Part shown: piece by piece, positions 1-64,000 of the stretch
How the letters are laid out: each line of letters begins with the position of its first letter
How positions within the stretch are numbered: position 1 is the stretch's first letter
IMG/VR virus record: IMGVR_UViG_3300033512_000347
Span: 21,083-85,082 of that record
Reading direction: 5' to 3' (one strand)
Source: a virus
DNA length: 64,000 nucleotides
Translations under genes and position numbers: made by a program
Notes under the pieces: model-generated
Told to the model about the DNA's origin: nothing
Databases searched by the model: none
The model's input: the letters and a program-made list of their open reading frames with translations, nothing else

Positions 1-192
1 ACTCCAAAACGAAAAGTCTGTAGGCATATCTTTATACTCACTCAACACATGACCATAAGTTATGGGAGAAAATACAATATTACCTTTTGATACTTGTTCT
101 GCCGCGTATTCAGTAATTTGAATAAATCTTAATTCTCTCACATCTTTATCAGGATGTGAGTAAGGTGATGCAAGATATATAATTTTTTTCAT
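1..192 (-). CDS. DUF1937 / nucleoside 2-deoxyribosyltransferase-like protein (runs off window start; not in ORF track)
   Basis: Manual translation from ATG at 192: MKKIIYLASPYSHPDKDVRELRF...VFSPITYGH...DFSFWS; YLASPYS and FSPI..GH motifs. Confidence 0.7.
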   Translation of the reverse strand, partial: MKKIIYLASPYSHPDKDVRELRFIQITEYAAEQVSKGNIVFSPITYGHVLSEYKDMPTDFSFWS

Positions 193-193
193 A

Positions 194-478
194 TTAATAA
201 ATTTCGTATTGTAATTCTTGATTTGATAATGATTTTAAATAAAGAATAATATCATCTTTTTGTGAACAATCAAAATATGGAAAAATACTACTATCATTAT
301 CCAACCTAAATTTTTCACAAAATATTTTTCTTGATATCCCCAAAGATTCAAAAAAATTATCAACTTGATGATTCCAATGATAATCTTTACCTAATTCTCC
401 ATTTGGAATATTGGATAATTTTAAAAATTGGGTTTTTTCAAGTTTTAATTCAAATATATAACCATTAATTTCTATCAT
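194..478 (-). CDS. Hypothetical protein with C-terminal YEIY motif
   Basis: ORF track; ends QYEIY like neighbours. Confidence 0.6.
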   Translation of the reverse strand: MIEINGYIFELKLEKTQFLKLSNIPNGELGKDYHWNHQVDNFFESLGISRKIFCEKFRLDNDSSIFPYFDCSQKDDIILYLKSLSNQELQYEIY

Positions 479-480
479 AA

Positions 481-759
481 CTAATATATTTCGTATTGTG
501 GTTCATTATTTTTATTTAAAACAAGTGTTTTAAATTCTTCAAATGTTAATTCAATATAATTAGACCAACTGTTGATATTATTATATGATGCTTTATTATT
601 TTTACTATTAAACGAACAATAATAAGGATTAGAATAAGCCTTTGATGTTAAATGAAATAAGTCTAAATAGGCTTTATCAACAGCCCATTTTAAAAACTCA
701 TCGAATTCACTTTGAGATTTTAATTCAATAAACCATTTTTCTGGTAATTCTATTCTCAT
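481..759 (-). CDS. Hypothetical protein with C-terminal YEIY motif
   Basis: ORF track; LTFEEF...EPQYEIY shared with 1491..1715. Confidence 0.65.
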   Translation of the reverse strand: MRIELPEKWFIELKSQSEFDEFLKWAVDKAYLDLFHLTSKAYSNPYYCSFNSKNNKASYNNINSWSNYIELTFEEFKTLVLNKNNEPQYEIY

Positions 760-938
760 TTTACTTCAATTAAATTAGTTTTTGGATTAAAAAGAATATT
801 ATCTCCAATTATTTCATATAATACCCCTTCTTGAATGATGGTTTTACCATTATTTTTATGGGATTTTATCATTTGATAAGTTTGAGAGGTGTCTTCACAC
901 CAAATTCTTCCCTTACTTTGTTTTTTCTTAGCAGACAT
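756..938 (-). CDS. Hypothetical protein
   Basis: ORF track; coupled by ATGA/TAATG overlaps. Confidence 0.55.
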   Translation of the reverse strand: MSAKKKQSKGRIWCEDTSQTYQMIKSHKNNGKTIIQEGVLYEIIGDNILFNPKTNLIEVK

Positions 939-1114
939 TAATTTTCTTTTAACCAGTGAGTTACAATTTGGTTTGTTACACCAAAATGAGCTTTACCACT
1001 ATTAATAGTACATTTAACTTCTACTTTATGATTACCACCCATAGTGGTTTTAGTTTTAACAACATATTTTCCTTCTGCAATAGGTTGTTCTTTTTCAATG
1101 TCTATCCACTCCAT
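938..1114 (-). CDS. DUF551-like small phage protein (not in ORF track)
   Basis: Manual translation MEWIDIEKEQP...VTHWLKEN; TAATG overlap with next gene. Confidence 0.6.
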   Translation of the reverse strand: MEWIDIEKEQPIAEGKYVVKTKTTMGGNHKVEVKCTINSGKAHFGVTNQIVTHWLKEN

Positions 1115-1165
1115 AACTTATCTTATTTTAGTAAATATACGAAATAAAATTTATATAAAAATTCC

Positions 1166-1504
1166 CTAGTCTTTTAATTTAAAATATACATAAAAGAAAA
1201 TTAATATATTCAAGGCTAGATGAACTCTCCACATAGGATTACCTCCTATAATACATTTACCATCATAAAAATAAGCAATGAATATTTGTCCATAATTAGA
1301 AGCTGTCTTAAATAAATCCCCAAAAACAAACTCCATAACCATAATTGCGGCCATAATAACGATGAAAAAAGAATTATATAAAATAAATAATCCTAAGTGA
1401 GAAAAATAATCATATTTTAATGGAATCGAAAGCGTCTCTTTTAACATATTAAAAGTAACTTTAAATGATTCTAAAATAGGAAATAAGAATTTAATATACT
1501 TCAT
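1166..1504 (-). CDS. Hypothetical membrane protein
   Basis: Hydrophobic segments; start moved to MKYIK (1504) to reduce overlap. Confidence 0.5.
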   Translation of the reverse strand: MKYIKFLFPILESFKVTFNMLKETLSIPLKYDYFSHLGLFILYNSFFIVIMAAIMVMEFVFGDLFKTASNYGQIFIAYFYDGKCIIGGNPMWRVHLALNILIFFYVYFKLKD

Positions 1505-1715
1505 AATTCGGATCTTTATCTTCATTAATAAATTTTTCTTGAAATTCTTCAAATGTTAATACCGTTCCCCAATAATTATCATTTCCATGTTCAGAACCGT
1601 TTTTTATACCATAATAGGAACCAATACTCCACCTCCATCCACTTGATGTTATATATGATTGTAAGATATCTCTATTTTTATTTGTTACTTTTACACACCA
1701 ATTATTTAAATCCAT
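1491..1715 (-). CDS. Hypothetical protein with C-terminal YEVY motif
   Basis: ORF track; paralogous to 481..759. Confidence 0.65.
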   Translation of the reverse strand: MDLNNWCVKVTNKNRDILQSYITSSGWRWSIGSYYGIKNGSEHGNDNYWGTVLTFEEFQEKFINEDKDPNYEVY

Positions 1716-1733
1716 ATCCTTAATTTTATATCA

Positions 1734-1764
1734 TAAACATATGAAAGTCTTTGATAAAATCAAA
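1734..1764 (-). promoter_or_regulatory. Bacteroidota sigma70-type promoter
   Basis: Minus strand TTTG-N19-TATGTTTA; overlaps inverted repeat 1747..1767. Confidence 0.55.
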
Positions 1765-1796
1765 GACCTTCTTAAAAATATATTTTATTTTATAAT

Positions 1797-2198
1797 TTAT
1801 AGAGTTTTTGGGAAATTCTTTTCTATAAACATAAATAAATCTTCTGGTGTTCTCAAGTATATTTCTTCACCACCAGGGCCTGTTAAAAATTGTTCATCCC
1901 CAGTTTGAATGTCTATTTTTTCATATAAATAGAACTGAATTAGTTGGTATACATCATCACCCCAACTAAATAAGAATATATCATCAATTAAATTAAAAAA
2001 TGGGTCTTCATATGAAGACATATCTAGTCCAAATTGGGATTGGATTATCATAGATTTACCTAGTAATTCTTCATATTTTCTAACTATTGAACAAAAATAT
2101 GTTTTTTTCTTATTCTTTAAAGTTAAATTTTGTCGTCTAATAATCGTATCGGCTTGTAACATTTTGTTAAAACCAACCTTAAGGTTTTTAGGATCCAT
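1797..2198 (-). CDS. Hypothetical protein
   Basis: ORF track. Confidence 0.6.
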   Translation of the reverse strand: MDPKNLKVGFNKMLQADTIIRRQNLTLKNKKKTYFCSIVRKYEELLGKSMIIQSQFGLDMSSYEDPFFNLIDDIFLFSWGDDVYQLIQFYLYEKIDIQTGDEQFLTGPGGEEIYLRTPEDLFMFIEKNFPKTL

Positions 2199-2199
2199 A

Positions 2200-2493
2200 T
2201 TATTTTATTTTGGATTGTAAATCTCTCAATAGAGTAGCATTTTTGTAATCTTCTTTAGAAGCATAATATTTTTCTAATGTTTCTAATGTTGGTTTATATG
2301 ATGATTTTGGGATCATTATTTTAAAATCCTCAACAGTACAAAAAATACATTCTTTTTTATTTTTATTAACAGCTTGTGTTATAATAGGTAAGAACTTATC
2401 ATACACAACAGATTTTACCTGTTCCATGGCTAAACCTACATGAATACATTCTAATGTATCCTCTCTAAATGTTACTTTGGGGATTTTATTCAT
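2200..2493 (-). CDS. Hypothetical protein with C-terminal UVR-like motif
   Basis: EDYKNATLLRD resembles UvrB/C motif. Confidence 0.5.
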   Translation of the reverse strand: MNKIPKVTFREDTLECIHVGLAMEQVKSVVYDKFLPIITQAVNKNKKECIFCTVEDFKIMIPKSSYKPTLETLEKYYASKEDYKNATLLRDLQSKIK

Positions 2494-2494
2494 A

Positions 2495-2851
2495 TTACAT
2501 ACTCATTATTTTTTTAATAAAATCTACCAATGAATCTGTTGATATTGTAAAGTTTAATGATTTATTATTTGGATTACTTTCATCTCCAGTAATTTTCATT
2601 CTATATTTACCAAATTTCATAGTTAATGAATCTTTTAAAGAATCATGTAAACTTTTTAATTCATCTTCAGATAAATTTAATATCATATCTCCTGTTGGAT
2701 TTGTAGGAACTAATTCAAGATTAATACCTTCTTTTCCAATAGTTAATGTTACTTGGAATGTTTCACCATTTATATTTGTTTGTGTTTTTACATCACCACT
2801 TGTTTCTCCTTCTAATATAAGGGATTTTAATGTACCGTTTATTTGTGTCAT
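2495..2851 (-). CDS. Hypothetical protein
   Basis: ORF track; TATTTATA motif upstream (2865..2872). Confidence 0.55.
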   Translation of the reverse strand: MTQINGTLKSLILEGETSGDVKTQTNINGETFQVTLTIGKEGINLELVPTNPTGDMILNLSEDELKSLHDSLKDSLTMKFGKYRMKITGDESNPNNKSLNFTISTDSLVDFIKKIMSM

Positions 2852-2855
2852 ATGT

Positions 2856-3992
2856 TTATTTTTGTATAAATATTAAATCTTTAATATAATTTATCGGAGA
2901 ATGAACATATATATTAAATATATCAATTTCATATGTTTCTCCGGGGGATGTATTTGCTAATATATTTTGTAAATTTTTAATAATTTCAAAATTATTATTA
3001 TCTAGTTTAGAACCATCAAATGATACTAATATATCATTATTTTTTTCATTATCGTAGTATTTTATTCTATCAGATAAGTCAAAAGTAGTATTAGACTGTT
3101 CTTTATCCATATATGTTTTAGCCCAATATCCCATAGGGTCTCCTCCATAATATAAACAATCACACCACGGTTCAAGAATTTCTATTAACTGCTCAGTGCA
3201 GTTTTTAACTATAAAACCTACATTAAATTTATTATTTGAATTCATTGAACCCCATTTACGTAAGAAGTTACGATTTGAATTACGTTCAATGCGTTGAGTA
3301 TTTAATTTCGCTTCTTCAGTAAAACGACTTGTTTTAGATACAAAGTGATAACAGATAGCGTCTAATGAGGTAAAACAATTTAAATTTTGTAATTTAAGAC
3401 GCTTAATTAAATCATCATCTTCACTGAAATATGGGTTAAATATATTATCAAAACCTCCCATATCAAGTAATACTTTACGAGATAAAGCCATAAAGAATGT
3501 AATCCCAGGTTCTGTCTTATTTTCTTGGTTTTGTTGTTCGTAACTTACAAATTCGTGGAAGTTTTTTTCTGTGTTAAAATTCCCCAATTCTGTTCCAAAA
3601 TCTTGAATAATTTTACCAGGACGTTCATGTCCTGCAAATATAGGTGGTTCAATTGTTGTATAACTTACAACATTTTTTGGATTTAAATATTTTTCAATAT
3701 TTTCAAGAAATCCGGGAGCTACAACGATATCGTTATGTAAAAAAACAACATAATCTTTAGTAGCTAATTCAATAGCTTTATTATAAGTATCAGAGAATGT
3801 TTTACGATCTTCCTCCCAATATGTAATAGTATTAGGATCATCTAATTCATCTAACCACATATTAGTCCAATCATCACTTCCATAAGATACAAAAACCAAC
3901 TCAATAGTTGGATACACATCTCGGAATGTCTTATAAAAATGTTGAGTATAATCTAAATTATTTAAACAACCTACTAATACACTTAAATTCAT
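2856..3992 (-). CDS. Glycosyltransferase family 2
   Basis: LSVLVGCLN start, YVVFLHNDIVV (DxD-like), GGFD..F.PYFSEDDDL motif. Confidence 0.85.
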   Translation of the reverse strand: MNLSVLVGCLNNLDYTQHFYKTFRDVYPTIELVFVSYGSDDWTNMWLDELDDPNTITYWEEDRKTFSDTYNKAIELATKDYVVFLHNDIVVAPGFLENIEKYLNPKNVVSYTTIEPPIFAGHERPGKIIQDFGTELGNFNTEKNFHEFVSYEQQNQENKTEPGITFFMALSRKVLLDMGGFDNIFNPYFSEDDDLIKRLKLQNLNCFTSLDAICYHFVSKTSRFTEEAKLNTQRIERNSNRNFLRKWGSMNSNNKFNVGFIVKNCTEQLIEILEPWCDCLYYGGDPMGYWAKTYMDKEQSNTTFDLSDRIKYYDNEKNNDILVSFDGSKLDNNNFEIIKNLQNILANTSPGETYEIDIFNIYVHSPINYIKDLIFIQK

Positions 3993-4198
3993 AATTTATT
4001 TGAATAACCTTTTAATATTCTAAATTTTTTCTCAATTCTCTCCATATGAATTTCATCTTGTTCTGTAGTTGTAAAACTTACACCACTATCTTTACAATAA
4101 TATGAAGTTTGCATATATGGTATATCAAATCCTTTATAATGAACATCTTTCATCTCATTACGTATTTCCATTTCTTTACCTGTTATTGGTGATTTCAT
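3989..4198 (-). CDS. YgiT/MqsA-type zinc-finger-like protein (no HTH)
   Basis: MKSPITGKEM...YKG..I.Y....YYCKDSGVSFTT pattern. Confidence 0.55.
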   Translation of the reverse strand: MKSPITGKEMEIRNEMKDVHYKGFDIPYMQTSYYCKDSGVSFTTTEQDEIHMERIEKKFRILKGYSNKL

Positions 4199-4205
4199 AT
4201 TTCAT

Positions 4206-4418
4206 CTATAAATTAATATAATCAAAACTAGCACATTTAGGGTAGCCTTCTCTTTCTATTACATCAAAACATAATCCAAATTTATGTTCTTCATTTTTTA
4301 AACCATGCCCAGGATAACTATATCTAAACCTTTGTAAGATTTTAAGTATTCTTTGGTAATCTTCTTGATTTCTTACTTTATATGGGAATGGAGGTTTTCT
4401 TGGATTATTTACTTTCAT
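4206..4418 (-). CDS. Hypothetical protein, MKVN(N/D)P family
   Basis: Similar to 25556..25750. Confidence 0.55.
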   Translation of the reverse strand: MKVNNPRKPPFPYKVRNQEDYQRILKILQRFRYSYPGHGLKNEEHKFGLCFDVIEREGYPKCASFDYINL

Positions 4419-5277
4419 ATTCCTTTATTAAATTATAATATTGCGAACATACGTAATCTCTTTTGAATCTCCTAGTTTTCATATAATCAACTAATTCTAC
4501 TTTAAGAATTCTACCTGTTGAATCAACATCATAAGCATAGAATGGAACACCACACATATATGATTCTATTGCAACTCTACCTCTTAAACCAGCTGCAAAA
4601 TCAGCGTTTTTCAAATATTCTTCCGTGTTATACGTAGGTTCTATGTAATTTACTAGGTCTGTATTAAAATCAACCTTCCCTCGAGAGATAACGTCAAGAT
4701 ACCATCCATTTTGCTTACAATTTTGTACTAAATGATTCAACATTGGAAATCGTAACGGATCGTTAGCTTCTCCTACAAATACACCACGGGTAAATGAGTA
4801 ATTTGGTTTACCATGTATATTTTCATTAAATCTAATTGGATCAACTGGGTTATAAATAAGCTCTGATTCAATGTTATGGAAACGTTTTAATCCTTTTTTA
4901 ATATCAATTTGAACAGCAATGTATTGTTTGATACTATCATGTTTAATTGGCTCTTCACTACGAAGGATAGAGTGGATAATAGATATTTTAGGTGTGTTGG
5001 TATAACTATAATTACATAATATTGATGTTGGTTGGGGTTGTGATGTAATTATTAAGTCTATTTTTTTAGGATTATGAATTAATTCCTCTAAACTTGTTAT
5101 ATCAACTCCTAATTTTAAAATATCTTTCCATAAATGAAAATCTAAATTAGGTTTAGTTAATGTAGCTACAGTTATATCTAAATCTTTATATTGAGATAAA
5201 CCTTGAATTAATTCATGATGGAAACATTCTGAACCGCCAAGGCCATTCATATTTTGGAATGCTATTAGTAATCTCAT
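4405..5277 (-). CDS. Glycosyltransferase, GT-B/GT4-like
   Basis: MRLLIA...GLGGSE N-terminus; IYNPVD..RF; GRVAIES..CGVP C-terminal motif. Confidence 0.75.
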   Translation of the reverse strand: MRLLIAFQNMNGLGGSECFHHELIQGLSQYKDLDITVATLTKPNLDFHLWKDILKLGVDITSLEELIHNPKKIDLIITSQPQPTSILCNYSYTNTPKISIIHSILRSEEPIKHDSIKQYIAVQIDIKKGLKRFHNIESELIYNPVDPIRFNENIHGKPNYSFTRGVFVGEANDPLRFPMLNHLVQNCKQNGWYLDVISRGKVDFNTDLVNYIEPTYNTEEYLKNADFAAGLRGRVAIESYMCGVPFYAYDVDSTGRILKVELVDYMKTRRFKRDYVCSQYYNLIKEYESK

Positions 5278-5891
5278 ATTATATTTCGTTTTATGTCTCG
5301 ATTTACTTTACTACAAAGGGGTTGTAAATTTGAATAATGATTTAATTTTAGTATTTCTTCTTCTGTAGTCGCACTACTTATTGGAATAATATGATCTATA
5401 TCCCAACCGTAATTTAAATCCCCATTATATTTACCTTGGTTTTCCCAAGTCATCCAAGGTTCAAACTTCGATTCTAAATATAATTTAAATTCTTCAAAAG
5501 AACAACCCAATATTTTATAACTCCTAATATTCTTTTTACAATTTATTTTATTTAAAGATGAGTTTATAAAAGTACTTATTTGGTCTTTTAATCTAAAAAT
5601 AGGATCTTTTTTATATTTAATTCTATTATATTTCTTATGATATTCTAAAATTTTAATTTTATTATTTTGTTCATATTTTTTATTATAATTAATATAATAT
5701 TCGGGATTGTTGTCTTTCCATTTTTTATTTAATTTATAAACATGGTCTTTATTCTCCTTCCACCTTTTTTTATTATAAATACTTTGACAAAATTTACAAT
5801 ATGGTTGTTTACCATCTAATTTATTAGAATTATTATTAAAATTAAATAATTCTTGTTCTTTTTTACATTTAGTACATATTTTAGTTTTCAT
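5274..5891 (-). CDS. HNH homing endonuclease-like protein with N-terminal Zn finger
   Basis: CTKC..CKFC; WDIDHIIPISSA...NHYSNLQPLC..VN..K. Confidence 0.8.
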   Translation of the reverse strand: MKTKICTKCKKEQELFNFNNNSNKLDGKQPYCKFCQSIYNKKRWKENKDHVYKLNKKWKDNNPEYYINYNKKYEQNNKIKILEYHKKYNRIKYKKDPIFRLKDQISTFINSSLNKINCKKNIRSYKILGCSFEEFKLYLESKFEPWMTWENQGKYNGDLNYGWDIDHIIPISSATTEEEILKLNHYSNLQPLCSKVNRDIKRNII

Positions 5892-6025
5892 ATGAATAAA
5901 AAGGAGAAATTAAAGATAACTACCTTGCCGTAGTATAATCTCTAAAATCTCCTATAATGTCTTTATATAAGATGGGCAAGCATCGTTATATATAAATATA
6001 TAAAAGATAGGAAAAATTTAAATTA

Positions 6026-6637
6026 TTATAATAAACTTTGATAATCTTGTTGAAATTTCATTAATTGATTATGGGAAACTTTGGCCCTTTCTAACCCAAT
6101 TTCATTTTTCTTCAATAATCTAGCAGGATTTCCAACATATATATTTCCAGGTTCAATTTTAGTAGATTTTGTAACAACACACCCCATCCCAACGAAAGAA
6201 AAATGACCAATAATAGAAAATTGATGACATATAGAACCTAATGCCATGTTGGCCCCCTCCATAATATAAGAATGACCACCTATAAGAACATTACAACTTA
6301 AAGTACAATTATTTTTCATAATCGAATCGTGGGAGAAATGGCTGCCTCGTAACATAATATTATTATCACAGATTTCAGTGTTTTTAACTGTACCAGCATT
6401 TACTGTAACATATTCTCTAAAAACATTGTTATTACCTATAATAACTCCGAATTTATTTGAACCTCGGAAATAATCTCTATGTTCTGCAGGTGAACCTATA
6501 GAACAGAATGATTCAAATCTATTATAGTTACCTATTGTTGTATTTTTATATACAACACAATAGGGACCAATATAATTGTTATTACCAATACATGCTCCTT
6601 CTTCTATTATCGCTGTTGGGTGGATAAAATTATTCAT
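6026..6637 (-). CDS. LpxA-like hexapeptide-repeat acyltransferase
   Basis: IHPTAII..GA.IG, IGPYCVV, FREYVTVNAGT, SHFSHD (LpxA catalytic His context), VGNPARL. Confidence 0.8.
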   Translation of the reverse strand: MNNFIHPTAIIEEGACIGNNNYIGPYCVVYKNTTIGNYNRFESFCSIGSPAEHRDYFRGSNKFGVIIGNNNVFREYVTVNAGTVKNTEICDNNIMLRGSHFSHDSIMKNNCTLSCNVLIGGHSYIMEGANMALGSICHQFSIIGHFSFVGMGCVVTKSTKIEPGNIYVGNPARLLKKNEIGLERAKVSHNQLMKFQQDYQSLL

Positions 6638-7010
6638 GTTGTTTTATTTTAACAATTTCAATTAATTTTTTCAAACAATCAAGTTCTATATCTTTATATT
6701 TTTTTCTAGGACCATCTTCATATATAATTTTACTATCACCAAATGGTTTTAAGTCTGATTCACATTCAATGGTTCTTATTTTAAAATGATATCTACAAGA
6801 TCTTTGTAATATAGAAATACTGTGATGTAAATTATACTTCTCTCTAAAAAATTCAAAAGCTTGTTCCCATATTATTTTTTTAGTATGGGGTATATTATGT
6901 CGGGAATCCATTTTAAACCTCCCATCATTATAAACGTCAAAAGTTTTTTCGCTAAAACCCAACTCAATTAATTGTTTAGCTAATTCATATGGAATAAAAT
7001 ATTTTTTCAT
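6630..7010 (-). CDS. Hypothetical phage protein
   Basis: ORF track; F.PYELA..L.ELGF pattern. Confidence 0.6.
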   Translation of the reverse strand: MKKYFIPYELAKQLIELGFSEKTFDVYNDGRFKMDSRHNIPHTKKIIWEQAFEFFREKYNLHHSISILQRSCRYHFKIRTIECESDLKPFGDSKIIYEDGPRKKYKDIELDCLKKLIEIVKIKQHE

Positions 7011-7015
7011 ATTTT

Positions 7016-7660
7016 TTATTTTGTATAATCTCCAGTTTCATAACTGAGATTTTGTCTTCTTTGTCTTTCAATTTCTTTAAAATGCAAAATTGAGTAATTA
7101 TTTTCTAATGGTAATGTAGTTTTAATTCCACCACAAACTAATGTTTCATGAACTTTACCTTCCCACTTTATTCCTTTTCCATTACGAGCTATACGAAATT
7201 GGATATCAGGCCAATTTATTCTTTGTTGATCATCAATCCTCCAACCCCAATTTTGGATGTCTTGAGGAGTAATACCTTTTACAAAGTTTTGTCTTGGTAA
7301 ACCAATTACATCAACACTAGGATTTAATTCAAGAATTAATGGTAAATCATCAATTAATTGTGGAGATAATCTTTCATCAGCATCTAAAAATATTAACCAA
7401 TCTTTACATAAAGGATGTTCAATAAGTTTATTTTTCCAATTCCCAAAATGACCATCAAAATTACCACTTATAAGTTTAATTTTTCTACCCTTATGCAATT
7501 CCAACAATGAATCATGAAAACTAGTACCAGGAACACATTTATTCTCATCAACTAAAACTAGTATATTATCTTCATCACGTTTATTTATACGTAAATTTTC
7601 ATATAATTTACTAAATTCTTTTTCCTCATCAGCTACAGTGACACAATAAGTTAATCTCAT
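7016..7660 (-). CDS. Glycosyltransferase family 2
   Basis: WLIFLDADE, WPD.Q.RI, W.GKVHE motifs. Confidence 0.85.
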   Translation of the reverse strand: MRLTYCVTVADEEKEFSKLYENLRINKRDEDNILVLVDENKCVPGTSFHDSLLELHKGRKIKLISGNFDGHFGNWKNKLIEHPLCKDWLIFLDADERLSPQLIDDLPLILELNPSVDVIGLPRQNFVKGITPQDIQNWGWRIDDQQRINWPDIQFRIARNGKGIKWEGKVHETLVCGGIKTTLPLENNYSILHFKEIERQRRQNLSYETGDYTK

Positions 7661-7713
7661 ATTTATTGTTTATATTAATATATAAAAAGGAGATTACAAA
7701 TCCCCTTCCTTTT

Positions 7714-8541
7714 TTAAAATAATTTTATAATTTCTAAATTTTTAGGTTCAAAATCATCTCTACCATAATATTCATCATATTTACTATTAGTAGTAAATAC
7801 TTTATCAAAATAATCGGTAACAGGATCTTGTCCTAATTCTTGAACAGTAATGTGTGAAACAGCTAAATATAATTTACCACAGTTACGTTCTTTTAACATT
7901 TTAGCTAAACCTTTAAATGTACCACCATAAACTGAAATATCATCGATGATTAAAATATCTTTACCTCCAAAATCTTGTTTATCAATTTGTTGAGTTAATT
8001 TGGACTTACCTTCAACTAGTTTACGTGATTTAGAAGCAGAGAACGTTTCACAGGTCCAACCTAATTTATCACATAATTTCATCAGTGGTTTAAAACCACC
8101 TGCATCTGTTGACATCAAAATTAAATTATTGTCATTTTCACCTAATTCATCCCCATAACCTAATTTATGTAATACTAAACTAATAAATCTATGATTATCA
8201 ATAATTTTTACATCATCAATTAATGCTTCAGTAGCTTCTTGATTGTGTGGGTGAAATACAGTAACAGAGTTAAATTTCATTTCATTAATGAATTTACAAA
8301 CTAATTTAAGATTAGCTGGTTCGTTTTCTTCAAATCTTCTATCTGCTTGAGCATCAAATAAATTTGGAATCGTTAAATTTATCTTAACTTTATTATGGTC
8401 ACAAATATCTTTAATTTGTCTCAATTGCCATAAATCTTCATATGAATTTATACGGAAAGTTAAATTATATTCAGTTTGACCTTCGAAATCAATTTGAGTG
8501 TAAAAACTACCATCAGGATATTTAATTTTATCTATTTTCAT
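7714..8541 (-). CDS. prs: Ribose-phosphate pyrophosphokinase-like protein (candidate Adps of NARP1)
   Basis: YPDG start, AQADRRF, TDAGG, ILIIDDISVYGGTF PRPP-binding loop. Confidence 0.85.
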   Translation of the reverse strand: MKIDKIKYPDGSFYTQIDFEGQTEYNLTFRINSYEDLWQLRQIKDICDHNKVKINLTIPNLFDAQADRRFEENEPANLKLVCKFINEMKFNSVTVFHPHNQEATEALIDDVKIIDNHRFISLVLHKLGYGDELGENDNNLILMSTDAGGFKPLMKLCDKLGWTCETFSASKSRKLVEGKSKLTQQIDKQDFGGKDILIIDDISVYGGTFKGLAKMLKERNCGKLYLAVSHITVQELGQDPVTDYFDKVFTTNSKYDEYYGRDDFEPKNLEIIKLF

Positions 8542-8744
8542 ATATCAAACATTTTTAGATTATATTCTGCTTGTCTTTTACGTTTTAAAAATGCTTCTTC
8601 GGTTAATTCTATATAATCTATAAAAAAGTGACCTTGTTCTTTCTGTAATTGTTCTCTAGTTTTATTGGTTTTGATAAAACCTACAGTAAATCCTCTATCA
8701 TTAGGACCACCATCAATATATTCTCTTTTTTCAAATATTTTCAT
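8538..8744 (-). CDS. Hypothetical protein
   Basis: ORF track. Confidence 0.5.
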   Translation of the reverse strand: MKIFEKREYIDGGPNDRGFTVGFIKTNKTREQLQKEQGHFFIDYIELTEEAFLKRKRQAEYNLKMFDI

Positions 8745-8746
8745 AA

Positions 8747-10402
8747 CTATACTAATTTATCCATTCGTTCACGAATTTCTGTTAATGTTGTTTTATTAAA
8801 AAACTTACCATCTTTATAAATAGTTTGTAATATATTAGCATCAGAGTAAGCTACTTGTTCTTCAACTTCACTTTTAACAACATATTCATTTTGATGTAGA
8901 TAAACAAATTGAAAACCTTTTAATGATTTTTTAGAACCATCGTCTGTAACTGGGTCTTTATAAATGTTGTAACCTTTTTTAATTTTAGGCATAATTCCAC
9001 TTCCACCTTCCCAATAATCTAAATCATCACTTTCTACTTCAAACCAAGCACCTTTAGCGGCAAACCCCATAGTATCACGTGTATTCATTTGATATGTAAA
9101 TGAACCAACACCTAATACAATATTTGTAGCAGCAAATCCTTTAGCAGCTAATCTTTCATAAATAGATTGTTGACGTTCAAGATTAATTGAATCTCCATAA
9201 ATAGCACCAATATAAGGTGGTAATACTTTATAACCTTGTTCGTTAATCGTATAACCGAAAATATCGGCAAGTAATTCGATAACACCTTTAGTTGTAGGTT
9301 CATTTAGATAATTTTCTCCTCTAAATCCTTTATCTGTATTAAAACCTCCAATAATTTTAGTAACCTTACCATCATCAACACCACAAATTATATCAACTGG
9401 ATCTCCTGAATCAGGTCTAACTACTAGTTTCCCTTTACGATTAACTACAAGTTCTTTAATTTCTGGGTCTCTCAGATAATTAATAAATTGCCATGTACTA
9501 AATGTATCACAAACCATTGAAAACATACCTTCTGGTATTCTTGTTAACCAATCGATAATCATCTGTCTTTCACCAACAGTAAATATTTCTGTTGTAGAAA
9601 CACTATGTTCAGAGGCATTTACAGAACCAATACATACTTGATCTAAAGGTTCATTATAAAAAAATCTAGCAGATGGGATTACAGGTAATGTATCACTACC
9701 CATAAAACAAGTAGCGTGACCTAAACCAGAAGCTATTTGTGAATATGGATCTAATCCACGAGCACTAAAATCATGACATAACCATGGAATCAACCAAGCA
9801 TTTGTTGGATCTGTTTTCATTACATATTCATAACATCTTCTTTTATATTGAAGTGCTATTGTAGCAGATGTTGGAGCTTTCCAAGCTAATGAACTAATAA
9901 ATGTTTCCAAATACAAAGTTAACCAAGCAAATCCATCGACAGTATTAATAAATGTCATATGTGGAATATTCGGTAAAGTCTCTATACCTTCTGGTAAAGA
10001 TTGAATTTCGATAGGTAAATAACCTAAATCAAATAATTCTTCAAAATGTTTACCATCATAAGGTAAATTAAGATATAAAGACATATCTTTAACAAATCGT
10101 AAAGCGTCTTCTTTATAATTTATCCTATTTTCTTGTGGTGTCTCTAATATATCATATGATCTTTCTAACATTTTTCGTTTTTCTCCACCAAAGAAATTTT
10201 CTTCAAATTCGTGGTGTAACCATTTTACAACTAATTGTTGACCAAATGATACAACTTTAGTAGCTCCCTTAGGACCATATTTAAGACTTCTTGGAATCCA
10301 AGTCCCATATAATCTTGTTGTATTAGGAGCAAGCATTGATTTGTGTCCTACTTTATAACCATCACTATTATATAGTGCACTAAAACCAGGTATTTTAAAC
10401 AT
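8747..10402 (-). CDS. nadV: Nicotinamide phosphoribosyltransferase-like protein (candidate Namat of NARP1)
   Basis: SDGYKVGH, HDFSARG, ASEHSV, VRPDSGDP, IYGDSI, GVGSFTYQ..TRDT, KDPVTD..KKS.KG. Confidence 0.95.
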   Translation of the reverse strand: MFKIPGFSALYNSDGYKVGHKSMLAPNTTRLYGTWIPRSLKYGPKGATKVVSFGQQLVVKWLHHEFEENFFGGEKRKMLERSYDILETPQENRINYKEDALRFVKDMSLYLNLPYDGKHFEELFDLGYLPIEIQSLPEGIETLPNIPHMTFINTVDGFAWLTLYLETFISSLAWKAPTSATIALQYKRRCYEYVMKTDPTNAWLIPWLCHDFSARGLDPYSQIASGLGHATCFMGSDTLPVIPSARFFYNEPLDQVCIGSVNASEHSVSTTEIFTVGERQMIIDWLTRIPEGMFSMVCDTFSTWQFINYLRDPEIKELVVNRKGKLVVRPDSGDPVDIICGVDDGKVTKIIGGFNTDKGFRGENYLNEPTTKGVIELLADIFGYTINEQGYKVLPPYIGAIYGDSINLERQQSIYERLAAKGFAATNIVLGVGSFTYQMNTRDTMGFAAKGAWFEVESDDLDYWEGGSGIMPKIKKGYNIYKDPVTDDGSKKSLKGFQFVYLHQNEYVVKSEVEEQVAYSDANILQTIYKDGKFFNKTTLTEIRERMDKLV

Positions 10403-10715
10403 ATTTATTTTCTTTAAATTTTTTACAAATGAAATCTATCTCTCTATCAGTTAATAATCTATGGAATCTTTTATCTTTATGAGATTCTAAATAATGGTTA
10501 AATTTAAATGCAAATTCTTCCCAAGTTTTAAAATCTCCATGATCATACCATATGCCTATCATTTTATATCCTTGGACTAAGGATAATCTTTTTTCTTCAA
10601 CAAACCCCCAATTTTCTTCTGTAATAGTATAATCAGGTTGATCTGAATTAACTTGTATTATCCATTTACCATTTAATTCCCGAACATCTTTCTCCGATTG
10701 TAGTATTATCTTCAT
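10395..10715 (-). CDS. Hypothetical protein
   Basis: ORF track. Confidence 0.55.
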   Translation of the reverse strand: MKIILQSEKDVRELNGKWIIQVNSDQPDYTITEENWGFVEEKRLSLVQGYKMIGIWYDHGDFKTWEEFAFKFNHYLESHKDKRFHRLLTDREIDFICKKFKENKYV

Positions 10716-10741
10716 AACTTTAATTTTATAATTTTACCTTT

Positions 10742-10772
10742 TAAACATACGAAAAATTATTTTAAAATCAAA
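10742..10772 (-). promoter_or_regulatory. Bacteroidota sigma70-type promoter heading the NAD operon
   Basis: TTTG-N19-TATGTTTA. Confidence 0.55.
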
Positions 10773-10773
10773 A

Positions 10774-10793
10774 TAGGTCTCATATGAGACCTA
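10774..10793. terminator. Inverted repeat TAGGTCTC-ATAT-GAGACCTA
   Basis: Perfect 8-bp stem right after stop of 10797..11261. Confidence 0.5.
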
Positions 10794-10796
10794 ATT

Positions 10797-11261
10797 TTAT
10801 AATATACCTAAGCTATCTAATGCTTCTATAAATTCAAATTGATTGAATTGTTTTAGTGAGGTAGGATCACTTTTATATTTAATATATTCCCCTGTTTGTG
10901 GGTTTTTAAACCTTTCTTTTTCATCATCAGGAACAGGTATGTTTTTTATTGAACACCACCCATAATCATCTTTTGAAGTACCATTCATAAAAACAATACC
11001 TTTATCTTCAATATTAACTACTTGCGGATACCAAAATCTACCTTCTTTATCAACAACTTTTAAATCTTTATATAATTCTGGTAGTGTGGATTCTAATTCT
11101 TCCAAATCAAATTCTCCTTCTTTCCAAAAATCACTTGATTGATATCCGGATACTAAACATTTATATGAATTATATGTTTCATTTATTGGAGTTATAAAAC
11201 AACTCTCTTCTTTTTCAGCAATAGGACTATAACCTAAAACACCTTTTTTATCTATTTTCAT
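10797..11261 (-). CDS. Hypothetical phage protein
   Basis: ORF track. Confidence 0.6.
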   Translation of the reverse strand: MKIDKKGVLGYSPIAEKEESCFITPINETYNSYKCLVSGYQSSDFWKEGEFDLEELESTLPELYKDLKVVDKEGRFWYPQVVNIEDKGIVFMNGTSKDDYGWCSIKNIPVPDDEKERFKNPQTGEYIKYKSDPTSLKQFNQFEFIEALDSLGIL

Positions 11262-11271
11262 AATACTTATT

Positions 11272-12555
11272 TTATACTTTTCTTAATGGAGGTAATACCA
11301 ATAAATATGGAAGTTTAATATTAGTTTCTAAAATATTATATAATTTCTCCTTTATTTTCTCTTGATTAAAATTTTCTTTACAATAAAAACCCAAACGTTT
11401 TCCATTAGTTTCATATTTACTATAATTTTCAAAACAATCTTTCATTATTCCTCCAGCATATCCTAAATCCACACTGAACCACTGAGAACCTTCTATCAAC
11501 ATATCTTTGACTTGAGCGCTTGGGTGGATTGGAGTTAAATTACCTGGAACTAAAGATGTAAAATCTTTATTTAAAAAATCTAAATGACCTGACCAATTTG
11601 ACGCTATTACTGGTTTTTTACTTTGTGTAAATTCTAATAATGGTCTACCATATCCTTCTCCTTTTGTTAAACTAACCATCGCTTTAATTTTTGGATGGTT
11701 ATATAACTCATTCATTTCGTTATCAGTTATTTCACCATGAAATAAATAAATGTTAGGTAAATTGGTAGAATTAACAGTTTTTCTAATTTGGTCTATTCTT
11801 TTCAATATTTCTTCTCTGTTAGGAATAGAACATGACGATATTGATGTTTTTAATATTAATGCAGGTTTATCTTTTTTATTTTTAAATGTTTCTAAAAATA
11901 CTTTTATTAACCCAGTAATATTTTTTCTATCTTCATTAAATTGTCCATTTAGCCATGAACCAGTGAATAGAAAGCAGAATTTTTCATCAATCTTATTTAA
12001 TTCCTTATTAATTTCACTCTCTTTAGGTAAAGATGGAATAAACTTAAAAATATCTTCATTAAATCCTTCTCCAACAACCTCAATTAATTTTTCACATTTA
12101 AGTTTGCCTACAATTTGTTTTGTATTTGGATCTTGTTTATCAAAAATAGTATTCATAAACACATCTTTGGAATGTTGGGATGGAACTAAAATTAAATCCA
12201 TCTTATTTAAACCTTCAATCCACCCAGGAGCACTAATATTAGTTTCAATCCCTGCTGTAATTAATATATTATAATTTCCTATAGGTTGAGCTTCTGTTGG
12301 GATGGTATGCCAAATCATAACATCTGGTTTATATGTTAGATTCTCTTTTAAAATATATTTATCTAAAAATCCCCATTCATTATAGTTATCTTGAATGAAA
12401 CCTTCAGGTAACATTCCCCAACCACAAGGGATAATTTTTATATCATAATTATCGTCATATAATTCAATTAATGACTTAGCCCACATTCTTCCAGCACTTG
12501 GATAACCTCCGTAGACATCAACACTTGAATATAGTACTAATTTTGGTTTACTCAT
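11272..12555 (-). CDS. Glycosyltransferase family 4 (GT-B)
   Basis: MVSLTKGEGYGRPLLEF...KPVIASNWSGHLDF. Confidence 0.88.
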   Translation of the reverse strand: MSKPKLVLYSSVDVYGGYPSAGRMWAKSLIELYDDNYDIKIIPCGWGMLPEGFIQDNYNEWGFLDKYILKENLTYKPDVMIWHTIPTEAQPIGNYNILITAGIETNISAPGWIEGLNKMDLILVPSQHSKDVFMNTIFDKQDPNTKQIVGKLKCEKLIEVVGEGFNEDIFKFIPSLPKESEINKELNKIDEKFCFLFTGSWLNGQFNEDRKNITGLIKVFLETFKNKKDKPALILKTSISSCSIPNREEILKRIDQIRKTVNSTNLPNIYLFHGEITDNEMNELYNHPKIKAMVSLTKGEGYGRPLLEFTQSKKPVIASNWSGHLDFLNKDFTSLVPGNLTPIHPSAQVKDMLIEGSQWFSVDLGYAGGIMKDCFENYSKYETNGKRLGFYCKENFNQEKIKEKLYNILETNIKLPYLLVLPPLRKV

Positions 12556-12556
12556 A

Positions 12557-13984
12557 TTAATATATTAATTTTTGTTTTTGGAATTTATCTTCCAGCTCAG
12601 TTATTTTTGTTATATCAAAGGTTGGTTTTGGTGTGAATTTTTCTAATGTTTCATTAATACCTTCGACCATATTATTACACATATTATTAGCAGACATCAT
12701 AGATTCTTTAGAAGTAACCCATTCACGACCTTTCAATCCATTTGATGTTCTTTCTTCTGGTTTCATTTTATAAACCTTTTCAATAGCATCAGCTAAATCT
12801 CTAAAATCTAAATGTGTGTCCCAAATATATGGTGTTTGAACTGATCCAACTAATGATAGATTATTTGGAAATACAGGAACCGACCACTCTCCATGTTTTT
12901 TAAATTTACCAAAATGATTAGATGGGAAATCTTCATTAAATTCAATCCATTTTCCCTCTTCGTCCATAAATTTCATTTGGTCTTGCATCCCACCAGTAAC
13001 ATTAGCTATAATCATAGTTCCAGCCATTAATGATTCGGTAAGAGATAAACCCCAACCTTCATTAGAAGACGGCAAACATGTTACATTAGATATATTATAA
13101 AGGAGATTCATTCCATTTGAATCCAGTTTTTTATTTGTAAAATAAACGTTGGATTTTTTACCAAATAACATTTCTCTAACAGCTAATAAATCAGTTCCAT
13201 TAGGATCAATAGCATCTGTATGTAATAACAAAGATATTTTTTCTTGTTGTTCAGGAGTTAATTTTTCTTGAAATAATTTCCAAGCAACCATTAAATCTGA
13301 TGGACATTTTCTTCTAATATTTCTAGAATTGAAAAAAGCTACAAATTCGGGTTCTTTGTCTTCAAAATATTCTTTTTTAGTATTTGAAATTAATATTTTA
13401 TCTTCGATTGGATAAAATTTATCTTCATTAATTCCGTGAGGTATATATTTAATAATTTTATTCTTAGATTTATCACCTAAAACAACTTTATTAATATTAA
13501 CAGTTTGTTTTGAAATACCAAATAAAGAATCACAACTATCATAAGCTGATAAATTCCATTTCGGGTAAGGTAACTCATCCCAAATGTTATAATACATTAT
13601 TGGAATTTGTTTTCTAATCTCATTTTCAATTTTAAATAACCATTCAAAATAACGAGGATCTGTAAATATCATTATTGCATCTGGTTTTTCGTGTTTGATA
13701 ATTTGTCTTATCAATCTAGCATCCCCATATCCATTATTTGGTAATAATAAAACAGATGAATCTTCATTCCCTGTTTCTTTATTTACAAAATCACTCATAT
13801 CTACTCTTTGCCCAGCGTGTGGGTGATTAATTCCAGCACCTAATTGTACCCAATTATAAACATGAGATGTGCCTAAAATTATTTCTCGTGACATTGTCGC
13901 CACTCCAGAAAATAACATAAAATCATCAGATATAAGTAGTATTTTCTTCCTTTCTTCTTTTGGTATATAACCTGGTTTTGTCAT
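12557..13984 (-). CDS. Glycosyltransferase family 4 (GT-B)
   Basis: ILLISDD..LFSGVA; SSNEGWGLSLTESLMAGT.IIANVTGGMQDQ. Confidence 0.88.
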   Translation of the reverse strand: MTKPGYIPKEERKKILLISDDFMLFSGVATMSREIILGTSHVYNWVQLGAGINHPHAGQRVDMSDFVNKETGNEDSSVLLLPNNGYGDARLIRQIIKHEKPDAIMIFTDPRYFEWLFKIENEIRKQIPIMYYNIWDELPYPKWNLSAYDSCDSLFGISKQTVNINKVVLGDKSKNKIIKYIPHGINEDKFYPIEDKILISNTKKEYFEDKEPEFVAFFNSRNIRRKCPSDLMVAWKLFQEKLTPEQQEKISLLLHTDAIDPNGTDLLAVREMLFGKKSNVYFTNKKLDSNGMNLLYNISNVTCLPSSNEGWGLSLTESLMAGTMIIANVTGGMQDQMKFMDEEGKWIEFNEDFPSNHFGKFKKHGEWSVPVFPNNLSLVGSVQTPYIWDTHLDFRDLADAIEKVYKMKPEERTSNGLKGREWVTSKESMMSANNMCNNMVEGINETLEKFTPKPTFDITKITELEDKFQKQKLIY

Positions 13985-14002
13985 AAATTAATTTTATTTT
14001 TT

Positions 14003-14034
14003 CTAATATACATAAACTTTATTGGTTATCCAAA
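14003..14034 (-). promoter_or_regulatory. Bacteroidota sigma70-type promoter
   Basis: TTTG-N20-TATATTAG. Confidence 0.5.
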
Positions 14035-14037
14035 TAA

Positions 14038-14307
14038 TTATAATTTAGAGTTGTTATATTTTTCATGATTTTCATCAAAATCAAAATAAAACTCTATAAC
14101 TTCTATTAACTCTTTTTCCACCTTCTCTCTAGGTAAACCATGATTATTTACAATATCATCAATAGATTTTAATACATTATCATATAATTTATCAAACTTT
14201 GTTTTTAATCTTGATATTTTATCTTCAGGCATTTCATATTTACTTTTACAATATTCTAAAAGTATATTGAAATGATAATCATAATTAGTTTTTATTTCAT
14301 TCTCCAT
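14038..14307 (-). CDS. Hypothetical protein
   Basis: ORF track. Confidence 0.5.
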   Translation of the reverse strand: MENEIKTNYDYHFNILLEYCKSKYEMPEDKISRLKTKFDKLYDNVLKSIDDIVNNHGLPREKVEKELIEVIEFYFDFDENHEKYNNSKL

Positions 14308-14794
14308 ATTTTTTATTTTTAGAAAAATATCCTTTTATTAATAATCCTTTTTTACCCTTAGCTGAATATTCGTTATTTTCATTATCGATTATTTTATCCA
14401 ATAATATGTGGAGATGTTTTCTTTTTAATACATCGTCATCACCATCTAATGGAAGGTGGAGAACTATATTTTTATAGGGTGAAAAAGTTAATGGGTCATA
14501 AAATGTTGGTGTTATACAACATCCATCCTTTATAGGTAGGTGAATAATATTAGGATCATAGATAACAGGTGTCTCAGTTATACTATGAATAAAAAACTCA
14601 CCCTCAATTATTTTACCATCTACTAATTTTTGAGTTTGTGATAATACCTCTGTATGTTGGGTAGATAATTTTAAATCACATTTCTCAAATTCTTTAGATT
14701 TTGATATAAGAGGAAGTAATAATTCTAAATATTTCCCTTGGATTATATCTGTATTATTAAAATATTCTTCTGTTAATATTTCTCGTAAATTCAT
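14297..14794 (-). CDS. Hypothetical protein
   Basis: ORF track. Confidence 0.55.
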   Translation of the reverse strand: MNLREILTEEYFNNTDIIQGKYLELLLPLISKSKEFEKCDLKLSTQHTEVLSQTQKLVDGKIIEGEFFIHSITETPVIYDPNIIHLPIKDGCCITPTFYDPLTFSPYKNIVLHLPLDGDDDVLKRKHLHILLDKIIDNENNEYSAKGKKGLLIKGYFSKNKKYGE

Positions 14795-14992
14795 TTATTT
14801 TCTTTTAAATTCTAAGTCGTTTTTTGAATGTAGTTTATTCCTGAATTCATCATCTTCTAAATATAATAATATTGCCCTGTCTACTAATTTTTGTAGTGAG
14901 AATTTATATCTTATAGTTTGAACTTTAAATTCTTCAAACAATTCAGTATCGACTTTTACTGATGTTAATGTTCTTGATTCATTTTTTCCCAT
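14795..14992 (-). CDS. Ribbon-helix-helix-type DNA-binding protein
   Basis: LTSVKVDTELFEEFK....SLQKLVDRAILLYL. Confidence 0.6.
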   Translation of the reverse strand: MGKNESRTLTSVKVDTELFEEFKVQTIRYKFSLQKLVDRAILLYLEDDEFRNKLHSKNDLEFKRK

Positions 14993-15035
14993 TGTATTTT
15001 AATTTTAGTTATTTGTATATAAATATATAAATAGT

Positions 15036-16022
15036 CTAAAATATTGTGAATGGGTTTTGTGGTTTTTTAAATGGTGTTCCTCTACTACAATGTTCATCTA
15101 GGTCTTTGAATGGACAATACCCACAATTGGTTGGAGATATTCTTTTTTTAAATATATCTTTAGTGATATTCCCATGTTTATCAAATGTAGAGTTAGCAAA
15201 ATCTTCTAACATCTCATATGCTTTTTTTATTTTACCTTTCCCAGATGCTGGTATAAATTCTTGGATTCTTTTCTCAGGATAATCGCCATCTTCTTTAATT
15301 TTCCTTTTTAGAATCATAAATTTTACTTCTATATCTTCTATAGGAAAATCATATTGTTCAGAAAATATTTTTTTATATAATAATAATTGTGCTAATTTTC
15401 CTTCATCTTTTTTATTTTTATCATACCAAGCTTTGGTTGATGATTTTAAATCGATAATTAATATTTTATTTGTTGGTTCATGATATAAAACTAAATCCAG
15501 AGCACCATTATAATATACGTTTGGTATAATATTATGAGATATTGGAACTTCACAACCAACTAAATGCCATCCTCTTTTAGAAAAATATTCACCAATTTTT
15601 CTTTTAAAATACCTTAATATTTCAAGACCATCCAAACAGAATTCATCTAATTGTTCTGGTGTTGAAAAGTGGTTTTTATTATTTTTTATATATTGTTCTA
15701 AGTAATTTTGTTTTAATTTAGTACGAAAAGTCATATCTAAATCCAATCTATCAGCAGCTGCTTTACTTTGTTCATAATATACAGTAAGATATGTTTGAAT
15801 TATTTCATGTAGAGTTATTCCAAATAATAAATGTATATTAAAATTAGGAATTTTAATTTTATCTCTATATGTAAGTCCCCATCTATATTCACAACTATTA
15901 AAAATAGTCATCTGTGAATGACTAATAATTTTATCAGTACTCCAATCTATACTTCTTTGTTTGTAATTTCGAACATATTTTAATATTTGAGGAATAGATT
16001 TCTTTTCTTTTACTTTTTTCAA
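15036..16022 (-). CDS. PD-(D/E)XK nuclease (Cas4/RecB-like exonuclease)
   Basis: ISHSQ...C, FGITLHE, G.LD....IIDLKSS, QLLLY, C-terminal CGYCPF...C. Confidence 0.85.
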   Translation of the reverse strand: MKKVKEKKSIPQILKYVRNYKQRSIDWSTDKIISHSQMTIFNSCEYRWGLTYRDKIKIPNFNIHLLFGITLHEIIQTYLTVYYEQSKAAADRLDLDMTFRTKLKQNYLEQYIKNNKNHFSTPEQLDEFCLDGLEILRYFKRKIGEYFSKRGWHLVGCEVPISHNIIPNVYYNGALDLVLYHEPTNKILIIDLKSSTKAWYDKNKKDEGKLAQLLLYKKIFSEQYDFPIEDIEVKFMILKRKIKEDGDYPEKRIQEFIPASGKGKIKKAYEMLEDFANSTFDKHGNITKDIFKKRISPTNCGYCPFKDLDEHCSRGTPFKKPQNPFTIF

Positions 16023-16028
16023 TATATT

Positions 16029-16340
16029 TTATAATTTTAAAAATTTAAAATTAACTGTATTAAAATTAACCCCAGGAAATTCTTCTAATTCAATTGTTGA
16101 TGATGATCTTCCAACATCCATGGAATGTAATATATATGGATATAAAAACTTTAAATCTTTAATTTTTTCTTTGTCTGAAGAATAACCATTGTTCATTGTT
16201 TCTTCATCTATAAAAACTTTAAATTTATTATTTAAAATAAAAGCTTTATCTTCTTCAGAATTTTCGCCAAATCCAAAATAACTCATTCTAAAGTAAATCC
16301 CCATTACTTTTTGTTGTAATTCTTTATCTTCTACTAACAT
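16029..16340 (-). CDS. Hypothetical protein
   Basis: ORF track. Confidence 0.5.
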   Translation of the reverse strand: MLVEDKELQQKVMGIYFRMSYFGFGENSEEDKAFILNNKFKVFIDEETMNNGYSSDKEKIKDLKFLYPYILHSMDVGRSSSTIELEEFPGVNFNTVNFKFLKL

Positions 16341-16491
16341 AATTGATTTTTATAAAAATCCCACCTAACTGCTTCACTATATTTGAATATTTAACTAAAG
16401 ATGCTATCTTTAAAGTGTTATATTTCCTTATACTTCGGGTCTTTCAAGGTTACAGGTTTGTGGGAAAGTTACTATTAACCTTTGTTCACTT

Positions 16492-16779
16492 TTATAATTC
16501 TTCTACATCATAACGATTAGCTAAATCTTCAGCAAATTCGTCTGCATTTAATGGTTTTTCAATAACTTCAGGATTATTTGAATAATGTTTCCAAGATTCA
16601 TCCCATTGTGATATCTCTTCTAAAATATCTCTAAAAATTGTTTTTTTATCTTTTTCTAACATAGGTTTTACGTCTCTATTTTGTGTCATATTTGTAGTTG
16701 TTTGTGTCCAATCTCCTAAACCAGTATATGATTTAGCATCTTCTTGCATTTCCATATATTTTGTTACAGAATCACTCAT
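16492..16779 (-). CDS. Hypothetical protein
   Basis: ORF track. Confidence 0.5.
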   Translation of the reverse strand: MSDSVTKYMEMQEDAKSYTGLGDWTQTTTNMTQNRDVKPMLEKDKKTIFRDILEEISQWDESWKHYSNNPEVIEKPLNADEFAEDLANRYDVEEL

Positions 16780-16785
16780 AATTTA

Positions 16786-17193
16786 TCATTTTAATAGTTT
16801 TATTTGTTCTTTATCATTAATTCCCATATTACTTAATATAGATTTTATTTTTTGTTCATCTAGTATATCTAAACTATCGCTTATCTCTCTCGTACTTGTT
16901 TTATAAAACGATGCTAATAAATCTATAACGTCTTCACTATAATTATTTTTCTTAGCTTTAATCCACCTGTAATAAAGTTTTTTCTTAGGTAGAACTTTTA
17001 AATAAAGATTATAATGATGTTTATTACTAACTTGATATTTTTGCACATCACTAATTATTTCAATAAGTTCAGGACACATAGAAAGCCATAAATTAACTAT
17101 AAAAGGTAAGTAAGTTTTTTGCTCCTCGAGAGAGTGTTTTTCCCAAGGAGTTTTATAAACTGTTAAATGATTTAACCAATCACCTGGTTTCAT
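16786..17193 (-). CDS. Clamp loader small subunit (T4 gp62-like)
   Basis: YLPFIVNLWLSM...LPKKK.Y..WIK pattern; next to gp44-like gene. Confidence 0.7.
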   Translation of the reverse strand: MKPGDWLNHLTVYKTPWEKHSLEEQKTYLPFIVNLWLSMCPELIEIISDVQKYQVSNKHHYNLYLKVLPKKKLYYRWIKAKKNNYSEDVIDLLASFYKTSTREISDSLDILDEQKIKSILSNMGINDKEQIKLLK

Positions 17194-17426
17194 TAGTCTT
17201 CGTTTTCTATAATAAATCTCATTTCTTGAGGCACACCATCCAAATTAATTTCTCCCGTTTCTGGGTCGAAATATATTTGTAATGGTAATATCATATCCTC
17301 ACCAGCACCCGTAATAAATCTACTCACTTTACGAAGTACAAAACCTTGCTGCCAGATTTTTTTCCCAGATTTAGTTAACACTGGGGTTGTTTTTTTAAGA
17401 TCCAAATTCATTTTTGGTTGTTCCAT
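17193..17426 (-). CDS. Hypothetical phage protein
   Basis: ORF track; QGFVLRKVSRFITG. Confidence 0.6.
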   Translation of the reverse strand: MEQPKMNLDLKKTTPVLTKSGKKIWQQGFVLRKVSRFITGAGEDMILPLQIYFDPETGEINLDGVPQEMRFIIENED

Positions 17427-17436
17427 AATCTTGTTT

Positions 17437-18348
17437 TTATTTATTGTTTATAATTCTCGAACATAATCCAAGGAATGTAATGTCCTTGCTTGGACTACTT
17501 GTTGATTGGAATAATGACTCAGCTATATACCAAGCAACACCAGTATTTGAGGTGTATTCATCTAATCTATCACTTAATAATGAATATAATTCTGTATAAT
17601 CTTTTAATTGTAAATCAATTACAATTTTTCTCACATCATTAAATTTATTATCTTTTAATGATTTAATAAGTAAATCACTTACTTTATTTATTTGACTTTG
17701 AACACTCGTTACTACTAATTCTCCAGTTTTAGAAAAAGATTGTAATTTTATTAATGTTTGTCTATTATCAGGATATGTCTGATTTACTAATTGTGCTATA
17801 TCAGGTAATGAAAATTTTATATTTTCATTTTCTAATATTTGTTTACATTTAGAGGCTAATTCTGATTTAGATGGGGGAGTTAATTCATATCTCTCTAGAC
17901 GTGATGAAATAGGACTAGCTATTCTTTCAAAATAATTACAAGTAAATATAAAACGGGTTCCTAGTGAGAATGTTTCAATAATATTCCTTAATGCCATTTG
18001 TGCAGCGGCAGTTAAATAATCAGCTTCATCTAATATAATTATTTTTAATGGTTTGAATGAGGCTGATGATGCGAATGATTTTACTTTTTCACGAATAGTA
18101 TCAATACCATTTTCATCTGATGCATTAATGTAGAGAGAATCGCAGTCAATATTTTCTACAACTAATTTAGCTGCTGTGGTTTTACCAGAACCCGGTATTC
18201 CACTTAATATAATGTTGGGTATTTGTCCTTCTTCAATCCATTTTTCAATATCAGCACGAAACGTTGGGTTACCTATATAACCATTCAAACTTGTACATCT
18301 ATATTTTTCTGTCCAAAGATAATGTTTTGGATTATTTTCTAATGACAT
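17437..18348 (-). CDS. Clamp loader AAA+ subunit (T4 gp44/RFC-like)
   Basis: LWTEKYR, GIPGSGKT, YINASDENGIDTIR, IIILDEAD, FIFTCN, SR motif. Confidence 0.93.
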   Translation of the reverse strand: MSLENNPKHYLWTEKYRCTSLNGYIGNPTFRADIEKWIEEGQIPNIILSGIPGSGKTTAAKLVVENIDCDSLYINASDENGIDTIREKVKSFASSASFKPLKIIILDEADYLTAAAQMALRNIIETFSLGTRFIFTCNYFERIASPISSRLERYELTPPSKSELASKCKQILENENIKFSLPDIAQLVNQTYPDNRQTLIKLQSFSKTGELVVTSVQSQINKVSDLLIKSLKDNKFNDVRKIVIDLQLKDYTELYSLLSDRLDEYTSNTGVAWYIAESLFQSTSSPSKDITFLGLCSRIINNK

Positions 18349-18502
18349 ATTTATAATAATTTTTATTTTCTTTAAATAATGTTCCTTCTCTAACTAATAA
18401 ATTACATATAAATTGGGCCCACTTTGTTGTTGTAAATATATCTCCATTATACAATACATTAAATCCTTGTATCATAAGGATGAAGTCTAATAATTTTACC
18501 AT
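18332..18502 (-). CDS. Possible small hypothetical protein (56 aa, not in ORF track)
   Basis: Manual translation MVKLLDFILM...; its start overlaps the promoter -7 box, so doubtful. Confidence 0.25.
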   Translation of the reverse strand: MVKLLDFILMIQGFNVLYNGDIFTTTKWAQFICNLLVREGTLFKENKNYYKYVIRK

Positions 18503-18532
18503 AATATATAAAATTTATTTGTTAAAAACAAA
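18501..18532 (-). promoter_or_regulatory. Bacteroidota sigma70-type promoter
   Basis: TTTG-N20-TATATTAT. Confidence 0.5.
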
Positions 18533-18551
18533 TCCCTCTTTCGAGGGATTT
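18530..18551 (-). terminator. Rho-independent terminator after groEL
   Basis: AAATCCCTC-GAAA-GAGGGATTT followed by GTTTTT on minus strand. Confidence 0.75.
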
Positions 18552-18557
18552 TATTTT

Positions 18558-20186
18558 TTAATACATTTGAGGTAATACCTGTTCTGGTTCTTTACTTCTT
18601 ACTTCATATACTAAATTATTAGTAGTTAATATAGTACCAGCAACAGAACTTGAGTTAACCATACTAGATTTAGTTACTTTTAGTGGATCTAAAATACCTC
18701 TATCTTTCATATTAACAATAGACTCAGTTTTAAGATCATATCCTAACCAATTATTTTTTGTTGAAACTAATTGAGAAACTAATTCTTCAATTCTTTCTTC
18801 TTCATATCCAGCGTTTTGTAATATTTTATAAAATGGTGCAAAACATGCTCTATACACAATATCCTGACCTGTTTTAATGTCTTTATCATCAGAGAATTTA
18901 ATGTCTTGGGATGCATAAATTAAAGCAACACCTCCTCCAGGTAAAATCCCTTCTTCTAAAGCTGATTTAGTAGCAAATAAAGCATCTTCAACTCTATCCT
19001 TTTTTTCATCAATTTCTAACTCAGAGTTCCCTCCAACAGAAATTACAGCTACACCACCAACCATTCTTCCAAGTCTTTCTTGTAGTTTTTCTTTCTCAAA
19101 CATTGATGATGCTTCATCTATTTGAGTTTTTAACTCTTTAGCACGTTTTTCAACATCTTCCTCAGTACAATTTCCATCTACTATTGTAGTTTTATCTTTT
19201 GAAATAGTAGCTGTTCTTGAACTACCCAAATATTTACTATAATCAGATACTGATAATTTGTCTAGTTTTAAACCTTTTTCTGGGGAAATAACTGTTCCTC
19301 CAGTTATAACGGCTAAATCCTCTAAAATAGCTGTTCTTCTATCTCCAAAATCTGGAGCTTTAACTGCTACAGAATCCAAAATACCTCTCATTTTATTAAC
19401 AATAAGGGTAGATAATGCTTCTCCATCAATATCCTCAGCGATAATTAAAAGGGGTCTTTGTTCTGTATTAGCCATATTCATAACAGTGATAACATCATTA
19501 GCTGCTGTTATTCTTCCATTATAAATTAATATTAATGGTTTTTCCAAAAATGTAGTCATAGTATCGTTATTAGTAACGAAATATGGAGATTTATATCCTC
19601 TATCAAACTGCATTCCTTCCACTGTTTCTAGTGTAGTTTCTCCACTTTTAGATTTTTCAATAGCTACAACCCCTTCTCTACCAACTTTATCTAATGCAGT
19701 AGCAATTAAGTTACCAATCTCAGGATCATTATTACCTGATATTGTTGCAACTTCTTTAATTTGAGAATCTTCAGTTATATCTAATTTAATAGTTTTTAAA
19801 CTTTCAACTACTTGATTAACAGCATCATCAATCCCTTTTTTGATTAATGTTTTGTTTGAACCTTTGGATATAGCTTTATATCCTTCTTTTACTATAGTAG
19901 CAGCTAATAATGTTGAAGTAGTTGTACCATCACCATTTTGTTGGGCTGATTTAATTGCTACCTCTTTTACCATCTGTACTCCTTCGTTTTCGATCTCATC
20001 TTCAAGATCTTCAAACGCCTTAGCTACTGATACTCCATCTTTTGTTGCTCTTCTTTTACCATATCTATCCTTAATCAGTACAGTGTTACCAAAAGGCCCT
20101 AATGTGTCTGATACGGCAGAGTTTAGTTTTTCAATTCCTCTTTGTAAGCCTGTGCTTAATTCTTCTCCACTTGATGTTTTAGTCAT
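18558..20186 (-). CDS. groEL: Chaperonin GroEL
   Basis: [49 protein letters not shown]. Confidence 0.97.
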
Positions 20187-20481
20187 TTTCTTCTTCTATT
20201 TTTGCTAATAAATCTTGTACACTACAGATAATAAAATCTTCTCTATCTACTGTTACTTTTTGTGCTCCCAACGCCGGATATAAGACCAAATCACCTTCAA
20301 CAAATTTTGATGGTACTTCAATACCAAGTTGAAAATTATAAATTGGTGAAATTGATTCAATTCTAGCCTGCATTGGTTTACTATCCCCAATATTAGGAAT
20401 AATAATAGCCCCATGTTTTTGCTCGCTTTCCTCTAGGGGTCTTAGAATAGCTTGTCCAAAATTTGGAATTAATTTACTCAT
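20179..20481 (-). CDS. groES: Co-chaperonin GroES
   Basis: LIPNFGQAILRP..GAIIIP; GDLVLYP; DLLAKI; overlaps groEL start. Confidence 0.8.
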   Translation of the reverse strand: MSKLIPNFGQAILRPLEESEQKHGAIIIPNIGDSKPMQARIESISPIYNFQLGIEVPSKFVEGDLVLYPALGAQKVTVDREDFIICSVQDLLAKIEEEND

Positions 20482-20497
20482 ATTTAATTATTTATAT

Positions 20498-21217
20498 TTA
20501 TTTATTCGGAACTAACCAATATTGGCATTTTAATTCATCTTCTTTGGTAATTAATGATATTATTCCCATAGGATATACTAACATTTTTATTGATGAATTT
20601 GTATTATTATTTAATATTTCCCTAAAATTAGGTACTTTAAAAACAAACTTTGGTAAATCATTATAAATTTCAGTAGGTTGGGAAAATGTAATTTTATTTG
20701 CATATCTTTCTTGAAGACCTATAACAAATTCCAACGTATTTACTTTTTGTTTATCAACTTTAGGTTGAATAGAAAATGTTTCAATTTTTTCTAAAGCATT
20801 ATGAGCTTTAATAAACCTACTAATAAAGTCTTGATCTAATATTAATTCTATTGATGGTTCAGGCAGTGTATTAGATAATGACGCTTCGGATATTAAACCC
20901 AAATCACCTAAATTATATGATAAATCAAATTGATTATCTTTAATTTCCATCTTCATGGCTTTACCATCCTTTTCTACGATATCAATTTCGATAGGATCAT
21001 TACATATTTTAACTAATTTATATAATTGAGTTGTATCATATATACCCAATTCATTATCTTGAAGATTTACAGGAGCATTTAATTCCCCTATGCAATCTTT
21101 TAATGTAGTAGCAAAATTAATTTTAAGATTATTATTATTTATTTTCCATCTAACTTGTTCTGTTAAACCACCTAAATAATAACGCTCTATTATACTTGTC
21201 AATATTTTTTTATCCAT
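20498..21217 (-). CDS. DNA sliding clamp (T4 gp45-like)
   Basis: Size, GIYDTTQLYKL pattern, position between polB and clamp loader. Confidence 0.7.
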   Translation of the reverse strand: MDKKILTSIIERYYLGGLTEQVRWKINNNNLKINFATTLKDCIGELNAPVNLQDNELGIYDTTQLYKLVKICNDPIEIDIVEKDGKAMKMEIKDNQFDLSYNLGDLGLISEASLSNTLPEPSIELILDQDFISRFIKAHNALEKIETFSIQPKVDKQKVNTLEFVIGLQERYANKITFSQPTEIYNDLPKFVFKVPNFREILNNNTNSSIKMLVYPMGIISLITKEDELKCQYWLVPNK

Positions 21218-21233
21218 TATTTTTTATATATTA

Positions 21234-21265
21234 TTAATATACAATATTATTTTTTATTATCCAAA
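21234..21265 (-). promoter_or_regulatory. Bacteroidota sigma70-type promoter
   Basis: TTTG-N20-TATATTAA. Confidence 0.5.
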
Positions 21266-21271
21266 TCCCTT

Positions 21272-22177
21272 TTAAGAGAAGTTGAAATAATCTGATATAA
21301 ATGAGTTAAAAACTACAGTACCCCACTTCATATCATCATATATTTTTTGTATTTTTTCTTCTAAAATAGTTTCAAATAGTTTATCTCTATCGATAAATTC
21401 TTCTACTAAATCAATTATAAATTTAGGATCATCATAACCTTTAATAGCTATAGTATTTATCATGTAAGGATTATGTTTTAAATATATTAAATATATTTTA
21501 TCTCCAATTTGAATTTGTGAATGAGTTTTATCTAACTCATTAAATTTAATTAAATCATTATATATAATAGCACCTTTAGTGTTAGGAGGACATTTTTTCT
21601 GTAACTCAGAAAATATTTTCCCTTTTGGTGGTGGTGAAGCAATATATTCCCCAATTTTTTTAATTCCTGTAGGTTTAATTAACTTTCTCCAATCAACTTT
21701 ATAGGTAGAATCTTTAAAATCAACAATAAATTTATCTATATCTTTTTTAGAGGTGGCAAATAATAATTTTTTAATTAAATCATCACCAAAACCTTTAAAA
21801 TATGGAGGGAAGTTGGATTTTGTAATATCTAATCCCATCACAACCATCTTATCTACAGGAATACCTTCTTTATCTACCATATGCAATGCATATCTTCTCT
21901 TTCCAGACAGATAAGCTGCTTGGAATATAAATTCTGGTTTCAAATCAAAATAATGTTCATCAGAATTTAATATTTCTTTTGCTAAAACTGATTGGTAATT
22001 ATTTAATAAAGGTCTTAGTTCTTCTTGTAATAATTTAGCTTTGGGAAGAGTATCTTCTTTAGATAAGAGATCTAAATCTGGGTATAATTTTTTTAGGATA
22101 GGTTCAAAACTAAGAATCATTGAGTCAGTATCACTCAAATTAACATATTTATTCTCTTTATTTATATCGAAATTCAT
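21272..22177 (-). CDS. polB: Family B DNA polymerase, C-terminal subunit (palm motif C, thumb)
   Basis: SDTDS motif C; KRRYA; MGLDITKSNFP. Confidence 0.9.
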   Translation of the reverse strand: MNFDINKENKYVNLSDTDSMILSFEPILKKLYPDLDLLSKEDTLPKAKLLQEELRPLLNNYQSVLAKEILNSDEHYFDLKPEFIFQAAYLSGKRRYALHMVDKEGIPVDKMVVMGLDITKSNFPPYFKGFGDDLIKKLLFATSKKDIDKFIVDFKDSTYKVDWRKLIKPTGIKKIGEYIASPPPKGKIFSELQKKCPPNTKGAIIYNDLIKFNELDKTHSQIQIGDKIYLIYLKHNPYMINTIAIKGYDDPKFIIDLVEEFIDRDKLFETILEEKIQKIYDDMKWGTVVFNSFISDYFNFS

Positions 22178-22179
22178 AA

Positions 22180-22812
22180 TTATTTTTTATATGCTCTAAA
22201 TTCTTCCCCAGGTTTCTCACTCTCATCTTCAGTTAATAATCCTAAAGATATGAAATGTTCCCTCATATTATCGTCCATTTCCCAAATTTCATCATCAACT
22301 TCTTTATTCTCAAAATTATCTTTAGGTTTAATTTTATTTCCACTATATAAATCTCCTACAGTTAAGAAATAACAATTATAGCATAGAAATTCTAAATTAT
22401 CTTGCTTCCAATTTTTTTTATTTTTATCAATAAAATTTAATATAATTGGAACTTTATAATCATATATTCTCTGTTCTTTAAAACCACATTTATTACATTC
22501 TTCAGGTAGTATACATTGATGAATTAATTTACTTTTAAATTCATCTAAAGAATAAGTAGGTGAGTAAACTTCACCAGATAATATGCGTTTTAACCATTCA
22601 TCATTATATTTATTACTTCGCATTTTAGGAATCCCTTTTGCTGTTTGATTTTTATGAACATCAAATAAAGTTTTCCCATCTTTATCATAATATAATTTAG
22701 AATATTTTCTATATGTAGTATAATCAACACCAAGATATCGAGATGCTTGAAGATTTGATTTTGTCATCTTCATTGCCCTTATTACATCCTGTTTACTTAA
22801 ATATTTAGCCAT
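22180..22812 (-). CDS. HTH plus degenerate HNH/Zn-finger protein between polB halves
   Basis: SNLQASRYLGVDYTTY HTH-like; CNKC...LNFID.N..N....NLEFLCYNCY. Confidence 0.7.
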   Translation of the reverse strand: MAKYLSKQDVIRAMKMTKSNLQASRYLGVDYTTYRKYSKLYYDKDGKTLFDVHKNQTAKGIPKMRSNKYNDEWLKRILSGEVYSPTYSLDEFKSKLIHQCILPEECNKCGFKEQRIYDYKVPIILNFIDKNKKNWKQDNLEFLCYNCYFLTVGDLYSGNKIKPKDNFENKEVDDEIWEMDDNMREHFISLGLLTEDESEKPGEEFRAYKK

Positions 22813-24671
22813 TATTTTAAATATTTTTCATCAATAATTTTATTAACATGCATAACACTTTCTTGAATCATTCTTTGACCCGTTGTAGTAATAGCAGATG
22901 ATAATATTTTATAACCATCAGTAAATCTCCAAGAGTTAATTGCAAAAGCACCATACACAGCATTTAATAGAATTTTAAATGAGTGTTGTTGAGAGTCATA
23001 TAATTTTCCTAAAACTTCATCACCACCTTTATAAGCAATCTCCATTTTTTTCTTATATTCTTTTCTCATCATAAACCAATCCGTTAAAACTTCTGCAACT
23101 ACACTCTTTACATCTGTTCTAAAACAAACACCATTTGGTGATATATTCCATTTTTTATTCTCGATGGTTTTTATTAATTTACCTATAGTGATTTTGGTTG
23201 TTTTTGAAGTATAAGTTTCTTTATCTAATATCTCAAATTCAATTTCCTCATTAGGATTTTTCTTTTTTAAATCTGATAAACCCCACCATAAATTTCTTGT
23301 TGGTTCATCAATAACAATTCTTCCAACTAGTGTTTCAATACCTAAATTTAAGGAACGAATAATTGATGGATATAATGATGCGTAATCATAATCTGATAAC
23401 CATCTATATACTCCCGGTTTTATGTCTAATAAAAATCCACCAGCATATCCTTGTAGTTTTTTTACTGTTCTTAATTCTCGGGTTTTAAATTCGTTAGATT
23501 TTGTTTTAATAACAACCATATCTCCATCTATTGAGTGGATTTCTCCTTCTATTGATGGTGTATTTCTTTGGTTATTAACAATATCCCCTATGTTTAACTC
23601 TTTAATTTCTTTATTTATTGTAGTAGGTTTATTATGGACTATAATTTTTTTCCTTTTAAGATATGTTAAAATAGCTCCTTCATTTAATACTGTATTATAA
23701 TATATAGATTCATAAGGAGTATGACAAAGATGAGATATAAGTACTGTTAATTGAACGAATTGTAAATTCTCTTCTAATACCTCTAAAATTTCAACATCAC
23801 GAATATTATATTCAATATACTTTTCAGGATCTTTGGCTAATAATTCATCTAAATTACCAGAATATTCAATTTTACCTAATTTAGCATATTTAACACCAAT
23901 ATTATGTAATGTATATGATGGTTCTTCTTTAGTAATATACTTTTTAAGTAATCGCATAAAGTCCATACTATTAATACCACCAATAGTAATTGGTTTATCT
24001 GGTTGGGATGGATCATTGATTACTTTTTTAATTGGAGATAACAAATTAGCTGTTTCTTCTCCAAAAACTTTAAGTATTCTACAATAAAGATAAGGTATAT
24101 CGAAAAAATCTGAGTTATAACCAATTATAATTGTAGGATCTATTTCTCTCCATTTCTTCAAAAACTTATTAATCATGTCTCTTTCAGAATAACAAGTAAT
24201 AACTGTATTTATTCCTATCTCCTTATCAGTAAGTTTTTTATCATTATCTACTATCCAACATATTCTTTTTTTAACATTATTTTCATAATATGTTAAAGCT
24301 AATGATGTTAATTCTGCTGGTGCTGCTTGAATGTAACTAGGAGTTAATGAACCTAATAATTGAATCTCAATATCGAGATACACCTTATTATGGTAAGTTG
24401 GTTGTTCATCAGTTTTATAATAGAAATCACGAAGAACTGCAATTTCTTTCTGCACGTCCTTTTCTAATATTTGATTATCGAACCAATTATATTTTCCATC
24501 TATTTTGGAACATTTCTTTCCAAATAGAGTAGTATAATCCCCCTCATCATCTAATTGGTAAACTGGAGGTTGGTATTTGAATCTTTTCCAACCTTGCTCA
24601 TCGTCTCTAAGATATATATATCCTCTGTCAGGGTTTCCTTTTCTACGTTCTTGAAATATTGCTTGGTAGAT
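22812..24671 (-). CDS. polB: Family B DNA polymerase, N-terminal subunit (exonuclease, motifs A and B); start extended to ATC at 24671
   Basis: YLDIE, GYNSDFFDIPY, YNIRDV exo motifs; DYASLYPSII; KILLNAVYG; frame open upstream of track GTG and reads YQAIFQ...YLRDDEQGW. Confidence 0.9.
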   Translation of the reverse strand: MYQAIFQERRKGNPDRGYIYLRDDEQGWKRFKYQPPVYQLDDEGDYTTLFGKKCSKIDGKYNWFDNQILEKDVQKEIAVLRDFYYKTDEQPTYHNKVYLDIEIQLLGSLTPSYIQAAPAELTSLALTYYENNVKKRICWIVDNDKKLTDKEIGINTVITCYSERDMINKFLKKWREIDPTIIIGYNSDFFDIPYLYCRILKVFGEETANLLSPIKKVINDPSQPDKPITIGGINSMDFMRLLKKYITKEEPSYTLHNIGVKYAKLGKIEYSGNLDELLAKDPEKYIEYNIRDVEILEVLEENLQFVQLTVLISHLCHTPYESIYYNTVLNEGAILTYLKRKKIIVHNKPTTINKEIKELNIGDIVNNQRNTPSIEGEIHSIDGDMVVIKTKSNEFKTRELRTVKKLQGYAGGFLLDIKPGVYRWLSDYDYASLYPSIIRSLNLGIETLVGRIVIDEPTRNLWWGLSDLKKKNPNEEIEFEILDKETYTSKTTKITIGKLIKTIENKKWNISPNGVCFRTDVKSVVAEVLTDWFMMRKEYKKKMEIAYKGGDEVLGKLYDSQQHSFKILLNAVYGAFAINSWRFTDGYKILSSAITTTGQRMIQESVMHVNKIIDEKYLK

Positions 24672-24682
24672 AATATTAAATT

Positions 24683-25480
24683 TTAATTGTTATACTTCCA
24701 TATAAAACCATAAGCTTGTTTCGCGTTACCACTTAAATGATTGCATATGCCTTGTTGTTTGATACCCAATTCTAAACTAGCTTTTTTTATACTAGACCAT
24801 TCTTGGATAAAATTACCTTCTAAATCATATTGTAAAATGCTTCTACTAAAATTATTTTTAGAAAAGGAATTAATTTTTAAAGGGTAATTATCATTTTTGT
24901 ATACCCATAATGATTTATATGCTGATGGGGATTTCCCTTTTAAATGATTAGTGATTAATGTACCATTTATTAAATTATTTTTTTTGGCATATTCTAAAGC
25001 AGACCCCCATTCTTTAATAAAATTTCCATCTAAATCGTATTGTAATATAACTCTACTTCTATCACAACCAAAACCATATAATTTTATTCTCTCATTTCGA
25101 GATTCTCTCATTTTTTGTTTAGTTTCTTCAGAATATACTCTACCTTTTGTAGTATTAGATATTTTTAATTTAGTTTCTTCAGAAACAACATTGGAACCAC
25201 CTCCACCATTATTTTTATTTTGAACATCAAATCCCAAGAATTTGAAATATGAAATCCAAAATGATTCTAAAGGACACCATTTATTCTTATCCCAAGAATC
25301 TATTTTATCAATATACGAAAATCCAATGTGTTTTCCAAAAGTCCTTTTATGATTATAATGACGTTTAGAAATATTATATTGATGAGAACGTTCTTTTCCT
25401 ATATAAACCTTATTAGGGTCCCCATAACAATTAGTAACTAGGTAAATTTGTGTAAATTTTTCGGAATCTAAAATACTCAT
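24683..25480 (-). CDS. GIY-YIG homing endonuclease with NUMOD3/NUMOD1-like DNA-binding repeats
   Basis: QIYLVTN...KVYIGK; SEETK.K repeats; two ILQYDL.GNFI.EW.S modules. Confidence 0.85.
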   Translation of the reverse strand: MSILDSEKFTQIYLVTNCYGDPNKVYIGKERSHQYNISKRHYNHKRTFGKHIGFSYIDKIDSWDKNKWCPLESFWISYFKFLGFDVQNKNNGGGGSNVVSEETKLKISNTTKGRVYSEETKQKMRESRNERIKLYGFGCDRSRVILQYDLDGNFIKEWGSALEYAKKNNLINGTLITNHLKGKSPSAYKSLWVYKNDNYPLKINSFSKNNFSRSILQYDLEGNFIQEWSSIKKASLELGIKQQGICNHLSGNAKQAYGFIWKYNN

Positions 25481-25555
25481 GATTATTATTTATATAACCA
25501 TAAATATTAAAGAGAAATATTTTATTGCAGGACTCTTGAAATATAGATTGATACA

Positions 25556-25750
25556 TTAATAAATTATATATGTTAAATTATTAGGATTATTATTGATACA
25601 AGTAAATCTTATGGGAAATTCCATCTTCCCCTTCTCAAAAGATATCTTTTCATACCCTAATTTATTTAATTTATTAACCTTAGAATGGAATTCTTTCTCA
25701 GAATTTACATTAAATGGGAATTTTATTTTTGTAGGATCATTTACTTTCAT
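25556..25750 (-). CDS. Hypothetical protein, MKVN(N/D)P family
   Basis: Similar to 4206..4418. Confidence 0.55.
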   Translation of the reverse strand: MKVNDPTKIKFPFNVNSEKEFHSKVNKLNKLGYEKISFEKGKMEFPIRFTCINNNPNNLTYIIY

Positions 25751-26148
25751 AATAATTCATATATAAACTCAACAGGTAAATAAATATTCTCTAATTCTAA
25801 AGCATCTTTAAATAAAGGTGCTATATCTTCCACTTTAAAATAAGCTAACGAACATCCTAATTTACTAACATAAAATACTTTATTTGGATTGTTTTTAGCG
25901 AATTTTATAAATTCTTCCACTCCTTCCTTTATATAAGATAATGGTGTGGGAGGCATATGAGGTCTTAATTCTTTGGTAATTATAGCATAACTTTGTCCTT
26001 GCAATCCCTCACTTTGACCATAAATCGCTCCGAATTTTTGTTTAGCAATTAATGCTGCTCCTTTACCATGTCTTCCTTGAGGATTACTACCAAAGACAAA
26101 TATTTCATTATCTTTAAGTTCTGTTATATTATTTGGTGTTATTCTCAT
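25747..26148 (-). CDS. A1S_2505-type macrodomain-like phage protein
   Basis: IFVFGSNPQGRHGKGAA...FGA.YG..EG.QG.SYAI.TK; LGCSLA. Confidence 0.75.
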   Translation of the reverse strand: MRITPNNITELKDNEIFVFGSNPQGRHGKGAALIAKQKFGAIYGQSEGLQGQSYAIITKELRPHMPPTPLSYIKEGVEEFIKFAKNNPNKVFYVSKLGCSLAYFKVEDIAPLFKDALELENIYLPVEFIYELL

Positions 26149-26711
26149 TTTATAAAACTTTTATCCCAAGTACTTTTTTTAGTAGTTCCATCTACCCACT
26201 TCCATGTTTTTTCTGCTTCTTCTAAATTTTCGTTTGAGTAATATTTCCACCAAAGAAACATTTCCCAATAGGTATCTCTAAATCTTTCTCCTTCTGGTGC
26301 TATCCACCATACACAAAACTGCCATTTGAAGAAAAATATATAAAACGCAGGTCCCCATTCAAATCTAGGTGTATTAAATTTATCTTTCCAACCTAATTCA
26401 TTTGTATAGAATTTAACAAGCCATCCAACTTGTAACCAATAATATACACCAAATAAATTAAATATCCCATCTTTAGAACGTCTACTCATTGGAAGATTTT
26501 CAAATCTATTAATATGACTTAAATGTGGATATCTCTTATCTAATTCCTCCTTTTTTTCATCCGATACTAATTTTAATTTTCTTAGTTTAAAAATAGTAGG
26601 ACAATATCCTCTAGGCCAAAAATATGGAGCACCATGTCTTAATTTTCCTAAATAATATTTTTTTAGTAAAGGTTTGAAAGGGCTATTTTTTATCTGTTTT
26701 AATATTTTCAT
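26145..26711 (-). CDS. Hypothetical protein (Trp-rich)
   Basis: ORF track. Confidence 0.6.
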   Translation of the reverse strand: MKILKQIKNSPFKPLLKKYYLGKLRHGAPYFWPRGYCPTIFKLRKLKLVSDEKKEELDKRYPHLSHINRFENLPMSRRSKDGIFNLFGVYYWLQVGWLVKFYTNELGWKDKFNTPRFEWGPAFYIFFFKWQFCVWWIAPEGERFRDTYWEMFLWWKYYSNENLEEAEKTWKWVDGTTKKSTWDKSFIK

Positions 26712-26937
26712 AAAAAGTATATTTCCAATTATTATCTAATCTATGTTCTTTCCTTCCTTCACAACGACATATAATTTCATCTTCTAATCCCCAATCTGTA
26801 TCATAAGCTGGTACTCCATATCCAAAAGATAAAACTCCATCTATATCTGTAAATGATGATACTGGTTTTAGAGGTGTTCCTAAATCATGGTATTTTTTAA
26901 AAATATTGTAATATTCTTCTTTAGTAATTTCTTTCAT
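26683..26937 (-). CDS. Hypothetical protein
   Basis: ORF track. Confidence 0.5.
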   Translation of the reverse strand: MKEITKEEYYNIFKKYHDLGTPLKPVSSFTDIDGVLSFGYGVPAYDTDWGLEDEIICRCEGRKEHRLDNNWKYTFYENIKTDKK

Positions 26938-27179
26938 AATTCATTTATTATTAATCCATTATTTAATTTTAATGGAAATTTTATCGGGAAAATTAGATTA
27001 TTTACTGTTCCTAAAAATATAGCTAATTTTCTTTTATCTTTTACTTCACTAAATCTCCAATCGTTCTCTAATGGGAAATTAGTAAAGTTATCATAATAAA
27101 TAGCATATCCTTTTTTCCAATAAGAATGACTTGTCTTTGGATCTGTTATATAATGTTCTGTTAAAAATACACTTTTCAT
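26934..27179 (-). CDS. Hypothetical protein
   Basis: ORF track. Confidence 0.5.
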   Translation of the reverse strand: MKSVFLTEHYITDPKTSHSYWKKGYAIYYDNFTNFPLENDWRFSEVKDKRKLAIFLGTVNNLIFPIKFPLKLNNGLIINEL

Positions 27180-27193
27180 AACTTTTATTTTAG

Positions 27194-27224
27194 TAAATAT
27201 ACGAAGAAAAATTTAGGTCTCAAA
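27194..27224 (-). promoter_or_regulatory. Bacteroidota sigma70-type promoter
   Basis: TTTG-N19-TATATTTA. Confidence 0.55.
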
Positions 27225-27234
27225 AGAGACCTAA
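27213..27234. terminator. Inverted repeat TTAGGTCTC-AAAA-GAGACCTAA
   Basis: Same stem as 10774..10793; overlaps the -33 box. Confidence 0.5.
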
Positions 27235-27236
27235 TA

Positions 27237-27878
27237 TTATTTATTTCTACATGATTCGATTTCTTCTATTGTAAATAGAGATTTTAAATCAGGTTCGGAC
27301 CAATTTACATTTTTCATAATTTTATTATCTCGAACTCGATAACAAACATACCCATCACCTTCTTTTCTATAATTTACATTCTCACCTTGTTGTACACTTC
27401 TTACAGCACACGTATGTTTCGCTTCTTCTTCCGTTTTACATATCTTAGATAAGTTAGATCTTTGTACTTCTGCGTATCCAGCCATAATTTTGTCTTTAAG
27501 GCCAAAAGACAACGCACCATTCCCAAGACAAACATAAGTAATATCCAAAATAGCATCAAGTACTTCAACGATATCTCCATTTTTTACAGCTTCTTCTAAT
27601 TCTTCTAATTCTTCTTTAATAAAATTAACAACAAAATCTGCATCTTCTTTATTAATTGTTGGTATTGTTCTATTTTGATAGGATTTGCCCATCATTTCAT
27701 TAAATTGTTGAACTTCATCAACAAATGGTACAGAATTCTGTTTTTCCAATTCTATTTTTTCTTGAAGTTTTTGGATTTTATAGATTACATCATCTCCAAA
27801 TTCTATTTTAGACATCATTGATAAATCAATTGCCTGAGATTTCCATAATTCTAATAATTCTTGTTCTGATTTTGTCAT
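27237..27878 (-). CDS. MazG-like all-alpha NTP pyrophosphohydrolase
   Basis: EELEELEEA...VEVLDAILDITYV; EVQRSNLSK; KIMK...W..PDL. Confidence 0.85.
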   Translation of the reverse strand: MTKSEQELLELWKSQAIDLSMMSKIEFGDDVIYKIQKLQEKIELEKQNSVPFVDEVQQFNEMMGKSYQNRTIPTINKEDADFVVNFIKEELEELEEAVKNGDIVEVLDAILDITYVCLGNGALSFGLKDKIMAGYAEVQRSNLSKICKTEEEAKHTCAVRSVQQGENVNYRKEGDGYVCYRVRDNKIMKNVNWSEPDLKSLFTIEEIESCRNK

Positions 27879-27882
27879 AATT

Positions 27883-28527
27883 TTATTTTATTACTTTTAT
27901 TATACTTGTTATTGCTATTCTATAATCATCACTTAAATTTGGGGAGCTAAAATGCATACAATCTTTATCATGTACTAGTATTTCTCCTTTTTTCATTGGA
28001 ACTTTAACAAATTCGGAATTTTTATAAACGTCTGAATATAAAGAGTATCCTGTTTTGCCAGTTCTTGTTCTTACATTTGTTCCTATAGCTTTATGCTCTG
28101 CTAAACCATATTTATGACTTCCTGGAACATAAAACATACATGAATTTAATATATCAACGTCTTGTAATGGGATCCAAAATGTATAAACTTTATCTTTACT
28201 ATCAAAATAAGCATTATCTTGATGAGCAGATGTCATTTTATAATTTGGAGGTTTACAGAAATACTGGTTATTTAATATATTAAATTCTTGGGCTCCTATT
28301 AAACCCGCTAATAATCCATTTAAATTACCAAAATTTAAATTTTGGATTTGTTTTATATCGCCTAATTTTGTTCTAAATACATCTTTAGATTCTTTACTTT
28401 TAGCAATTTCTTCTAAATTTGTAGAAAAATGAAAATTATTTATTGTTTTAACAATTTCTTCATTATTAAATACTTGAAAACCATCTTTTTCCAAAGTTTC
28501 TTTTCCTATATAATTTCTAAATTCCAT
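27883..28527 (-). CDS. PhyH-family 2OG-Fe(II) dioxygenase
   Basis: HQD facial motif, WIPLQD, YVPGSH, distal H.S.PN.S..R. Confidence 0.88.
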   Translation of the reverse strand: MEFRNYIGKETLEKDGFQVFNNEEIVKTINNFHFSTNLEEIAKSKESKDVFRTKLGDIKQIQNLNFGNLNGLLAGLIGAQEFNILNNQYFCKPPNYKMTSAHQDNAYFDSKDKVYTFWIPLQDVDILNSCMFYVPGSHKYGLAEHKAIGTNVRTRTGKTGYSLYSDVYKNSEFVKVPMKKGEILVHDKDCMHFSSPNLSDDYRIAITSIIKVIK

Positions 28528-29024
28528 TAATATATACTTGTATTAAGTGTTAGTATTGGTAATTTCTTTTGTTGCATCGTTAATAATCTTATTGTTTCAT
28601 CTAATATTTGGTCTAACCCATTATTAAAACCCCTCACTCTATTCATATTTTTATCAGGTTCTTCAATATTATAAAAATGACTTATAGTTTCATCATTACA
28701 TTCTACTTTTATCACCATATTAGGTAAATAATATCCTTCTTTTACTAATCTACGAAGAAGTCTATAACAAAGAATTCCCTCAAAGATACAATTTTTACCA
28801 GAATGATAACAATTATCTAATTCTGTTTGAAATTGGTTTAAAGCATTTTCATAACCACATTTTTCGATGAATTCATCTGCAATAAACAATTCATGGCCTG
28901 TATCCATAGCTAATTTTCTAGCTATGGTTACTTTTCCACTTTTTGTTTTTCCAAGAATCATTATTATCTGTTGATTACGGCAATAATCAATTATTTTATC
29001 TGTGACTAAACTTTCTGGAGACAT
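28527..29024 (-). CDS. P-loop nucleoside/nucleotide kinase-like protein
   Basis: ILGKTKSGKVT Walker A-like; CIFEG. Confidence 0.6.
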   Translation of the reverse strand: MSPESLVTDKIIDYCRNQQIIMILGKTKSGKVTIARKLAMDTGHELFIADEFIEKCGYENALNQFQTELDNCYHSGKNCIFEGILCYRLLRRLVKEGYYLPNMVIKVECNDETISHFYNIEEPDKNMNRVRGFNNGLDQILDETIRLLTMQQKKLPILTLNTSIY

Positions 29025-29389
29025 TATTCTTTAATTATTACACCTAATTTATAATAGTATTTAAAATCATTACAGAATGGATTATCATTCATTATTAATA
29101 TTTTACTACCTTTTTTATAATTATATGTTTCTCCGTCTCTAGTGAACACTAAATTACCTTGAAATGTATATATACCTTCGGTGAAATCATCGGTATTCTG
29201 TTCAGTAAAATTATTCTCGGTTGGTTGTGTAGTATTATACGGGACCCAGTTGTTTAACGTTTCTTGTCGCCTAGTACACCCACAATCTTCAATGCCTAAT
29301 AAATCAGCAGTTTTTTCAACTAATTTATCTATACCAGTAGCTTCTGTAAATTTAGCTATAGTATCACCCAATCCACGACTTTTAACCAT
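29024..29389 (-). CDS. Hypothetical phage protein with CGC motif
   Basis: SRGLGDTIAKFT...DCGC..RQE.LN; start moved to MVKSRG (29389). Confidence 0.6.
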   Translation of the reverse strand: MVKSRGLGDTIAKFTEATGIDKLVEKTADLLGIEDCGCTRRQETLNNWVPYNTTQPTENNFTEQNTDDFTEGIYTFQGNLVFTRDGETYNYKKGSKILIMNDNPFCNDFKYYYKLGVIIKE

Positions 29390-29390
29390 A

Positions 29391-30047
29391 TTATTTATTA
29401 TATTTTTTACTATTATTACAACGTTTAGTCCATTTGAGATTATCAGGAATAGTAGCTTCATATGGAGATAATCCTTCTTTAAAACATTGAGAACGAGACT
29501 TAATGTGATCTAATGTTGGATAATCTTTATGAGTATAAGGAAGAGATAAATTATTTTTAATATACTCTCCATCGATATAATCATATCCATCCCAAAACTC
29601 AAGCATCTGTTTTCTTATTTTACGAGTAAGATCATTACATCTCCTCCAATATTGTTTCCATTCCGCTTTATCCCAATCTATTATATTACCATTTTTTTTC
29701 CTTGTTTCAATACCTTTTTTCCAAGAATCGTTAGGACGATTTTCTCTCATTTTATTGGCTCTATCAGATAATCCTAACTCTATAGAATTTTTAGACATAT
29801 TAATTCCTTTACAAATATTGGAACAAAAATTATTTGGGTTATTAGAATTTAATATTCTTAAAGAATTACCACATTCTATACATTCTTTATAACTTCTTTC
29901 TTTTCTTCTAGAATTAACTCTACATTCTTTGGAACAATATATTTTTACAGGTTCTATTCTTTTAGGATTTCTTGGTTTTGTTGTAATGATATAATTCCTA
30001 GAAAAATTATTTCCACATTCATTACAACAATAGGTATATTCTCTCAT
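29391..30047 (-). CDS. Zn-finger/HNH endonuclease-like protein
   Basis: CNEC, CSKEC, CIEC, CSNIC; PTLDHI...NL...NNSKK. Confidence 0.7.
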   Translation of the reverse strand: MREYTYCCNECGNNFSRNYIITTKPRNPKRIEPVKIYCSKECRVNSRRKERSYKECIECGNSLRILNSNNPNNFCSNICKGINMSKNSIELGLSDRANKMRENRPNDSWKKGIETRKKNGNIIDWDKAEWKQYWRRCNDLTRKIRKQMLEFWDGYDYIDGEYIKNNLSLPYTHKDYPTLDHIKSRSQCFKEGLSPYEATIPDNLKWTKRCNNSKKYNK

Positions 30048-30103
30048 ATTATTATTTTTATATAAATATATGAGAGAAAAACTCCTTTGTAATCATTATA
30101 TAC

Positions 30104-30907
30104 TTACACACCCCTCATATCTGAGAATCCTATTATATGTGCACGTCCGGTAAAATTATAACCCCTATTAGTACATTCCTCTAAAACATACTTATAATTT
30201 GGAATTATTGCCTCTCTAGTATCACCTGCTGGCATAACCCAAGTTTTGTTTTTTGGAATACCATGAATTAGTCTAAAATCTTCAACTTTATCCCAAATTC
30301 CTTCATCATTTCTATCTACAACCGGTTTAAAATGATAATCTTTGTGATATGACAACATTTGTCCTATAGCTTCATGATTCATTCTAAATTTGTTGTGTTG
30401 TTTAATCATTTTTTCATCAACTAATTTATCAGAATTAGGCAATTGAACTCCTAATTTAGGAATTGAGTTTTCAAATTTAGGTGATAAAGAAATTAAATCA
30501 ATAGGATATTTCGTTTTTATAAAATGTGAACCTTCTGTTTCAATAGTAACAAAAGAATTGAATTCATATTCTCCAAATCCTACTTTCTTTTGGCCATGAT
30601 ATTCTTTAAACATAGTTACTAATTCGTCTACTAATTCAGGATGCATTGTAGGAGAACCTCCCGAAATCATTAAATGATTTATATCTGGTCTTGATTCAAA
30701 TAATTCTTTAATAGCTTGTAATGACCAAGTACCTTTTTCTGGAGTAATTGAAGTATAGAAAGAGTCACACCAACCCCCCTCTCCGAACCAACATCTATGT
30801 GTGCATCCAGTAGTCCTTATTAGAAAGTGAGGATAACCAGCTCTTGAACCTTCTGTTTGGATACATGTATAAGCTTCAATAATTGGTTGTATTTTATTAT
30901 AATCCAT
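30104..30907 (-). CDS. queE: 7-carboxy-7-deazaguanine synthase (radical SAM)
   Basis: IQTEG, RTTGC...C......WCDS, ISGGSP, TIETEG, ISLSPK. Confidence 0.92.
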   Translation of the reverse strand: MDYNKIQPIIEAYTCIQTEGSRAGYPHFLIRTTGCTHRCWFGEGGWCDSFYTSITPEKGTWSLQAIKELFESRPDINHLMISGGSPTMHPELVDELVTMFKEYHGQKKVGFGEYEFNSFVTIETEGSHFIKTKYPIDLISLSPKFENSIPKLGVQLPNSDKLVDEKMIKQHNKFRMNHEAIGQMLSYHKDYHFKPVVDRNDEGIWDKVEDFRLIHGIPKNKTWVMPAGDTREAIIPNYKYVLEECTNRGYNFTGRAHIIGFSDMRGV

Positions 30908-30918
30908 ATTATTTTTAT

Positions 30919-31161
30919 TTATTTGTTTTTTTTATTTAACCAATTATGTAATTTTATATCAATAATCTTTTTAATTAATGTAAATAAACCAACCGAAGCA
31001 ATTGATAATTTCCACCACCAATTATAGAAAAATAATAAAACTAGAGATACACCAAAAGCTACATAACATAATATAATTAACAAACCAACTATTACACTAA
31101 ACTTGAAGTTTTCATTAGTAAAATGATCTGTTATATTATTTACAAGTTGATTTTTATTCAT
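30919..31161 (-). CDS. Hypothetical membrane protein
   Basis: Two hydrophobic segments. Confidence 0.5.
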   Translation of the reverse strand: MNKNQLVNNITDHFTNENFKFSVIVGLLIILCYVAFGVSLVLLFFYNWWWKLSIASVGLFTLIKKIIDIKLHNWLNKKNK

Positions 31162-31865
31162 TATCCTAATTTTATCATATCCATTACTTCTTGTTTAGCA
31201 GTTTTTTCATGATTTGAAAACACACCACTAACTTCACTTGTTACCATAGAACATCCTTGATGCCCAACTCCTCTTTCAGATACACAATTATGTCCTGAAT
31301 CAATTACTACCATTACTCCAATATTACCTTCACATATTTTATTAATTGCGTTATGAATATTTACTGTAAGTGCTTCCTGGATTTGTCCTCTTCTACCAAA
31401 ATGTTCGACAATTCTATTTAATTTACTTAAACCAACTACGGTACCATTTTTTCCAGGGATATATGCAATATGTACTTTTCCTTTAATTGCTTGGTGGTGA
31501 TGTGAGCACATTGAATGTAAAGGAATATTTTTCTCTAATACAATACCATCATACCCATCAGCAGGAAATGATGTTATGTTTGATAAAACGTTATATCTAC
31601 CATACCACAATCCATTTACATACGCTTTTGAAACTCTACGTGGAGTATCATTTGAGTTTGGGTCATTTTTCCAATCAACTCCTAAAGCTGTTAAAAAATT
31701 CCCATAATGGATTGTAGCTTCATCAATGATTTTATCTTTTTCTTCTTGGGTTAAAGAACGATGTTCTTTTTTTAATACTTCTTCCAATTGGGTTGAAATA
31801 CCATTAGCAAAACCAGGTTTTGCTTTTTCTAATTCTTCAATTTTAATTTCTTTTCGTTTCGACAT
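31161..31865 (-). CDS. folE: GTP cyclohydrolase I
   Basis: TPRRV.K, SMCSHH, GLSKLNR, RRGQIQE.LT, H.C...RGV. Confidence 0.95.
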   Translation of the reverse strand: MSKRKEIKIEELEKAKPGFANGISTQLEEVLKKEHRSLTQEEKDKIIDEATIHYGNFLTALGVDWKNDPNSNDTPRRVSKAYVNGLWYGRYNVLSNITSFPADGYDGIVLEKNIPLHSMCSHHHQAIKGKVHIAYIPGKNGTVVGLSKLNRIVEHFGRRGQIQEALTVNIHNAINKICEGNIGVMVVIDSGHNCVSERGVGHQGCSMVTSEVSGVFSNHEKTAKQEVMDMIKLG

Positions 31866-31882
31866 ATATTTATTTTAATTAT

Positions 31883-32554
31883 TTAAATGTAATCTATTTT
31901 AAATGCTTCTAATGAATATTTAAATGGGTTTTTTTCAATATTTTTTATTAAATCAAGGATATCATTTAGTATTTCTCTAACTTCAAATCTAATTTCTACA
32001 TTAGCTCCTAATCTTATCAAATCAGCAAAATCAAGAAAACTTAAATATAAATTTATATTAAGTTGTTCAAAATTAGTTAAAAATAAATTAGAAACTTCAT
32101 TAGATCTTTGAACGTTGAAATACATTTCCATATCCGTTTTGAATCTATCTCTTAATTTATGAGATAATTCAATATAATCCATCATTATATTAAACATATT
32201 ATCTCCCTTTTTACTAAATTCTAATCCACTATCTAATATGATATTATCTTTAATTATTTGATCGTGACATTCTCTAGGAAGTATATGAGTTAATTCTTCT
32301 TTTTTAGAAATGGAATATTTTAATGGTTTTAATTTAATTAAATCAAAAAATGTTAATGGATCTACAGTTAAATTAAAACATAATTTTGATGAATCAAAAT
32401 AGAAATGTTTTCCTTCCTTTACTAAATATTTTAACACATTTGATGAGATATATTTTTTATCCCCCCAATTATTAAATTTTTCAAAATTAAAAGATTCTGA
32501 GTGGAGTTTATCTCCACCCAAAAAATCTATTAATTCTACTGTATTTCTATTCAT
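31883..32554 (-). CDS. Degenerate ThyX-like protein (catalytic motifs absent)
   Basis: VELIDFLGGD start; KYLVKEGKH..F; C-terminal F..LIRL....EIR...IL.LI; no RHRxxSxxxxSxR. Confidence 0.55.
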   Translation of the reverse strand: MNRNTVELIDFLGGDKLHSESFNFEKFNNWGDKKYISSNVLKYLVKEGKHFYFDSSKLCFNLTVDPLTFFDLIKLKPLKYSISKKEELTHILPRECHDQIIKDNIILDSGLEFSKKGDNMFNIMMDYIELSHKLRDRFKTDMEMYFNVQRSNEVSNLFLTNFEQLNINLYLSFLDFADLIRLGANVEIRFEVREILNDILDLIKNIEKNPFKYSLEAFKIDYI

Positions 32555-33002
32555 TATTTATGTATTCTTGTATTGTGATGTTTTGGGTTTTTTCTAAATA
32601 ATGGAATTCACGATGACAATTAGAACATAGAGGTATGCATTTTTCCATTTCCTCAAAAGCAGCTTTTAAAGATTTATAACACCAGGCATTTCCTATATCA
32701 AATAATTTATTGGAAGGATCCAGGTGATGGAAATCTAAAAGATACCATCTATCTTCATAACATTTAGAACAGCTTAGTGTTTCTTTATGTTTTTGAATAG
32801 CTTCTTTAAATTTATTTTTAAAATCCTTTTGGTATTCTCTCCATTGTTCTTTATTTTTGTTGTAATTTTTTTTCGTAGTTGATTTAACACAATCTTTACA
32901 ATAAAATTCCCAACCGTCTTTTCTTGATTTTCTATGATGCCAATATTCTTCTGTTAAAGGTTTATGATTATCACATTTTTTACAATATCTTAATTCTTCC
33001 AT
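32547..33002 (-). CDS. HNH endonuclease with Zn fingers
   Basis: CKKC..CKDC; CSKC..LDFHH..KCIPLCSNCHREFH. Confidence 0.82.
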   Translation of the reverse strand: MEELRYCKKCDNHKPLTEEYWHHRKSRKDGWEFYCKDCVKSTTKKNYNKNKEQWREYQKDFKNKFKEAIQKHKETLSCSKCYEDRWYLLDFHHLDPSNKLFDIGNAWCYKSLKAAFEEMEKCIPLCSNCHREFHYLEKTQNITIQEYINNE

Positions 33003-33057
33003 ATATTATAATTATTTAATATAAATATGGTAGGCAATCTAAAAAATTAAGAAGTCT

Positions 33058-33954
33058 CTATTTTTTTGAAAATTCTTCACATATTTTAGTTACATATTCT
33101 TTTACAAATCCCCAAGATACTAAAGTACCATCTTCTTCTGCATATTGTAATGGATCTTCTAAACCTAGTTTAATAAAAGATTCTATACGTTCAATACTTG
33201 ATCCACTTTTATAATCACTTACCCAAATTTCCTTAGAATCCCCTTTAGATCTATTAATATTGATTGGGGCATAACTGGTATTTGTTCTAGAATAGATTTC
33301 TTTATAATCTAATTCTAATTCTTGACAGCATTTTACTCCATCTCCTATAACACCTGTTTTATCTGTTATATTATATGGAGCGTAATAATCTACTTTATCA
33401 GAATCCCAGTTTCCGATTTTAAAAGCGTGCTCTAATGCTACTCTAAATTCTTCCGAGCAGTCAGGATATATACCAGTTTGACTTTCATTATTAAAATCAC
33501 CCATATGTGTTCCTAAAGCTATTTGACATTTTTCTCCTGTTCTTTTAACAATAGATAAAGCTACAGCATAGGTGATAGCCGCAAAAATAGAATTACGATT
33601 AGGAACTACAGTAGTCAATGCATTTTCATGAGCATAATGACCTTTTTTCATTTCCATAGAATCATTATCTATAAGACCACTAACTAAAAGGTTAGATAAT
33701 CCATCAAGTTTAATAATTTGATGTTTAATTGGAAAAAATTTTGGAGAATTTTGTGATGGTAATTCATCCATTAGATGATTATAGTAATCATTTAAATATT
33801 CTACTAACTCTGTTGCTCTTTCTAACTCTACCTTATGTTTTTGACCAATATCAAATGAAAGGGCTGTTACTTCATAACCATCATTTAATAATCTTAATAA
33901 TAATGAACTACTATCAGCTCCTCCACTAAGACTTAATACGCAATATTTTTTCAT
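33058..33954 (-). CDS. queC: 7-cyano-7-deazaguanine synthase
   Basis: SLSGGADSS, FDIGQKH..E, VVPNRNSIF, YPDC..EF. Confidence 0.93.
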   Translation of the reverse strand: MKKYCVLSLSGGADSSSLLLRLLNDGYEVTALSFDIGQKHKVELERATELVEYLNDYYNHLMDELPSQNSPKFFPIKHQIIKLDGLSNLLVSGLIDNDSMEMKKGHYAHENALTTVVPNRNSIFAAITYAVALSIVKRTGEKCQIALGTHMGDFNNESQTGIYPDCSEEFRVALEHAFKIGNWDSDKVDYYAPYNITDKTGVIGDGVKCCQELELDYKEIYSRTNTSYAPININRSKGDSKEIWVSDYKSGSSIERIESFIKLGLEDPLQYAEEDGTLVSWGFVKEYVTKICEEFSKK

Positions 33955-34157
33955 TTCTTTTCTTTAATTAAATTGTTTAATTTAGAGTCTTTATCTATAA
34001 TAACAACTCTAGAACTTTCAAAACTTCCTTTATATGCTAAAAATTTCAATACTTCTAAATCTTCACTTGAAATATTACCTGCATTACCTATAATACTTCT
34101 AGCATATTTTGATACTTCGTTTCCGAATGATTCACCATATGTACTATTTCTAGACAT
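33951..34157 (-). CDS. Hypothetical protein
   Basis: ORF track. Confidence 0.5.
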   Translation of the reverse strand: MSRNSTYGESFGNEVSKYARSIIGNAGNISSEDLEVLKFLAYKGSFESSRVVIIDKDSKLNNLIKEKK

Positions 34158-34159
34158 AA

Positions 34160-34381
34160 TTAATATACGTTATATTCAACCTTATTATCACTAAAATATT
34201 GGTCAAGAAATGTTTTTGGATATAACATTACTGTTCCTTTATATTTAGGATTTTCAACTTGTCTAGTTTCAATTCTTACTTTTAATTTTCTTGATTCATT
34301 ATAAACTAATTTTCCAAGTTCCGCTCCTGCGGGTTTACCTAAATAGTCAAATAAACTCAAATAGTTACTTTGTGTACTCAT
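34160..34381 (-). CDS. Hypothetical phage protein
   Basis: SLFDYLGKPAG..LG..V; Y.G.V.LYP..FLD.YF. Confidence 0.6.
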   Translation of the reverse strand: MSTQSNYLSLFDYLGKPAGAELGKLVYNESRKLKVRIETRQVENPKYKGTVMLYPKTFLDQYFSDNKVEYNVY

Positions 34382-35189
34382 AATCTTTAATTTTATTGTT
34401 TGTTATTTGTTTGAAATATTCTATGTTACTTAATATATGATCTTTTTGTTGGGAAGACAAATCTTTATAAAAATAAATTTCCATTTTATTTGATGATTTT
34501 GTTTTTACATTATCATCATTATATAATCCTTCCTCAATTCCTTTAATTATAGGTCCTGAAGTGTCAATACTATCAACAACACCTGGTAAGGCTTGTTCAT
34601 AATAAGAAAACTCAGTTATATCTGTAGCACCCAATAAATGAATCCAATGGTGGTCTTTGATGATATTTTTATTCCAAAGATTTCTGATAATAGTAATCCT
34701 TCCTACCTTTGCTTTATTGATACTTCCTTCTAATGATTTAATTTCGTTTTGATAAGCAATAGATGAATGATTAAACGCAAAATGTTTATATCCTAAATCA
34801 ACACATTGTTGATAAAGAATTTCAATTTCACCAAATGTTTTTCCCTGTAAAACTACCATAAGATTTAATTCCACAGGTAATACTCCAGATTTTTTCAAAC
34901 CCATCCAATATTTAGCATTTTTTAATGTTAAAATAGGATCGTTCCATTCATCTTGAACTATATATATCGTTGGTTTTGATTCTTTAATTAATTCAATTTG
35001 TTGTTGAATAGTATAAGTTTCCCCCTCAAAAAGGCCATTATCAGCAATAATCATTCCTGAATAGTTGTTCATAAATTCTCTATATTTTGGACATCTATAA
35101 TAAAAATAGGGTAATAAGTATTGATAGTCATTATATTTATTACTATCTTCCAACATACATTGTGGAGATTCATGTGATATTAAAATCAT
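34365..35189 (-). CDS. TGT-fold protein, candidate DpdA-like deazaguanine DNA transglycosylase
   Basis: IADNG, VVLQG, HLLG, SIDTS motifs in TGT order; embedded in que cluster. Confidence 0.65.
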   Translation of the reverse strand: MILISHESPQCMLEDSNKYNDYQYLLPYFYYRCPKYREFMNNYSGMIIADNGLFEGETYTIQQQIELIKESKPTIYIVQDEWNDPILTLKNAKYWMGLKKSGVLPVELNLMVVLQGKTFGEIEILYQQCVDLGYKHFAFNHSSIAYQNEIKSLEGSINKAKVGRITIIRNLWNKNIIKDHHWIHLLGATDITEFSYYEQALPGVVDSIDTSGPIIKGIEEGLYNDDNVKTKSSNKMEIYFYKDLSSQQKDHILSNIEYFKQITNNKIKDYEYTK

Positions 35190-35198
35190 AATTTTTTA

Positions 35199-35447
35199 TT
35201 AATATTTATTTATCCAAGCAAATGCTGTTGGGGTATTTGGTTCTACTTCAGTTAATCCTTTATCATGTTGAATATAACCACTTTCTTTTTGTAAATATTC
35301 TTCAAACTTTTTATCAGAAACTTTTAATACAATTATATCACAATCTTTAGGAGTTATTCCTAAATTTTTTACTGCATGAGCTACTTGGGCGGCCATTTTA
35401 CCCTCACTCATTTTAAGGTTTTTTCTATATATTACTTTTATTTGCAT
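35199..35447 (-). CDS. Miniature peptidyl-tRNA hydrolase type 2 (Pth2)
   Basis: RKNLKMSEGKMAAQVAHA, IVLKV, DKGLTEVEPNTPT. Confidence 0.8.
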   Translation of the reverse strand: MQIKVIYRKNLKMSEGKMAAQVAHAVKNLGITPKDCDIIVLKVSDKKFEEYLQKESGYIQHDKGLTEVEPNTPTAFAWINKY

Positions 35448-35449
35448 AA

Positions 35450-35656
35450 TTAAATAGGTATTGATGTTTTTACATAACCTCTTTCTATAGTATATTCTGA
35501 TGCTATCATTTTGCCTTTGGTAAATTCTACTTTATATACATCGTAAGCGTTTTCTAAATCAAATTCAAGATGAGGTTTTTGAATTAACCCAACTGAGTAT
35601 AAATAGTATAGAGATTTCATCATCTCTATTAATGGTGGTTTAGGGTATTTCTTCAT
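35450..35656 (-). CDS. Hypothetical protein
   Basis: ORF track. Confidence 0.45.
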   Translation of the reverse strand: MKKYPKPPLIEMMKSLYYLYSVGLIQKPHLEFDLENAYDVYKVEFTKGKMIASEYTIERGYVKTSIPI

Positions 35657-36168
35657 TATAAACTAGTATATATTGATGAGTTAGTTTTGTTTTCCCAACA
35701 ACGAACTTGTACAACTTTTACTCTACCTCCACCAGTTTTTGATAATACATCATTAAATTTATCAAAAACTATCTTAGCAGCACTTTCTGCTCCAATTTTA
35801 TCCATAATTCTTAAATGACATAATCCTAACTCTTCCATGTATTGGAATGTTTCAAGTTGTGGATCATCTTTTTCAATTAATAAAGTATGATCCCACATAT
35901 AATTCATCCAATCTTTTAAACCGTTGCCTGTTTTTTTTAATTCTTCAACAGATTCACCACCCATTGGTAATGATTTAAAACTACCATAGTCCTGTATCCA
36001 GTTCATCTCATCAAGTTGATTTTCTTCTAGTGGTTCTATTGATTCAAATATAACTTCAAATTCTAACGCATAACCATGAAGTAATTGACAATGGCTATGT
36101 TGTGCTTTCCATTGCCTAATAGCAATAGAGTAATTATCGAATAATTTTGTAGATTGATATTTTCCCAT
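35656..36168 (-). CDS. queD: 6-carboxy-5,6,7,8-tetrahydropterin synthase
   Basis: HSHC.LLHGY, WIQDYG, WDHTLL, AES.A, VRCWE. Confidence 0.92.
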   Translation of the reverse strand: MGKYQSTKLFDNYSIAIRQWKAQHSHCQLLHGYALEFEVIFESIEPLEENQLDEMNWIQDYGSFKSLPMGGESVEELKKTGNGLKDWMNYMWDHTLLIEKDDPQLETFQYMEELGLCHLRIMDKIGAESAAKIVFDKFNDVLSKTGGGRVKVVQVRCWENKTNSSIYTSL

Positions 36169-36189
36169 TTTATATAAATTTAATATTCT

Positions 36190-36221
36190 TTAATATACGA
36201 ATTAAAATGATCTTTTCCAAA
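36190..36221 (-). promoter_or_regulatory. Bacteroidota sigma70-type promoter heading the que cluster
   Basis: TTTG-N20-TATATTAA. Confidence 0.5.
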
Positions 36222-36660
36222 TAGGAATAATAGGATATTTATGATTTTTTTCAAAGAAATTATATAAATCATTTATATCTCCATTAAAAGTTTCTAGTAT
36301 TTCTTTTACTTGTTCTTTTTTTAATATATAACCATTAGTAAAATCTTCAACTATTCTTTCTAATTTAATATTTTCATCTTTATAATAATCTTCCATCAAA
36401 CGTTTATATCGGGAACGAACCATTCCCCGTTTTTCAATATCTTCTGGGTGTTGATTTCTCAAATCCAATAATGATTGTTGTGCTTGCCAAAAATAAGATT
36501 CTGGGAAGTTGTAATATCCTGCTTTAATTTTATCAGGTATAGATGAACGTTTGGAAATAGGAGTTTCCCCAGTATCATATTTTCTCCACCAAAAAAATTT
36601 GTTACGTTTTATCGGACTAAATTTAGATAAATTTTTACTTATTATTTCTTGTTTATGCAT
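36202..36660 (-). CDS. Hypothetical phage protein
   Basis: ORF track. Confidence 0.6.
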   Translation of the reverse strand: MHKQEIISKNLSKFSPIKRNKFFWWRKYDTGETPISKRSSIPDKIKAGYYNFPESYFWQAQQSLLDLRNQHPEDIEKRGMVRSRYKRLMEDYYKDENIKLERIVEDFTNGYILKKEQVKEILETFNGDINDLYNFFEKNHKYPIIPIWKRSF

Positions 36661-36782
36661 ATCTTACTTCCTATATAACCTTCTAAAAAACCATTATAAA
36701 AACTTTTCCATTCAAACTCCTTATGCTCTAACTCTTTAAATCGTTTTTTAGCTTTTGCTATTATTTCTTGAGATGATTCCAT
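36642..36782 (-). CDS. Small hypothetical protein (46 aa, not in ORF track)
   Basis: Manual translation MESSQEIIAKAKKRF...YNGFLEGY. Confidence 0.45.
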   Translation of the reverse strand: MESSQEIIAKAKKRFKELEHKEFEWKSFYNGFLEGYIGSKICINKK

Positions 36783-36849
36783 ATTTTATTTTTTATAAAG
36801 ATACAAAAAGAGGATCATAGATCCTCTTCCTTTTTATAAATACTTAAAT

Positions 36850-37014
36850 TTATTTCTTCTTAATAAATGCTGACCATATTAAACCAACTAATGTAGTTGA
36901 ACTACCTATAATAGCTTCAACCATAGCTTCGTCAATTATTCCTTTCATTACTAATACTCCACCTACAAAAGTTAATGTATGGCGGATAATTCCTAATACT
37001 TGTTCTTGATTCAT
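36850..37014 (-). CDS. Small two-TM holin-like protein (not in ORF track)
   Basis: Manual translation MNQEQVLGIIRHTLTFVGGVLV...LVGLIWSAFIKKK, directly after endolysin. Confidence 0.7.
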   Translation of the reverse strand: MNQEQVLGIIRHTLTFVGGVLVMKGIIDEAMVEAIIGSSTTLVGLIWSAFIKKK

Positions 37015-37015
37015 G

Positions 37016-37720
37016 TTATTTTATTTTTAATATTTGTCCCACTTTAATTTTATTTGATGACGTTAAATTATTTAATGTTATCAATTTTGAAACTAATGTA
37101 TTATTTTCTTTTGCAATTTTTGTTAATGTATCTCCTTTTTGAATAACATAAGTGTTATTAGTATTTTCTTGGGAATATTCAAACAATATTTTAGCTATAT
37201 TTAAAGCTAAGATTTTTTTATTTTTCTGATATTTCACCATGTCAGATTCATTAGATATAAAACATACTTCTAATAAGATATTTTCTCCATTAAGTCTCAT
37301 CCATCCTAATCTTCCATGATGAGATTCAGCTTCTGTTCTGACTCCGTTATTTCCTCTTTTTACAATACCTAATGTTTCTGATATAGTTAATGATATTTTC
37401 TCAGCAATTGTTTTTTCAAATAAGGTAAATTCTTTAGGAATTAATACTTCAGTACCTGTAGCTTTTGGAGTTGCTGCATTCCAATGGATATCTAATACTA
37501 TTGAGTTTGATGAAGTTATATTTTTGAATTTAATAATAGTTTCAGATAAAATATTTTGATTTTCATCTATTATAGGAGAAATACCAAGGTTTTTAAGTTC
37601 TAACGTTATTAAATCTCTAAGTTCAACAGCTAATTCCCCTTCAATATATCCATTACCAGCGGCCCCTCTATCTTTCCCCACTTTGTTACTATGTCCTGCT
37701 CCTATAAATATTTTACGCAT
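37016..37720 (-). CDS. Endolysin: N-acetylmuramoyl-L-alanine amidase (Amidase_3) plus C-terminal LysM
   Basis: IFIGAGH...E, LDIHWNA, ILLEVCFISN; YVIQKGDTL..IA. Confidence 0.92.
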   Translation of the reverse strand: MRKIFIGAGHSNKVGKDRGAAGNGYIEGELAVELRDLITLELKNLGISPIIDENQNILSETIIKFKNITSSNSIVLDIHWNAATPKATGTEVLIPKEFTLFEKTIAEKISLTISETLGIVKRGNNGVRTEAESHHGRLGWMRLNGENILLEVCFISNESDMVKYQKNKKILALNIAKILFEYSQENTNNTYVIQKGDTLTKIAKENNTLVSKLITLNNLTSSNKIKVGQILKIK

Positions 37721-37985
37721 CTTGTTCTTCTTTACTATTTACTCTATTTCTAATTTTATCCCACACAGTCATAATTGATGTTCCCCCAGCTAATAAAAGG
37801 AAACCATAAAATATATCAACAGCATATTGATTAATTTCTCTAATAAAGAAAAAATCACTAATTAGAATAAATATACCAGATAATATAGCCATTATCCATG
37901 CACTAAACATAGTTAATGATTTTCTACTCCATTTACCATCAGGTGATTTTAATGTATCGTTTATTATTTGGTTTATTAATTCCAT
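37713..37985 (-). CDS. Membrane protein, holin-like
   Basis: GKWSRKSLTMF; two TM segments; adjacent to endolysin. Confidence 0.6.
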   Translation of the reverse strand: MELINQIINDTLKSPDGKWSRKSLTMFSAWIMAILSGIFILISDFFFIREINQYAVDIFYGFLLLAGGTSIMTVWDKIRNRVNSKEEQDA

Positions 37986-37987
37986 TA

Positions 37988-38299
37988 TTATTTCATTCTG
38001 GTTAATATTTCATTCTCTTTCTCTAAATATTTTACTTTAGTTTCTAAGGTTGCTATCTGTCTAGTTAAGTGGATAATAGTATCAACCATTTTAGATTTTT
38101 CTTTCGCAGATTCGATTAATAGTTGTTCTAAATTATTGATTCTGGCTCTTAAATCTTCTCTATACGCGTTTTCATCTAATTTTTCTTCCTTTCTTTGATT
38201 ATCTAATTTATTTAATCTAGTATCGTAAAACTTCCAAGCTCCAGCAGAACCTAGTACTGTTACTAAAGTAACAGCTATTGTAATAAAACTATCTATCAT
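37988..38299 (-). CDS. N-terminal TM plus coiled-coil protein (lysis-associated candidate)
   Basis: Start moved to MIDSF (38299) because the track start spans a terminator. Confidence 0.55.
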   Translation of the reverse strand: MIDSFITIAVTLVTVLGSAGAWKFYDTRLNKLDNQRKEEKLDENAYREDLRARINNLEQLLIESAKEKSKMVDTIIHLTRQIATLETKVKYLEKENEILTRMK

Positions 38300-38342
38300 T
38301 ATTATATTTTTGTAGGTTTTTAATATAACTATAAATACAAAA

Positions 38343-38359
38343 GGCCCTCGAAGAGGGCC
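38343..38359 (-). terminator. Rho-independent terminator after nrdA C-half
   Basis: GGCCCTC-TTC-GAGGGCC then TTTTGTATTT on minus strand. Confidence 0.7.
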
Positions 38360-38386
38360 AATCATTTTTATTAAAATCAATAATTC

Positions 38387-40081
38387 TTAACTACTGCAAA
38401 AAGTACATTCTTCATCTTCTTGTGGGGCGTTGAATACTCGCTCTTTAGGTTTTTCTAGGCCTAAAGATTGTAAAGGTGTTGATGCTGCTTGGGAACGAAG
38501 ATAATACATTCCTGTTTTTAATCCTTTTTTCCAAGCATACATATGCATTGAAGATAATTTACCCACTGTAGGTTCAGCCATCCATAAATTCATACTCTGG
38601 GATTGATCTATAAATACTCCTCTATCTGCTGCCATATCTATAATATCTTTCATCGACATTTCCCAAACCGTTTTGTATCTTTCTCTAATATCTTTTGGAA
38701 TATATTCTAACGACTGGATTGAACCTTTGTTTACAATAACATCATATTTAGTATATTCGTCCCATAATCCTATTTCTTCTAAATCTCTTACTAAATGTTT
38801 ATTAGTAGTAATAAATTCTCCAGCTAATACCCTTCTAGTACCAATATTAGATTTAAAAGGTTCAAATGCTTCATTATTACCCATAATTTGTGCTGTAGAT
38901 GCGGTTGGCATTGGCGCTACTAACAATGAGTTTCTTACTCCATATTCATATATATTTTTCCTTAAACTTGACCAAGAAATAACTAAATCCTCTAATATTT
39001 TATCAGGAGTTTCTACATCCCACAAATCTTGTTGTAATATACCTTGAGAAATTGGAGATCCTTCATAACTCTCATATTTTCCATCTTTTTCTGCTGAATC
39101 ACAAGAAGATCTTAATGCAGCATAATATAAGGTTTCAAAAATATCTTTATTTAATTGTTTAGCTTCTTCACTACTAAATGGTAATTTAAGAATAGCAAAG
39201 ACATCTGCTAAACCTTGCACTCCCCACCCCACAGGTCTATGTCTGTTATTTGAAGTTTTCGTTTCCTTTGTTGGATAAATATTTTTATCAATAACTGTAT
39301 TAAGGTTTTTAGTCCCCCTATAAACTATATTAAATAGTTTAACAAAACTAAATCTCCCTCCTTCGATACATGAAACTAAATTCACTGAAGCTAAATTACA
39401 AACAGCCTGTTCATCTGGTGATGAATATTCTATAATTTCTGTACATAAATTACTTGATTTTATTGTACCTAAATTCTTTTGGTTTGATTTTCTATTCGCT
39501 GCATCTTTGTACAACATATATGGTGTACCTGTTTCTGTTTGGGCTTCTAAAATAGCATTCCATAAATCTCTAGCTTTAATTTTTTTACCAGGCATTTTCC
39601 TATCTTCAATTGCATCTACAATTTTCATATATTCTAAATTAAATTCTTCATTATGAAGTTCATCTAATCTAGTAAAACCAGCTTTAATTTGTTCATTAGG
39701 ACAAGATAGATACCAATCACCATCTATTTCAACTTGATTCATAAACAGATCAGGAATCCATAAAGCCGGAAATAAATCTCTTGCTCTTAACTCCTCTTTC
39801 CCATGAGTTTTTCTTATATCCAAAAGAGTATAAACATCAGAATGCCAAGGTTCTAGATACATAGCAAATGAGCCTTTACGTTTATTACCACCATTATGGA
39901 CTATACCAATATTTTTAACATGGTAATTATGTATTCCATCAACATGGAGATCGTAAACTTTACCTTTGTATTGTGATTTTGAAATAGTGTTTACTTTATT
40001 AAATTTTAATTTGGATAAATCTAATCCTACTTCGTAATAATTTTCTAATTGTATTTCTTCCATATTATTCTTCATATTCAT
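38387..40081 (-). CDS. nrdA: Class Ia ribonucleotide reductase alpha, C-terminal fragment fused to C-intein
   Basis: After VHN: [42 protein letters not shown], terminal CTFC. Confidence 0.95.
39893..40081 (-). other. Split intein C-fragment (up to 63 aa)
   Basis: Block [13 protein letters not shown] and block G IVHN; next residue Gly. Confidence 0.9.
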
Positions 40082-40376
40082 TGTTTTCTTCTTTATCAGT
40101 CATAAATTCCCCATTTTTTATAAAATATCTTGAATTTTCTCTATCATCTTCATTATCTTCTAGATATTCAGTATCTACTAAATATTCAATAGCTTCTTCA
40201 GGATCAGAAATTAAATTAAATTTATTTAAATCTACTAACTCCCACATATCTTCATCTTGGAAATGAGATATATGATCCGTTACTTCTTTTTTCCATTGTT
40301 TGAAATAACTTAAGGGATTATTTACTTTGATTTCGTTTATACCTGCAAGTTCTTGCATTCGTTTTATTTCTTTCAT
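40065..40376 (-). CDS. Acidic hypothetical protein with [11 protein letters not shown]-terminal motif
   Basis: ORF track; coupled to flanking genes by overlaps. Confidence 0.65.
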
Positions 40377-40906
40377 ATTTTATTATATTTCTTTCTATTT
40401 TGTGTTCTAGTTAATATTTGTAGATTATTATAATGATGTTTACCTCCTTTAGAAAGAGGTAATTTATGATCTACTTCATGTTTTACTCCTGTCTCTAAAG
40501 TTAATCTTTTAGATTCTTTATAAAGATTTAAAATTAGTTGTTGTTCTTCTTTACTTAATGAGTTCAAATCCACTCTTTCTTTTAATCTACGTCTATTAAC
40601 TCTATTTAAATAATCTTCACTATTTTCTTTAACATAATTTCTTCTCCAAATTTGAAATTCCTCAGTTTTATACCTTTCAATTCTTTTATTTTCAAAATAA
40701 CATGGATTTAATTCATAATATTCTTTATTATACTGTGATACTCCTTTTTTATTTTGAATATTATATAGTTTCCTAGCTTCCCAACTATGACCATTTTTAA
40801 ATGAATCTTTAGGTTGTATGGAGTTAGTTATATTACAATATTTCATTCCATACAAACCTAAAGTTATATTATACTCATTTATCTCTTTTCTTGTTAATTT
40901 CTTCAC
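40373..40906 (-). CDS. HNH homing endonuclease between nrdA halves
   Basis: HEVDHKLPLSKGGKHHYNNLQILTRTQNRKK. Confidence 0.88.
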   Translation of the reverse strand: MKKLTRKEINEYNITLGLYGMKYCNITNSIQPKDSFKNGHSWEARKLYNIQNKKGVSQYNKEYYELNPCYFENKRIERYKTEEFQIWRRNYVKENSEDYLNRVNRRRLKERVDLNSLSKEEQQLILNLYKESKRLTLETGVKHEVDHKLPLSKGGKHHYNNLQILTRTQNRKKYNKI

Positions 40907-41030
40907 TATTAATATCTTTTATAATTAATTTTTCAACAAATTCTTTTAATGAAATATCATTCTCGGAAACATAAATCTTAGCTAGTTTCCAAATTTGTTC
41001 ATCTATTTGTATTTGTTTTAATTTTTTCAT
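40875..41030 (-). CDS. Small ribbon-helix-helix-like protein (51 aa, not in ORF track)
   Basis: Manual translation MKKLKQIQIDEQIWKLAKIYVSENDISLKEFVEKLI...; TATTTATA motif 5 nt upstream. Confidence 0.6.
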   Translation of the reverse strand: MKKLKQIQIDEQIWKLAKIYVSENDISLKEFVEKLIIKDINSEEINKKRDK

Positions 41031-41051
41031 CGTATATAAATATTAATAATT

Positions 41052-41067
41052 TCTCGAGAACTCGAGA
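41052..41067. terminator. Inverted repeat TCTCGA-GAAC-TCGAGA after nrdA N-half
   Basis: Stem 5 nt after the stop codon; weak U-tract. Confidence 0.4.
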
Positions 41068-41071
41068 TATT

Positions 41072-42223
41072 TTAAATAGTAATAATTAAGTCATCTAATC
41101 CAACATATCTAGCTTCTACCCATTCTGGTAAAACCACTTTAGAATTTAATCTATCTTGTAATTCTTTTTCTGTAAATTTGTTTCCATCTTTAATTACATA
41201 AAATGGGTGTTTTGGAGTTACTTTTACACCATTAATTTCCATAATTTCACCTTCATAATCAGAGATCATAATCTCATGAAGAGGATAAAATTTACCATCA
41301 CTAGTAATAACTTTATGTTCTAAGGTTAAATCTTTAAATTTAACAAAACCTTGATTGGTTTCCACTTCTTGTTCTCCATCAAAACATTGATCCCAGTATC
41401 TAGCTAATTCGTTGTAAGTTCTTAAATAAGGTAAAATTCCATTGGAAGTACCATTAGTTGAATGAATTCTAGAACCTGCCGCTCTTAAATTAGATATAGA
41501 TAATCCTATACCTCCAGCAAATGAAGAAATTATAGATACATCTTTAGCAGTATCCATAATACCATCTTTACTATCTCCTTTATTATTGATTAAAAAGCAA
41601 GATGCTAATTGTTGTCCTTTTAAACCTGAATTAAATATTGTTGGTGTTGCATGAGTGTATTCCCAGTTTGATAATGATTGGTATGTTTTTAAGGCATCTT
41701 CCCAATTTGTTGTTACTGTTATAGCCTCTCTCATATACATATCTTGTGGGCGTTCTAGTATAGTATTATCTATTTTAAGTAGGTATGCTTTTTCTAAGGT
41801 TTTAAAACCAAAATAATCAAGCATGAAATCCTTTTCATAGTTTATGACCGATTGTATATTTTCAAATCCATAAGATTTAACATCTTTTATATATTGTTCG
41901 TTTAATAATCCATTTTTTTCTAAAATATTGAATACTTCTTCAAAACTACCCAATGTTTCTTTATGTAGAGCAGACATAGCAATATTAGCTGCTAATTTAC
42001 TATAATCTGGGTGATTTGTTGTCAAAGATGCAGCTGTGTCTGCTGCTAGTTTATCTAATTCTGTTGTTGTAACTCCATCATATAATCCTTGCACAACTTT
42101 CATTGATACTTCAAGATGGTTTACTTTTAATCCAGTACTAGCTTTTTTAATTCTTGTTTGAATTTTTCCAAGATCTATATTTACTAATCTTCCGTTACGT
42201 TTTTTTACTTTTAATTCTTCCAT
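41072..42223 (-). CDS. nrdA: Class Ia ribonucleotide reductase alpha, N-terminal fragment (ATP cone) fused to N-intein
   Basis: VKKRNG ATP cone, ERPQDMYMR, HATPTIFNSG, QLASCFL, GGIG, LARYWDQ then intein. Confidence 0.95.
   Translation of the reverse strand: MEELKVKKRNGRLVNIDLGKIQTRIKKASTGLKVNHLEVSMKVVQGLYDGVTTTELDKLAADTAASLTTNHPDYSKLAANIAMSALHKETLGSFEEVFNILEKNGLLNEQYIKDVKSYGFENIQSVINYEKDFMLDYFGFKTLEKAYLLKIDNTILERPQDMYMREAITVTTNWEDALKTYQSLSNWEYTHATPTIFNSGLKGQQLASCFLINNKGDSKDGIMDTAKDVSIISSFAGGIGLSISNLRAAGSRIHSTNGTSNGILPYLRTYNELARYWDQCFDGEQEVETNQGFVKFKDLTLEHKVITSDGKFYPLHEIMISDYEGEIMEINGVKVTPKHPFYVIKDGNKFTEKELQDRLNSKVVLPEWVEARYVGLDDLIITI
41075..41386 (-). other. Split intein N-fragment (104 aa)
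   Basis: Block A CFDGEQEVET, block B VTPKHPF, ends ..VGLDDLIITI-stop. Confidence 0.9.
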
Positions 42224-43176
42224 TAAAATTCTTCTCCAAAATTAATCTCACTTTTTTCGGTACCTACACCAGCTTTTCTATAATCACTTACTTTCTTTTC
42301 AAAGAAGTTAGCTTGTCCTTGTAATGCTATCATTTCCATAAAACCAAAAGGTTGTTTTACATTAAAAACTTTTTCACAACCAAAATCTGATAGTAATCTA
42401 TCTGTAACAAATTCTAAATATTGAGACATTAATTGGGAGTTCATTCCAATTAAACTCACAGGTAAACTTTCTAAAATAAATTCTTTCTCAATTTCTAATG
42501 CACTTAATAAAATTTCTTTAATTCTTTCTTGTGGAACTTTACTAACTAAATGATTATTATGTAGATGGACCGCAAAATCACAATGCATTCCTTCATCACG
42601 AGAAATTAATTCGTTTGAAAACGTTAATCCTGGCATTAATCCTCTATTTTTTAACCAAAATATTGAACAAAAACTTCCACTAAAGAAAATACCTTCTACA
42701 GCGGCAAACGCAATTAAACGTTCTGCAAATGATGGAGAATCTATCCATTTTAATGCCCAATCTGCTTTTTTCTTAATAGCAGAAAAGTATTCTATTGCTT
42801 TAAATAATTTATTTTTTTCAATTGGATCTTTTACATAAGTATCAATCAAAAGTGAATATGTTTCACTATGTATATTTTCCATCATTACTTGGAAACCATA
42901 GAAGAATTTAGCTTCTGGGTATTGGACTTCAGATAAGAAATTCTCTGCTAAGTTTTCGTTTACAATTCCATCAGAAGCTGCAAAAAATGCTAAAATATGT
43001 TTAATGAAATACTGCTCTTGTGGAGTTAATTCATCAAATCTGTCATCTTTTAAATCGATTTCTTCAGCAGTCCATATAGATGCTTGTTGTTTTTTATACA
43101 TTTCCCACAAGTCGGGATGTTTAATAGGAAAGATTACAAATCTATCCTTATTTTCTTTTAAAATTGGTTCCATCAT
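42223..43176 (-). CDS. nrdB: Class Ia ribonucleotide reductase beta
   Basis: [38 protein letters not shown]. Confidence 0.97.
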
Positions 43177-43209
43177 ATTTTTATATTTGTTAAAGTGTAG
43201 AAATAAATA

Positions 43210-44574
43210 TTATTCGATTTTAAAATCTTTAAATTTAGATAATAATAATTCTTTTTCATCTTTTCTAACTTCTCTTGGGTTTTCTTTTTTAACTTCTTTA
43301 TACTCTTCAGTATCATCATATTCTCCAGTAATAAAGAATGTTCCTGTTTCAGTATCAATATTAACATTATATGAATTACCGTCTCCACCATATCTATTTT
43401 TCATAATATGCCATCTTCCTTTACCAGATGTTTTATCTGTTCTTTGTCTCGATTGAGACATTGAAAAATCTACAATCATTAATTTATCATAACTTCCAGC
43501 AGATTTATCACCTTCAATAATATCATCTTTAGCACCCGCTCTATTTACTTGAGATACAGACCATATAGGTATATCTAATTCTTTAGCTAAACCTTTAGTC
43601 CCATAATAAAGATCATCAATTTCCGCTTTTGCATCTTTTCTTTTTGTTGGAGGTTTTAATAAATCTACATAATCTATAATAACTAAATCAGGTTTATGTC
43701 CTAAATCAATACATTTTTGAATATGAGCTTTAATAGACATTAAAGACGCAGATTTAGGAGCATATTCTTTAATTATAAGATTATTTTCATATTTAGATAA
43801 TAAATTTGGTAATTCTTCTTTTCTACCATCTAATTCACTCATAGGAATTTTAGTAAGACAAGCATCATATCTTTTCCCTACATAATTCTCACCTAATTCA
43901 AGGGTATAATGATTTACTCTATATCCTTCACTCAATGCCTCTGCTCCAATAGCAACCAACGCCCATGATTTACCACCACCTGGACCACCATATATAAGAC
44001 CAAAATCACCATTTCCTAAACCTCCAGCTAGTTTATCATTAATTTCTTTCCATGGAGTTGGTACAACTTTACGTGCATCTTCCATATATCGAGCATTAAT
44101 ATCTTTGATATATTCCATTCCAATATTTTTATCTTGACCTGCTTTTAATGCATTTTCAATATTAATACGGATTTCTTCATATTGACCCGTATTTAATAAG
44201 TCAACTGAATCTAGTAATGCCTTTTTTAATTTTTGGTTGATACAAAAATCACTAAATTCTTTTTCAACATATTCTTTATCTTCGTTTTCTAATGAATATA
44301 TAGCTTTTAATTGTTCTTTTATAGCGGTTTGGAGAACTTCATTATCCAATTTTTTTACCTCAACAGTAAAATATTCCAGATTTGGTGGTGAATGATATTT
44401 ATCAAAATAATCCAAAATATTTTCTACTATATATTTTTGACCTATATGCTCAAAAAAATCTATTTCTATAGTATCACGAATATTTAATAAGAATTGTCTT
44501 TCTTTTAATAAGGAATTGATTACCTTTAGTTGAAAAGAATGACCATATTCTGATAGTGTTTTTAATGCACTCAT
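43210..44574 (-). CDS. Replicative helicase (DnaB/T4 gp41-like)
   Basis: GGPGGGKS, YTLE, IIDYVDLL, SQVNR, KNRYG. Confidence 0.93.
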   Translation of the reverse strand: MSALKTLSEYGHSFQLKVINSLLKERQFLLNIRDTIEIDFFEHIGQKYIVENILDYFDKYHSPPNLEYFTVEVKKLDNEVLQTAIKEQLKAIYSLENEDKEYVEKEFSDFCINQKLKKALLDSVDLLNTGQYEEIRINIENALKAGQDKNIGMEYIKDINARYMEDARKVVPTPWKEINDKLAGGLGNGDFGLIYGGPGGGKSWALVAIGAEALSEGYRVNHYTLELGENYVGKRYDACLTKIPMSELDGRKEELPNLLSKYENNLIIKEYAPKSASLMSIKAHIQKCIDLGHKPDLVIIDYVDLLKPPTKRKDAKAEIDDLYYGTKGLAKELDIPIWSVSQVNRAGAKDDIIEGDKSAGSYDKLMIVDFSMSQSRQRTDKTSGKGRWHIMKNRYGGDGNSYNVNIDTETGTFFITGEYDDTEEYKEVKKENPREVRKDEKELLLSKFKDFKIE

Positions 44575-44580
44575 AACTTT

Positions 44581-44871
44581 TTATTTATTGTTTTTAATTT
44601 GTGATTTCAACATTTCCTCCAATTCTTTTTCACAATCAATTGAATGGTAGTAATTTAAATTATCTAGTTCTCTAGTATATTTTATAGGTTGTTTTAGATA
44701 TTCTTTATATGATAAGTTTTTAACATTAAATAACCAATGAATGAAAGTTAATATTTTCCCTTTAAAACCCACATTAAATGTATTATTAACTGTTAATTTT
44801 ATAGTTTTACCTCCTTTAACTTCTATACTTGTTATTTTAATATTTAATTCTGGTAAATTATATTCTTCCAT
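44581..44871 (-). CDS. Hypothetical protein
   Basis: ORF track. Confidence 0.45.
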   Translation of the reverse strand: MEEYNLPELNIKITSIEVKGGKTIKLTVNNTFNVGFKGKILTFIHWLFNVKNLSYKEYLKQPIKYTRELDNLNYYHSIDCEKELEEMLKSQIKNNK

Positions 44872-45890
44872 TATTTATATTTATTCAAAGGTTCAAAATT
44901 ATTTGTTAACCATATATTTAAATTTGGTATAGAATTTTCTAATTTATCTTGTGTATAGTAATTTATAAATTTACTTTTATTAAAATTATAAGGTTTATCT
45001 GATACTAGATTATCTAATTTTGTTTTTTCCTGTTCTGGAATATTTGGTGATTTTAAATCCATCAATTTTTCATTAATATATAATTGATGTTTAAAATTAT
45101 ATATATCTCCATACCAAGGATTATTATCACTTTCTATATAACTTTTATCTATTATCTCTTGTAGTGAAATAGGTTTAGACTCAGTTAATTCGGGAAACAA
45201 TTTATATAATTTCTTTAATCCTATTTTCGGAACTTTCGGAACATTATCAGAAGTATCTCCTAATATTATCTTTTTATTTAAAAAATTACAAGGCCAAACC
45301 CCAAATTCTTCAAATACATCAATTTCAGTATAATACTTCTTTTTTATAGGGGAATATACAGTAATTTTTTTATTTACCAACTGTAAAAAATCTTGATCGG
45401 CTGATACTATAACAGATTGTGTGAATTTAGGTGCTAAATAAGCGATAATATCATCAGCCTCCAACTTATCAATAACTGATATGGAAACAGGAAGACATTT
45501 AAGATAATCAATTAATCTAAGCATTTGATCTTTCATAGATTCTGATTCTTGTTCTAAATTATCAAAACCAGTCCAATTGGTTATTCTTTTTATTTTACGT
45601 GTTCCTTTATAATCTGAGTATAGATTCTTTTTATTATGTATATTACCTTCTCCATCAAATACTAGGATAACTCTTGTTGGTTGAATCTCGTTTATCATAG
45701 CTCCTAATGAGCGAAGATACCCAAATAATCCCCCAATATGATGTCCTTGTAAGTTAAATTTGTTTATAAAAGAGAAACTTCTAATAAACATATTCATACT
45801 ATCAATGAGAAGAACTCGATCGTTTAAATCATCTTTAATTTCGATCGAATTCTCACTTATTAAATTTAGTAAATCTTTATACTTACTCAT
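44871..45890 (-). CDS. 5'-3' exonuclease / flap endonuclease (T4 RNase H-like)
   Basis: LLIDSMN, VFDG, YKGTR, EADD, SADQDF.QL, GDTSDNVP.V..IG. Confidence 0.93.
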   Translation of the reverse strand: MSKYKDLLNLISENSIEIKDDLNDRVLLIDSMNMFIRSFSFINKFNLQGHHIGGLFGYLRSLGAMINEIQPTRVILVFDGEGNIHNKKNLYSDYKGTRKIKRITNWTGFDNLEQESESMKDQMLRLIDYLKCLPVSISVIDKLEADDIIAYLAPKFTQSVIVSADQDFLQLVNKKITVYSPIKKKYYTEIDVFEEFGVWPCNFLNKKIILGDTSDNVPKVPKIGLKKLYKLFPELTESKPISLQEIIDKSYIESDNNPWYGDIYNFKHQLYINEKLMDLKSPNIPEQEKTKLDNLVSDKPYNFNKSKFINYYTQDKLENSIPNLNIWLTNNFEPLNKYK

Positions 45891-46944
45891 TTACAAAATC
45901 AACTTCTGATTCAGGAACATTTTCCTCAGTAAAGGTAAAATCTTCAGAACCTAATATTAGACCCCATTCTTTCTTATGTTCTTTTTTATAAGAATCTTGT
46001 TCTGCTGGAGTATCCTTGATAAAACCATGAGCTGTACTAATTAATGTCCCCTTCCCAGTATTTCCTGTAACATGATTTTTATCAACTTGGATTTTAGTTT
46101 TTAAACCCCATTCAATAACTTTTTTATCTTTTGTTACATTTAATTTTTGGGTACCATCACTTGTGATATTACCAAAAGTAATAGCTAATGAACAATCATA
46201 ATACATTGAATCTCCATTCTTATTCTTCATTTTTGGTTGAGACATAGGAGTTAATGCGGGTTCAACCCAAATTTTATTTACATATAATGCAGTGTTAGTA
46301 TAAGGTTGGGATTCTTTTCTCGATAATACTATTTGTTGATTAACAAAATTAGCAAATTGTTGAGATAAAGCACCAGCATTCCACATAGGAGAATTTGAAG
46401 ATTTTTCCAAACTCATTCTACTTGGGATAGAACCAATAGAGTCCCATAAAAATAATAAGTCATATGGTAGATTTCCTTTTTTCTGCTCATTTAACATATC
46501 CATGATAAACTCAGCAACATCTTCAATACATTTTAAACGCTCTGAGTCAACATATATGAAAAAACCATCATAAGATATATTTCCATCTTTGTCTGTTGTT
46601 TTTCCTAAGTTAAATCCCATAGTTTCCCAATGTTCCCAACTATGTTTCATTTCCGTAATAATAATTACAGGTAAAATTCCATCCTTTTGGGCTTGAACCG
46701 CTTGTTCAATAAGTAATGTAGTTTTACCAGTATTACTTCTTCCCCTAATTAATGTAGTATGACCTTTTGGAGTACCAGGTATTTGTAATACCTCTCTTAC
46801 TGGTTCTGAAAATGCAATCCATTCTTGTTTTTTATAATTTGAATTAGTAGAACCTAAATTTTTACCATTTTTAAATTTATCTAAACTAAAAGATGAATTT
46901 ATTTTCTTTCCTAATTCACCCGATAAGCTATTGTTTTTCGCCAT
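45883..46944 (-). CDS. uvsX: RecA/UvsX-like recombinase
   Basis: GRSNTGKTT, LFLWDSIGS, K.KIQVDKNH. Confidence 0.8.
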   Translation of the reverse strand: MAKNNSLSGELGKKINSSFSLDKFKNGKNLGSTNSNYKKQEWIAFSEPVREVLQIPGTPKGHTTLIRGRSNTGKTTLLIEQAVQAQKDGILPVIIITEMKHSWEHWETMGFNLGKTTDKDGNISYDGFFIYVDSERLKCIEDVAEFIMDMLNEQKKGNLPYDLLFLWDSIGSIPSRMSLEKSSNSPMWNAGALSQQFANFVNQQIVLSRKESQPYTNTALYVNKIWVEPALTPMSQPKMKNKNGDSMYYDCSLAITFGNITSDGTQKLNVTKDKKVIEWGLKTKIQVDKNHVTGNTGKGTLISTAHGFIKDTPAEQDSYKKEHKKEWGLILGSEDFTFTEENVPESEVDFVNE

Positions 46945-46964
46945 TTAAGTCTTTTTAAAATTAA

Positions 46965-46980
46965 CCCCCTCGAAAGGGGG
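46965..46980 (-). terminator. Rho-independent terminator after ssb
   Basis: CCCCCT-TTCG-AGGGGG then TTAATTTT on minus strand. Confidence 0.7.
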
Positions 46981-46991
46981 CATAAATAATT

Positions 46992-47795
46992 TTACTCTTC
47001 TTTAAAGAGTTCTTCAAATTCAGATTCAGTAATAACATCCTTCTTAACTTTTTTAGTTGAAGATGCTGTTACAACATCACCTGGTTCTGATGGGAATGCA
47101 TTGTTGGCTTCGGTAGTAGTAGTTTCCTCAGCTTCTGGTTCTAACCAAGATTCTAAAAACCCTTTGATTTGATCAAATGTGAATCTATTATAAAATCCTA
47201 CTAAATCTGGTTGTGTATTTAACCAATTTTCAACATCAGTTGAATTAGATGATAATGGAGTAGATTTCATTGTAGGTCTAATAGCAGATTCTTTATATGT
47301 AGCACCTTGTGTTACATCTAATTTAAAGTCTCTACCTTCAATAGCATCAGTAAAATCACCAACTTCTTCATCAGCCGCATATGCTAATAATTCTTGGTAA
47401 ATCTTAATACCAAATTCATAGAATCTAACACCTTTATCTTCTTCACCACGAACAATAACGGGAGCAAAAACTCTCATTTTTGGTTCGATTTTTTTAGCTA
47501 ATTTCCAATCTTCAGGATCTTTAGATTTTCTTAAGTTTTTAGCGAATTCAACAATAGGATCTTTTTCACCAAAATTAATTGGAGAAATAATAGTTCTTTT
47601 ACCAAACTGATAATGAAAATACAATTCTACAAATGGATTTTCTGGGTTTGATTTTAGTGGAACAAAGCGGATTAAATGTTTTCCGATTGTGGTTTTCCAA
47701 AAATATTTTGCTTTTTCATCAGCATTTTTGGAACTCTTCCCTTTTTGTGGATTTTGTAAGTTCTCTAACTTACTTTGGATTGCTTTAATATCCAT
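46992..47795 (-). CDS. Single-stranded DNA-binding protein (T4 gp32-like)
   Basis: FWK...G...IRFVP, F..LYFHY, DPI.EF, G.DF.L, acidic tail FEELF. Confidence 0.85.
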   Translation of the reverse strand: MDIKAIQSKLENLQNPQKGKSSKNADEKAKYFWKTTIGKHLIRFVPLKSNPENPFVELYFHYQFGKRTIISPINFGEKDPIVEFAKNLRKSKDPEDWKLAKKIEPKMRVFAPVIVRGEEDKGVRFYEFGIKIYQELLAYAADEEVGDFTDAIEGRDFKLDVTQGATYKESAIRPTMKSTPLSSNSTDVENWLNTQPDLVGFYNRFTFDQIKGFLESWLEPEAEETTTTEANNAFPSEPGDVVTASSTKKVKKDVITESEFEELFKEE

Positions 47796-47829
47796 ATTTA
47801 AAAATTAATTGGTTACGTAATTTGTATTT

Positions 47830-47861
47830 GGAATATATAAAGGAAGAATCTAATATCCAAA
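47830..47861 (-). promoter_or_regulatory. Bacteroidota sigma70-type promoter
   Basis: TTTG-N20-TATATTCC. Confidence 0.45.
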
Positions 47862-47924
47862 TATTTAGGGTAAAAAAGAGGATAAATTTTTATCCTCTAA
47901 TTTGTTTATATTTTATAATATAAA

Positions 47925-48374
47925 TTATAATGTTATAATTTTATGAATTTTTGTTGGGTATGATTTTAAGACACCATCTGATACTAATAATATAGAATTT
48001 TTATAGTCTTCCCAAGGAATAATAAATTTATTATCCATAACACCACAATTTAGTTCTCTAATCAATGCATTCAATGAATTGATAGAATATAATGTGTTGG
48101 ATTCTTTTTTTCTGTGTAATAGTATAGTATTAGGTAATACTTTATCAGACATATTAAATTGGTCTACATTATATGTTGCTATAAGCTCTTCCTTACCTTC
48201 AACTTTTAATATAAAAATTTTATTAAATAATATAGAATAACGTTTTGTTATACTTTGGATAGTTTCTTCTAAATTTTCTTCAGAAGTAAATGTAGTAAAT
48301 AATTTTGATGTGAAATTAGTCATAAATTGATGATTATCTAATATAAATATATCATCTTGGTGTAAATGTTGCAT
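47925..48374 (-). CDS. Hypothetical phage protein
   Basis: ORF track; TILLHRKKESNTLYSIN.LN. Confidence 0.65.
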   Translation of the reverse strand: MQHLHQDDIFILDNHQFMTNFTSKLFTTFTSEENLEETIQSITKRYSILFNKIFILKVEGKEELIATYNVDQFNMSDKVLPNTILLHRKKESNTLYSINSLNALIRELNCGVMDNKFIIPWEDYKNSILLVSDGVLKSYPTKIHKIITL

Positions 48375-48379
48375 AATCT

Positions 48380-49717
48380 TTATTTTATTTTTTTTAAGTT
48401 ATTATAATTTTTTCCAATAGAAACAGAACTTTTAAATCCATGTTTCTCTATAATTTTTTTGATTTCTTTTAATATAATCTTATCGTCATTTTCATTATAA
48501 TCTAACAAAAATGCATCATAAGAATAAAGTATAATTTTACTTTCTTTATCTTCTAAATATAATAAAAGATCTTTTAATATCCAAATATTATAATAAGTTT
48601 CTAAACTTTGAATTAAATAATTATATATTTTTTGAGGTGTTGGATTTGATATATCTTTTAAATATATTTTTCTACCACCTTTTAATTCAACAAAACCTTT
48701 TTCCTCCACCTCAACCCACATATTAGAAATATACTCTTCTAATTTTTTCCAAAAAGGAACATGTTTATATTGAGAATACACACCACCATTCATCATTTTG
48801 AACGACAGTTGTTTAGATTTTTTATATTCTTCTTCAGTTAATTCTTCTTTATTGAAATAAAATTTCCCAAGTTCTGTATGTATATCACCTTGTGGTAATT
48901 TATATCCTATTAATTTTGCGGATAGATATAAATGATATGCTCTAAAATCATATTCGAATAACCAATTTTCTGTTGGAATTATAAATTCACGTGTTAAATC
49001 GCTTTTATTTAATGCAGCAAAATTAATATTATTAAATGCATTTGAAGGACGTGATGTAAAATTATATAAATTATATTGGGTGTATATTTTATTATTTTTA
49101 ATTGAAAACTTTTTATAAGGTATAGAAAAATGGTGATTAAAAACATCGATATCTAATGATATTCCTTGTTTTTCAACACAATACATAACCCAAGTATATT
49201 CTTGTTGGTAATATGGGTTAAATAAATTAATCCCAATATAATGTTTTATAAAATTATATATTTTTTCCTGCTCTTCGTAATGTTTTGTTATGGGAATAAA
49301 AGAGTTTAAAACATTATGTGATTTAAAAGCACCTTCTATATAATTAGAAACTTTACTGGAAAAATCAGGTATCTTTAAAGGAATAATTGTTTCTTCTAGA
49401 TGGAGTAAATTTATATCAATCACTTTACTATCCATGAACTCCTCACCTAATTGATATAATAGTTTCTTTTTATCTAAAACATAAATATTAGGGTGTTTTA
49501 AAAGGAAATCTTTTACTAAATGTATATCTAAAGAAAAACCATCATTATGATTAATAGGAAATATATATCCTTTATGTCCTTCAACCTTATAATAAATTAA
49601 AGAAACCCCAGTTAAACTGGGGTGATAATTATTATTTAGGGGTATTACATTAATAAAACATTGTTTATTATATGATAATTTATTTAGTTGGTTTTTATTT
49701 TCAACGATCCAAAACAT
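48380..49717 (-). CDS. Short family A DNA polymerase-like protein
   Basis: FTSRPSN, EYDFRAYH (motif A-like), KSKQLSFKMMNGG (motif B-like), LYSYDAFL (motif C-like). Confidence 0.7.
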   Translation of the reverse strand: MFWIVENKNQLNKLSYNKQCFINVIPLNNNYHPSLTGVSLIYYKVEGHKGYIFPINHNDGFSLDIHLVKDFLLKHPNIYVLDKKKLLYQLGEEFMDSKVIDINLLHLEETIIPLKIPDFSSKVSNYIEGAFKSHNVLNSFIPITKHYEEQEKIYNFIKHYIGINLFNPYYQQEYTWVMYCVEKQGISLDIDVFNHHFSIPYKKFSIKNNKIYTQYNLYNFTSRPSNAFNNINFAALNKSDLTREFIIPTENWLFEYDFRAYHLYLSAKLIGYKLPQGDIHTELGKFYFNKEELTEEEYKKSKQLSFKMMNGGVYSQYKHVPFWKKLEEYISNMWVEVEEKGFVELKGGRKIYLKDISNPTPQKIYNYLIQSLETYYNIWILKDLLLYLEDKESKIILYSYDAFLLDYNENDDKIILKEIKKIIEKHGFKSSVSIGKNYNNLKKIK

Positions 49718-49738
49718 TTCGTAACTTTATTATTTTAT

Positions 49739-49770
49739 TTAATATACAAATAAAAAATTTAAAATACAAA
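49739..49770 (-). promoter_or_regulatory. Bacteroidota sigma70-type promoter heading the replication module
   Basis: TTTG-N20-TATATTAA. Confidence 0.5.
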
Positions 49771-49771
49771 T

Positions 49772-50359
49772 TTATTTTGAAAATTGAGTTAAATCAGTTA
49801 GATATTCTCTTAAACCAATAAATGATTTGTTTTTAATTTCAAGAATTCTCTTATTTTGATTTTCAACAAAAGATAATGGGAATTTACCATCTGATATCAT
49901 CCAAAATAGCGATATAACATCCCATCCAGGGTAATTGTATATTCCTTTTTTATTTAAAATATCATCATATGTATTTTTGTCTATTTCCATTATTTTATAA
50001 TTCCTAATTTTCCTTTCTTTGGCAAAATATCTAGTTATTTTACCATTTTGGTATTCTTCTTTATTTATCTTATATGAATATTGTTTTGGTTCTAAATATT
50101 CTTTTACTACTTTAGATGGGTTGTTTTTATTATATTTAATCGATAATTCATTTAAATTATTTTTTTTAATAATTTCGTCCTTTTCATAGTTTTTAAATAT
50201 TTCTACACTATTTTTACTTTGGGGGTTTAATCCTGTATAATACTTACCATTAAAAGTAATATAATAAGGACCATTATATGAATTCCCATCATTAGTGGCA
50301 AATTCATTATTAGATATCATTCCTGTTATTATTCTTGACTTTGGGAAATAAGCACACAT
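49772..50359 (-). CDS. Hypothetical protein (tail module)
   Basis: ORF track; Y.GPYY...GKYYTG..P, ITRYF. Confidence 0.6.
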   Translation of the reverse strand: MCAYFPKSRIITGMISNNEFATNDGNSYNGPYYITFNGKYYTGLNPQSKNSVEIFKNYEKDEIIKKNNLNELSIKYNKNNPSKVVKEYLEPKQYSYKINKEEYQNGKITRYFAKERKIRNYKIMEIDKNTYDDILNKKGIYNYPGWDVISLFWMISDGKFPLSFVENQNKRILEIKNKSFIGLREYLTDLTQFSK

Positions 50360-50366
50360 TATTTTT

Positions 50367-53300
50367 TTAAATTTTATTAATATAACAATTATAATATTCG
50401 ATTTTTTTAGATTTTATATCCCCAACACTATAACCCACTGAAGATAATGATTTTGAAAAATAATCTTTATCATATTGATCCACTTTTACTCTATCTTTAA
50501 AATAAATAGCTGCTATTTCTGCTCCTATTATAGGATCGTTTACTAGATCTGGGTTATTAATTATATCAATACCACTTAATTGAGAATATCTTTTATAATT
50601 TCCATATCCCGTTAACTGAATGTATCCCCTTCCAAAATATTTTCCACCATCTGATATATTTCTATTCCCTACTCGAGATGGGTAATATTCTCCATACACG
50701 ATTTGAAAAAATTCTTTTTTAGATATACCCTTTCTACATGCTCTTTTATATTGTGTTTCTGTTAAATTAGGAAATATTTGTCTTAGTCTGGATTCACTAT
50801 ATATATGGGATTCATCTTTAGGATTTAACCCAGATTCTCCTGCAGATATTGCTATTAGTGATGTTAGGGATTGTGGTGATGTTAAACCTATTTTTTTAGC
50901 AGCATTTTTTAGATAATTAATAGGTATATTAATAGTACTTGGTGAAAAAAATGAGGATGCTCTTCTAGTACAGGTTTCAGATATTGGTAAATATGGTAAT
51001 TGAATATTAAATGGTTCTGTATTAGATGAAGTTATTATTTTTGGTGTATATAAAGGTACATCATCTTTATCAAATCTAATATTAATAGTTTGTCCTGTTA
51101 TTTTAGTTATCCATCTGTTATTAGAGAATGATTGGTTTATAGTATGTAAAATAAAGGCTATTTTTGATTTACCATCTTTAGTTAAATATGTTGAAGGTAA
51201 TAAATTCGTTGGTATAGTAAAAGAGGAATTTGGTATTATCCCTGATATTCCGTCCATTTCTATAGTAAAATCCAATGGAATTATTATAGTACCTTTATTT
51301 GCAGGATCCTCTTGTGTTCTATAATTAGCTAATATTTCTCTATATGTGTTTATAGAAGGTTCTATTAAATTTTGATTAATAGTAAATTCCAATACTCCAT
51401 TCCCCATAATATTTTTCATATGAGTTATTAGTGAATTTTTAGATTCCGTTTCTATATTATTAACTTTTTGATTAGTTGGTGTTTTTATTTCTGAGGTTTG
51501 TTTTTTTCTCATATAGCGGTCTTCTAATCCTCTTGAAAGATTTGAAATAGCAAATGAATCTTCCCCTAAAGTTTGTGGTTCTGCTTGGGCCGCTATTGTA
51601 ATCATACTAGCCATATTAGGACCTATTTTGGATTTAAAATTATAGTTATATACTATACTTTCTTTCCCAAATATTGGTATTTCAGTATATTGTTTTTCAT
51701 CATCAAATTCATTATATGATAAAGTTTTATTATCATCTATTATTCTAAAAGATTTTGATGAATCATCTACTAGTATTCTAAATTCATTAAAACCTCCTAA
51801 TGATTTAGATATCCCAGATAATAAGCTGTTTAAAAAATTAGAGTAAGTGACATCCCCCTTTTCATTTTCTTCTCTAAGTTTTCTTAGAGTATCGGTTATA
51901 AAATTAATATTAATTAAAATATACATCATCCTTGCTCTAACTGTAGGTTCATCTGTTTTTAGATATGAATTTGTAATAGTTCCAGATTGTTCTTCAATAG
52001 TTATTTTTACTTTATTACCACTGTTTTTCTTATATGATGATGTTACCTTATTTCCATTAAATCTATCAAATAATCTATCTTCTATAACCCCCAATCCAAA
52101 AGGATCTTCAATACTATTTTGATTTCTTGGTATTATACATATTTGTGGATCTAATGATAATTGTCCTTTAAATGTAGAACAATAATTTAATGAATCGTTG
52201 AAATCTGCATATATATGAGGTTTACCATTATTTTCCTCATTAGTGTCATATATCATACCAGTAGAGGTCATTAATGCTAAAAGATTACCTAATGTTATAT
52301 ATATTTGGGGTTGTAAACCTGTAGGTGAAATATTTGGTGAGTTATCATTAATTGTATATTTTACTCCAAATATATTGAATAATGATTCTCTAATTTTTGG
52401 AATGTTATTTATATCAGGTGATAAATTATTTAATAAAGAATAATGATTTCCTCTTTCTGATATTTTATCCTTACTTTTTACCTTTCCACTTTCATCAAAT
52501 TGTAAAAAGTTGTAAGGACATTTGGAAAATATATTATTTAATATATTTCTATAACCTACATCAGGAACACCATTAACCATTACTCCTTCATTATAATTCT
52601 TGTTAATATGATATTGTCCTATATCAAATAATGCTCTATTTAATATAGACAAGTCTCTGTCTCCAACTAGAGAAGTTAAATTATTTCTTTCATCATCATC
52701 AACCCCCGCAATTTCTTCTTCCAATTTTTTGTGAGTAGATTGAGGGATAAAATTGGTATTTTTACTTACGGCTTGATTAATTTTTAATGATTCTAAAATA
52801 TCTCCAGCACCTACCAATTTTATATCGCATATATAAGAACCATCTTTTTGAAATTCCCACCCAAAATTAGAAATAGTTCCTAACATAGCATCATAATTAC
52901 CGGAATGTTCTATTCTTTTATTTTGAATAGCTTTCATTAATTCTTCTTTTGAAGAATATGAATATATATCTAATGGTATTGGAGTTTTTAGAATTGATTG
53001 ATCTTCATTATCTAAATAATAACTATGACCCCATTCTAATATAAGAGAAAATCCCAACTTCATATATAAAGCATCATATATTTCTAACTGTTCTAAATCA
53101 TAACAGATAAATTTGATTGTTGCATATTGAAGAGTACCTAATTTACCCGCAGATGATAAATCTATTGATGTTATACCAGGCATAGGTTTTAATCCTAAAG
53201 GTCTATTAGGTAACATACCATATAATTTATCTTCACCAATTCCACCTCTATTTATAACAGTATTGTTGGATTTATCTATTGAACCTCCTTGTAATATATA

Positions 53301-53531
53301 TTTTTTAGAGATTAAATCTCCTGATATATTATATTTTTTTGCAATAGGATGATCCTGGTTAAAATCAACACTTGATGTTAATCTCATCCATGAATTTCTA
53401 TTGTTTTGATATATAAGATGTTTGTTGGTTCTATTGGTATGGGATTCTGAAAGAAAATTTTTTCTAACTTCAATTTGTTTGGCTACATAAGGCTGAAATG
53501 GACCCCCAGCCACATTGGTGAATTTTTCCAT
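50367..53531 (-). CDS. Baseplate hub-like protein with C-terminal GH19 lysozyme/chitinase domain
   Basis: KPMPGITS..., MDGISGI hub-like motifs; YFGRGYIQLTGYGNY...IINNPDLV. Confidence 0.75.
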   Translation of the reverse strand: MEKFTNVAGGPFQPYVAKQIEVRKNFLSESHTNRTNKHLIYQNNRNSWMRLTSSVDFNQDHPIAKKYNISGDLISKKYILQGGSIDKSNNTVINRGGIGEDKLYGMLPNRPLGLKPMPGITSIDLSSAGKLGTLQYATIKFICYDLEQLEIYDALYMKLGFSLILEWGHSYYLDNEDQSILKTPIPLDIYSYSSKEELMKAIQNKRIEHSGNYDAMLGTISNFGWEFQKDGSYICDIKLVGAGDILESLKINQAVSKNTNFIPQSTHKKLEEEIAGVDDDERNNLTSLVGDRDLSILNRALFDIGQYHINKNYNEGVMVNGVPDVGYRNILNNIFSKCPYNFLQFDESGKVKSKDKISERGNHYSLLNNLSPDINNIPKIRESLFNIFGVKYTINDNSPNISPTGLQPQIYITLGNLLALMTSTGMIYDTNEENNGKPHIYADFNDSLNYCSTFKGQLSLDPQICIIPRNQNSIEDPFGLGVIEDRLFDRFNGNKVTSSYKKNSGNKVKITIEEQSGTITNSYLKTDEPTVRARMMYILININFITDTLRKLREENEKGDVTYSNFLNSLLSGISKSLGGFNEFRILVDDSSKSFRIIDDNKTLSYNEFDDEKQYTEIPIFGKESIVYNYNFKSKIGPNMASMITIAAQAEPQTLGEDSFAISNLSRGLEDRYMRKKQTSEIKTPTNQKVNNIETESKNSLITHMKNIMGNGVLEFTINQNLIEPSINTYREILANYRTQEDPANKGTIIIPLDFTIEMDGISGIIPNSSFTIPTNLLPSTYLTKDGKSKIAFILHTINQSFSNNRWITKITGQTINIRFDKDDVPLYTPKIITSSNTEPFNIQLPYLPISETCTRRASSFFSPSTINIPINYLKNAAKKIGLTSPQSLTSLIAISAGESGLNPKDESHIYSESRLRQIFPNLTETQYKRACRKGISKKEFFQIVYGEYYPSRVGNRNISDGGKYFGRGYIQLTGYGNYKRYSQLSGIDIINNPDLVNDPIIGAEIAAIYFKDRVKVDQYDKDYFSKSLSSVGYSVGDIKSKKIEYYNCYINKI

Positions 53532-53533
53532 AA

Positions 53534-54157
53534 TTATTTATAATCGATTAAATTTCTTTTTATATGTCTGTTAATATAAGAACAAAGTGGTCTTAAATTA
53601 GTATAATGATTAAGTCTTATTATGTCATTTTCAGTTTTAGCAGAACTAATAGGTATAATATGATCTATATCCCAAGTTTTATTTAACTCTAATATTCCAT
53701 CTTTTGGATCGCCATGATTATCCCAGTTCATCCATAGTTCAAATAAAGATTCAAGATGTATTTTAAATTCTTCAAAGGTACAACCTAAAATTTCTTGGGT
53801 TTTAATATTTTTTACTATATTATTATTTCTAAAATATTTATTAATATTATTTCTAGTATCTGTAATTAATTTAAATAAAGAATCATTTTTATATTTATCT
53901 CTTTTCCATTTTTTATCTTTTTCTTTAGAAGTAAGGGATTTGTTTTTATTATATTCTTTTTGATATAATTTCTTCTTCTCAGAATTAATTAAATTATATT
54001 TTCTTTTATATTCCTGCTTCTTTTCTATATTTTCTAAATATTTTTCTTTTTCATATTGATTTCTATATTCTTTATTTTTAATATAATATTCTTTCCTCCT
54101 TTCTAAAGTTTTTAAATAATATTCCTTTTGATATTGTTTTTTTTGTTCTTTATTCAT
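53534..54157 (-). CDS. HNH homing endonuclease-like protein (paralog of 5274..5891)
   Basis: ILGCTFEEF..HLES.F; WDIDHIIPISSA; NHYTNLRPLC. Confidence 0.8.
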   Translation of the reverse strand: MNKEQKKQYQKEYYLKTLERRKEYYIKNKEYRNQYEKEKYLENIEKKQEYKRKYNLINSEKKKLYQKEYNKNKSLTSKEKDKKWKRDKYKNDSLFKLITDTRNNINKYFRNNNIVKNIKTQEILGCTFEEFKIHLESLFELWMNWDNHGDPKDGILELNKTWDIDHIIPISSAKTENDIIRLNHYTNLRPLCSYINRHIKRNLIDYK

Positions 54158-54161
54158 AACA

Positions 54162-54464
54162 TTATATTTCGTTTTCTTTATTGAAAGTATTAATTAATTG
54201 GACAACATCTATAGGTATTCTTAATTGCACTCCTATTGGTGGATAAAATGAATCGCATTCTAGATTATTTAACATAGGAATCAGCCACCAATTAGTTTCA
54301 TCACCCCAAAAGTCTTTTGCAATCATATCATATCTATCAGTTGTTGAAGTAATAATATATATATCATCTTCATTAATTCCAAATTCAGGATAATAAGTTT
54401 GACGGTAAATATTTTTACCGTCATCTGTTTTTTGAGTTTGTATTGTTAAATATCTTGAAGACAT
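54162..54464 (-). CDS. LysM/tail X-like baseplate protein
   Basis: YIIT..TDRYD.IA..FWGD...WW.I...N; GVQLRIP. Confidence 0.75.
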   Translation of the reverse strand: MSSRYLTIQTQKTDDGKNIYRQTYYPEFGINEDDIYIITSTTDRYDMIAKDFWGDETNWWLIPMLNNLECDSFYPPIGVQLRIPIDVVQLINTFNKENEI

Positions 54465-54466
54465 AA

Positions 54467-56197
54467 TTATAAATTTTGGAATGGGTTTTTATCTCTAATA
54501 AAATTTTCACTATCTCCAATATTTTCAGATATCAATGCAGGGATATTAAAATCATTTCTTGTAATAGTTCTAGGTAATTGATGTAATATTGGAATAAAAG
54601 TAACTGATACGTTTATTGCATGAGGTAATTCCATCATATCGTTATCTTTCCCACCTTCTGGTTCATCCATTTTTATTTCCCAAGAATAATTGTCGTCAAT
54701 TGAAAAGTTTAAAGATTTAATAATACCGGGTGTTCTATATAAATATTCTCCAATAGTTAATCTATGTATATTACCTCTCATAAATCCATTCCCCGGAGAA
54801 TAATCTGGATATAATGTTGAGTTTAGATAGTTTAATTTTTGCCATAAAGGTTTCATTTCTTGTTTTGATTGGGCCAATACTGTAAATGAAAAGGAAATAC
54901 TTCTATTAAAACCTTGATAGGTATACATATCATCTCCCCTCCCTGTGTATTTCTTACCATCCCAATCAGCTGAGTTGTTGTCTGTGAAACCTTTTAAAAA
55001 AGCTCTAAAGTGGGTTCTATATGTGTTGTTTGTATTATTATTATCAATAGTTTCAAAAGCAAATTTTATTAAATCTCTGGTGTTTGGATCTTCTTCAATA
55101 GGTTTAGAGAAATTTCCATAATATATAGGAGTCAGGTTTACTTTATCTTGACCAGGCTCATATATTTGATTGGTGTTGGTTCTCAAATTACTTGGTCTAG
55201 CACCAGGAGAACCTATACCAACTCTTCTATCAATATTAATTGTTGGTTGAGAATAATCTCTTGAAAAAGAACTACCAGATGGTAATAAATTATTTCTAAA
55301 ATCTGTAATTGAAGAACCTATTATGTATTTTTCTCTGTTAATTATATTTTTAGGCGATTTTAATACTATAGATGATGGTTCTTTTATATTATTATCAATA
55401 ATACCTAATTCTTCATCATTTTTATATTCTTTTAAAAAATTTGTAGCACCAAATAAAGATAATGAACTAGTATTAGCGTTTGGTGTGTATTTTGATAATG
55501 GAATAATATTAGGATTAGTAGTATTAATAGGTACCCCAGCATGATCAGTAGCTCTAAAAATTAAAGTTTCACCATCTCCATATAATGAATTAGGACCACC
55601 AATATAATTCATTATTTGATGGGGGTCTGTTGATATTCCTAAGTTTTCTAATTTAAAAGAACTAACATCACTTCCTAATATTTTGGTATTATATAAATTT
55701 ACTAATCTATTATCTTCTGTGTTTTTCTTACCAACAATGGAAAAATATTTATTATTATCATCTAATAAAGTTAATGGAGTAGCTCCTGATTTGGGATAAT
55801 ATAATCCAGTACCTGATGTTAATACTGATAATAATAAATTAGAATTTAAATTATAAGTTCTTGTGTTTATTCTTCCACCATTTTTACCAGTTTCTATTAG
55901 AGGGTTTGATTTTGTTAATCCTACTTGTTTTTGGGTAAAATTACTACCTTTAGGAAAATCTGTTAAAAATTTTCTAATTCTAATTGCATCTTCTGCAGCA
56001 GCACGAACAGAATAAAGACCACCTCTAGTTGGGAAATCAGAGCTAAATTTTGCGGATTCTAGTGCTATTCTTTCCATGGCATTAGAATCTTCTGGTAATG
56101 GTGTTTTAATATAAGGCAGACCACTATCACCACCACCTGGGGTGTCTTTACCAAAACGTAATTTGGTGAGATTAGTTTGTAGATCTTTTAAAGCCAT
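54467..56197 (-). CDS. Baseplate / tube-initiator-like structural protein
   Basis: FRAFL....D...A.W....Y.GR...Y.Y.GF.R.ISF.F; L.IG; position after tape measure. Confidence 0.6.
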   Translation of the reverse strand: MALKDLQTNLTKLRFGKDTPGGGDSGLPYIKTPLPEDSNAMERIALESAKFSSDFPTRGGLYSVRAAAEDAIRIRKFLTDFPKGSNFTQKQVGLTKSNPLIETGKNGGRINTRTYNLNSNLLLSVLTSGTGLYYPKSGATPLTLLDDNNKYFSIVGKKNTEDNRLVNLYNTKILGSDVSSFKLENLGISTDPHQIMNYIGGPNSLYGDGETLIFRATDHAGVPINTTNPNIIPLSKYTPNANTSSLSLFGATNFLKEYKNDEELGIIDNNIKEPSSIVLKSPKNIINREKYIIGSSITDFRNNLLPSGSSFSRDYSQPTINIDRRVGIGSPGARPSNLRTNTNQIYEPGQDKVNLTPIYYGNFSKPIEEDPNTRDLIKFAFETIDNNNTNNTYRTHFRAFLKGFTDNNSADWDGKKYTGRGDDMYTYQGFNRSISFSFTVLAQSKQEMKPLWQKLNYLNSTLYPDYSPGNGFMRGNIHRLTIGEYLYRTPGIIKSLNFSIDDNYSWEIKMDEPEGGKDNDMMELPHAINVSVTFIPILHQLPRTITRNDFNIPALISENIGDSENFIRDKNPFQNL

Positions 56198-56200
56198 ATA

Positions 56201-56407
56201 TTACTGAGGTAAATTATCAGTATATTTAGGTGGTGTTTGTCCATTTAAATCTAATTGAGATGGTACAGGTAGATTTGGTAATGTTGGTGTACCATTTATT
56301 GAATACTCATTATGTTGTTGAGATGTTAATAATGTTGGTAAATTATTTTGTGTAACTCCACCTGTTGAAAGTGTAGAAGATACTTCTTGTCCTAATATTT
56401 GTGGCAT
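56201..56407 (-). CDS. Small hypothetical structural-module protein
   Basis: ORF track; SQLDLNG.TP.KY.DNLP. Confidence 0.55.
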   Translation of the reverse strand: MPQILGQEVSSTLSTGGVTQNNLPTLLTSQQHNEYSINGTPTLPNLPVPSQLDLNGQTPPKYTDNLPQ

Positions 56408-56438
56408 TTTATTAAATTTTAGTTATTTATTATAAATA

Positions 56439-58805
56439 TTAAACTTTTCTATCTGATATAGCTAATGGTGTTAATAATTCTTGAGAAACTTTATTTCCAT
56501 CTAAATTAACAACCATTCCTCTTTTTAACTCTCCAGACATTACTCTAATCTCTGATATTAATTGGTCTAGTTTATTATTAAGAGATGATGCTAATGAAGA
56601 AACATTACCACCTTCTGATTTCTGTCCGCCCATCAAATCAGTTCCTGCTATAACACTATCATCTTTATTTAATTGTATAGAACCTTTAGGACCAGATAAT
56701 ATCATCCCCCCATCAGGACCTACCATACCATCATCCATACTAGTTGTGGATTTGGCTGAGTTCATTGCTGCTACAGCAGCTGCTATACCTCCGGCAATTG
56801 CTATAGCTCCAATACCAAGTGTAGTAGCGGATGCTGTAGAAATAGCAGCAATAGCCATGGATATCATACTAGGTAATGCTGCTGCCGCAGCTATAGCGGT
56901 TCTTATAAGTCCTGGGACTAAAGATGCGGTAACAGCAACTCCAGCTGCTGTTAATGCTCCAGCTATTCCTGCTGTTATAGGTCCCATATCTGCTAATGTT
57001 TGAGATAATGATTTCGTTGGGTCTATTATGGAATCTATTATTTCTTTGATACCAACAAAAGCATTAGATATAGGAGTTAGAATAAAAGATACTAAATCTA
57101 GTAGAGGAGAAACTATATTCATTATAGGACCTGCTATTGATACAAAAACTTCCTGTAATTTTTCTGTTAAAGCTAAAAATCTTTCTTGAGTTGTTGTGGA
57201 TTGTAATTGTCTAGCATAATCTTCATTTCCTAATTTATTTAGGAACTCTGTTTCTTTTGCTGTACCTTTTACCAATTCGTATTTTTTCTTTAAATCTCCT
57301 AAATCCTTAGCACCAACAGCTCTTATAGATTCCTGTTCCATAAGCATCCCTCCAAGTTCGTCTCTTGACATACCAATAGCTTTGGAATATGATTCTTGTT
57401 GTAAAACATTCATTTTCCCAAATTTTTCGGATGTTATTCCCTGTTTGTTAATCTCTTGGGCTAAACCAGATATATCATTAGTTAATGCAAAATATCTTGC
57501 TCTTTCTAGGTTAAGAGATTTACCTGTCATTACTTCAGCTTCAAATTCAGAAGCAATTGAGCTTTCTATATTCAATAAAGAATTCTGTATTCCTTCTATT
57601 TGTTTTAATTCAAGTCCTATTTTTTTAACTTCAAATGCGGCTTTAGCTAATTCTTTTGGATTTTGAGCAAATGTTACTAAAGTAGCTTTAGATATATTAG
57701 ATATATCATTTAATAATTTTTTACCATTTATTGAAGTAGCATTTTGAGCATTAAGTGCTTTTACTTGACCTAAATATGTTGTAGTTAATTCTTTAGATGA
57801 TTTATTATTAATTAATGATAATTTTGATAACATTGTAGATGCTTCTACAGTGTAACCAGCCTGTTTAGTTAATTCGGTGAATGTTACTAACATTTCACCA
57901 CTTAAACTATTATTAGTACCTAATGAATTATTTAACGTGTTCTGAGCCTCAACTAATGATTTAGTATTAATAAAAGTATTATTAGAATTTGAAGCTATTT
58001 TAGTTAGTTCTTGATTTATTTTATTGGCTTCTCCATAAGAAATTCCAAATTGTTTAGCTGTTTCTCCAGCCATTTTATCTACATCAACCATTGATTTAAC
58101 TAATAAACCAACTGATAGTTGTAATATATTCATGGGAGATAATAAACCTACAATATTTTTTAAAACTCCTCCAGAAAATTTGGTTAATATTCCAAAAGAT
58201 GTAACATTTCCTTCATTTTCAGCTACCCAATTTCTTGTATTTTGTACTACTTCTTCCAATTTTAATTGTTTGGATAAATTCCCAAACCCTATTTTATCTA
58301 AAGCTTTACCTAATCCCTCTGCTATTGCTGGGGCTAATCCTAGTTTTTTGTTTATCTGATCAACTAATGTATATTCTCTTTCTAAGGATATTATTATTTC
58401 ATCATTATTTAGTTTCTGTTCTCTAAGACCTTGGATTATTTTATTTACTGTTTGTAGATTTCTTCCTCTTAATGTTCTAGATTTATCTATCAACTCATTT
58501 ATTTCAGTCTCTAGAGAATTTGAGATTTTTTGAGATTTAATTCTATCCTTTTCAATATCTGATAGTTTTCTTGATAGGTTATTTCTTTCTTTTAATTTAT
58601 CTATTAAGTCTTTGTTTAAATCTGATAATTCACGATTTGTTCTATTAATACGTAATCCTTGTTCTCTGTTAATTTGTGCTAGTTGGGATAATTGTCTTGA
58701 TAAAGATATCTGTTCACGAATTTCATCCGAATTTAATCGGGTTGCTTCCAGTTGTTCGTTAATTAGTTCGTTTTGTTGTCTTAAATTATCTAGTTCTAAT
58801 CCCAT
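56439..58805 (-). CDS. Tail tape measure protein
   Basis: Long helical Ala/Leu-rich protein, hydrophobic block, follows chaperones. Confidence 0.85.
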   Translation of the reverse strand: MGLELDNLRQQNELINEQLEATRLNSDEIREQISLSRQLSQLAQINREQGLRINRTNRELSDLNKDLIDKLKERNNLSRKLSDIEKDRIKSQKISNSLETEINELIDKSRTLRGRNLQTVNKIIQGLREQKLNNDEIIISLEREYTLVDQINKKLGLAPAIAEGLGKALDKIGFGNLSKQLKLEEVVQNTRNWVAENEGNVTSFGILTKFSGGVLKNIVGLLSPMNILQLSVGLLVKSMVDVDKMAGETAKQFGISYGEANKINQELTKIASNSNNTFINTKSLVEAQNTLNNSLGTNNSLSGEMLVTFTELTKQAGYTVEASTMLSKLSLINNKSSKELTTTYLGQVKALNAQNATSINGKKLLNDISNISKATLVTFAQNPKELAKAAFEVKKIGLELKQIEGIQNSLLNIESSIASEFEAEVMTGKSLNLERARYFALTNDISGLAQEINKQGITSEKFGKMNVLQQESYSKAIGMSRDELGGMLMEQESIRAVGAKDLGDLKKKYELVKGTAKETEFLNKLGNEDYARQLQSTTTQERFLALTEKLQEVFVSIAGPIMNIVSPLLDLVSFILTPISNAFVGIKEIIDSIIDPTKSLSQTLADMGPITAGIAGALTAAGVAVTASLVPGLIRTAIAAAAALPSMISMAIAAISTASATTLGIGAIAIAGGIAAAVAAMNSAKSTTSMDDGMVGPDGGMILSGPKGSIQLNKDDSVIAGTDLMGGQKSEGGNVSSLASSLNNKLDQLISEIRVMSGELKRGMVVNLDGNKVSQELLTPLAISDRKV

Positions 58806-58829
58806 TGTTGTTATTTATTATAAATATAA

Positions 58830-58854
58830 AAGGTCTCTATTTTTTAGAGACCTT
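58830..58854. terminator. Inverted repeat AAGGTCTCTA-TTTTT-TAGAGACCTT
   Basis: 10-bp stem overlapping the stop of 58837 ORF. Confidence 0.5.
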
Positions 58855-59113
58855 GGTTGTGTATTGATTATTTGATATTTGTGGTTTTGATATTTTATCA
58901 ATATTAGTAGTATTAGATATTATATTTTCTTGCTCTTCTACAGCTTCATTTTTCTTTCTATAATATTCCTCTATTTTTTTATAAGTAAAATTTCTTAACC
59001 AGATAGGCATATTATAAATATCATTCCATGTATAACCACCATTTCCATGAAATACTATTTCATGAATATCAGAGAATAATTTTATTCTATATTGTTGATT
59101 CAGGCCAAAAAAA
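58837..59113 (-). CDS. Tail assembly chaperone extension (gp51/GT-like), probably reached by frameshift
   Basis: FFGLNQQYRIKLFSDIHEIVFHG...YNMPIWLR; overlaps end of 59087..59854 at a T7 run. Confidence 0.6.
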
Positions 59114-59854
59114 GTTAAGATTAATTGGAATAGGAGTGCCCTCCAATTCACCCTCTTCTCTATAAATTAATTCAACGTCTGGGGCTACTCTTTTTATTTC
59201 TTTTCTAAGCTCTTTACTATCGCGAGCTAATAAACCCCCATTTTCCACAAATTCTCTGATGTTTTTAGTATCCCTATCACCATCTATAGATGTAATAATA
59301 TATTTTAATCTAGTTGATAATTCAGGTGTTGCCTTATTAGGAAATATTTTTTTAATACCCTCTATCTCTTTTTCAATTTTTTTCTCGTCTCCATGAGTTA
59401 AAAGTTTAAAAGTAATATTATGACCTGTGTGAGGTAATTTAAAAGGAAATTCATTTGTTCTTTCTTTTACCATATCATCAACATTTAATATCTTATCATC
59501 TAATGTTGTTAAATCTATGGTTTTATCTACATATTCTCCATCTGAATTAAATGATTTAAACGAATATTCTTTACCATACCCCAATATACGTGATGCTATT
59601 AATATAGCGTTTTTGTCCCCTAATATTAAATCATCTATATTTATTTTGGAAACTAATAAAGATTCTATAAGTTTATCCAATACTGTTCCTTGTCTTATAT
59701 AGTTTTGATTAGTTAATATATCCTCTTCTAAAGCTCCCATATATTTCATTTCTACAGTACCAGATGATAATGGATTTTCTTCAGAATATATCAAACCCCT
59801 TGATGGGAGTTCTACTATTTCTGTCGGAATTTTAAATTTTGATTCTTGACTCAT
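59087..59854 (-). CDS. Tail/baseplate assembly chaperone (T4 gp26-like)
   Basis: ELPSRG..Y, MKYM...EEDIL, GDKNAILIA.R, ends FFWP. Confidence 0.7.
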   Translation of the reverse strand: MSQESKFKIPTEIVELPSRGLIYSEENPLSSGTVEMKYMGALEEDILTNQNYIRQGTVLDKLIESLLVSKINIDDLILGDKNAILIASRILGYGKEYSFKSFNSDGEYVDKTIDLTTLDDKILNVDDMVKERTNEFPFKLPHTGHNITFKLLTHGDEKKIEKEIEGIKKIFPNKATPELSTRLKYIITSIDGDRDTKNIREFVENGGLLARDSKELRKEIKRVAPDVELIYREEGELEGTPIPINLNFFWPESTI

Positions 59855-59944
59855 AATTAAATTTTATATTTGTATATAAATATATAAGGAAAAAGAAAAA
59901 CCTAATATTTCTATTAGGTTTATAATTAAACTTATGAATCGTTT

Positions 59945-60433
59945 TCAATAATTTAAGATACAATAATCCATAACTAATTCCATACTAATTTCATTAGCTG
60001 TATCTCCTGATGCCCAATCAAATTCTCCAAAATTAGCAGTTTTAACAAAAGCACCTTTAATAATCCATTCAGATACTATATCTCCTACAGGCCCCATAAA
60101 ATTAAGTGTAATATCTTTTTTGTAAAAATCTGAGTATCCATCTCTACCTGTTACAGATTCATGAGCTAAACGTGCCCATTCCATTACTGATTGGGCTCCT
60201 GATGGTGCTATTGGATTATATATAGATATATTCATATTATTCCAATTAACTTTGCCTTTAATTTTACGGTAAACATTAATATGGTCTAGTTTAATTTCAC
60301 CTGCATCAAATGAAGGTGCAGATACTTTTTTAATTAAATATGATGGAATACCATCTATATACATTATATGTCTATTTGCAACGATTGGCTCGAAAGCGGT
60401 GAACATCATTTCATTTGTTGATAATACTGCCAT
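59945..60433 (-). CDS. Tail tube protein (gp19-like)
   Basis: FEP...NR, W.......Y.P..PSGAQ.VMEW, W..KGAF, L.MDY. Confidence 0.85.
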   Translation of the reverse strand: MAVLSTNEMMFTAFEPIVANRHIMYIDGIPSYLIKKVSAPSFDAGEIKLDHINVYRKIKGKVNWNNMNISIYNPIAPSGAQSVMEWARLAHESVTGRDGYSDFYKKDITLNFMGPVGDIVSEWIIKGAFVKTANFGEFDWASGDTANEISMELVMDYCILNY

Positions 60434-60489
60434 TTATATAGTATTTTAGATTTATTTATTTTATAACCATAAATATATAAGAAAAAAAA

Positions 60490-60508
60490 AGACCTCAATA
60501 AGAGGTCT
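60490..60508. terminator. Inverted repeat AGACCTC-AATAA-GAGGTCT after sheath gene
   Basis: Followed by long T-run on minus strand. Confidence 0.6.
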
Positions 60509-60514
60509 CAATTT

Positions 60515-62170
60515 TTATATAGTAGCTCCGGTTGGAGTTATATTAAAATCTAATATAACATACTCAACGGATTTAGTTGGTTGAATAAATATTTGTCCTA
60601 CTAATTGGTTTCTATCAATAATATCACTAGTATTATTAGTATCATCCATCACAACTCTATAAGAGTATAATCCATCTCTTTGTTGAATAGAATCTAAATA
60701 AGGTCTTACTTTAGCTAAGAAACTATTTCTAGTAGATGATGTATTGTTCTCAAATACCATTGTGTTTCCTATTTGACCAATCGTTCTTTTTAATTCAATT
60801 AATAATCTTCTAACACTGATTCTATCTAAAGCAGATGCTTTAGATTGTAATGTTTTTTGTCCATATACTACAATACCTTGACCTGGAAATGTTGCTATTG
60901 GGTTTACTTTTCCTAATTGAAGTGAATCTCTATCTGTTGGAGATAATTTTCTTTCAGTTTGGATAACTCCTGGTACTCCACCTCTTCTAAATCCTGCTGG
61001 TGCAAACCATGTTGCTCCTGCTCTATCATTATATTCATAAACAGATGGGATAATTGTTGATGGAGGAACCCATGTTAGTTTTCCAGTTTGTGGGGAATTT
61101 ACTTGAACCCAAGGATAATAAGCGGCCGCATAACTAGAATCTATCTCACTAGCTTCAGACACTGCAGTAGCTATATTATCTCCTTTATCTGTTACATCAA
61201 CTACAGCTATAGAATCACCTCTATCTATACAAGTTTGGATAGCTAATGCTACTACAGAACTATTTGTTGGTTGAGTAGCTCCTGGAACTGTTAATATATC
61301 AAATTGGAATTCGTCTTTATTAGATAATAATGCTAATGAAGCAGTATAATCATTATCGGGTGTTCCATACACACTTGATAAATTTCCTGTGGCACCACCA
61401 AATGTTCCTGATGATGTAGTTGGTATTGATGATGTTAATGATGTTTTAGGTAGACCGTTATTATCGAAATAATTTAATGTTGGGGTGTTTACTTGTTTCA
61501 CTCTAACATATTTACTTTTGTTGGTATAATCACCTTCAATTTGAAGGTAACCATCACTAAGTGTTGATGTTTGATTACCGATTACAGATTCAATATAATT
61601 AGTGGAATTTGGGTCTAAAGACAAACCACTCCAAGATTCTAATACAGTTTTAGAATTACTAGTATCACTACCTCTTCTAATTAATAAATTAAAAGTACCT
61701 GTATTAATATTTACTGAAGGTATTTCCCATCTTAGATTATCTGCAGATCCGCTTATTAAAGTACCATTAGTACCTTCAGATCCTGAACTATTCATTATTG
61801 CTCCTGCTGATAACGTTTCTAGAACAAATGCACTAGATGCAGTAACTTGGGTATTTAATATTGAGGTGGAGGTAGCAGGTGTAAAAGTACCTGATACTAC
61901 TCTGGTTACTAATAATCCTGAACCTCCTTGTTGGAAGTAGTTATAAGCAGAGATTGATGTTAAATATTCATTTATGGTTGATCCGCTTTCAAATGTACCT
62001 CCAAATTTATTTAAATAGTCACTATATGAAGTAACTAAAGTTGGTATATTTACAGGACCTTTCACTGTTGGACCAACAATAGCAGCTCCGGCAATTTGTG
62101 GACCTTGAACAATCTGTGATTGATCATTTTCTCTGGTTAAAACACCAGGTGATAAAAGAGTTTCTGTCAT
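60515..62170 (-). CDS. Contractile tail sheath protein
   Basis: SPGV..RE.D, GPTVKGP, AAYYPWV, WFAPAG..RG, VNPI..FPGQG, YGQKTL, RISVRRL. Confidence 0.95.
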   Translation of the reverse strand: MTETLLSPGVLTRENDQSQIVQGPQIAGAAIVGPTVKGPVNIPTLVTSYSDYLNKFGGTFESGSTINEYLTSISAYNYFQQGGSGLLVTRVVSGTFTPATSTSILNTQVTASSAFVLETLSAGAIMNSSGSEGTNGTLISGSADNLRWEIPSVNINTGTFNLLIRRGSDTSNSKTVLESWSGLSLDPNSTNYIESVIGNQTSTLSDGYLQIEGDYTNKSKYVRVKQVNTPTLNYFDNNGLPKTSLTSSIPTTSSGTFGGATGNLSSVYGTPDNDYTASLALLSNKDEFQFDILTVPGATQPTNSSVVALAIQTCIDRGDSIAVVDVTDKGDNIATAVSEASEIDSSYAAAYYPWVQVNSPQTGKLTWVPPSTIIPSVYEYNDRAGATWFAPAGFRRGGVPGVIQTERKLSPTDRDSLQLGKVNPIATFPGQGIVVYGQKTLQSKASALDRISVRRLLIELKRTIGQIGNTMVFENNTSSTRNSFLAKVRPYLDSIQQRDGLYSYRVVMDDTNNTSDIIDRNQLVGQIFIQPTKSVEYVILDFNITPTGATI

Positions 62171-62224
62171 TTTATTTTTATGTTAATTTATTTTATATAT
62201 AAATATTAAAATGTTTTTGTAAGA

Positions 62225-63208
62225 TTAAAACAAAGCATTCCATGTTTTCCCATCCCAAAAATATGGTTTTGGAGGAATGCTTGATGAAACAGCAAATGAA
62301 CCTACAGGAACACTAGTTGGGAGAGGATTCTGGGGTTTTAATGATAGTATATTAGTAATATTAACACTCCCTGTAACATCCATATGAGAACCAGAAGCAT
62401 AGATTAGATTACTCTCATTCCCAAACGAAACTCCATTTCCTATTATAAAAGCACCAGCACCAGATATTGGAAGATTCCATATACCCTGAACATGTTGATA
62501 GTTGCTTATAGCTATAGTTGAGAGACCTTCAGCGTGAGACGATATACCATAGGTAGCAGTAACTTCACCTTCAGCATGGGAATAGTCTCCCAAAGCTTGG
62601 GAACCATTACCTTCAGCATGAGAACCAGTTCCTGATGATTGGCTAAACCCTTCAGCGTGAGAGTAATCACCTAAAGATAAAGAACCTATACCTTCAGCAT
62701 GAGAGTATGACCCAGATGATCTAGTGTCAAAACCTTCAGTATGGGATGCAAATCCTGAAGCTGTAGTATAATAACCTTCAGCATGAGAGTATGATCCATC
62801 AGCATTAGTATAATAACCTTCAGCATGAGAGAAAAAGTTGTTTGTTTTAGTATGTAATCCCTCTGCGTGGGAACCTATTCCATTTGTGGTAGTTTGTTGT
62901 CCTTCAGCATGGGAATATGAGGCATTTGTTAATACACTACCACCATTAGATAATTTTCCATCAATATATTGATCTCCTTGAAATGTATTAGAACCTGTAG
63001 TAGCTAATGAACTTGAGTCAAAATTACTACCGGATAATGGTATATTAGTTAATAAAGAGCCGTCTCCGATAAAATATGATGCCGTTATTGAACCGGATAT
63101 TTGTATTTCTGTATTAGGTGTTTCACCAGATAATGCATCTATAATACGAGTAATATGTTCGGATTTTATTTGTTGTTGTGGAGCTATTCCACTTTTTGAT
63201 ATTTTCAT
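62225..63208 (-). CDS. Tail fibre/adhesin with YadA-like beta-roll repeats
   Basis: Ten SH(A/T)EG repeats; AFIIGNG stalk motif. Confidence 0.75.
   Translation of the reverse strand: MKISKSGIAPQQQIKSEHITRIIDALSGETPNTEIQISGSITASYFIGDGSLLTNIPLSGSNFDSSSLATTGSNTFQGDQYIDGKLSNGGSVLTNASYSHAEGQQTTTNGIGSHAEGLHTKTNNFFSHAEGYYTNADGSYSHAEGYYTTASGFASHTEGFDTRSSGSYSHAEGIGSLSLGDYSHAEGFSQSSGTGSHAEGNGSQALGDYSHAEGEVTATYGISSHAEGLSTIAISNYQHVQGIWNLPISGAGAFIIGNGVSFGNESNLIYASGSHMDVTGSVNITNILSLKPQNPLPTSVPVGSFAVSSSIPPKPYFWDGKTWNALF
62525..62926 (-). repeat. Ten in-frame 14-aa (42-nt) SHAEG repeats, one of 13 aa
   Basis: Recurrent CCTTCAGC(A/G)TG(A/G)GA on plus strand. Confidence 0.9.
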
Positions 63209-63235
63209 TTAGAGTTGTTTTTTTAAATATAAATA

Positions 63236-63469
63236 TTAATATTCCCCGGTTTCTAAATTAATATCTATGTTTCCATATTTTGAAATTAGGAATTCTTTTA
63301 ATGTTTTTTCTTCGTTTTGGATATCATCTAATAAATTTTTAGCTTCTTTTTTTCTTTTTTCTAAAACTATCTCATTAAATAATATTTGACCCAATTCAAG
63401 AAGTATGTCTCGGGATTTTTTTTGTAATTCTTGTAATTGATTTAACTCTTGTTGTTCTAATTTTTTCAT
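63236..63469 (-). CDS. Coiled-coil hypothetical protein
   Basis: Ends KYG...INLETGEY. Confidence 0.6.
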   Translation of the reverse strand: MKKLEQQELNQLQELQKKSRDILLELGQILFNEIVLEKRKKEAKNLLDDIQNEEKTLKEFLISKYGNIDINLETGEY

Positions 63470-63474
63470 AATTT

Positions 63475-63876
63475 TTATTTAAAATTTTTAATTTCTTCTT
63501 CTGTCATTATCCATCTTATACAATGACCCCCATATTTCCATGATGGGATATCTATTATATATAATATATAATATAATAATAACCCAACCCAATTCAAACT
63601 ATTTTGTAACTTTTTAATACCTGTAGTAGAAGATATAGTTTCCCCCAATCTACCATATTTGTAATTTTCCCCATATTTAGAAAATAACCAATTCCAAAAT
63701 TCGGGGAATAAATAATTTCCAAATATATCAATTAATTTTGCTTTTTGATACATTTTATGGGAAATTATTTTATACCATTTTCTATTTTTAGTTTTAAAAA
63801 AGATAGAAAATATACTTTCAAAAATAAATACCATACAAAATAATATTAATGATATCGGTGCTAATATTAATCCCAT
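63475..63876 (-). CDS. Hypothetical membrane protein
   Basis: N-terminal TM; IDIFGN...GETISS..G...HC. Confidence 0.6.
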   Translation of the reverse strand: MGLILAPISLILFCMVFIFESIFSIFFKTKNRKWYKIISHKMYQKAKLIDIFGNYLFPEFWNWLFSKYGENYKYGRLGETISSTTGIKKLQNSLNWVGLLLYYILYIIDIPSWKYGGHCIRWIMTEEEIKNFK

Positions 63877-63877
63877 A

Positions 63878-64000
63878 TTAAAATGTTATTGCTGTTAAAA
63901 ATACTTCATCTATTTGTTGGTCTGTTAAGTTTAAAAAAGATTTTGCTATAAATATTAAATCTTGGGAATATCTTTCAAACGTTCCACTTTCGGTATATGA
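63878..64000 (-). CDS. Partial CDS (C-terminus), tail-fibre-associated-like
   Basis: Manual translation ...LNLTDQQIDEVFLTAITF*. Confidence 0.5.
   Translation of the reverse strand, partial: SYTESGTFERYSQDLIFIAKSFLNLTDQQIDEVFLTAITF

Follow-up and report, generated by a model that had tools for sequence, protein, structure and literature searches.

A split intein with glycine at +1 divides a phage ribonucleotide reductase in specificity loop 2 and may act by nucleophile-free ligation

Fractured nrdA genes were described by Dassa and coworkers (Dassa 2009; NrdA-1 to NrdA-7 and NrdJ-1/2), and in these published loci the break lies directly N-terminal to the thiyl-radical cysteine (PMC2677866). 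In phage Aeh1, the class Ia nrdA is interrupted by an endonuclease gene of the HNH family, giving the order nrdA-a/mobE/nrdA-b (Friedrich 2007; Crona et al., PMC3045599). Among contiguous elements, the nrdA intein of Azotobacter spans residues 442-800 (PMC4465626). All known intein classes need Cys, Ser or Thr at the +1 position, and the only documented protein (trans-)ligation without a nucleophilic side chain is that of BIL domains (PMC4031507). A-type BILs splice through amine attack on the thioester, and BIL trans-splicing 'without nucleophilic side chains' has been shown (PMC4031507); in these domains, however, N- and C-cleavage products outweigh the spliced product (PMC4031507; PMC7664689).

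Here, we analysed a window of 64,000 nucleotides from an uncultured marine phage, in which NrdA, the large subunit of ribonucleotide reductase (RNR), is encoded by two genes, each carrying one intein half, with a putative homing-endonuclease cassette between them. All features given below lie on the minus strand. The 383-aa product of the N-gene (42223..41072) consists of a 279-aa N-extein (41387..42223) and a 104-aa N-terminal intein half (IntN). The N-extein spans the ATP-cone, the all-alpha domain and the first part of the barrel (Pfam PF03477, PF00317 and PF02867) and ends in LARYWDQ. The C-gene (40081..38387) encodes 564 aa, formed by a 63-aa C-terminal intein half (IntC) and a 501-aa C-extein (38387..39892 with the stop codon), which begins with Gly (GGT, 39892..39890) followed by GNKRKGSFA and matches PF02867 at 2e-165 over profile positions 68-523. 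Directly upstream of the N-gene, the ORF list holds nrdB for the 317-aa RNR small subunit (42223..43176), whose stop codon overlaps the start of the N-gene; the same gene order is found in the relatives L002, L007, L045 and L046, as judged from Pfam Ribonuc_red_sm matches on called genes. A GC-rich hairpin with a T-run, 28 nt after the stop codon of the C-gene (38343..38359), is the likely terminator of the nrdB-nrdA unit. A sigma-70 promoter scan gave no more matches than shuffled sequences, and with Rfam neither the window region nor L001 showed an intron, the sole match, to mir-4818, being noise far below threshold. The record, which CheckV estimates to be ~52% complete, holds no RNR large subunit other than the window NrdA.

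The relative L002 carries the empty-site allele, an uninterrupted NrdA of 780 aa (279 + 501). The N-extein is collinear with its residues 1-279 and the C-extein with residues 280-780, and the joined exteins are 91% identical to it. The break in nrdA thus falls exactly between Gln279 and Gly280, and the insert measures 1,494 nt, consisting of IntN, a stop codon, a hairpin, a 51-aa ORF, an HNH gene, a 103-aa ORF and IntC. Further intein-free relatives at this site are L003 and P0201-P0223. The window exteins are closer to those of the empty L002 than to those of the occupied relatives L046 (86%) and L045 (77%), and occupancy does not track extein relatedness. This shows that the cassette moves among closely related marine phages. 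As originally predicted, both chains carry essential cysteines: the ASCF motif lies in the N-half, while NLCTE, VCNLAS and the C-terminal CTFC lie in the C-half.

IntN (41072..41386, including the stop codon) starts with Cys1 in block A (CFDGEQEV), contains block B (VTPKH), ends in LIITI and shows weak Pfam matches to Intein_splicing and Vint. IntC (39893..40081, counted from the first ATG) contains block F (VYDLHV) and block G (GIVHN) and matches Pfam Intein_splicing at positions 107-155. The C-gene probably starts at Met7 (40063), giving an IntC of 57 aa and a product of 558 aa; we prefer this start because relatives begin alike, with MEIQELENYY. The two halves align end to end to contiguous mini-inteins, IntN to blocks A and B and IntC to blocks F and G. 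Moreover, structure prediction of IntN (N-gene residues 265-383) with IntC (C-gene residues 1-80) suggests that they dock into one Hint domain, with an ipSAE of 0.89 and 250-270 contacts against 0.00 for the best control; 51 of 78 solved complexes reach this mark, as do 2 of 108 mismatched pairs. The original prediction of a true fractured nrdA that carries split Hint/intein halves is borne out. The tails differ in net charge, with -8 on the N-side and about 0 on the C-side.

Computed dN/dS ratios across three occupied lineages (0.13-0.16 for IntN, 0.12-0.13 for IntC and 0.09-0.20 for the exteins) support purifying selection on the intein halves, with a constraint (about 0.13) equal to that on the enzyme itself. 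In an alignment of 15 mini-inteins (A1), no variation occurs at Cys1, at Thr and His of block B, at Asp of block F or at the terminal His-Asn. The window halves keep all residues for the first splicing step (Cys1 and T-x-x-H) and for the third (block-F Asp and His-Asn). Of 24 candidate split N-halves, 22 start with Cys and two with Ser, and T-x-x-H is present in 21; all split C-halves end in His-Asn. Like a class 1 intein, the element combines a reconstituted Hint domain, blocks A, B, F and G and an in-frame position at a conserved housekeeping site for which intein-free alleles exist, but it lacks a Cys, Ser or Thr at +1.

The palindrome TCTCGAG-TT-CTCGAGA (41052..41067), 5 nt after the IntN stop codon, was flagged as terminator-like and lies within a spacer of ~40 nt that is kept even in the L007 lineage (alignment A2). 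Its RNA fold is no stabler than that of shuffled sequences (z = -0.7), so the case for the element rests on conservation and not on fold energy; its possible roles are those of a hairpin/attenuator or of a cassette operator. The first cassette gene, a 51-aa ORF (40875..41030), overlaps the HNH ORF by 32 nt, shows only weak DUF6364 and PHROG matches and is 52% identical to a 47-aa ORF at the same place in L007; its residue pattern looks ribbon-helix-helix-like. The free-standing HNH gene (40373..40906, 177 aa) matches Pfam HNH PF01844 (1e-5) and PHROG 1035 'endonuclease VII' (3e-14), is 37% identical to its L007 counterpart and has a dN/dS of 0.10-0.27. Judging from these matches, its product is a probable homing endonuclease. 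The third ORF (40065..40376 in the ORF list, 103 aa) is very acidic with a net charge of -17 and overlaps the C-gene, counted from its first ATG, by 17 nt. This slot is the variable part of the cassette, holding 62 aa in L045 and 94 aa in L046 and being absent from L047 and L007; in L047, the HNH ORF itself overlaps the C-gene. Neither the 103-aa ORF nor its counterparts of 62 and 94 aa matched a family in Pfam or PHROG.

Loop 2 reads out the specificity effector of RNR, and a PDB search with a contiguous relative as query placed the insertion site in this loop, at Q288|G289 of yeast Rnr1, in agreement with the original prediction. The site is not a rare one: the loop-2 Gln|Gly position is a very common site of contiguous inteins in metagenomic, phage and Bacteroidota RNRs, and the fractured form recurs there in at least six phage lineages. 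Although these split lineages are overall only 30-45% identical, they retain Cys1 or Ser1, T-x-x-H, the block-F Asp and the terminal His-Asn. In a tree of the intein N-parts, 12 of 143 branches were well supported; given this poor resolution, we make no claim on the number of split origins. The pattern HN|GGVRGGA, representing an E. coli-type junction, gave 10 matches in 185,579 genomes, all by chance. The Azotobacter nrdA intein probably occupies the same loop-2 site, as judged solely from a match of coordinates (residue 442 of 5im3 and aa 442). It is probably listed in InBase as 'Avin RIR1 BIL', a name which would imply that the curators saw its missing nucleophile.

The original prediction had assumed ordinary trans-splicing, which is at odds with the residue that follows the intein. 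This +1 residue is Gly in the window, and since the empty-site L002 reads DQGGNKRKG, no +1 residue is hidden. Gly at +1 was found in every split relative and in 69 of 101 contiguous representatives. Furthermore, about 28 Bacteroidota species have nrdA frames of the form VDQ|C...HN|GGGKRKG, which are open wherever the fetched stretch spans the whole gene. With Gly at +1, canonical trans-splicing is impossible, which leaves either an unusual joining chemistry or an enzyme made of two chains. Literature searches on Gly+1, nucleophile-free, class 4 or BIL-like RNR inteins and on naturally split BILs gave no account of such an element, and no naturally split BIL came up.

Our tentative preference, held at slightly less than even probability, is a route, known only from BIL domains and proposed for those of the A-type, in which thioester formation and Asn cyclisation are followed by attack of the freed Gly amine, rejoining NrdA. 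In our reading, a mini-intein first occupied loop 2 of RNR, separating the conserved Gln from the conserved Gly, and a mobile cassette of small ORF, HNH endonuclease and variable ORF then broke it, leaving NrdA as two polypeptides. In the present-day protein, the intein halves would dock while both exteins co-fold into one alpha/beta barrel. Cys1 would form the thioester and Asn cyclisation would liberate the α-amine of Gly+1. This unhindered amine, kept beside the thioester by the folded exteins, would attack it to form the native Gln-Gly bond, and the outcome would be a seamless NrdA of 780 aa. The exact empty-site allele, the docking, the selection, the conserved catalytic residues, the prevalence of Gly+1 and the BIL precedent favour this route. 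Other observations speak against it: BIL domains cleave more than they splice, the family sequence is that of an ordinary intein and not specially BIL-like, two split lineages have Ser1, whose oxyester is a poorer target for an amine, and ligation is dispensable for a split NrdA, as in phage Aeh1 (PMC3045599). We consider it somewhat less likely than not that this essential phage enzyme is ligated in trans by a naturally split intein lacking a side-chain nucleophile at +1, with the Gly α-amine released by Asn cyclisation directly attacking the Cys1 thioester.

The conservation of Cys1 and His-Asn would be explained equally well by cleavage without ligation, in which thioester hydrolysis and Asn cyclisation shed the intein pieces and leave the exteins associated non-covalently as an NrdA nicked in loop 2. 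This is the default expected of a class 1 intein without a +1 nucleophile, BIL domains give mostly cleaved products and a two-chain NrdA is active in phage Aeh1; however, the nick would leave charged termini on the loop-2 Gln and the first Gly, and the intein family is fixed in Bacteroidota nrdA genes (considering nrdA alone). We judge cleavage alone to be unlikely, though of real weight. The strong docking interface predicted for the halves would also suit a non-catalytic clamp, i.e. intein halves that stay attached and hold the NrdA pieces together like the tails of Aeh1 NrdA-a and NrdA-b, for which the authors suggested an origin as possible split-intein remnants (PMC3045599). A clamp would have no need for Cys1/Ser1, T-x-x-H, the block-F Asp and His-Asn, yet these are kept in every split lineage examined, and a Hint domain of ~160 aa in loop 2, at the dimer interface, should upset specificity regulation. 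This makes a permanent clamp improbable.

Two further explanations question the gene itself. Given that the record is only ~52% complete and the enzyme is known here from genes alone, the fractured nrdA might be decaying and non-functional, with the phage relying on the host RNR. The strong purifying selection on all pieces across the three occupied lineages, the intact frames, the lack of a second large subunit in the record and the retained neighbouring nrdB render this very improbable. For an artefact of assembly or sequencing from a contiguous gene, we found no supporting point: the same fractured allele occurs with the same architecture on independent JGI, ENA and Logan contigs (83-92% identity over IntC and flank), and the insert comprises 1,494 nt with conserved genes of its own. 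Its probability is thus negligible.

Because a Cys, Ser or Thr is required at +1, split-intein tools are limited by the scar that this leaves. The Gly+1 family is large, natural and located in the specificity loop of an essential enzyme, so that either nature makes regular use of nucleophile-free ligation or RNR withstands a lasting nick in loop 2. Whichever applies would be a novelty, be it in intein chemistry or in RNR allostery. If ligation through the Gly amine holds true, it would add another class of mechanism to the true inteins, one spread widely among the RNRs of phages, giant viruses and bacteria, and would offer a scar-free split-intein tool needing only Gly at the junction. The split form is the cleanest object for a test, as precursor and product sizes lie far apart, cis-folding is no confounder and the halves measure no more than 104 and 57 aa.

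Like the loci of Dassa 2009, the window locus consists of adjacent, co-oriented half-genes with intein halves and a free-standing endonuclease gene between them. It also shares the hairpin upstream of the endonuclease cassette, a cassette whose 3' end runs into the downstream half-gene, the phage origin and the RNR host gene. As the original prediction anticipated, the site differs: the window is broken at Gln|Gly in loop 2 and not before the thiyl-radical Cys (PMC2677866). Moreover, its endonuclease is HNH/endonuclease VII-like and accompanied by a small upstream ORF, whereas those of Dassa are GIY-YIG or Vsr-like, and its +1 residue is Gly, while canonical trans-splicing is assumed for the published loci. 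This extends the fractured-gene phenomenon to a second site and to an endonuclease of new type (HNH plus small ORF). As in Aeh1, a class Ia nrdA is interrupted by an endonuclease gene of the HNH family, both chains are needed and the two tails differ in net charge. The Aeh1 break, however, lies after the thiyl Cys, and its tails are short, domain-less and unprocessed, whereas the window tails are Hint halves with all catalytic residues.

A-type BILs, represented by that of Clostridium thermocellum (PDB 2lwy), resemble the window element in having a Hint domain, Cys1, a C-terminal His-Asn and no +1 nucleophile, but they sit in variable non-housekeeping proteins and not at conserved sites such as that in RNR. 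A special kinship was considered, as a single mini-intein matched only 2lwy among PDB Hint domains, and rejected, as profile A1 favours inteins: the Pho RadA intein scored 2e-9 and 2lwy 9e-7, and eight intein sequences outrank the latter (Pho RadA, MJ0781, TFIIB, PI-PkoII, gp41-1, Pho CDC21 and Spl DnaX among them). The contiguous loop-2 inteins of Bacteroidota nrdA, metagenomic and viral RNRs share the insertion point, the block motifs and mostly the Asn|Gly junction. In contrast to the window NrdA, each is one continuous polypeptide that often carries an insert of LAGLIDADG size (about 357 aa), and it is at the loop holding this insert that the window Hint domain is cut by the free-standing HNH cassette.

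The 85-kb IMG/VR virus record holding the window is ~52% complete as estimated by CheckV. The window has a G+C content of ~27%, and its ribonucleotide reductase (RNR) genes are similar to their counterparts in Cellulophaga and Tenacibaculum phages. The minus strand carries nrdB (43176..42223) followed by a 383-aa ORF (42223..41072) comprising the N-extein and the N-terminal intein half (IntN), in which Pfam recognizes an ATP-cone, an all-alpha domain and RNR barrel positions 1-72, with weak Hint/intein matches after them. Three minus-strand ORFs of 51 aa (41030..40875), 177 aa (HNH; 40906..40373) and 103 aa (40376..40065) lie between the intein halves. The 564-aa ORF (40081..38387, minus) opens with IntC, which matches the C-terminal third of the intein model in Pfam, continues with barrel positions 68-523, and is followed 3' by a terminator consisting of a strong hairpin and a T-run (38359..38343, minus). 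Every motif quoted from these ORFs in the original prediction was found as stated. Downstream of nrdA (36850-38380) are a coiled-coil ORF and a lysis-type cluster with an N-acetylmuramoyl-L-alanine amidase carrying LysM and small membrane proteins, and this gene order recurs in the relatives L002 and L046.

The IMG/VR relative L002 encodes an uninterrupted NrdA of 780 aa. The exteins of the window (279 and 501 aa) likewise sum to 780 aa and, once joined, are 91% identical to L002 NrdA and collinear with it, without an indel at the junction. The insert thus spans 41386..39893 (1,494 nt), opening with Cys (TGT) and closing with Asn (AAT), and as judged from this alignment an alternative placement of its boundaries is impossible. 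The residue following it (+1) is Gly (GGT). In a PDB search, a contiguous relative matched yeast Rnr1 residues 268-288 on one side of the intein and 289-316 on the other, which places the insertion at Q288|G289. Established RNR structures put this position, equivalent to Q294-G295 of E. coli, within specificity loop 2, where the intein had been predicted. The specificity loop itself differs between fractured alleles, as the C-half gene of L045 (4501-6165) is altered past the junction (HN|GGDNRKGA versus GGNKRKGS).

Together, the two intein halves resemble a split Hint domain that works. IntN retains Cys1 and T-P-K-H, and IntC retains VYDL...GIVHN, its start probably being Met7 (40063), which matches the starts in relatives. 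In an alignment with 15 contiguous loop-2 mini-inteins, IntN extends through the strand equivalent to 'GDxxxxP', and IntC resumes in the loop after it. By our own reading of this alignment, the split point would be the loop where large relatives hold an endonuclease-sized insert, in keeping with the model of Dassa, in which a free-standing endonuclease invades an intein. Complex prediction of IntN with IntC gave an ipSAE of 0.89 in three runs and 0.00 in all three controls. Among solved complexes, 51 of 78 attain the former value, as do 2 of 108 mismatched pairs; since split inteins have solved complexes, it is a measure of likeness to these rather than proof of binding. Between the window and the occupied relatives L045 and L046, dN/dS was 0.13-0.16 for IntN and 0.12-0.13 for IntC, compared with 0.09-0.20 for the exteins and 0.10-0.27 for the HNH gene.

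How might the halves of NrdA be joined? All described intein classes pass the N-extein to the side chain of a +1 Cys, Ser or Thr, and in bacterial intein-like (BIL) domains, which do not have this residue, the branched intermediate cannot form (PMC4031507). The Gly at +1 therefore excludes ordinary trans-splicing as originally proposed. For A-type BILs, amine attack on the thioester has been proposed, and for one BIL, trans-splicing that needs no nucleophilic side chain has been reported (PMC4031507, its refs 36-38). It is quite possible that amine attack also rejoins NrdA: Asn cyclisation would free the amine of the +1 Gly, which would attack the Cys1 thioester and bring about ligation. Favoring this route, Cys1/Ser1, T-x-x-H, the block-F Asp and His-Asn are strictly retained in split and contiguous members across 30-45% identity, and the intein family has gone to fixation in bacterial nrdA. 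Moreover, the Gly amine is the least hindered, and the exteins, as halves of one barrel, would presumably hold it beside the thioester.

Retention of the catalytic residues is explained equally well if the intein only cleaves, leaving NrdA as a two-chain enzyme. Cleavage is also the predominant outcome in BILs (PMC4031507); however, it would leave charged termini on key loop-2 residues, and we regard it as rather unlikely. That the halves merely clamp the NrdA pieces together, as in phage Aeh1, appears improbable, as it leaves the conservation of the catalytic residues unexplained. By sequence, the loop-2 family is an ordinary intein and not a BIL; amine-attack ligation, if it holds, would be a property of true inteins.

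A HMMER search with the final 30 extein residues plus IntN retrieved 347 proteins at E < 1e-3. Among the best 150 of these 347, a sample biased to relatives of the query, ~100 carry a contiguous intein at exactly this site, with Gly at +1 in 69 (HN|GGGKR, HN|GGNKR, HN|GGKR) and Ser in 32 (NQ|C...HN|SGKR). The site is not an unusual one for inteins. Ends resembling a split N-half, 95-140 residues past the junction, were found in 24 proteins, including the window and three added loci; some of these ends may reflect contig truncation. A word-indexed search with IntC yielded at least 15 C-halves starting with a 56-66-aa IntC, all with HN|GG. Both halves were confirmed in DNA for six lineages, the window among them. 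L045 and L046 carry the same cassette as the window (L047 is partial), L007-L009 have Ser1 with a 47-aa ORF and a 160-aa HNH gene, L010 has a 55-nt spacer and no endonuclease gene, and in L001 (LR756504.1, a 636-kb phage) the halves are separated by an unrelated 307-aa ORF. An exact-pattern scan for HN|GGGKRKG in 185,579 species genomes found ~28 Bacteroidota species (Saprospiraceae, Lewinellaceae, Cytophagales, others), whose nrdA frames are open over 1,150-1,230 aa where the fetched stretch spans the whole gene, with an intein of 336-358 aa at VDQ|C...HN|G. Azotobacter nrdA carries an intein at aa 442-800 (PMC4465626); its first position corresponds, in the Pseudomonas NrdA structure, to the residue aligned with the +1 Gly, so that it probably shares the loop-2 site.

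Occupied and empty alleles are interleaved among the relatives, and the exteins of the window are nearest to empty L002 (91%), then to occupied L046 (86%) and L045 (77%). Past the IntN stop, a spacer of ~40 nt (41031-41071) contains the palindrome TCTCGAG-TT-CTCGAGA (41052-41067), followed by TAATATTTATATA; conservation of the spacer extends to the L007 lineage, in which IntN identity to the window has fallen to 42%. Between lineages, the spacer is more conserved than the flanking coding sequence. It is a candidate operator for the product of the small ORF, or a candidate attenuator or promoter of the endonuclease cassette. The small ORF is 52% identical between lineages, and its residue pattern, as we read it, suggests a putative ribbon-helix-helix fold. 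In the window (40875-41030) it overlaps the next cassette member, the HNH endonuclease ORF (40373-40906), by 32 nt in a different frame, and L007 is arranged likewise (26 nt). The HNH ORF starts with GTG in the window and ATG in relatives; the GTG start is probably real, because residues ahead of the first internal Met are conserved. The third ORF varies (103, 94 or 62 aa, or absent). The 103-aa form (40065-40376; net charge -17, without family match) is a fast-changing cassette passenger, since the slot holds 62- or 94-aa ORFs or none in close relatives.

Further elements were seen in two relatives. In L001 (2795-3140, minus), the C-half gene is broken again three codons past the intein site (HN|GGG / KRKGSFA) by ~310 nt without an ORF; the last base of the upstream exon is U and that of the insert G, which is the pattern of group I introns. 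No match to this insert was returned by Rfam, and its putative intron site would lie 9 nt from the intein site. The 307-aa ORF of L001 (3362-4285, minus) contains repeated CxxC/treble-clef-like motifs, with a weak DUF4379 match as its sole hit, and may belong to the 'Vsr-like' endonucleases of Dassa 2009, in which case a different element would have broken the same intein in an independent event. On the L010 contig, a 651-aa DnaB helicase (1606-3561) shows a faint intein match which, if it holds, would be a second intein within one replication module.

Our literature search found no paper on a split intein at RNR loop 2 and no discussion of Gly+1 in RNR inteins. The split intein described here is of interest chiefly because it offers the simplest system in which to test nucleophile-free protein ligation. 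Fractured genes and HNH-split nrdA are both already known. The former arrangement was described by Dassa 2009 and the latter in phage Aeh1. As anticipated, the site nevertheless differs from that of the published fractured NrdA loci (Dassa 2009), which are all interrupted directly before the thiyl-radical Cys and contain GIY-YIG or Vsr-like endonucleases, whereas the window is interrupted in loop 2 and carries an HNH endonuclease.

Follow-up and report, generated by a model that had tools for sequence, protein, structure and literature searches.

A fractured phage ribonucleotide reductase gene with a split intein and glycine at the +1 position

Textbook protein splicing relies on Cys, Ser or Thr at the first position of the C-extein (+1), the residue that serves as nucleophile in steps 2 and 4 (PMC4031507). 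The stretch of viral DNA analysed here, 64,000 nucleotides long (IMG/VR record IMGVR_UViG_3300033512_000347, positions 21,083 to 85,082; hereafter the window), carries a split intein in a ribonucleotide reductase (RNR) gene whose C-terminal half is followed by glycine. How, then, is the interrupted enzyme completed, and is the glycine real? As set out below, the glycine is real, and the RNR is probably rejoined or matured by chemistry other than textbook splicing.

The fractured nrdA locus and its empty site

The single RNR alpha gene in the viral record, an 85-kb contig, is a class Ia nrdA split into two minus-strand ORFs, one joining the N-extein to the N-terminal intein half (IntN) and the other joining the C-terminal half (IntC) to the C-extein. 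The upstream ORF (41072-42223, minus strand, 383 aa) covers the ATP-cone, the all-alpha domain of RNR and barrel positions 1-72; its RNR part stops at ARYWDQ (residue 279), and Cys280 and IntN follow. The downstream ORF (38387-40081, minus strand, 564 aa) reads H62-N63/G64-G65 at the intein end (the slash marks the splice junction throughout), so that Gly+1 is Gly64, encoded by GGT at 39892-39890. The H-N-G-G codons described in the earlier note, CAT AAT GGT GGT, are present on the minus strand at 39898-39887. The C-extein starts inside loop 2 and carries NLCTE and the C-terminal CxxC tail. The features are as follows.

42223 to 43176, minus strand: nrdB (RNR small subunit), directly upstream, overlapping the nrdA start
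41387 to 42223, minus strand: nrdA N-extein, 279 aa (PF03477, PF00317, PF02867 positions 1-72)
41072 to 41386, minus strand: IntN, 104 aa (Cys280 to Ile383) and the stop codon, with block A Cys1 and block B T-P-K-H
40875 to 41030, minus strand: 51-aa ORF, first gene of the cassette, kept in sister phages, weak PHROG matches only
40373 to 40906, minus strand: free-standing HNH/endonuclease VII-like homing endonuclease, 177 aa (PF01844, E = 1.1e-5; phrog_1035, E = 1.9e-14)
40065 to 40376, minus strand: 103-aa acidic ORF without a family match, a variable member of the cassette
39893 to 40081, minus strand: IntC, 63 aa from the first ATG, ending in GIVHN, with block F Y-D-L and block G V-H-N
39887 to 39898, minus strand: IntC/C-extein junction, CAT AAT / GGT GGT, that is His-Asn / Gly+1-Gly+2
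38387 to 39892, minus strand: nrdA C-extein, 501 aa and stop (PF02867 positions 68-523, E = 2.4e-165)

Thus the gene is fractured in the full sense, with co-oriented ORFs that each combine an extein part with an intein half and a free-standing endonuclease gene between them, and the same layout was found at L003, L088, L090, L085, L086 and L004. The order nrdB-nrdA is shared with L085, L088 and L090, and the RNR operon is intact in this context. The true start of IntC is probably Met7 at 40063, giving 57 aa; this start is preferred because relatives begin with MEIQEL and because it is coupled to the upstream stop as TAAT-ATG. Pfam Intein_splicing/Vint fragments (weak in IntN) lie beside the RNR domains in both ORFs, and some 180 homologues can be aligned to the junction in every column, showing together that the feature is not due to chance. 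An Rfam scan of the nrdA region of the window returned no intron able to alter the reading. The nearest named RNRs are those of Tenacibaculum and Cellulophaga phages, whose uninterrupted NrdA aligns from the junction onward.

The cassette itself is modular. Across the window, L003, L088 and L090 the 51-aa ORF is always there, with equal size and position, the nuclease has 177 aa (HNH) or 205 aa, and the third ORF has 103 aa in the window and 62 aa in L090 and is absent in L003 and L088. A PTPS/QueD-like gene lies next to the RNR genes in the window (35656-36168 and neighbouring genes) and at L003, L086 and L088, and GTP cyclohydrolase I and radical-SAM genes also adjoin the RNR genes in L086; this neighbourhood is consistent with the 7-deazaguanine cluster that the earlier note placed elsewhere in the window.

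At the corresponding site human RRM1 reads RYVDQ288-G289-G290-NKRPGAF, which places the intein between the equivalents of Q288 and G289, in the stretch that forms specificity loop 2 in RNR structures. An allele of this site free of the intein was found in wastewater metagenomes (runs X7/X1; window 39719-39892). A 247-nt public contig from run X7 is about 94% identical in nucleotides to the C-extein as far as base 39892, where the Gly+1 codon begins, and the match breaks exactly there; the 30 letters past this point, in reverse complement TAC AAT GAA TTA GCA AGA TAT TGG GAT CAA, code for YNELARYWDQ in frame with the C-extein. The match of a 151-nt contig from run X1 likewise ends at 39892. This close relative therefore joins YWDQ directly to GGNKRKG, and the window element is an in-frame insertion in a conserved host protein for which intein-free alleles of the same site exist. 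The empty-site allele fixes both splice junctions and identifies the product to be restored as a Gln-Gly bond. It also rules out a shifted junction, whether through a later intein end or an extein Cys, and there is no hidden Cys, Ser or Thr. As a separate point, the empty allele implies a recent gain, or a precise loss, of the whole intein-plus-nuclease cassette.

The simplest way to dispose of the glycine would be a sequencing or assembly error, with a true +1 codon of AGT, TGT or ACT and canonical splicing. GGT becomes AGT by one transition, and a clade of inteins with Ser at +1 occupies the same site; no sequencing run searched contains this genome (best word share 0.20), and the contigs that could be placed on this region of the window come from intein-free or diverged relatives, none of them spanning the intein itself. 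However, the sister set with the same fractured gene, which comprises four independent assemblies (L003, L088 and L090, with proteins P0003-P0006 and P0040-P0045), reads CATAAT followed by GGT GGA, GGG GGT and GGT GGA, so that Gly+1 is kept through synonymous changes. The intein-free allele too reads Q-GG, and the extein sequence around the site, DQ-GGNKRKG, is of the Gly type in all of the relatives. The base calls, which the earlier note had wished to see verified, are thus upheld by independent sister-phage assemblies with synonymous Gly codons; the chance of an error is negligible, and base-call error is excluded as the source of Gly+1.

Glycine at +1 among loop-2 inteins

When a word index was queried with the IntC region, 38 proteins were recovered. 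Every one of them ends in HN/GG, and among them are split C-halves, mini-inteins (about 150 aa) and inteins with a LAGLIDADG domain (300-360 aa). Six mini-inteins and their flanks were then combined into a profile, which gave 9012 matches at E <= 1e-3 against 1.84 billion representatives. From the best 150 of these 9012 and the word-search set we delimited 140 contiguous inteins at the loop-2 site, each either a mini-intein or LAGLIDADG-bearing. The +1 residue is Gly in 111 of the 140, mostly as VDQ/GGGKR, and Ser in the other 29 (VNQ/SGKRN), a ratio that carries a bias, since it was Gly+1 inteins that went into the query profile. All 140 end in Asn, preceded by His in 136, Lys in three and Thr in one, and Cys1 is present in every member with a visible N-junction, including those without a match to a Cys-requiring pattern, which were checked separately. 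The members that lack the penultimate His (P0086, P0091, P0126 and P0162; three Lys-Asn, one Thr-Asn) are all of the Gly+1 kind. In Pfam the family matches Intein_splicing, a few members matching Hint_2 or PT-HINT, and an AlphaFold model of a contiguous member has the HINT fold (pLDDT 81) and matches many solved inteins.

A tree of the splicing domain was built by a quick search from 140 rows and 141 columns; it is unrooted, and many of its forks are unresolved. Two changes suffice to explain the +1 state on this tree, and 28 of the 29 Ser+1 inteins form one clade amid deep Gly+1 branches. A single Ser+1 clade within such deep diversity suggests that Gly+1 is old and persistent rather than a product of recent decay. 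No residue around blocks F and G evidently separates Gly+1 from Ser+1 members, and hence this region gives no visible sign of adaptation to another chemistry. The window intein shares with these alleles, the CroV RIR-type family (Q/S or Q/G), both the insertion after the loop-2 Gln and a homologous splicing domain. Whether homologous inteins conserve Gly+1, a check proposed in the earlier note, can thus be answered: most of the members recovered at this site have it. The note's view of the locus as an isolated oddity does not hold, since the window intein belongs to a very large family.

A search of genome contigs with the family profile returned almost only uninterrupted Bacteroidota RNRs, with intein-bearing matches only at L005 and L006, and so pointed to no named cellular host; tblastn of the intein halves against named phages gave no close relative except the huge uncultured phage LR756504.1; the weaker tblastn matches were unrelated inteins of Lactococcus and Erwinia phages. 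In LR756504.1, a 636-kb phage (L004, 4043-4322), the same fractured nrdA is present, with IntN, a 307-aa nuclease and an IntC that ends in VHN/GGGK. A group I intron at L004 (RF00028, 60.4 bits, E = 8.7e-15) begins four codons past the intein junction, so that intein and intron target the same loop-2 codons. At L086 (1-2752), DNA polymerase III alpha lies just upstream of the fractured nrdA and has a weak Intein_splicing match, which suggests several inteins in one phage replication module. At L087 (1-2456), an ORF with a LAGLIDADG domain at its end precedes and overlaps the apparent split C-half P0027, which may be a frameshifted contiguous intein and not a true split allele.

Selection, predicted docking and candidate chemistry

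The earlier note had described a split intein in RNR loop 2 with Cys1, the TxxH motif, the block F Asp and the terminal His-Asn intact, and all of these were found: Cys1, block B as T57-P-K-H60 (intein numbering), block F as Y-D-L (D44 of the C-ORF) and block G as V-H-N. The element therefore has what defines a class 1 intein, that is HINT blocks A, B, F and G, Cys1, a C-terminal Asn and a penultimate His, but it lacks Cys, Ser or Thr at +1 (Gly64), as do 111 of the 140 contiguous members. Four fractured alleles that are only about 30-50% identical within the intein all keep Cys1, T-x-x-H, Y-D-L, H-N and Gly+1, and the conservation of the motifs extends to thirteen further C-halves. The nucleases that intervene in the four alleles are of different kinds: HNH in the window, DUF7487 at L085, an EndoVII-like ORF at L086 and the 307-aa nuclease at L004.

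Within the phage lineage of the window, at dS 0.5-0.9, dN/dS is 0.13-0.23 for IntN, 0.05-0.12 for IntC and 0.12-0.21 for the exteins; the window's own halves give 0.13-0.16 (IntN, against sister phages) and 0.06-0.12 (IntC). Both intein halves are thus under purifying selection as strong as that on the exteins. The nuclease gives 0.18-0.73, the upper value marking fast evolution in the comparison with L088. As the fracture is common to all of the compared genomes, the split gene has been maintained by selection since before their divergence.

Structure prediction suggests that the two halves associate into one splicing domain. Each of three docking runs reached an ipSAE of 0.90, whereas the best of the three controls scored 0.00, and the 0.90 mark is reached by 51 of 78 solved complexes and by 2 of 108 mismatched pairs; in part, the score may stem from solved split inteins that the model has memorised. 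The predicted interface involves residues 279-283 of the N-chain and residues 52-62 and 64-65 of the C-chain.

These data are best read as an active split intein that would ligate onto Gly by a non-canonical route, with Asn cyclisation followed by aminolysis, and we give this reading about an even chance. An intein would have become established between the Gln and the Gly of specificity loop 2 in a class Ia nrdA, and a free-standing HNH cassette would later have been inserted at the intein's usual endonuclease position, leaving two ORFs. By prediction, the two halves come together in a single HINT fold, in which Cys1 would form the Gln-Cys thioester; the terminal Asn would then cyclise and free the alpha-amine of Gly+1. 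Because there is no side-chain nucleophile at +1, the freed amine would have to attack the thioester directly, and the outcome would be a native Gln-Gly bond and an intact NrdA of 780 aa. That a freed N-terminal Gly beside a thioester could act as the nucleophile is chemically reasonable, and the resolution of a sortase-type thioester by oligoglycine offers a further analogy. Ligation rather than cleavage alone is suggested by analogy with type A BIL domains, for which a route through thioester, Asn cyclisation and attack of the freed amine has been proposed (PMC4031507).

Of the alternatives, a non-catalytic zipper, in which the intein halves dock, stay attached and hold the two RNR fragments together, would account for the high-confidence predicted docking, and the interaction tails of Aeh1 NrdA are a precedent for such an arrangement. 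Yet a zipper could do without Cys1, without Thr and His of block B and without the terminal Asn, and these residues, with the block F Asp and the penultimate His, do not vary among split alleles that share only 30-50% identity, from which we conclude that chemistry at both intein junctions is probably under selection. With a zipper, moreover, loop 2 would go on carrying a HINT domain of about 160 aa at the relay between the specificity and active sites. The contiguous relatives with the same junction cannot be zippers. Their inserts of 130-700 aa have to be removed from loop 2 if the enzyme is to work. We regard the zipper as improbable. Of the two models offered in the earlier note, trans-splicing or halves that merely dock or cleave, the comparative data thus favour retained chemistry and speak against the pure zipper. 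A decaying element, with a dead phage RNR and ORFs that are mere remnants, is what the missing +1 nucleophile, taken alone, would predict, for it implies a splicing-dead precursor. It is, however, hard to reconcile with two intact ORFs, with dN/dS of 0.12-0.21 in the exteins and 0.05-0.23 in the intein at dS 0.5-0.9, with four lineages that share the fracture, and with the intact RNR catalytic motifs and nrdB. The selection estimates largely refute this reading, to which we assign only a very slight residual chance.

The more serious competitor is excision without ligation, in which the halves dock, both junctions are cut, and the exteins are held together non-covalently as an RNR nicked in loop 2. 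Asn cyclisation would cut the C-junction, the Cys1 thioester would be hydrolysed or thiolysed, and the intein would leave, so that the conserved Cys1 and Asn are explained without any +1 nucleophile. When canonical inteins are mutated at +1, cleavage without ligation is the general outcome. Cleavage also dominates in type A BILs (PMC4031507), and the two-chain NrdA of phage Aeh1 is fully active (PMC3045599), from which it follows that ligation is not strictly needed to explain the purifying selection on the exteins. The nick would, however, leave free charges on the Gln and the Gly of the specificity loop, whose sequence is unchanged, and more than 100 diverged contiguous Gly+1 inteins, recently mobile LAGLIDADG forms included, would have needed nick-tolerant hosts every time; the Aeh1 protein, for its part, is split elsewhere, between the equivalents of Cys439 and Cys462, and needs special tails. 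On balance we hold excision alone to be rather unlikely, a minority possibility. Ligation onto Gly, by comparison, fits a loop-2 sequence kept identical to that of uninterrupted enzymes and a Gly+1 junction that is standard in more than 100 contiguous inteins, mobile ones among them; purifying selection and the persistence of the family bear on ligation indirectly.

What is new here is a natural split intein without a +1 nucleophile, together with its empty-site allele and selection estimates. The family to which it belongs is large, old and still mobile, and sits in an enzyme under clear purifying selection, and it breaks the rule of Cys, Ser or Thr at +1. A natural split intein that trans-splices efficiently onto Gly through Asn cyclisation and amine attack on the Cys1 thioester would add a fourth class, by mechanism, to the true inteins, with more than 100 diverged RNR loop-2 inteins as its members, and would be a scar-free tool for Gln-Gly ligation; for this stronger claim we put the chance a little short of even. 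If it is true, inteins of this class are spread over phages and giant viruses. If ligation does take place, a new splicing route exists in true inteins, and a tool for traceless ligation, with an N-terminal Gly as its sole requirement, may be within reach. If the inteins only cleave, many phage and giant-virus RNRs work with a nick in the specificity loop, which bears on RNR allostery. In either case the split form, with its two separately expressed chains, is the handiest member of the family for testing.

Comparison with known systems

The insertion point is shared with contiguous inteins of giant viruses. The RNR alpha intein of Cafeteria roenbergensis virus (CroV), an InBase entry with the junctions YVNQ/C and VHN/SGRRKG (Green et al. 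2018 supplement, PMC5784728), has the same insertion point and belongs to the same intein family as the window intein, but it is contiguous and has Ser at +1. Ser+1 members with a CroV-like junction make up one clade of the tree; CroV itself is not among the tree rows. The Pandoravirus RNR inteins in the same supplement, with YVDQ/C at one end and GGGKRKG after the other, have Gly+1 at the same site (PMC5784728), and the junction and the start of the C-extein in P0146 and P0188 are as in these inteins. The Pandoravirus inteins are large, contiguous and from giant viruses, whereas the window intein is split and from a phage. The supplement table makes no remark on the missing nucleophile (PMC5784728), and our literature search, of incomplete coverage, found only this uncommented table entry and no paper that discusses a true intein with Gly+1.

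By gene architecture the locus resembles known fractured genes in which a split intein goes together with a free-standing homing endonuclease, loci NrdA-1 to NrdA-7 among them (Dassa et al. 2009, PMC2677866). There, too, an N-extein with IntN, one or more endonuclease genes, and IntC with the C-extein lie on one strand of a phage-type nrdA, and in the sister phages of the window the nuclease ORF runs up to the start of IntC or overlaps it. The site differs, however: it lies directly N-terminal to the thiyl-radical Cys in those NrdA loci, where +1 is Cys (PMC2677866), and in loop 2, between Gln and Gly, in the window. The nuclease is HNH/EndoVII-like in the window as opposed to GIY-YIG or Vsr-like in the loci of Dassa et al., and the window cassette holds extra small ORFs.

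A split nrdA is also known from Aeromonas phage Aeh1, where mobE separates NrdA-a from NrdA-b and the two-chain enzyme is fully active (PMC3045599). As in the window, a phage nrdA has been split by an HNH-type homing endonuclease, and the Aeh1 enzyme is functional (PMC3045599). The Aeh1 gene, however, carries no intein, is split between the equivalents of Cys439 and Cys462, and relies on short tails and not on a HINT domain for assembly.

By chemistry the nearest systems are the BILs, the only HINT domains described without a +1 nucleophile, which mostly cleave (PMC4031507). Type A BILs lacking this nucleophile do splice, cleavage products dominating, and an artificially split BIL form is cited as ligating without nucleophilic side chains (PMC4031507). 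With C. thermocellum BIL4 (PDB 2LWY), a type A BIL, the window family shares the HINT fold, Cys1, the C-terminal His-Asn and a non-nucleophilic C'-flank. The model of the contiguous member superposes on 2LWY with a TM-score of 0.85 (by target), which Foldseek ranks sixth, among ordinary inteins, and the phmmer match to 2LWY is marginal (E = 0.042). The context sets the two apart: BILs occur in non-conserved bacterial proteins, have neither homing nucleases nor empty-site alleles and mostly cleave, whereas the window element sits in the conserved loop 2 of an RNR, is allelic with LAGLIDADG inteins and has an empty allele.
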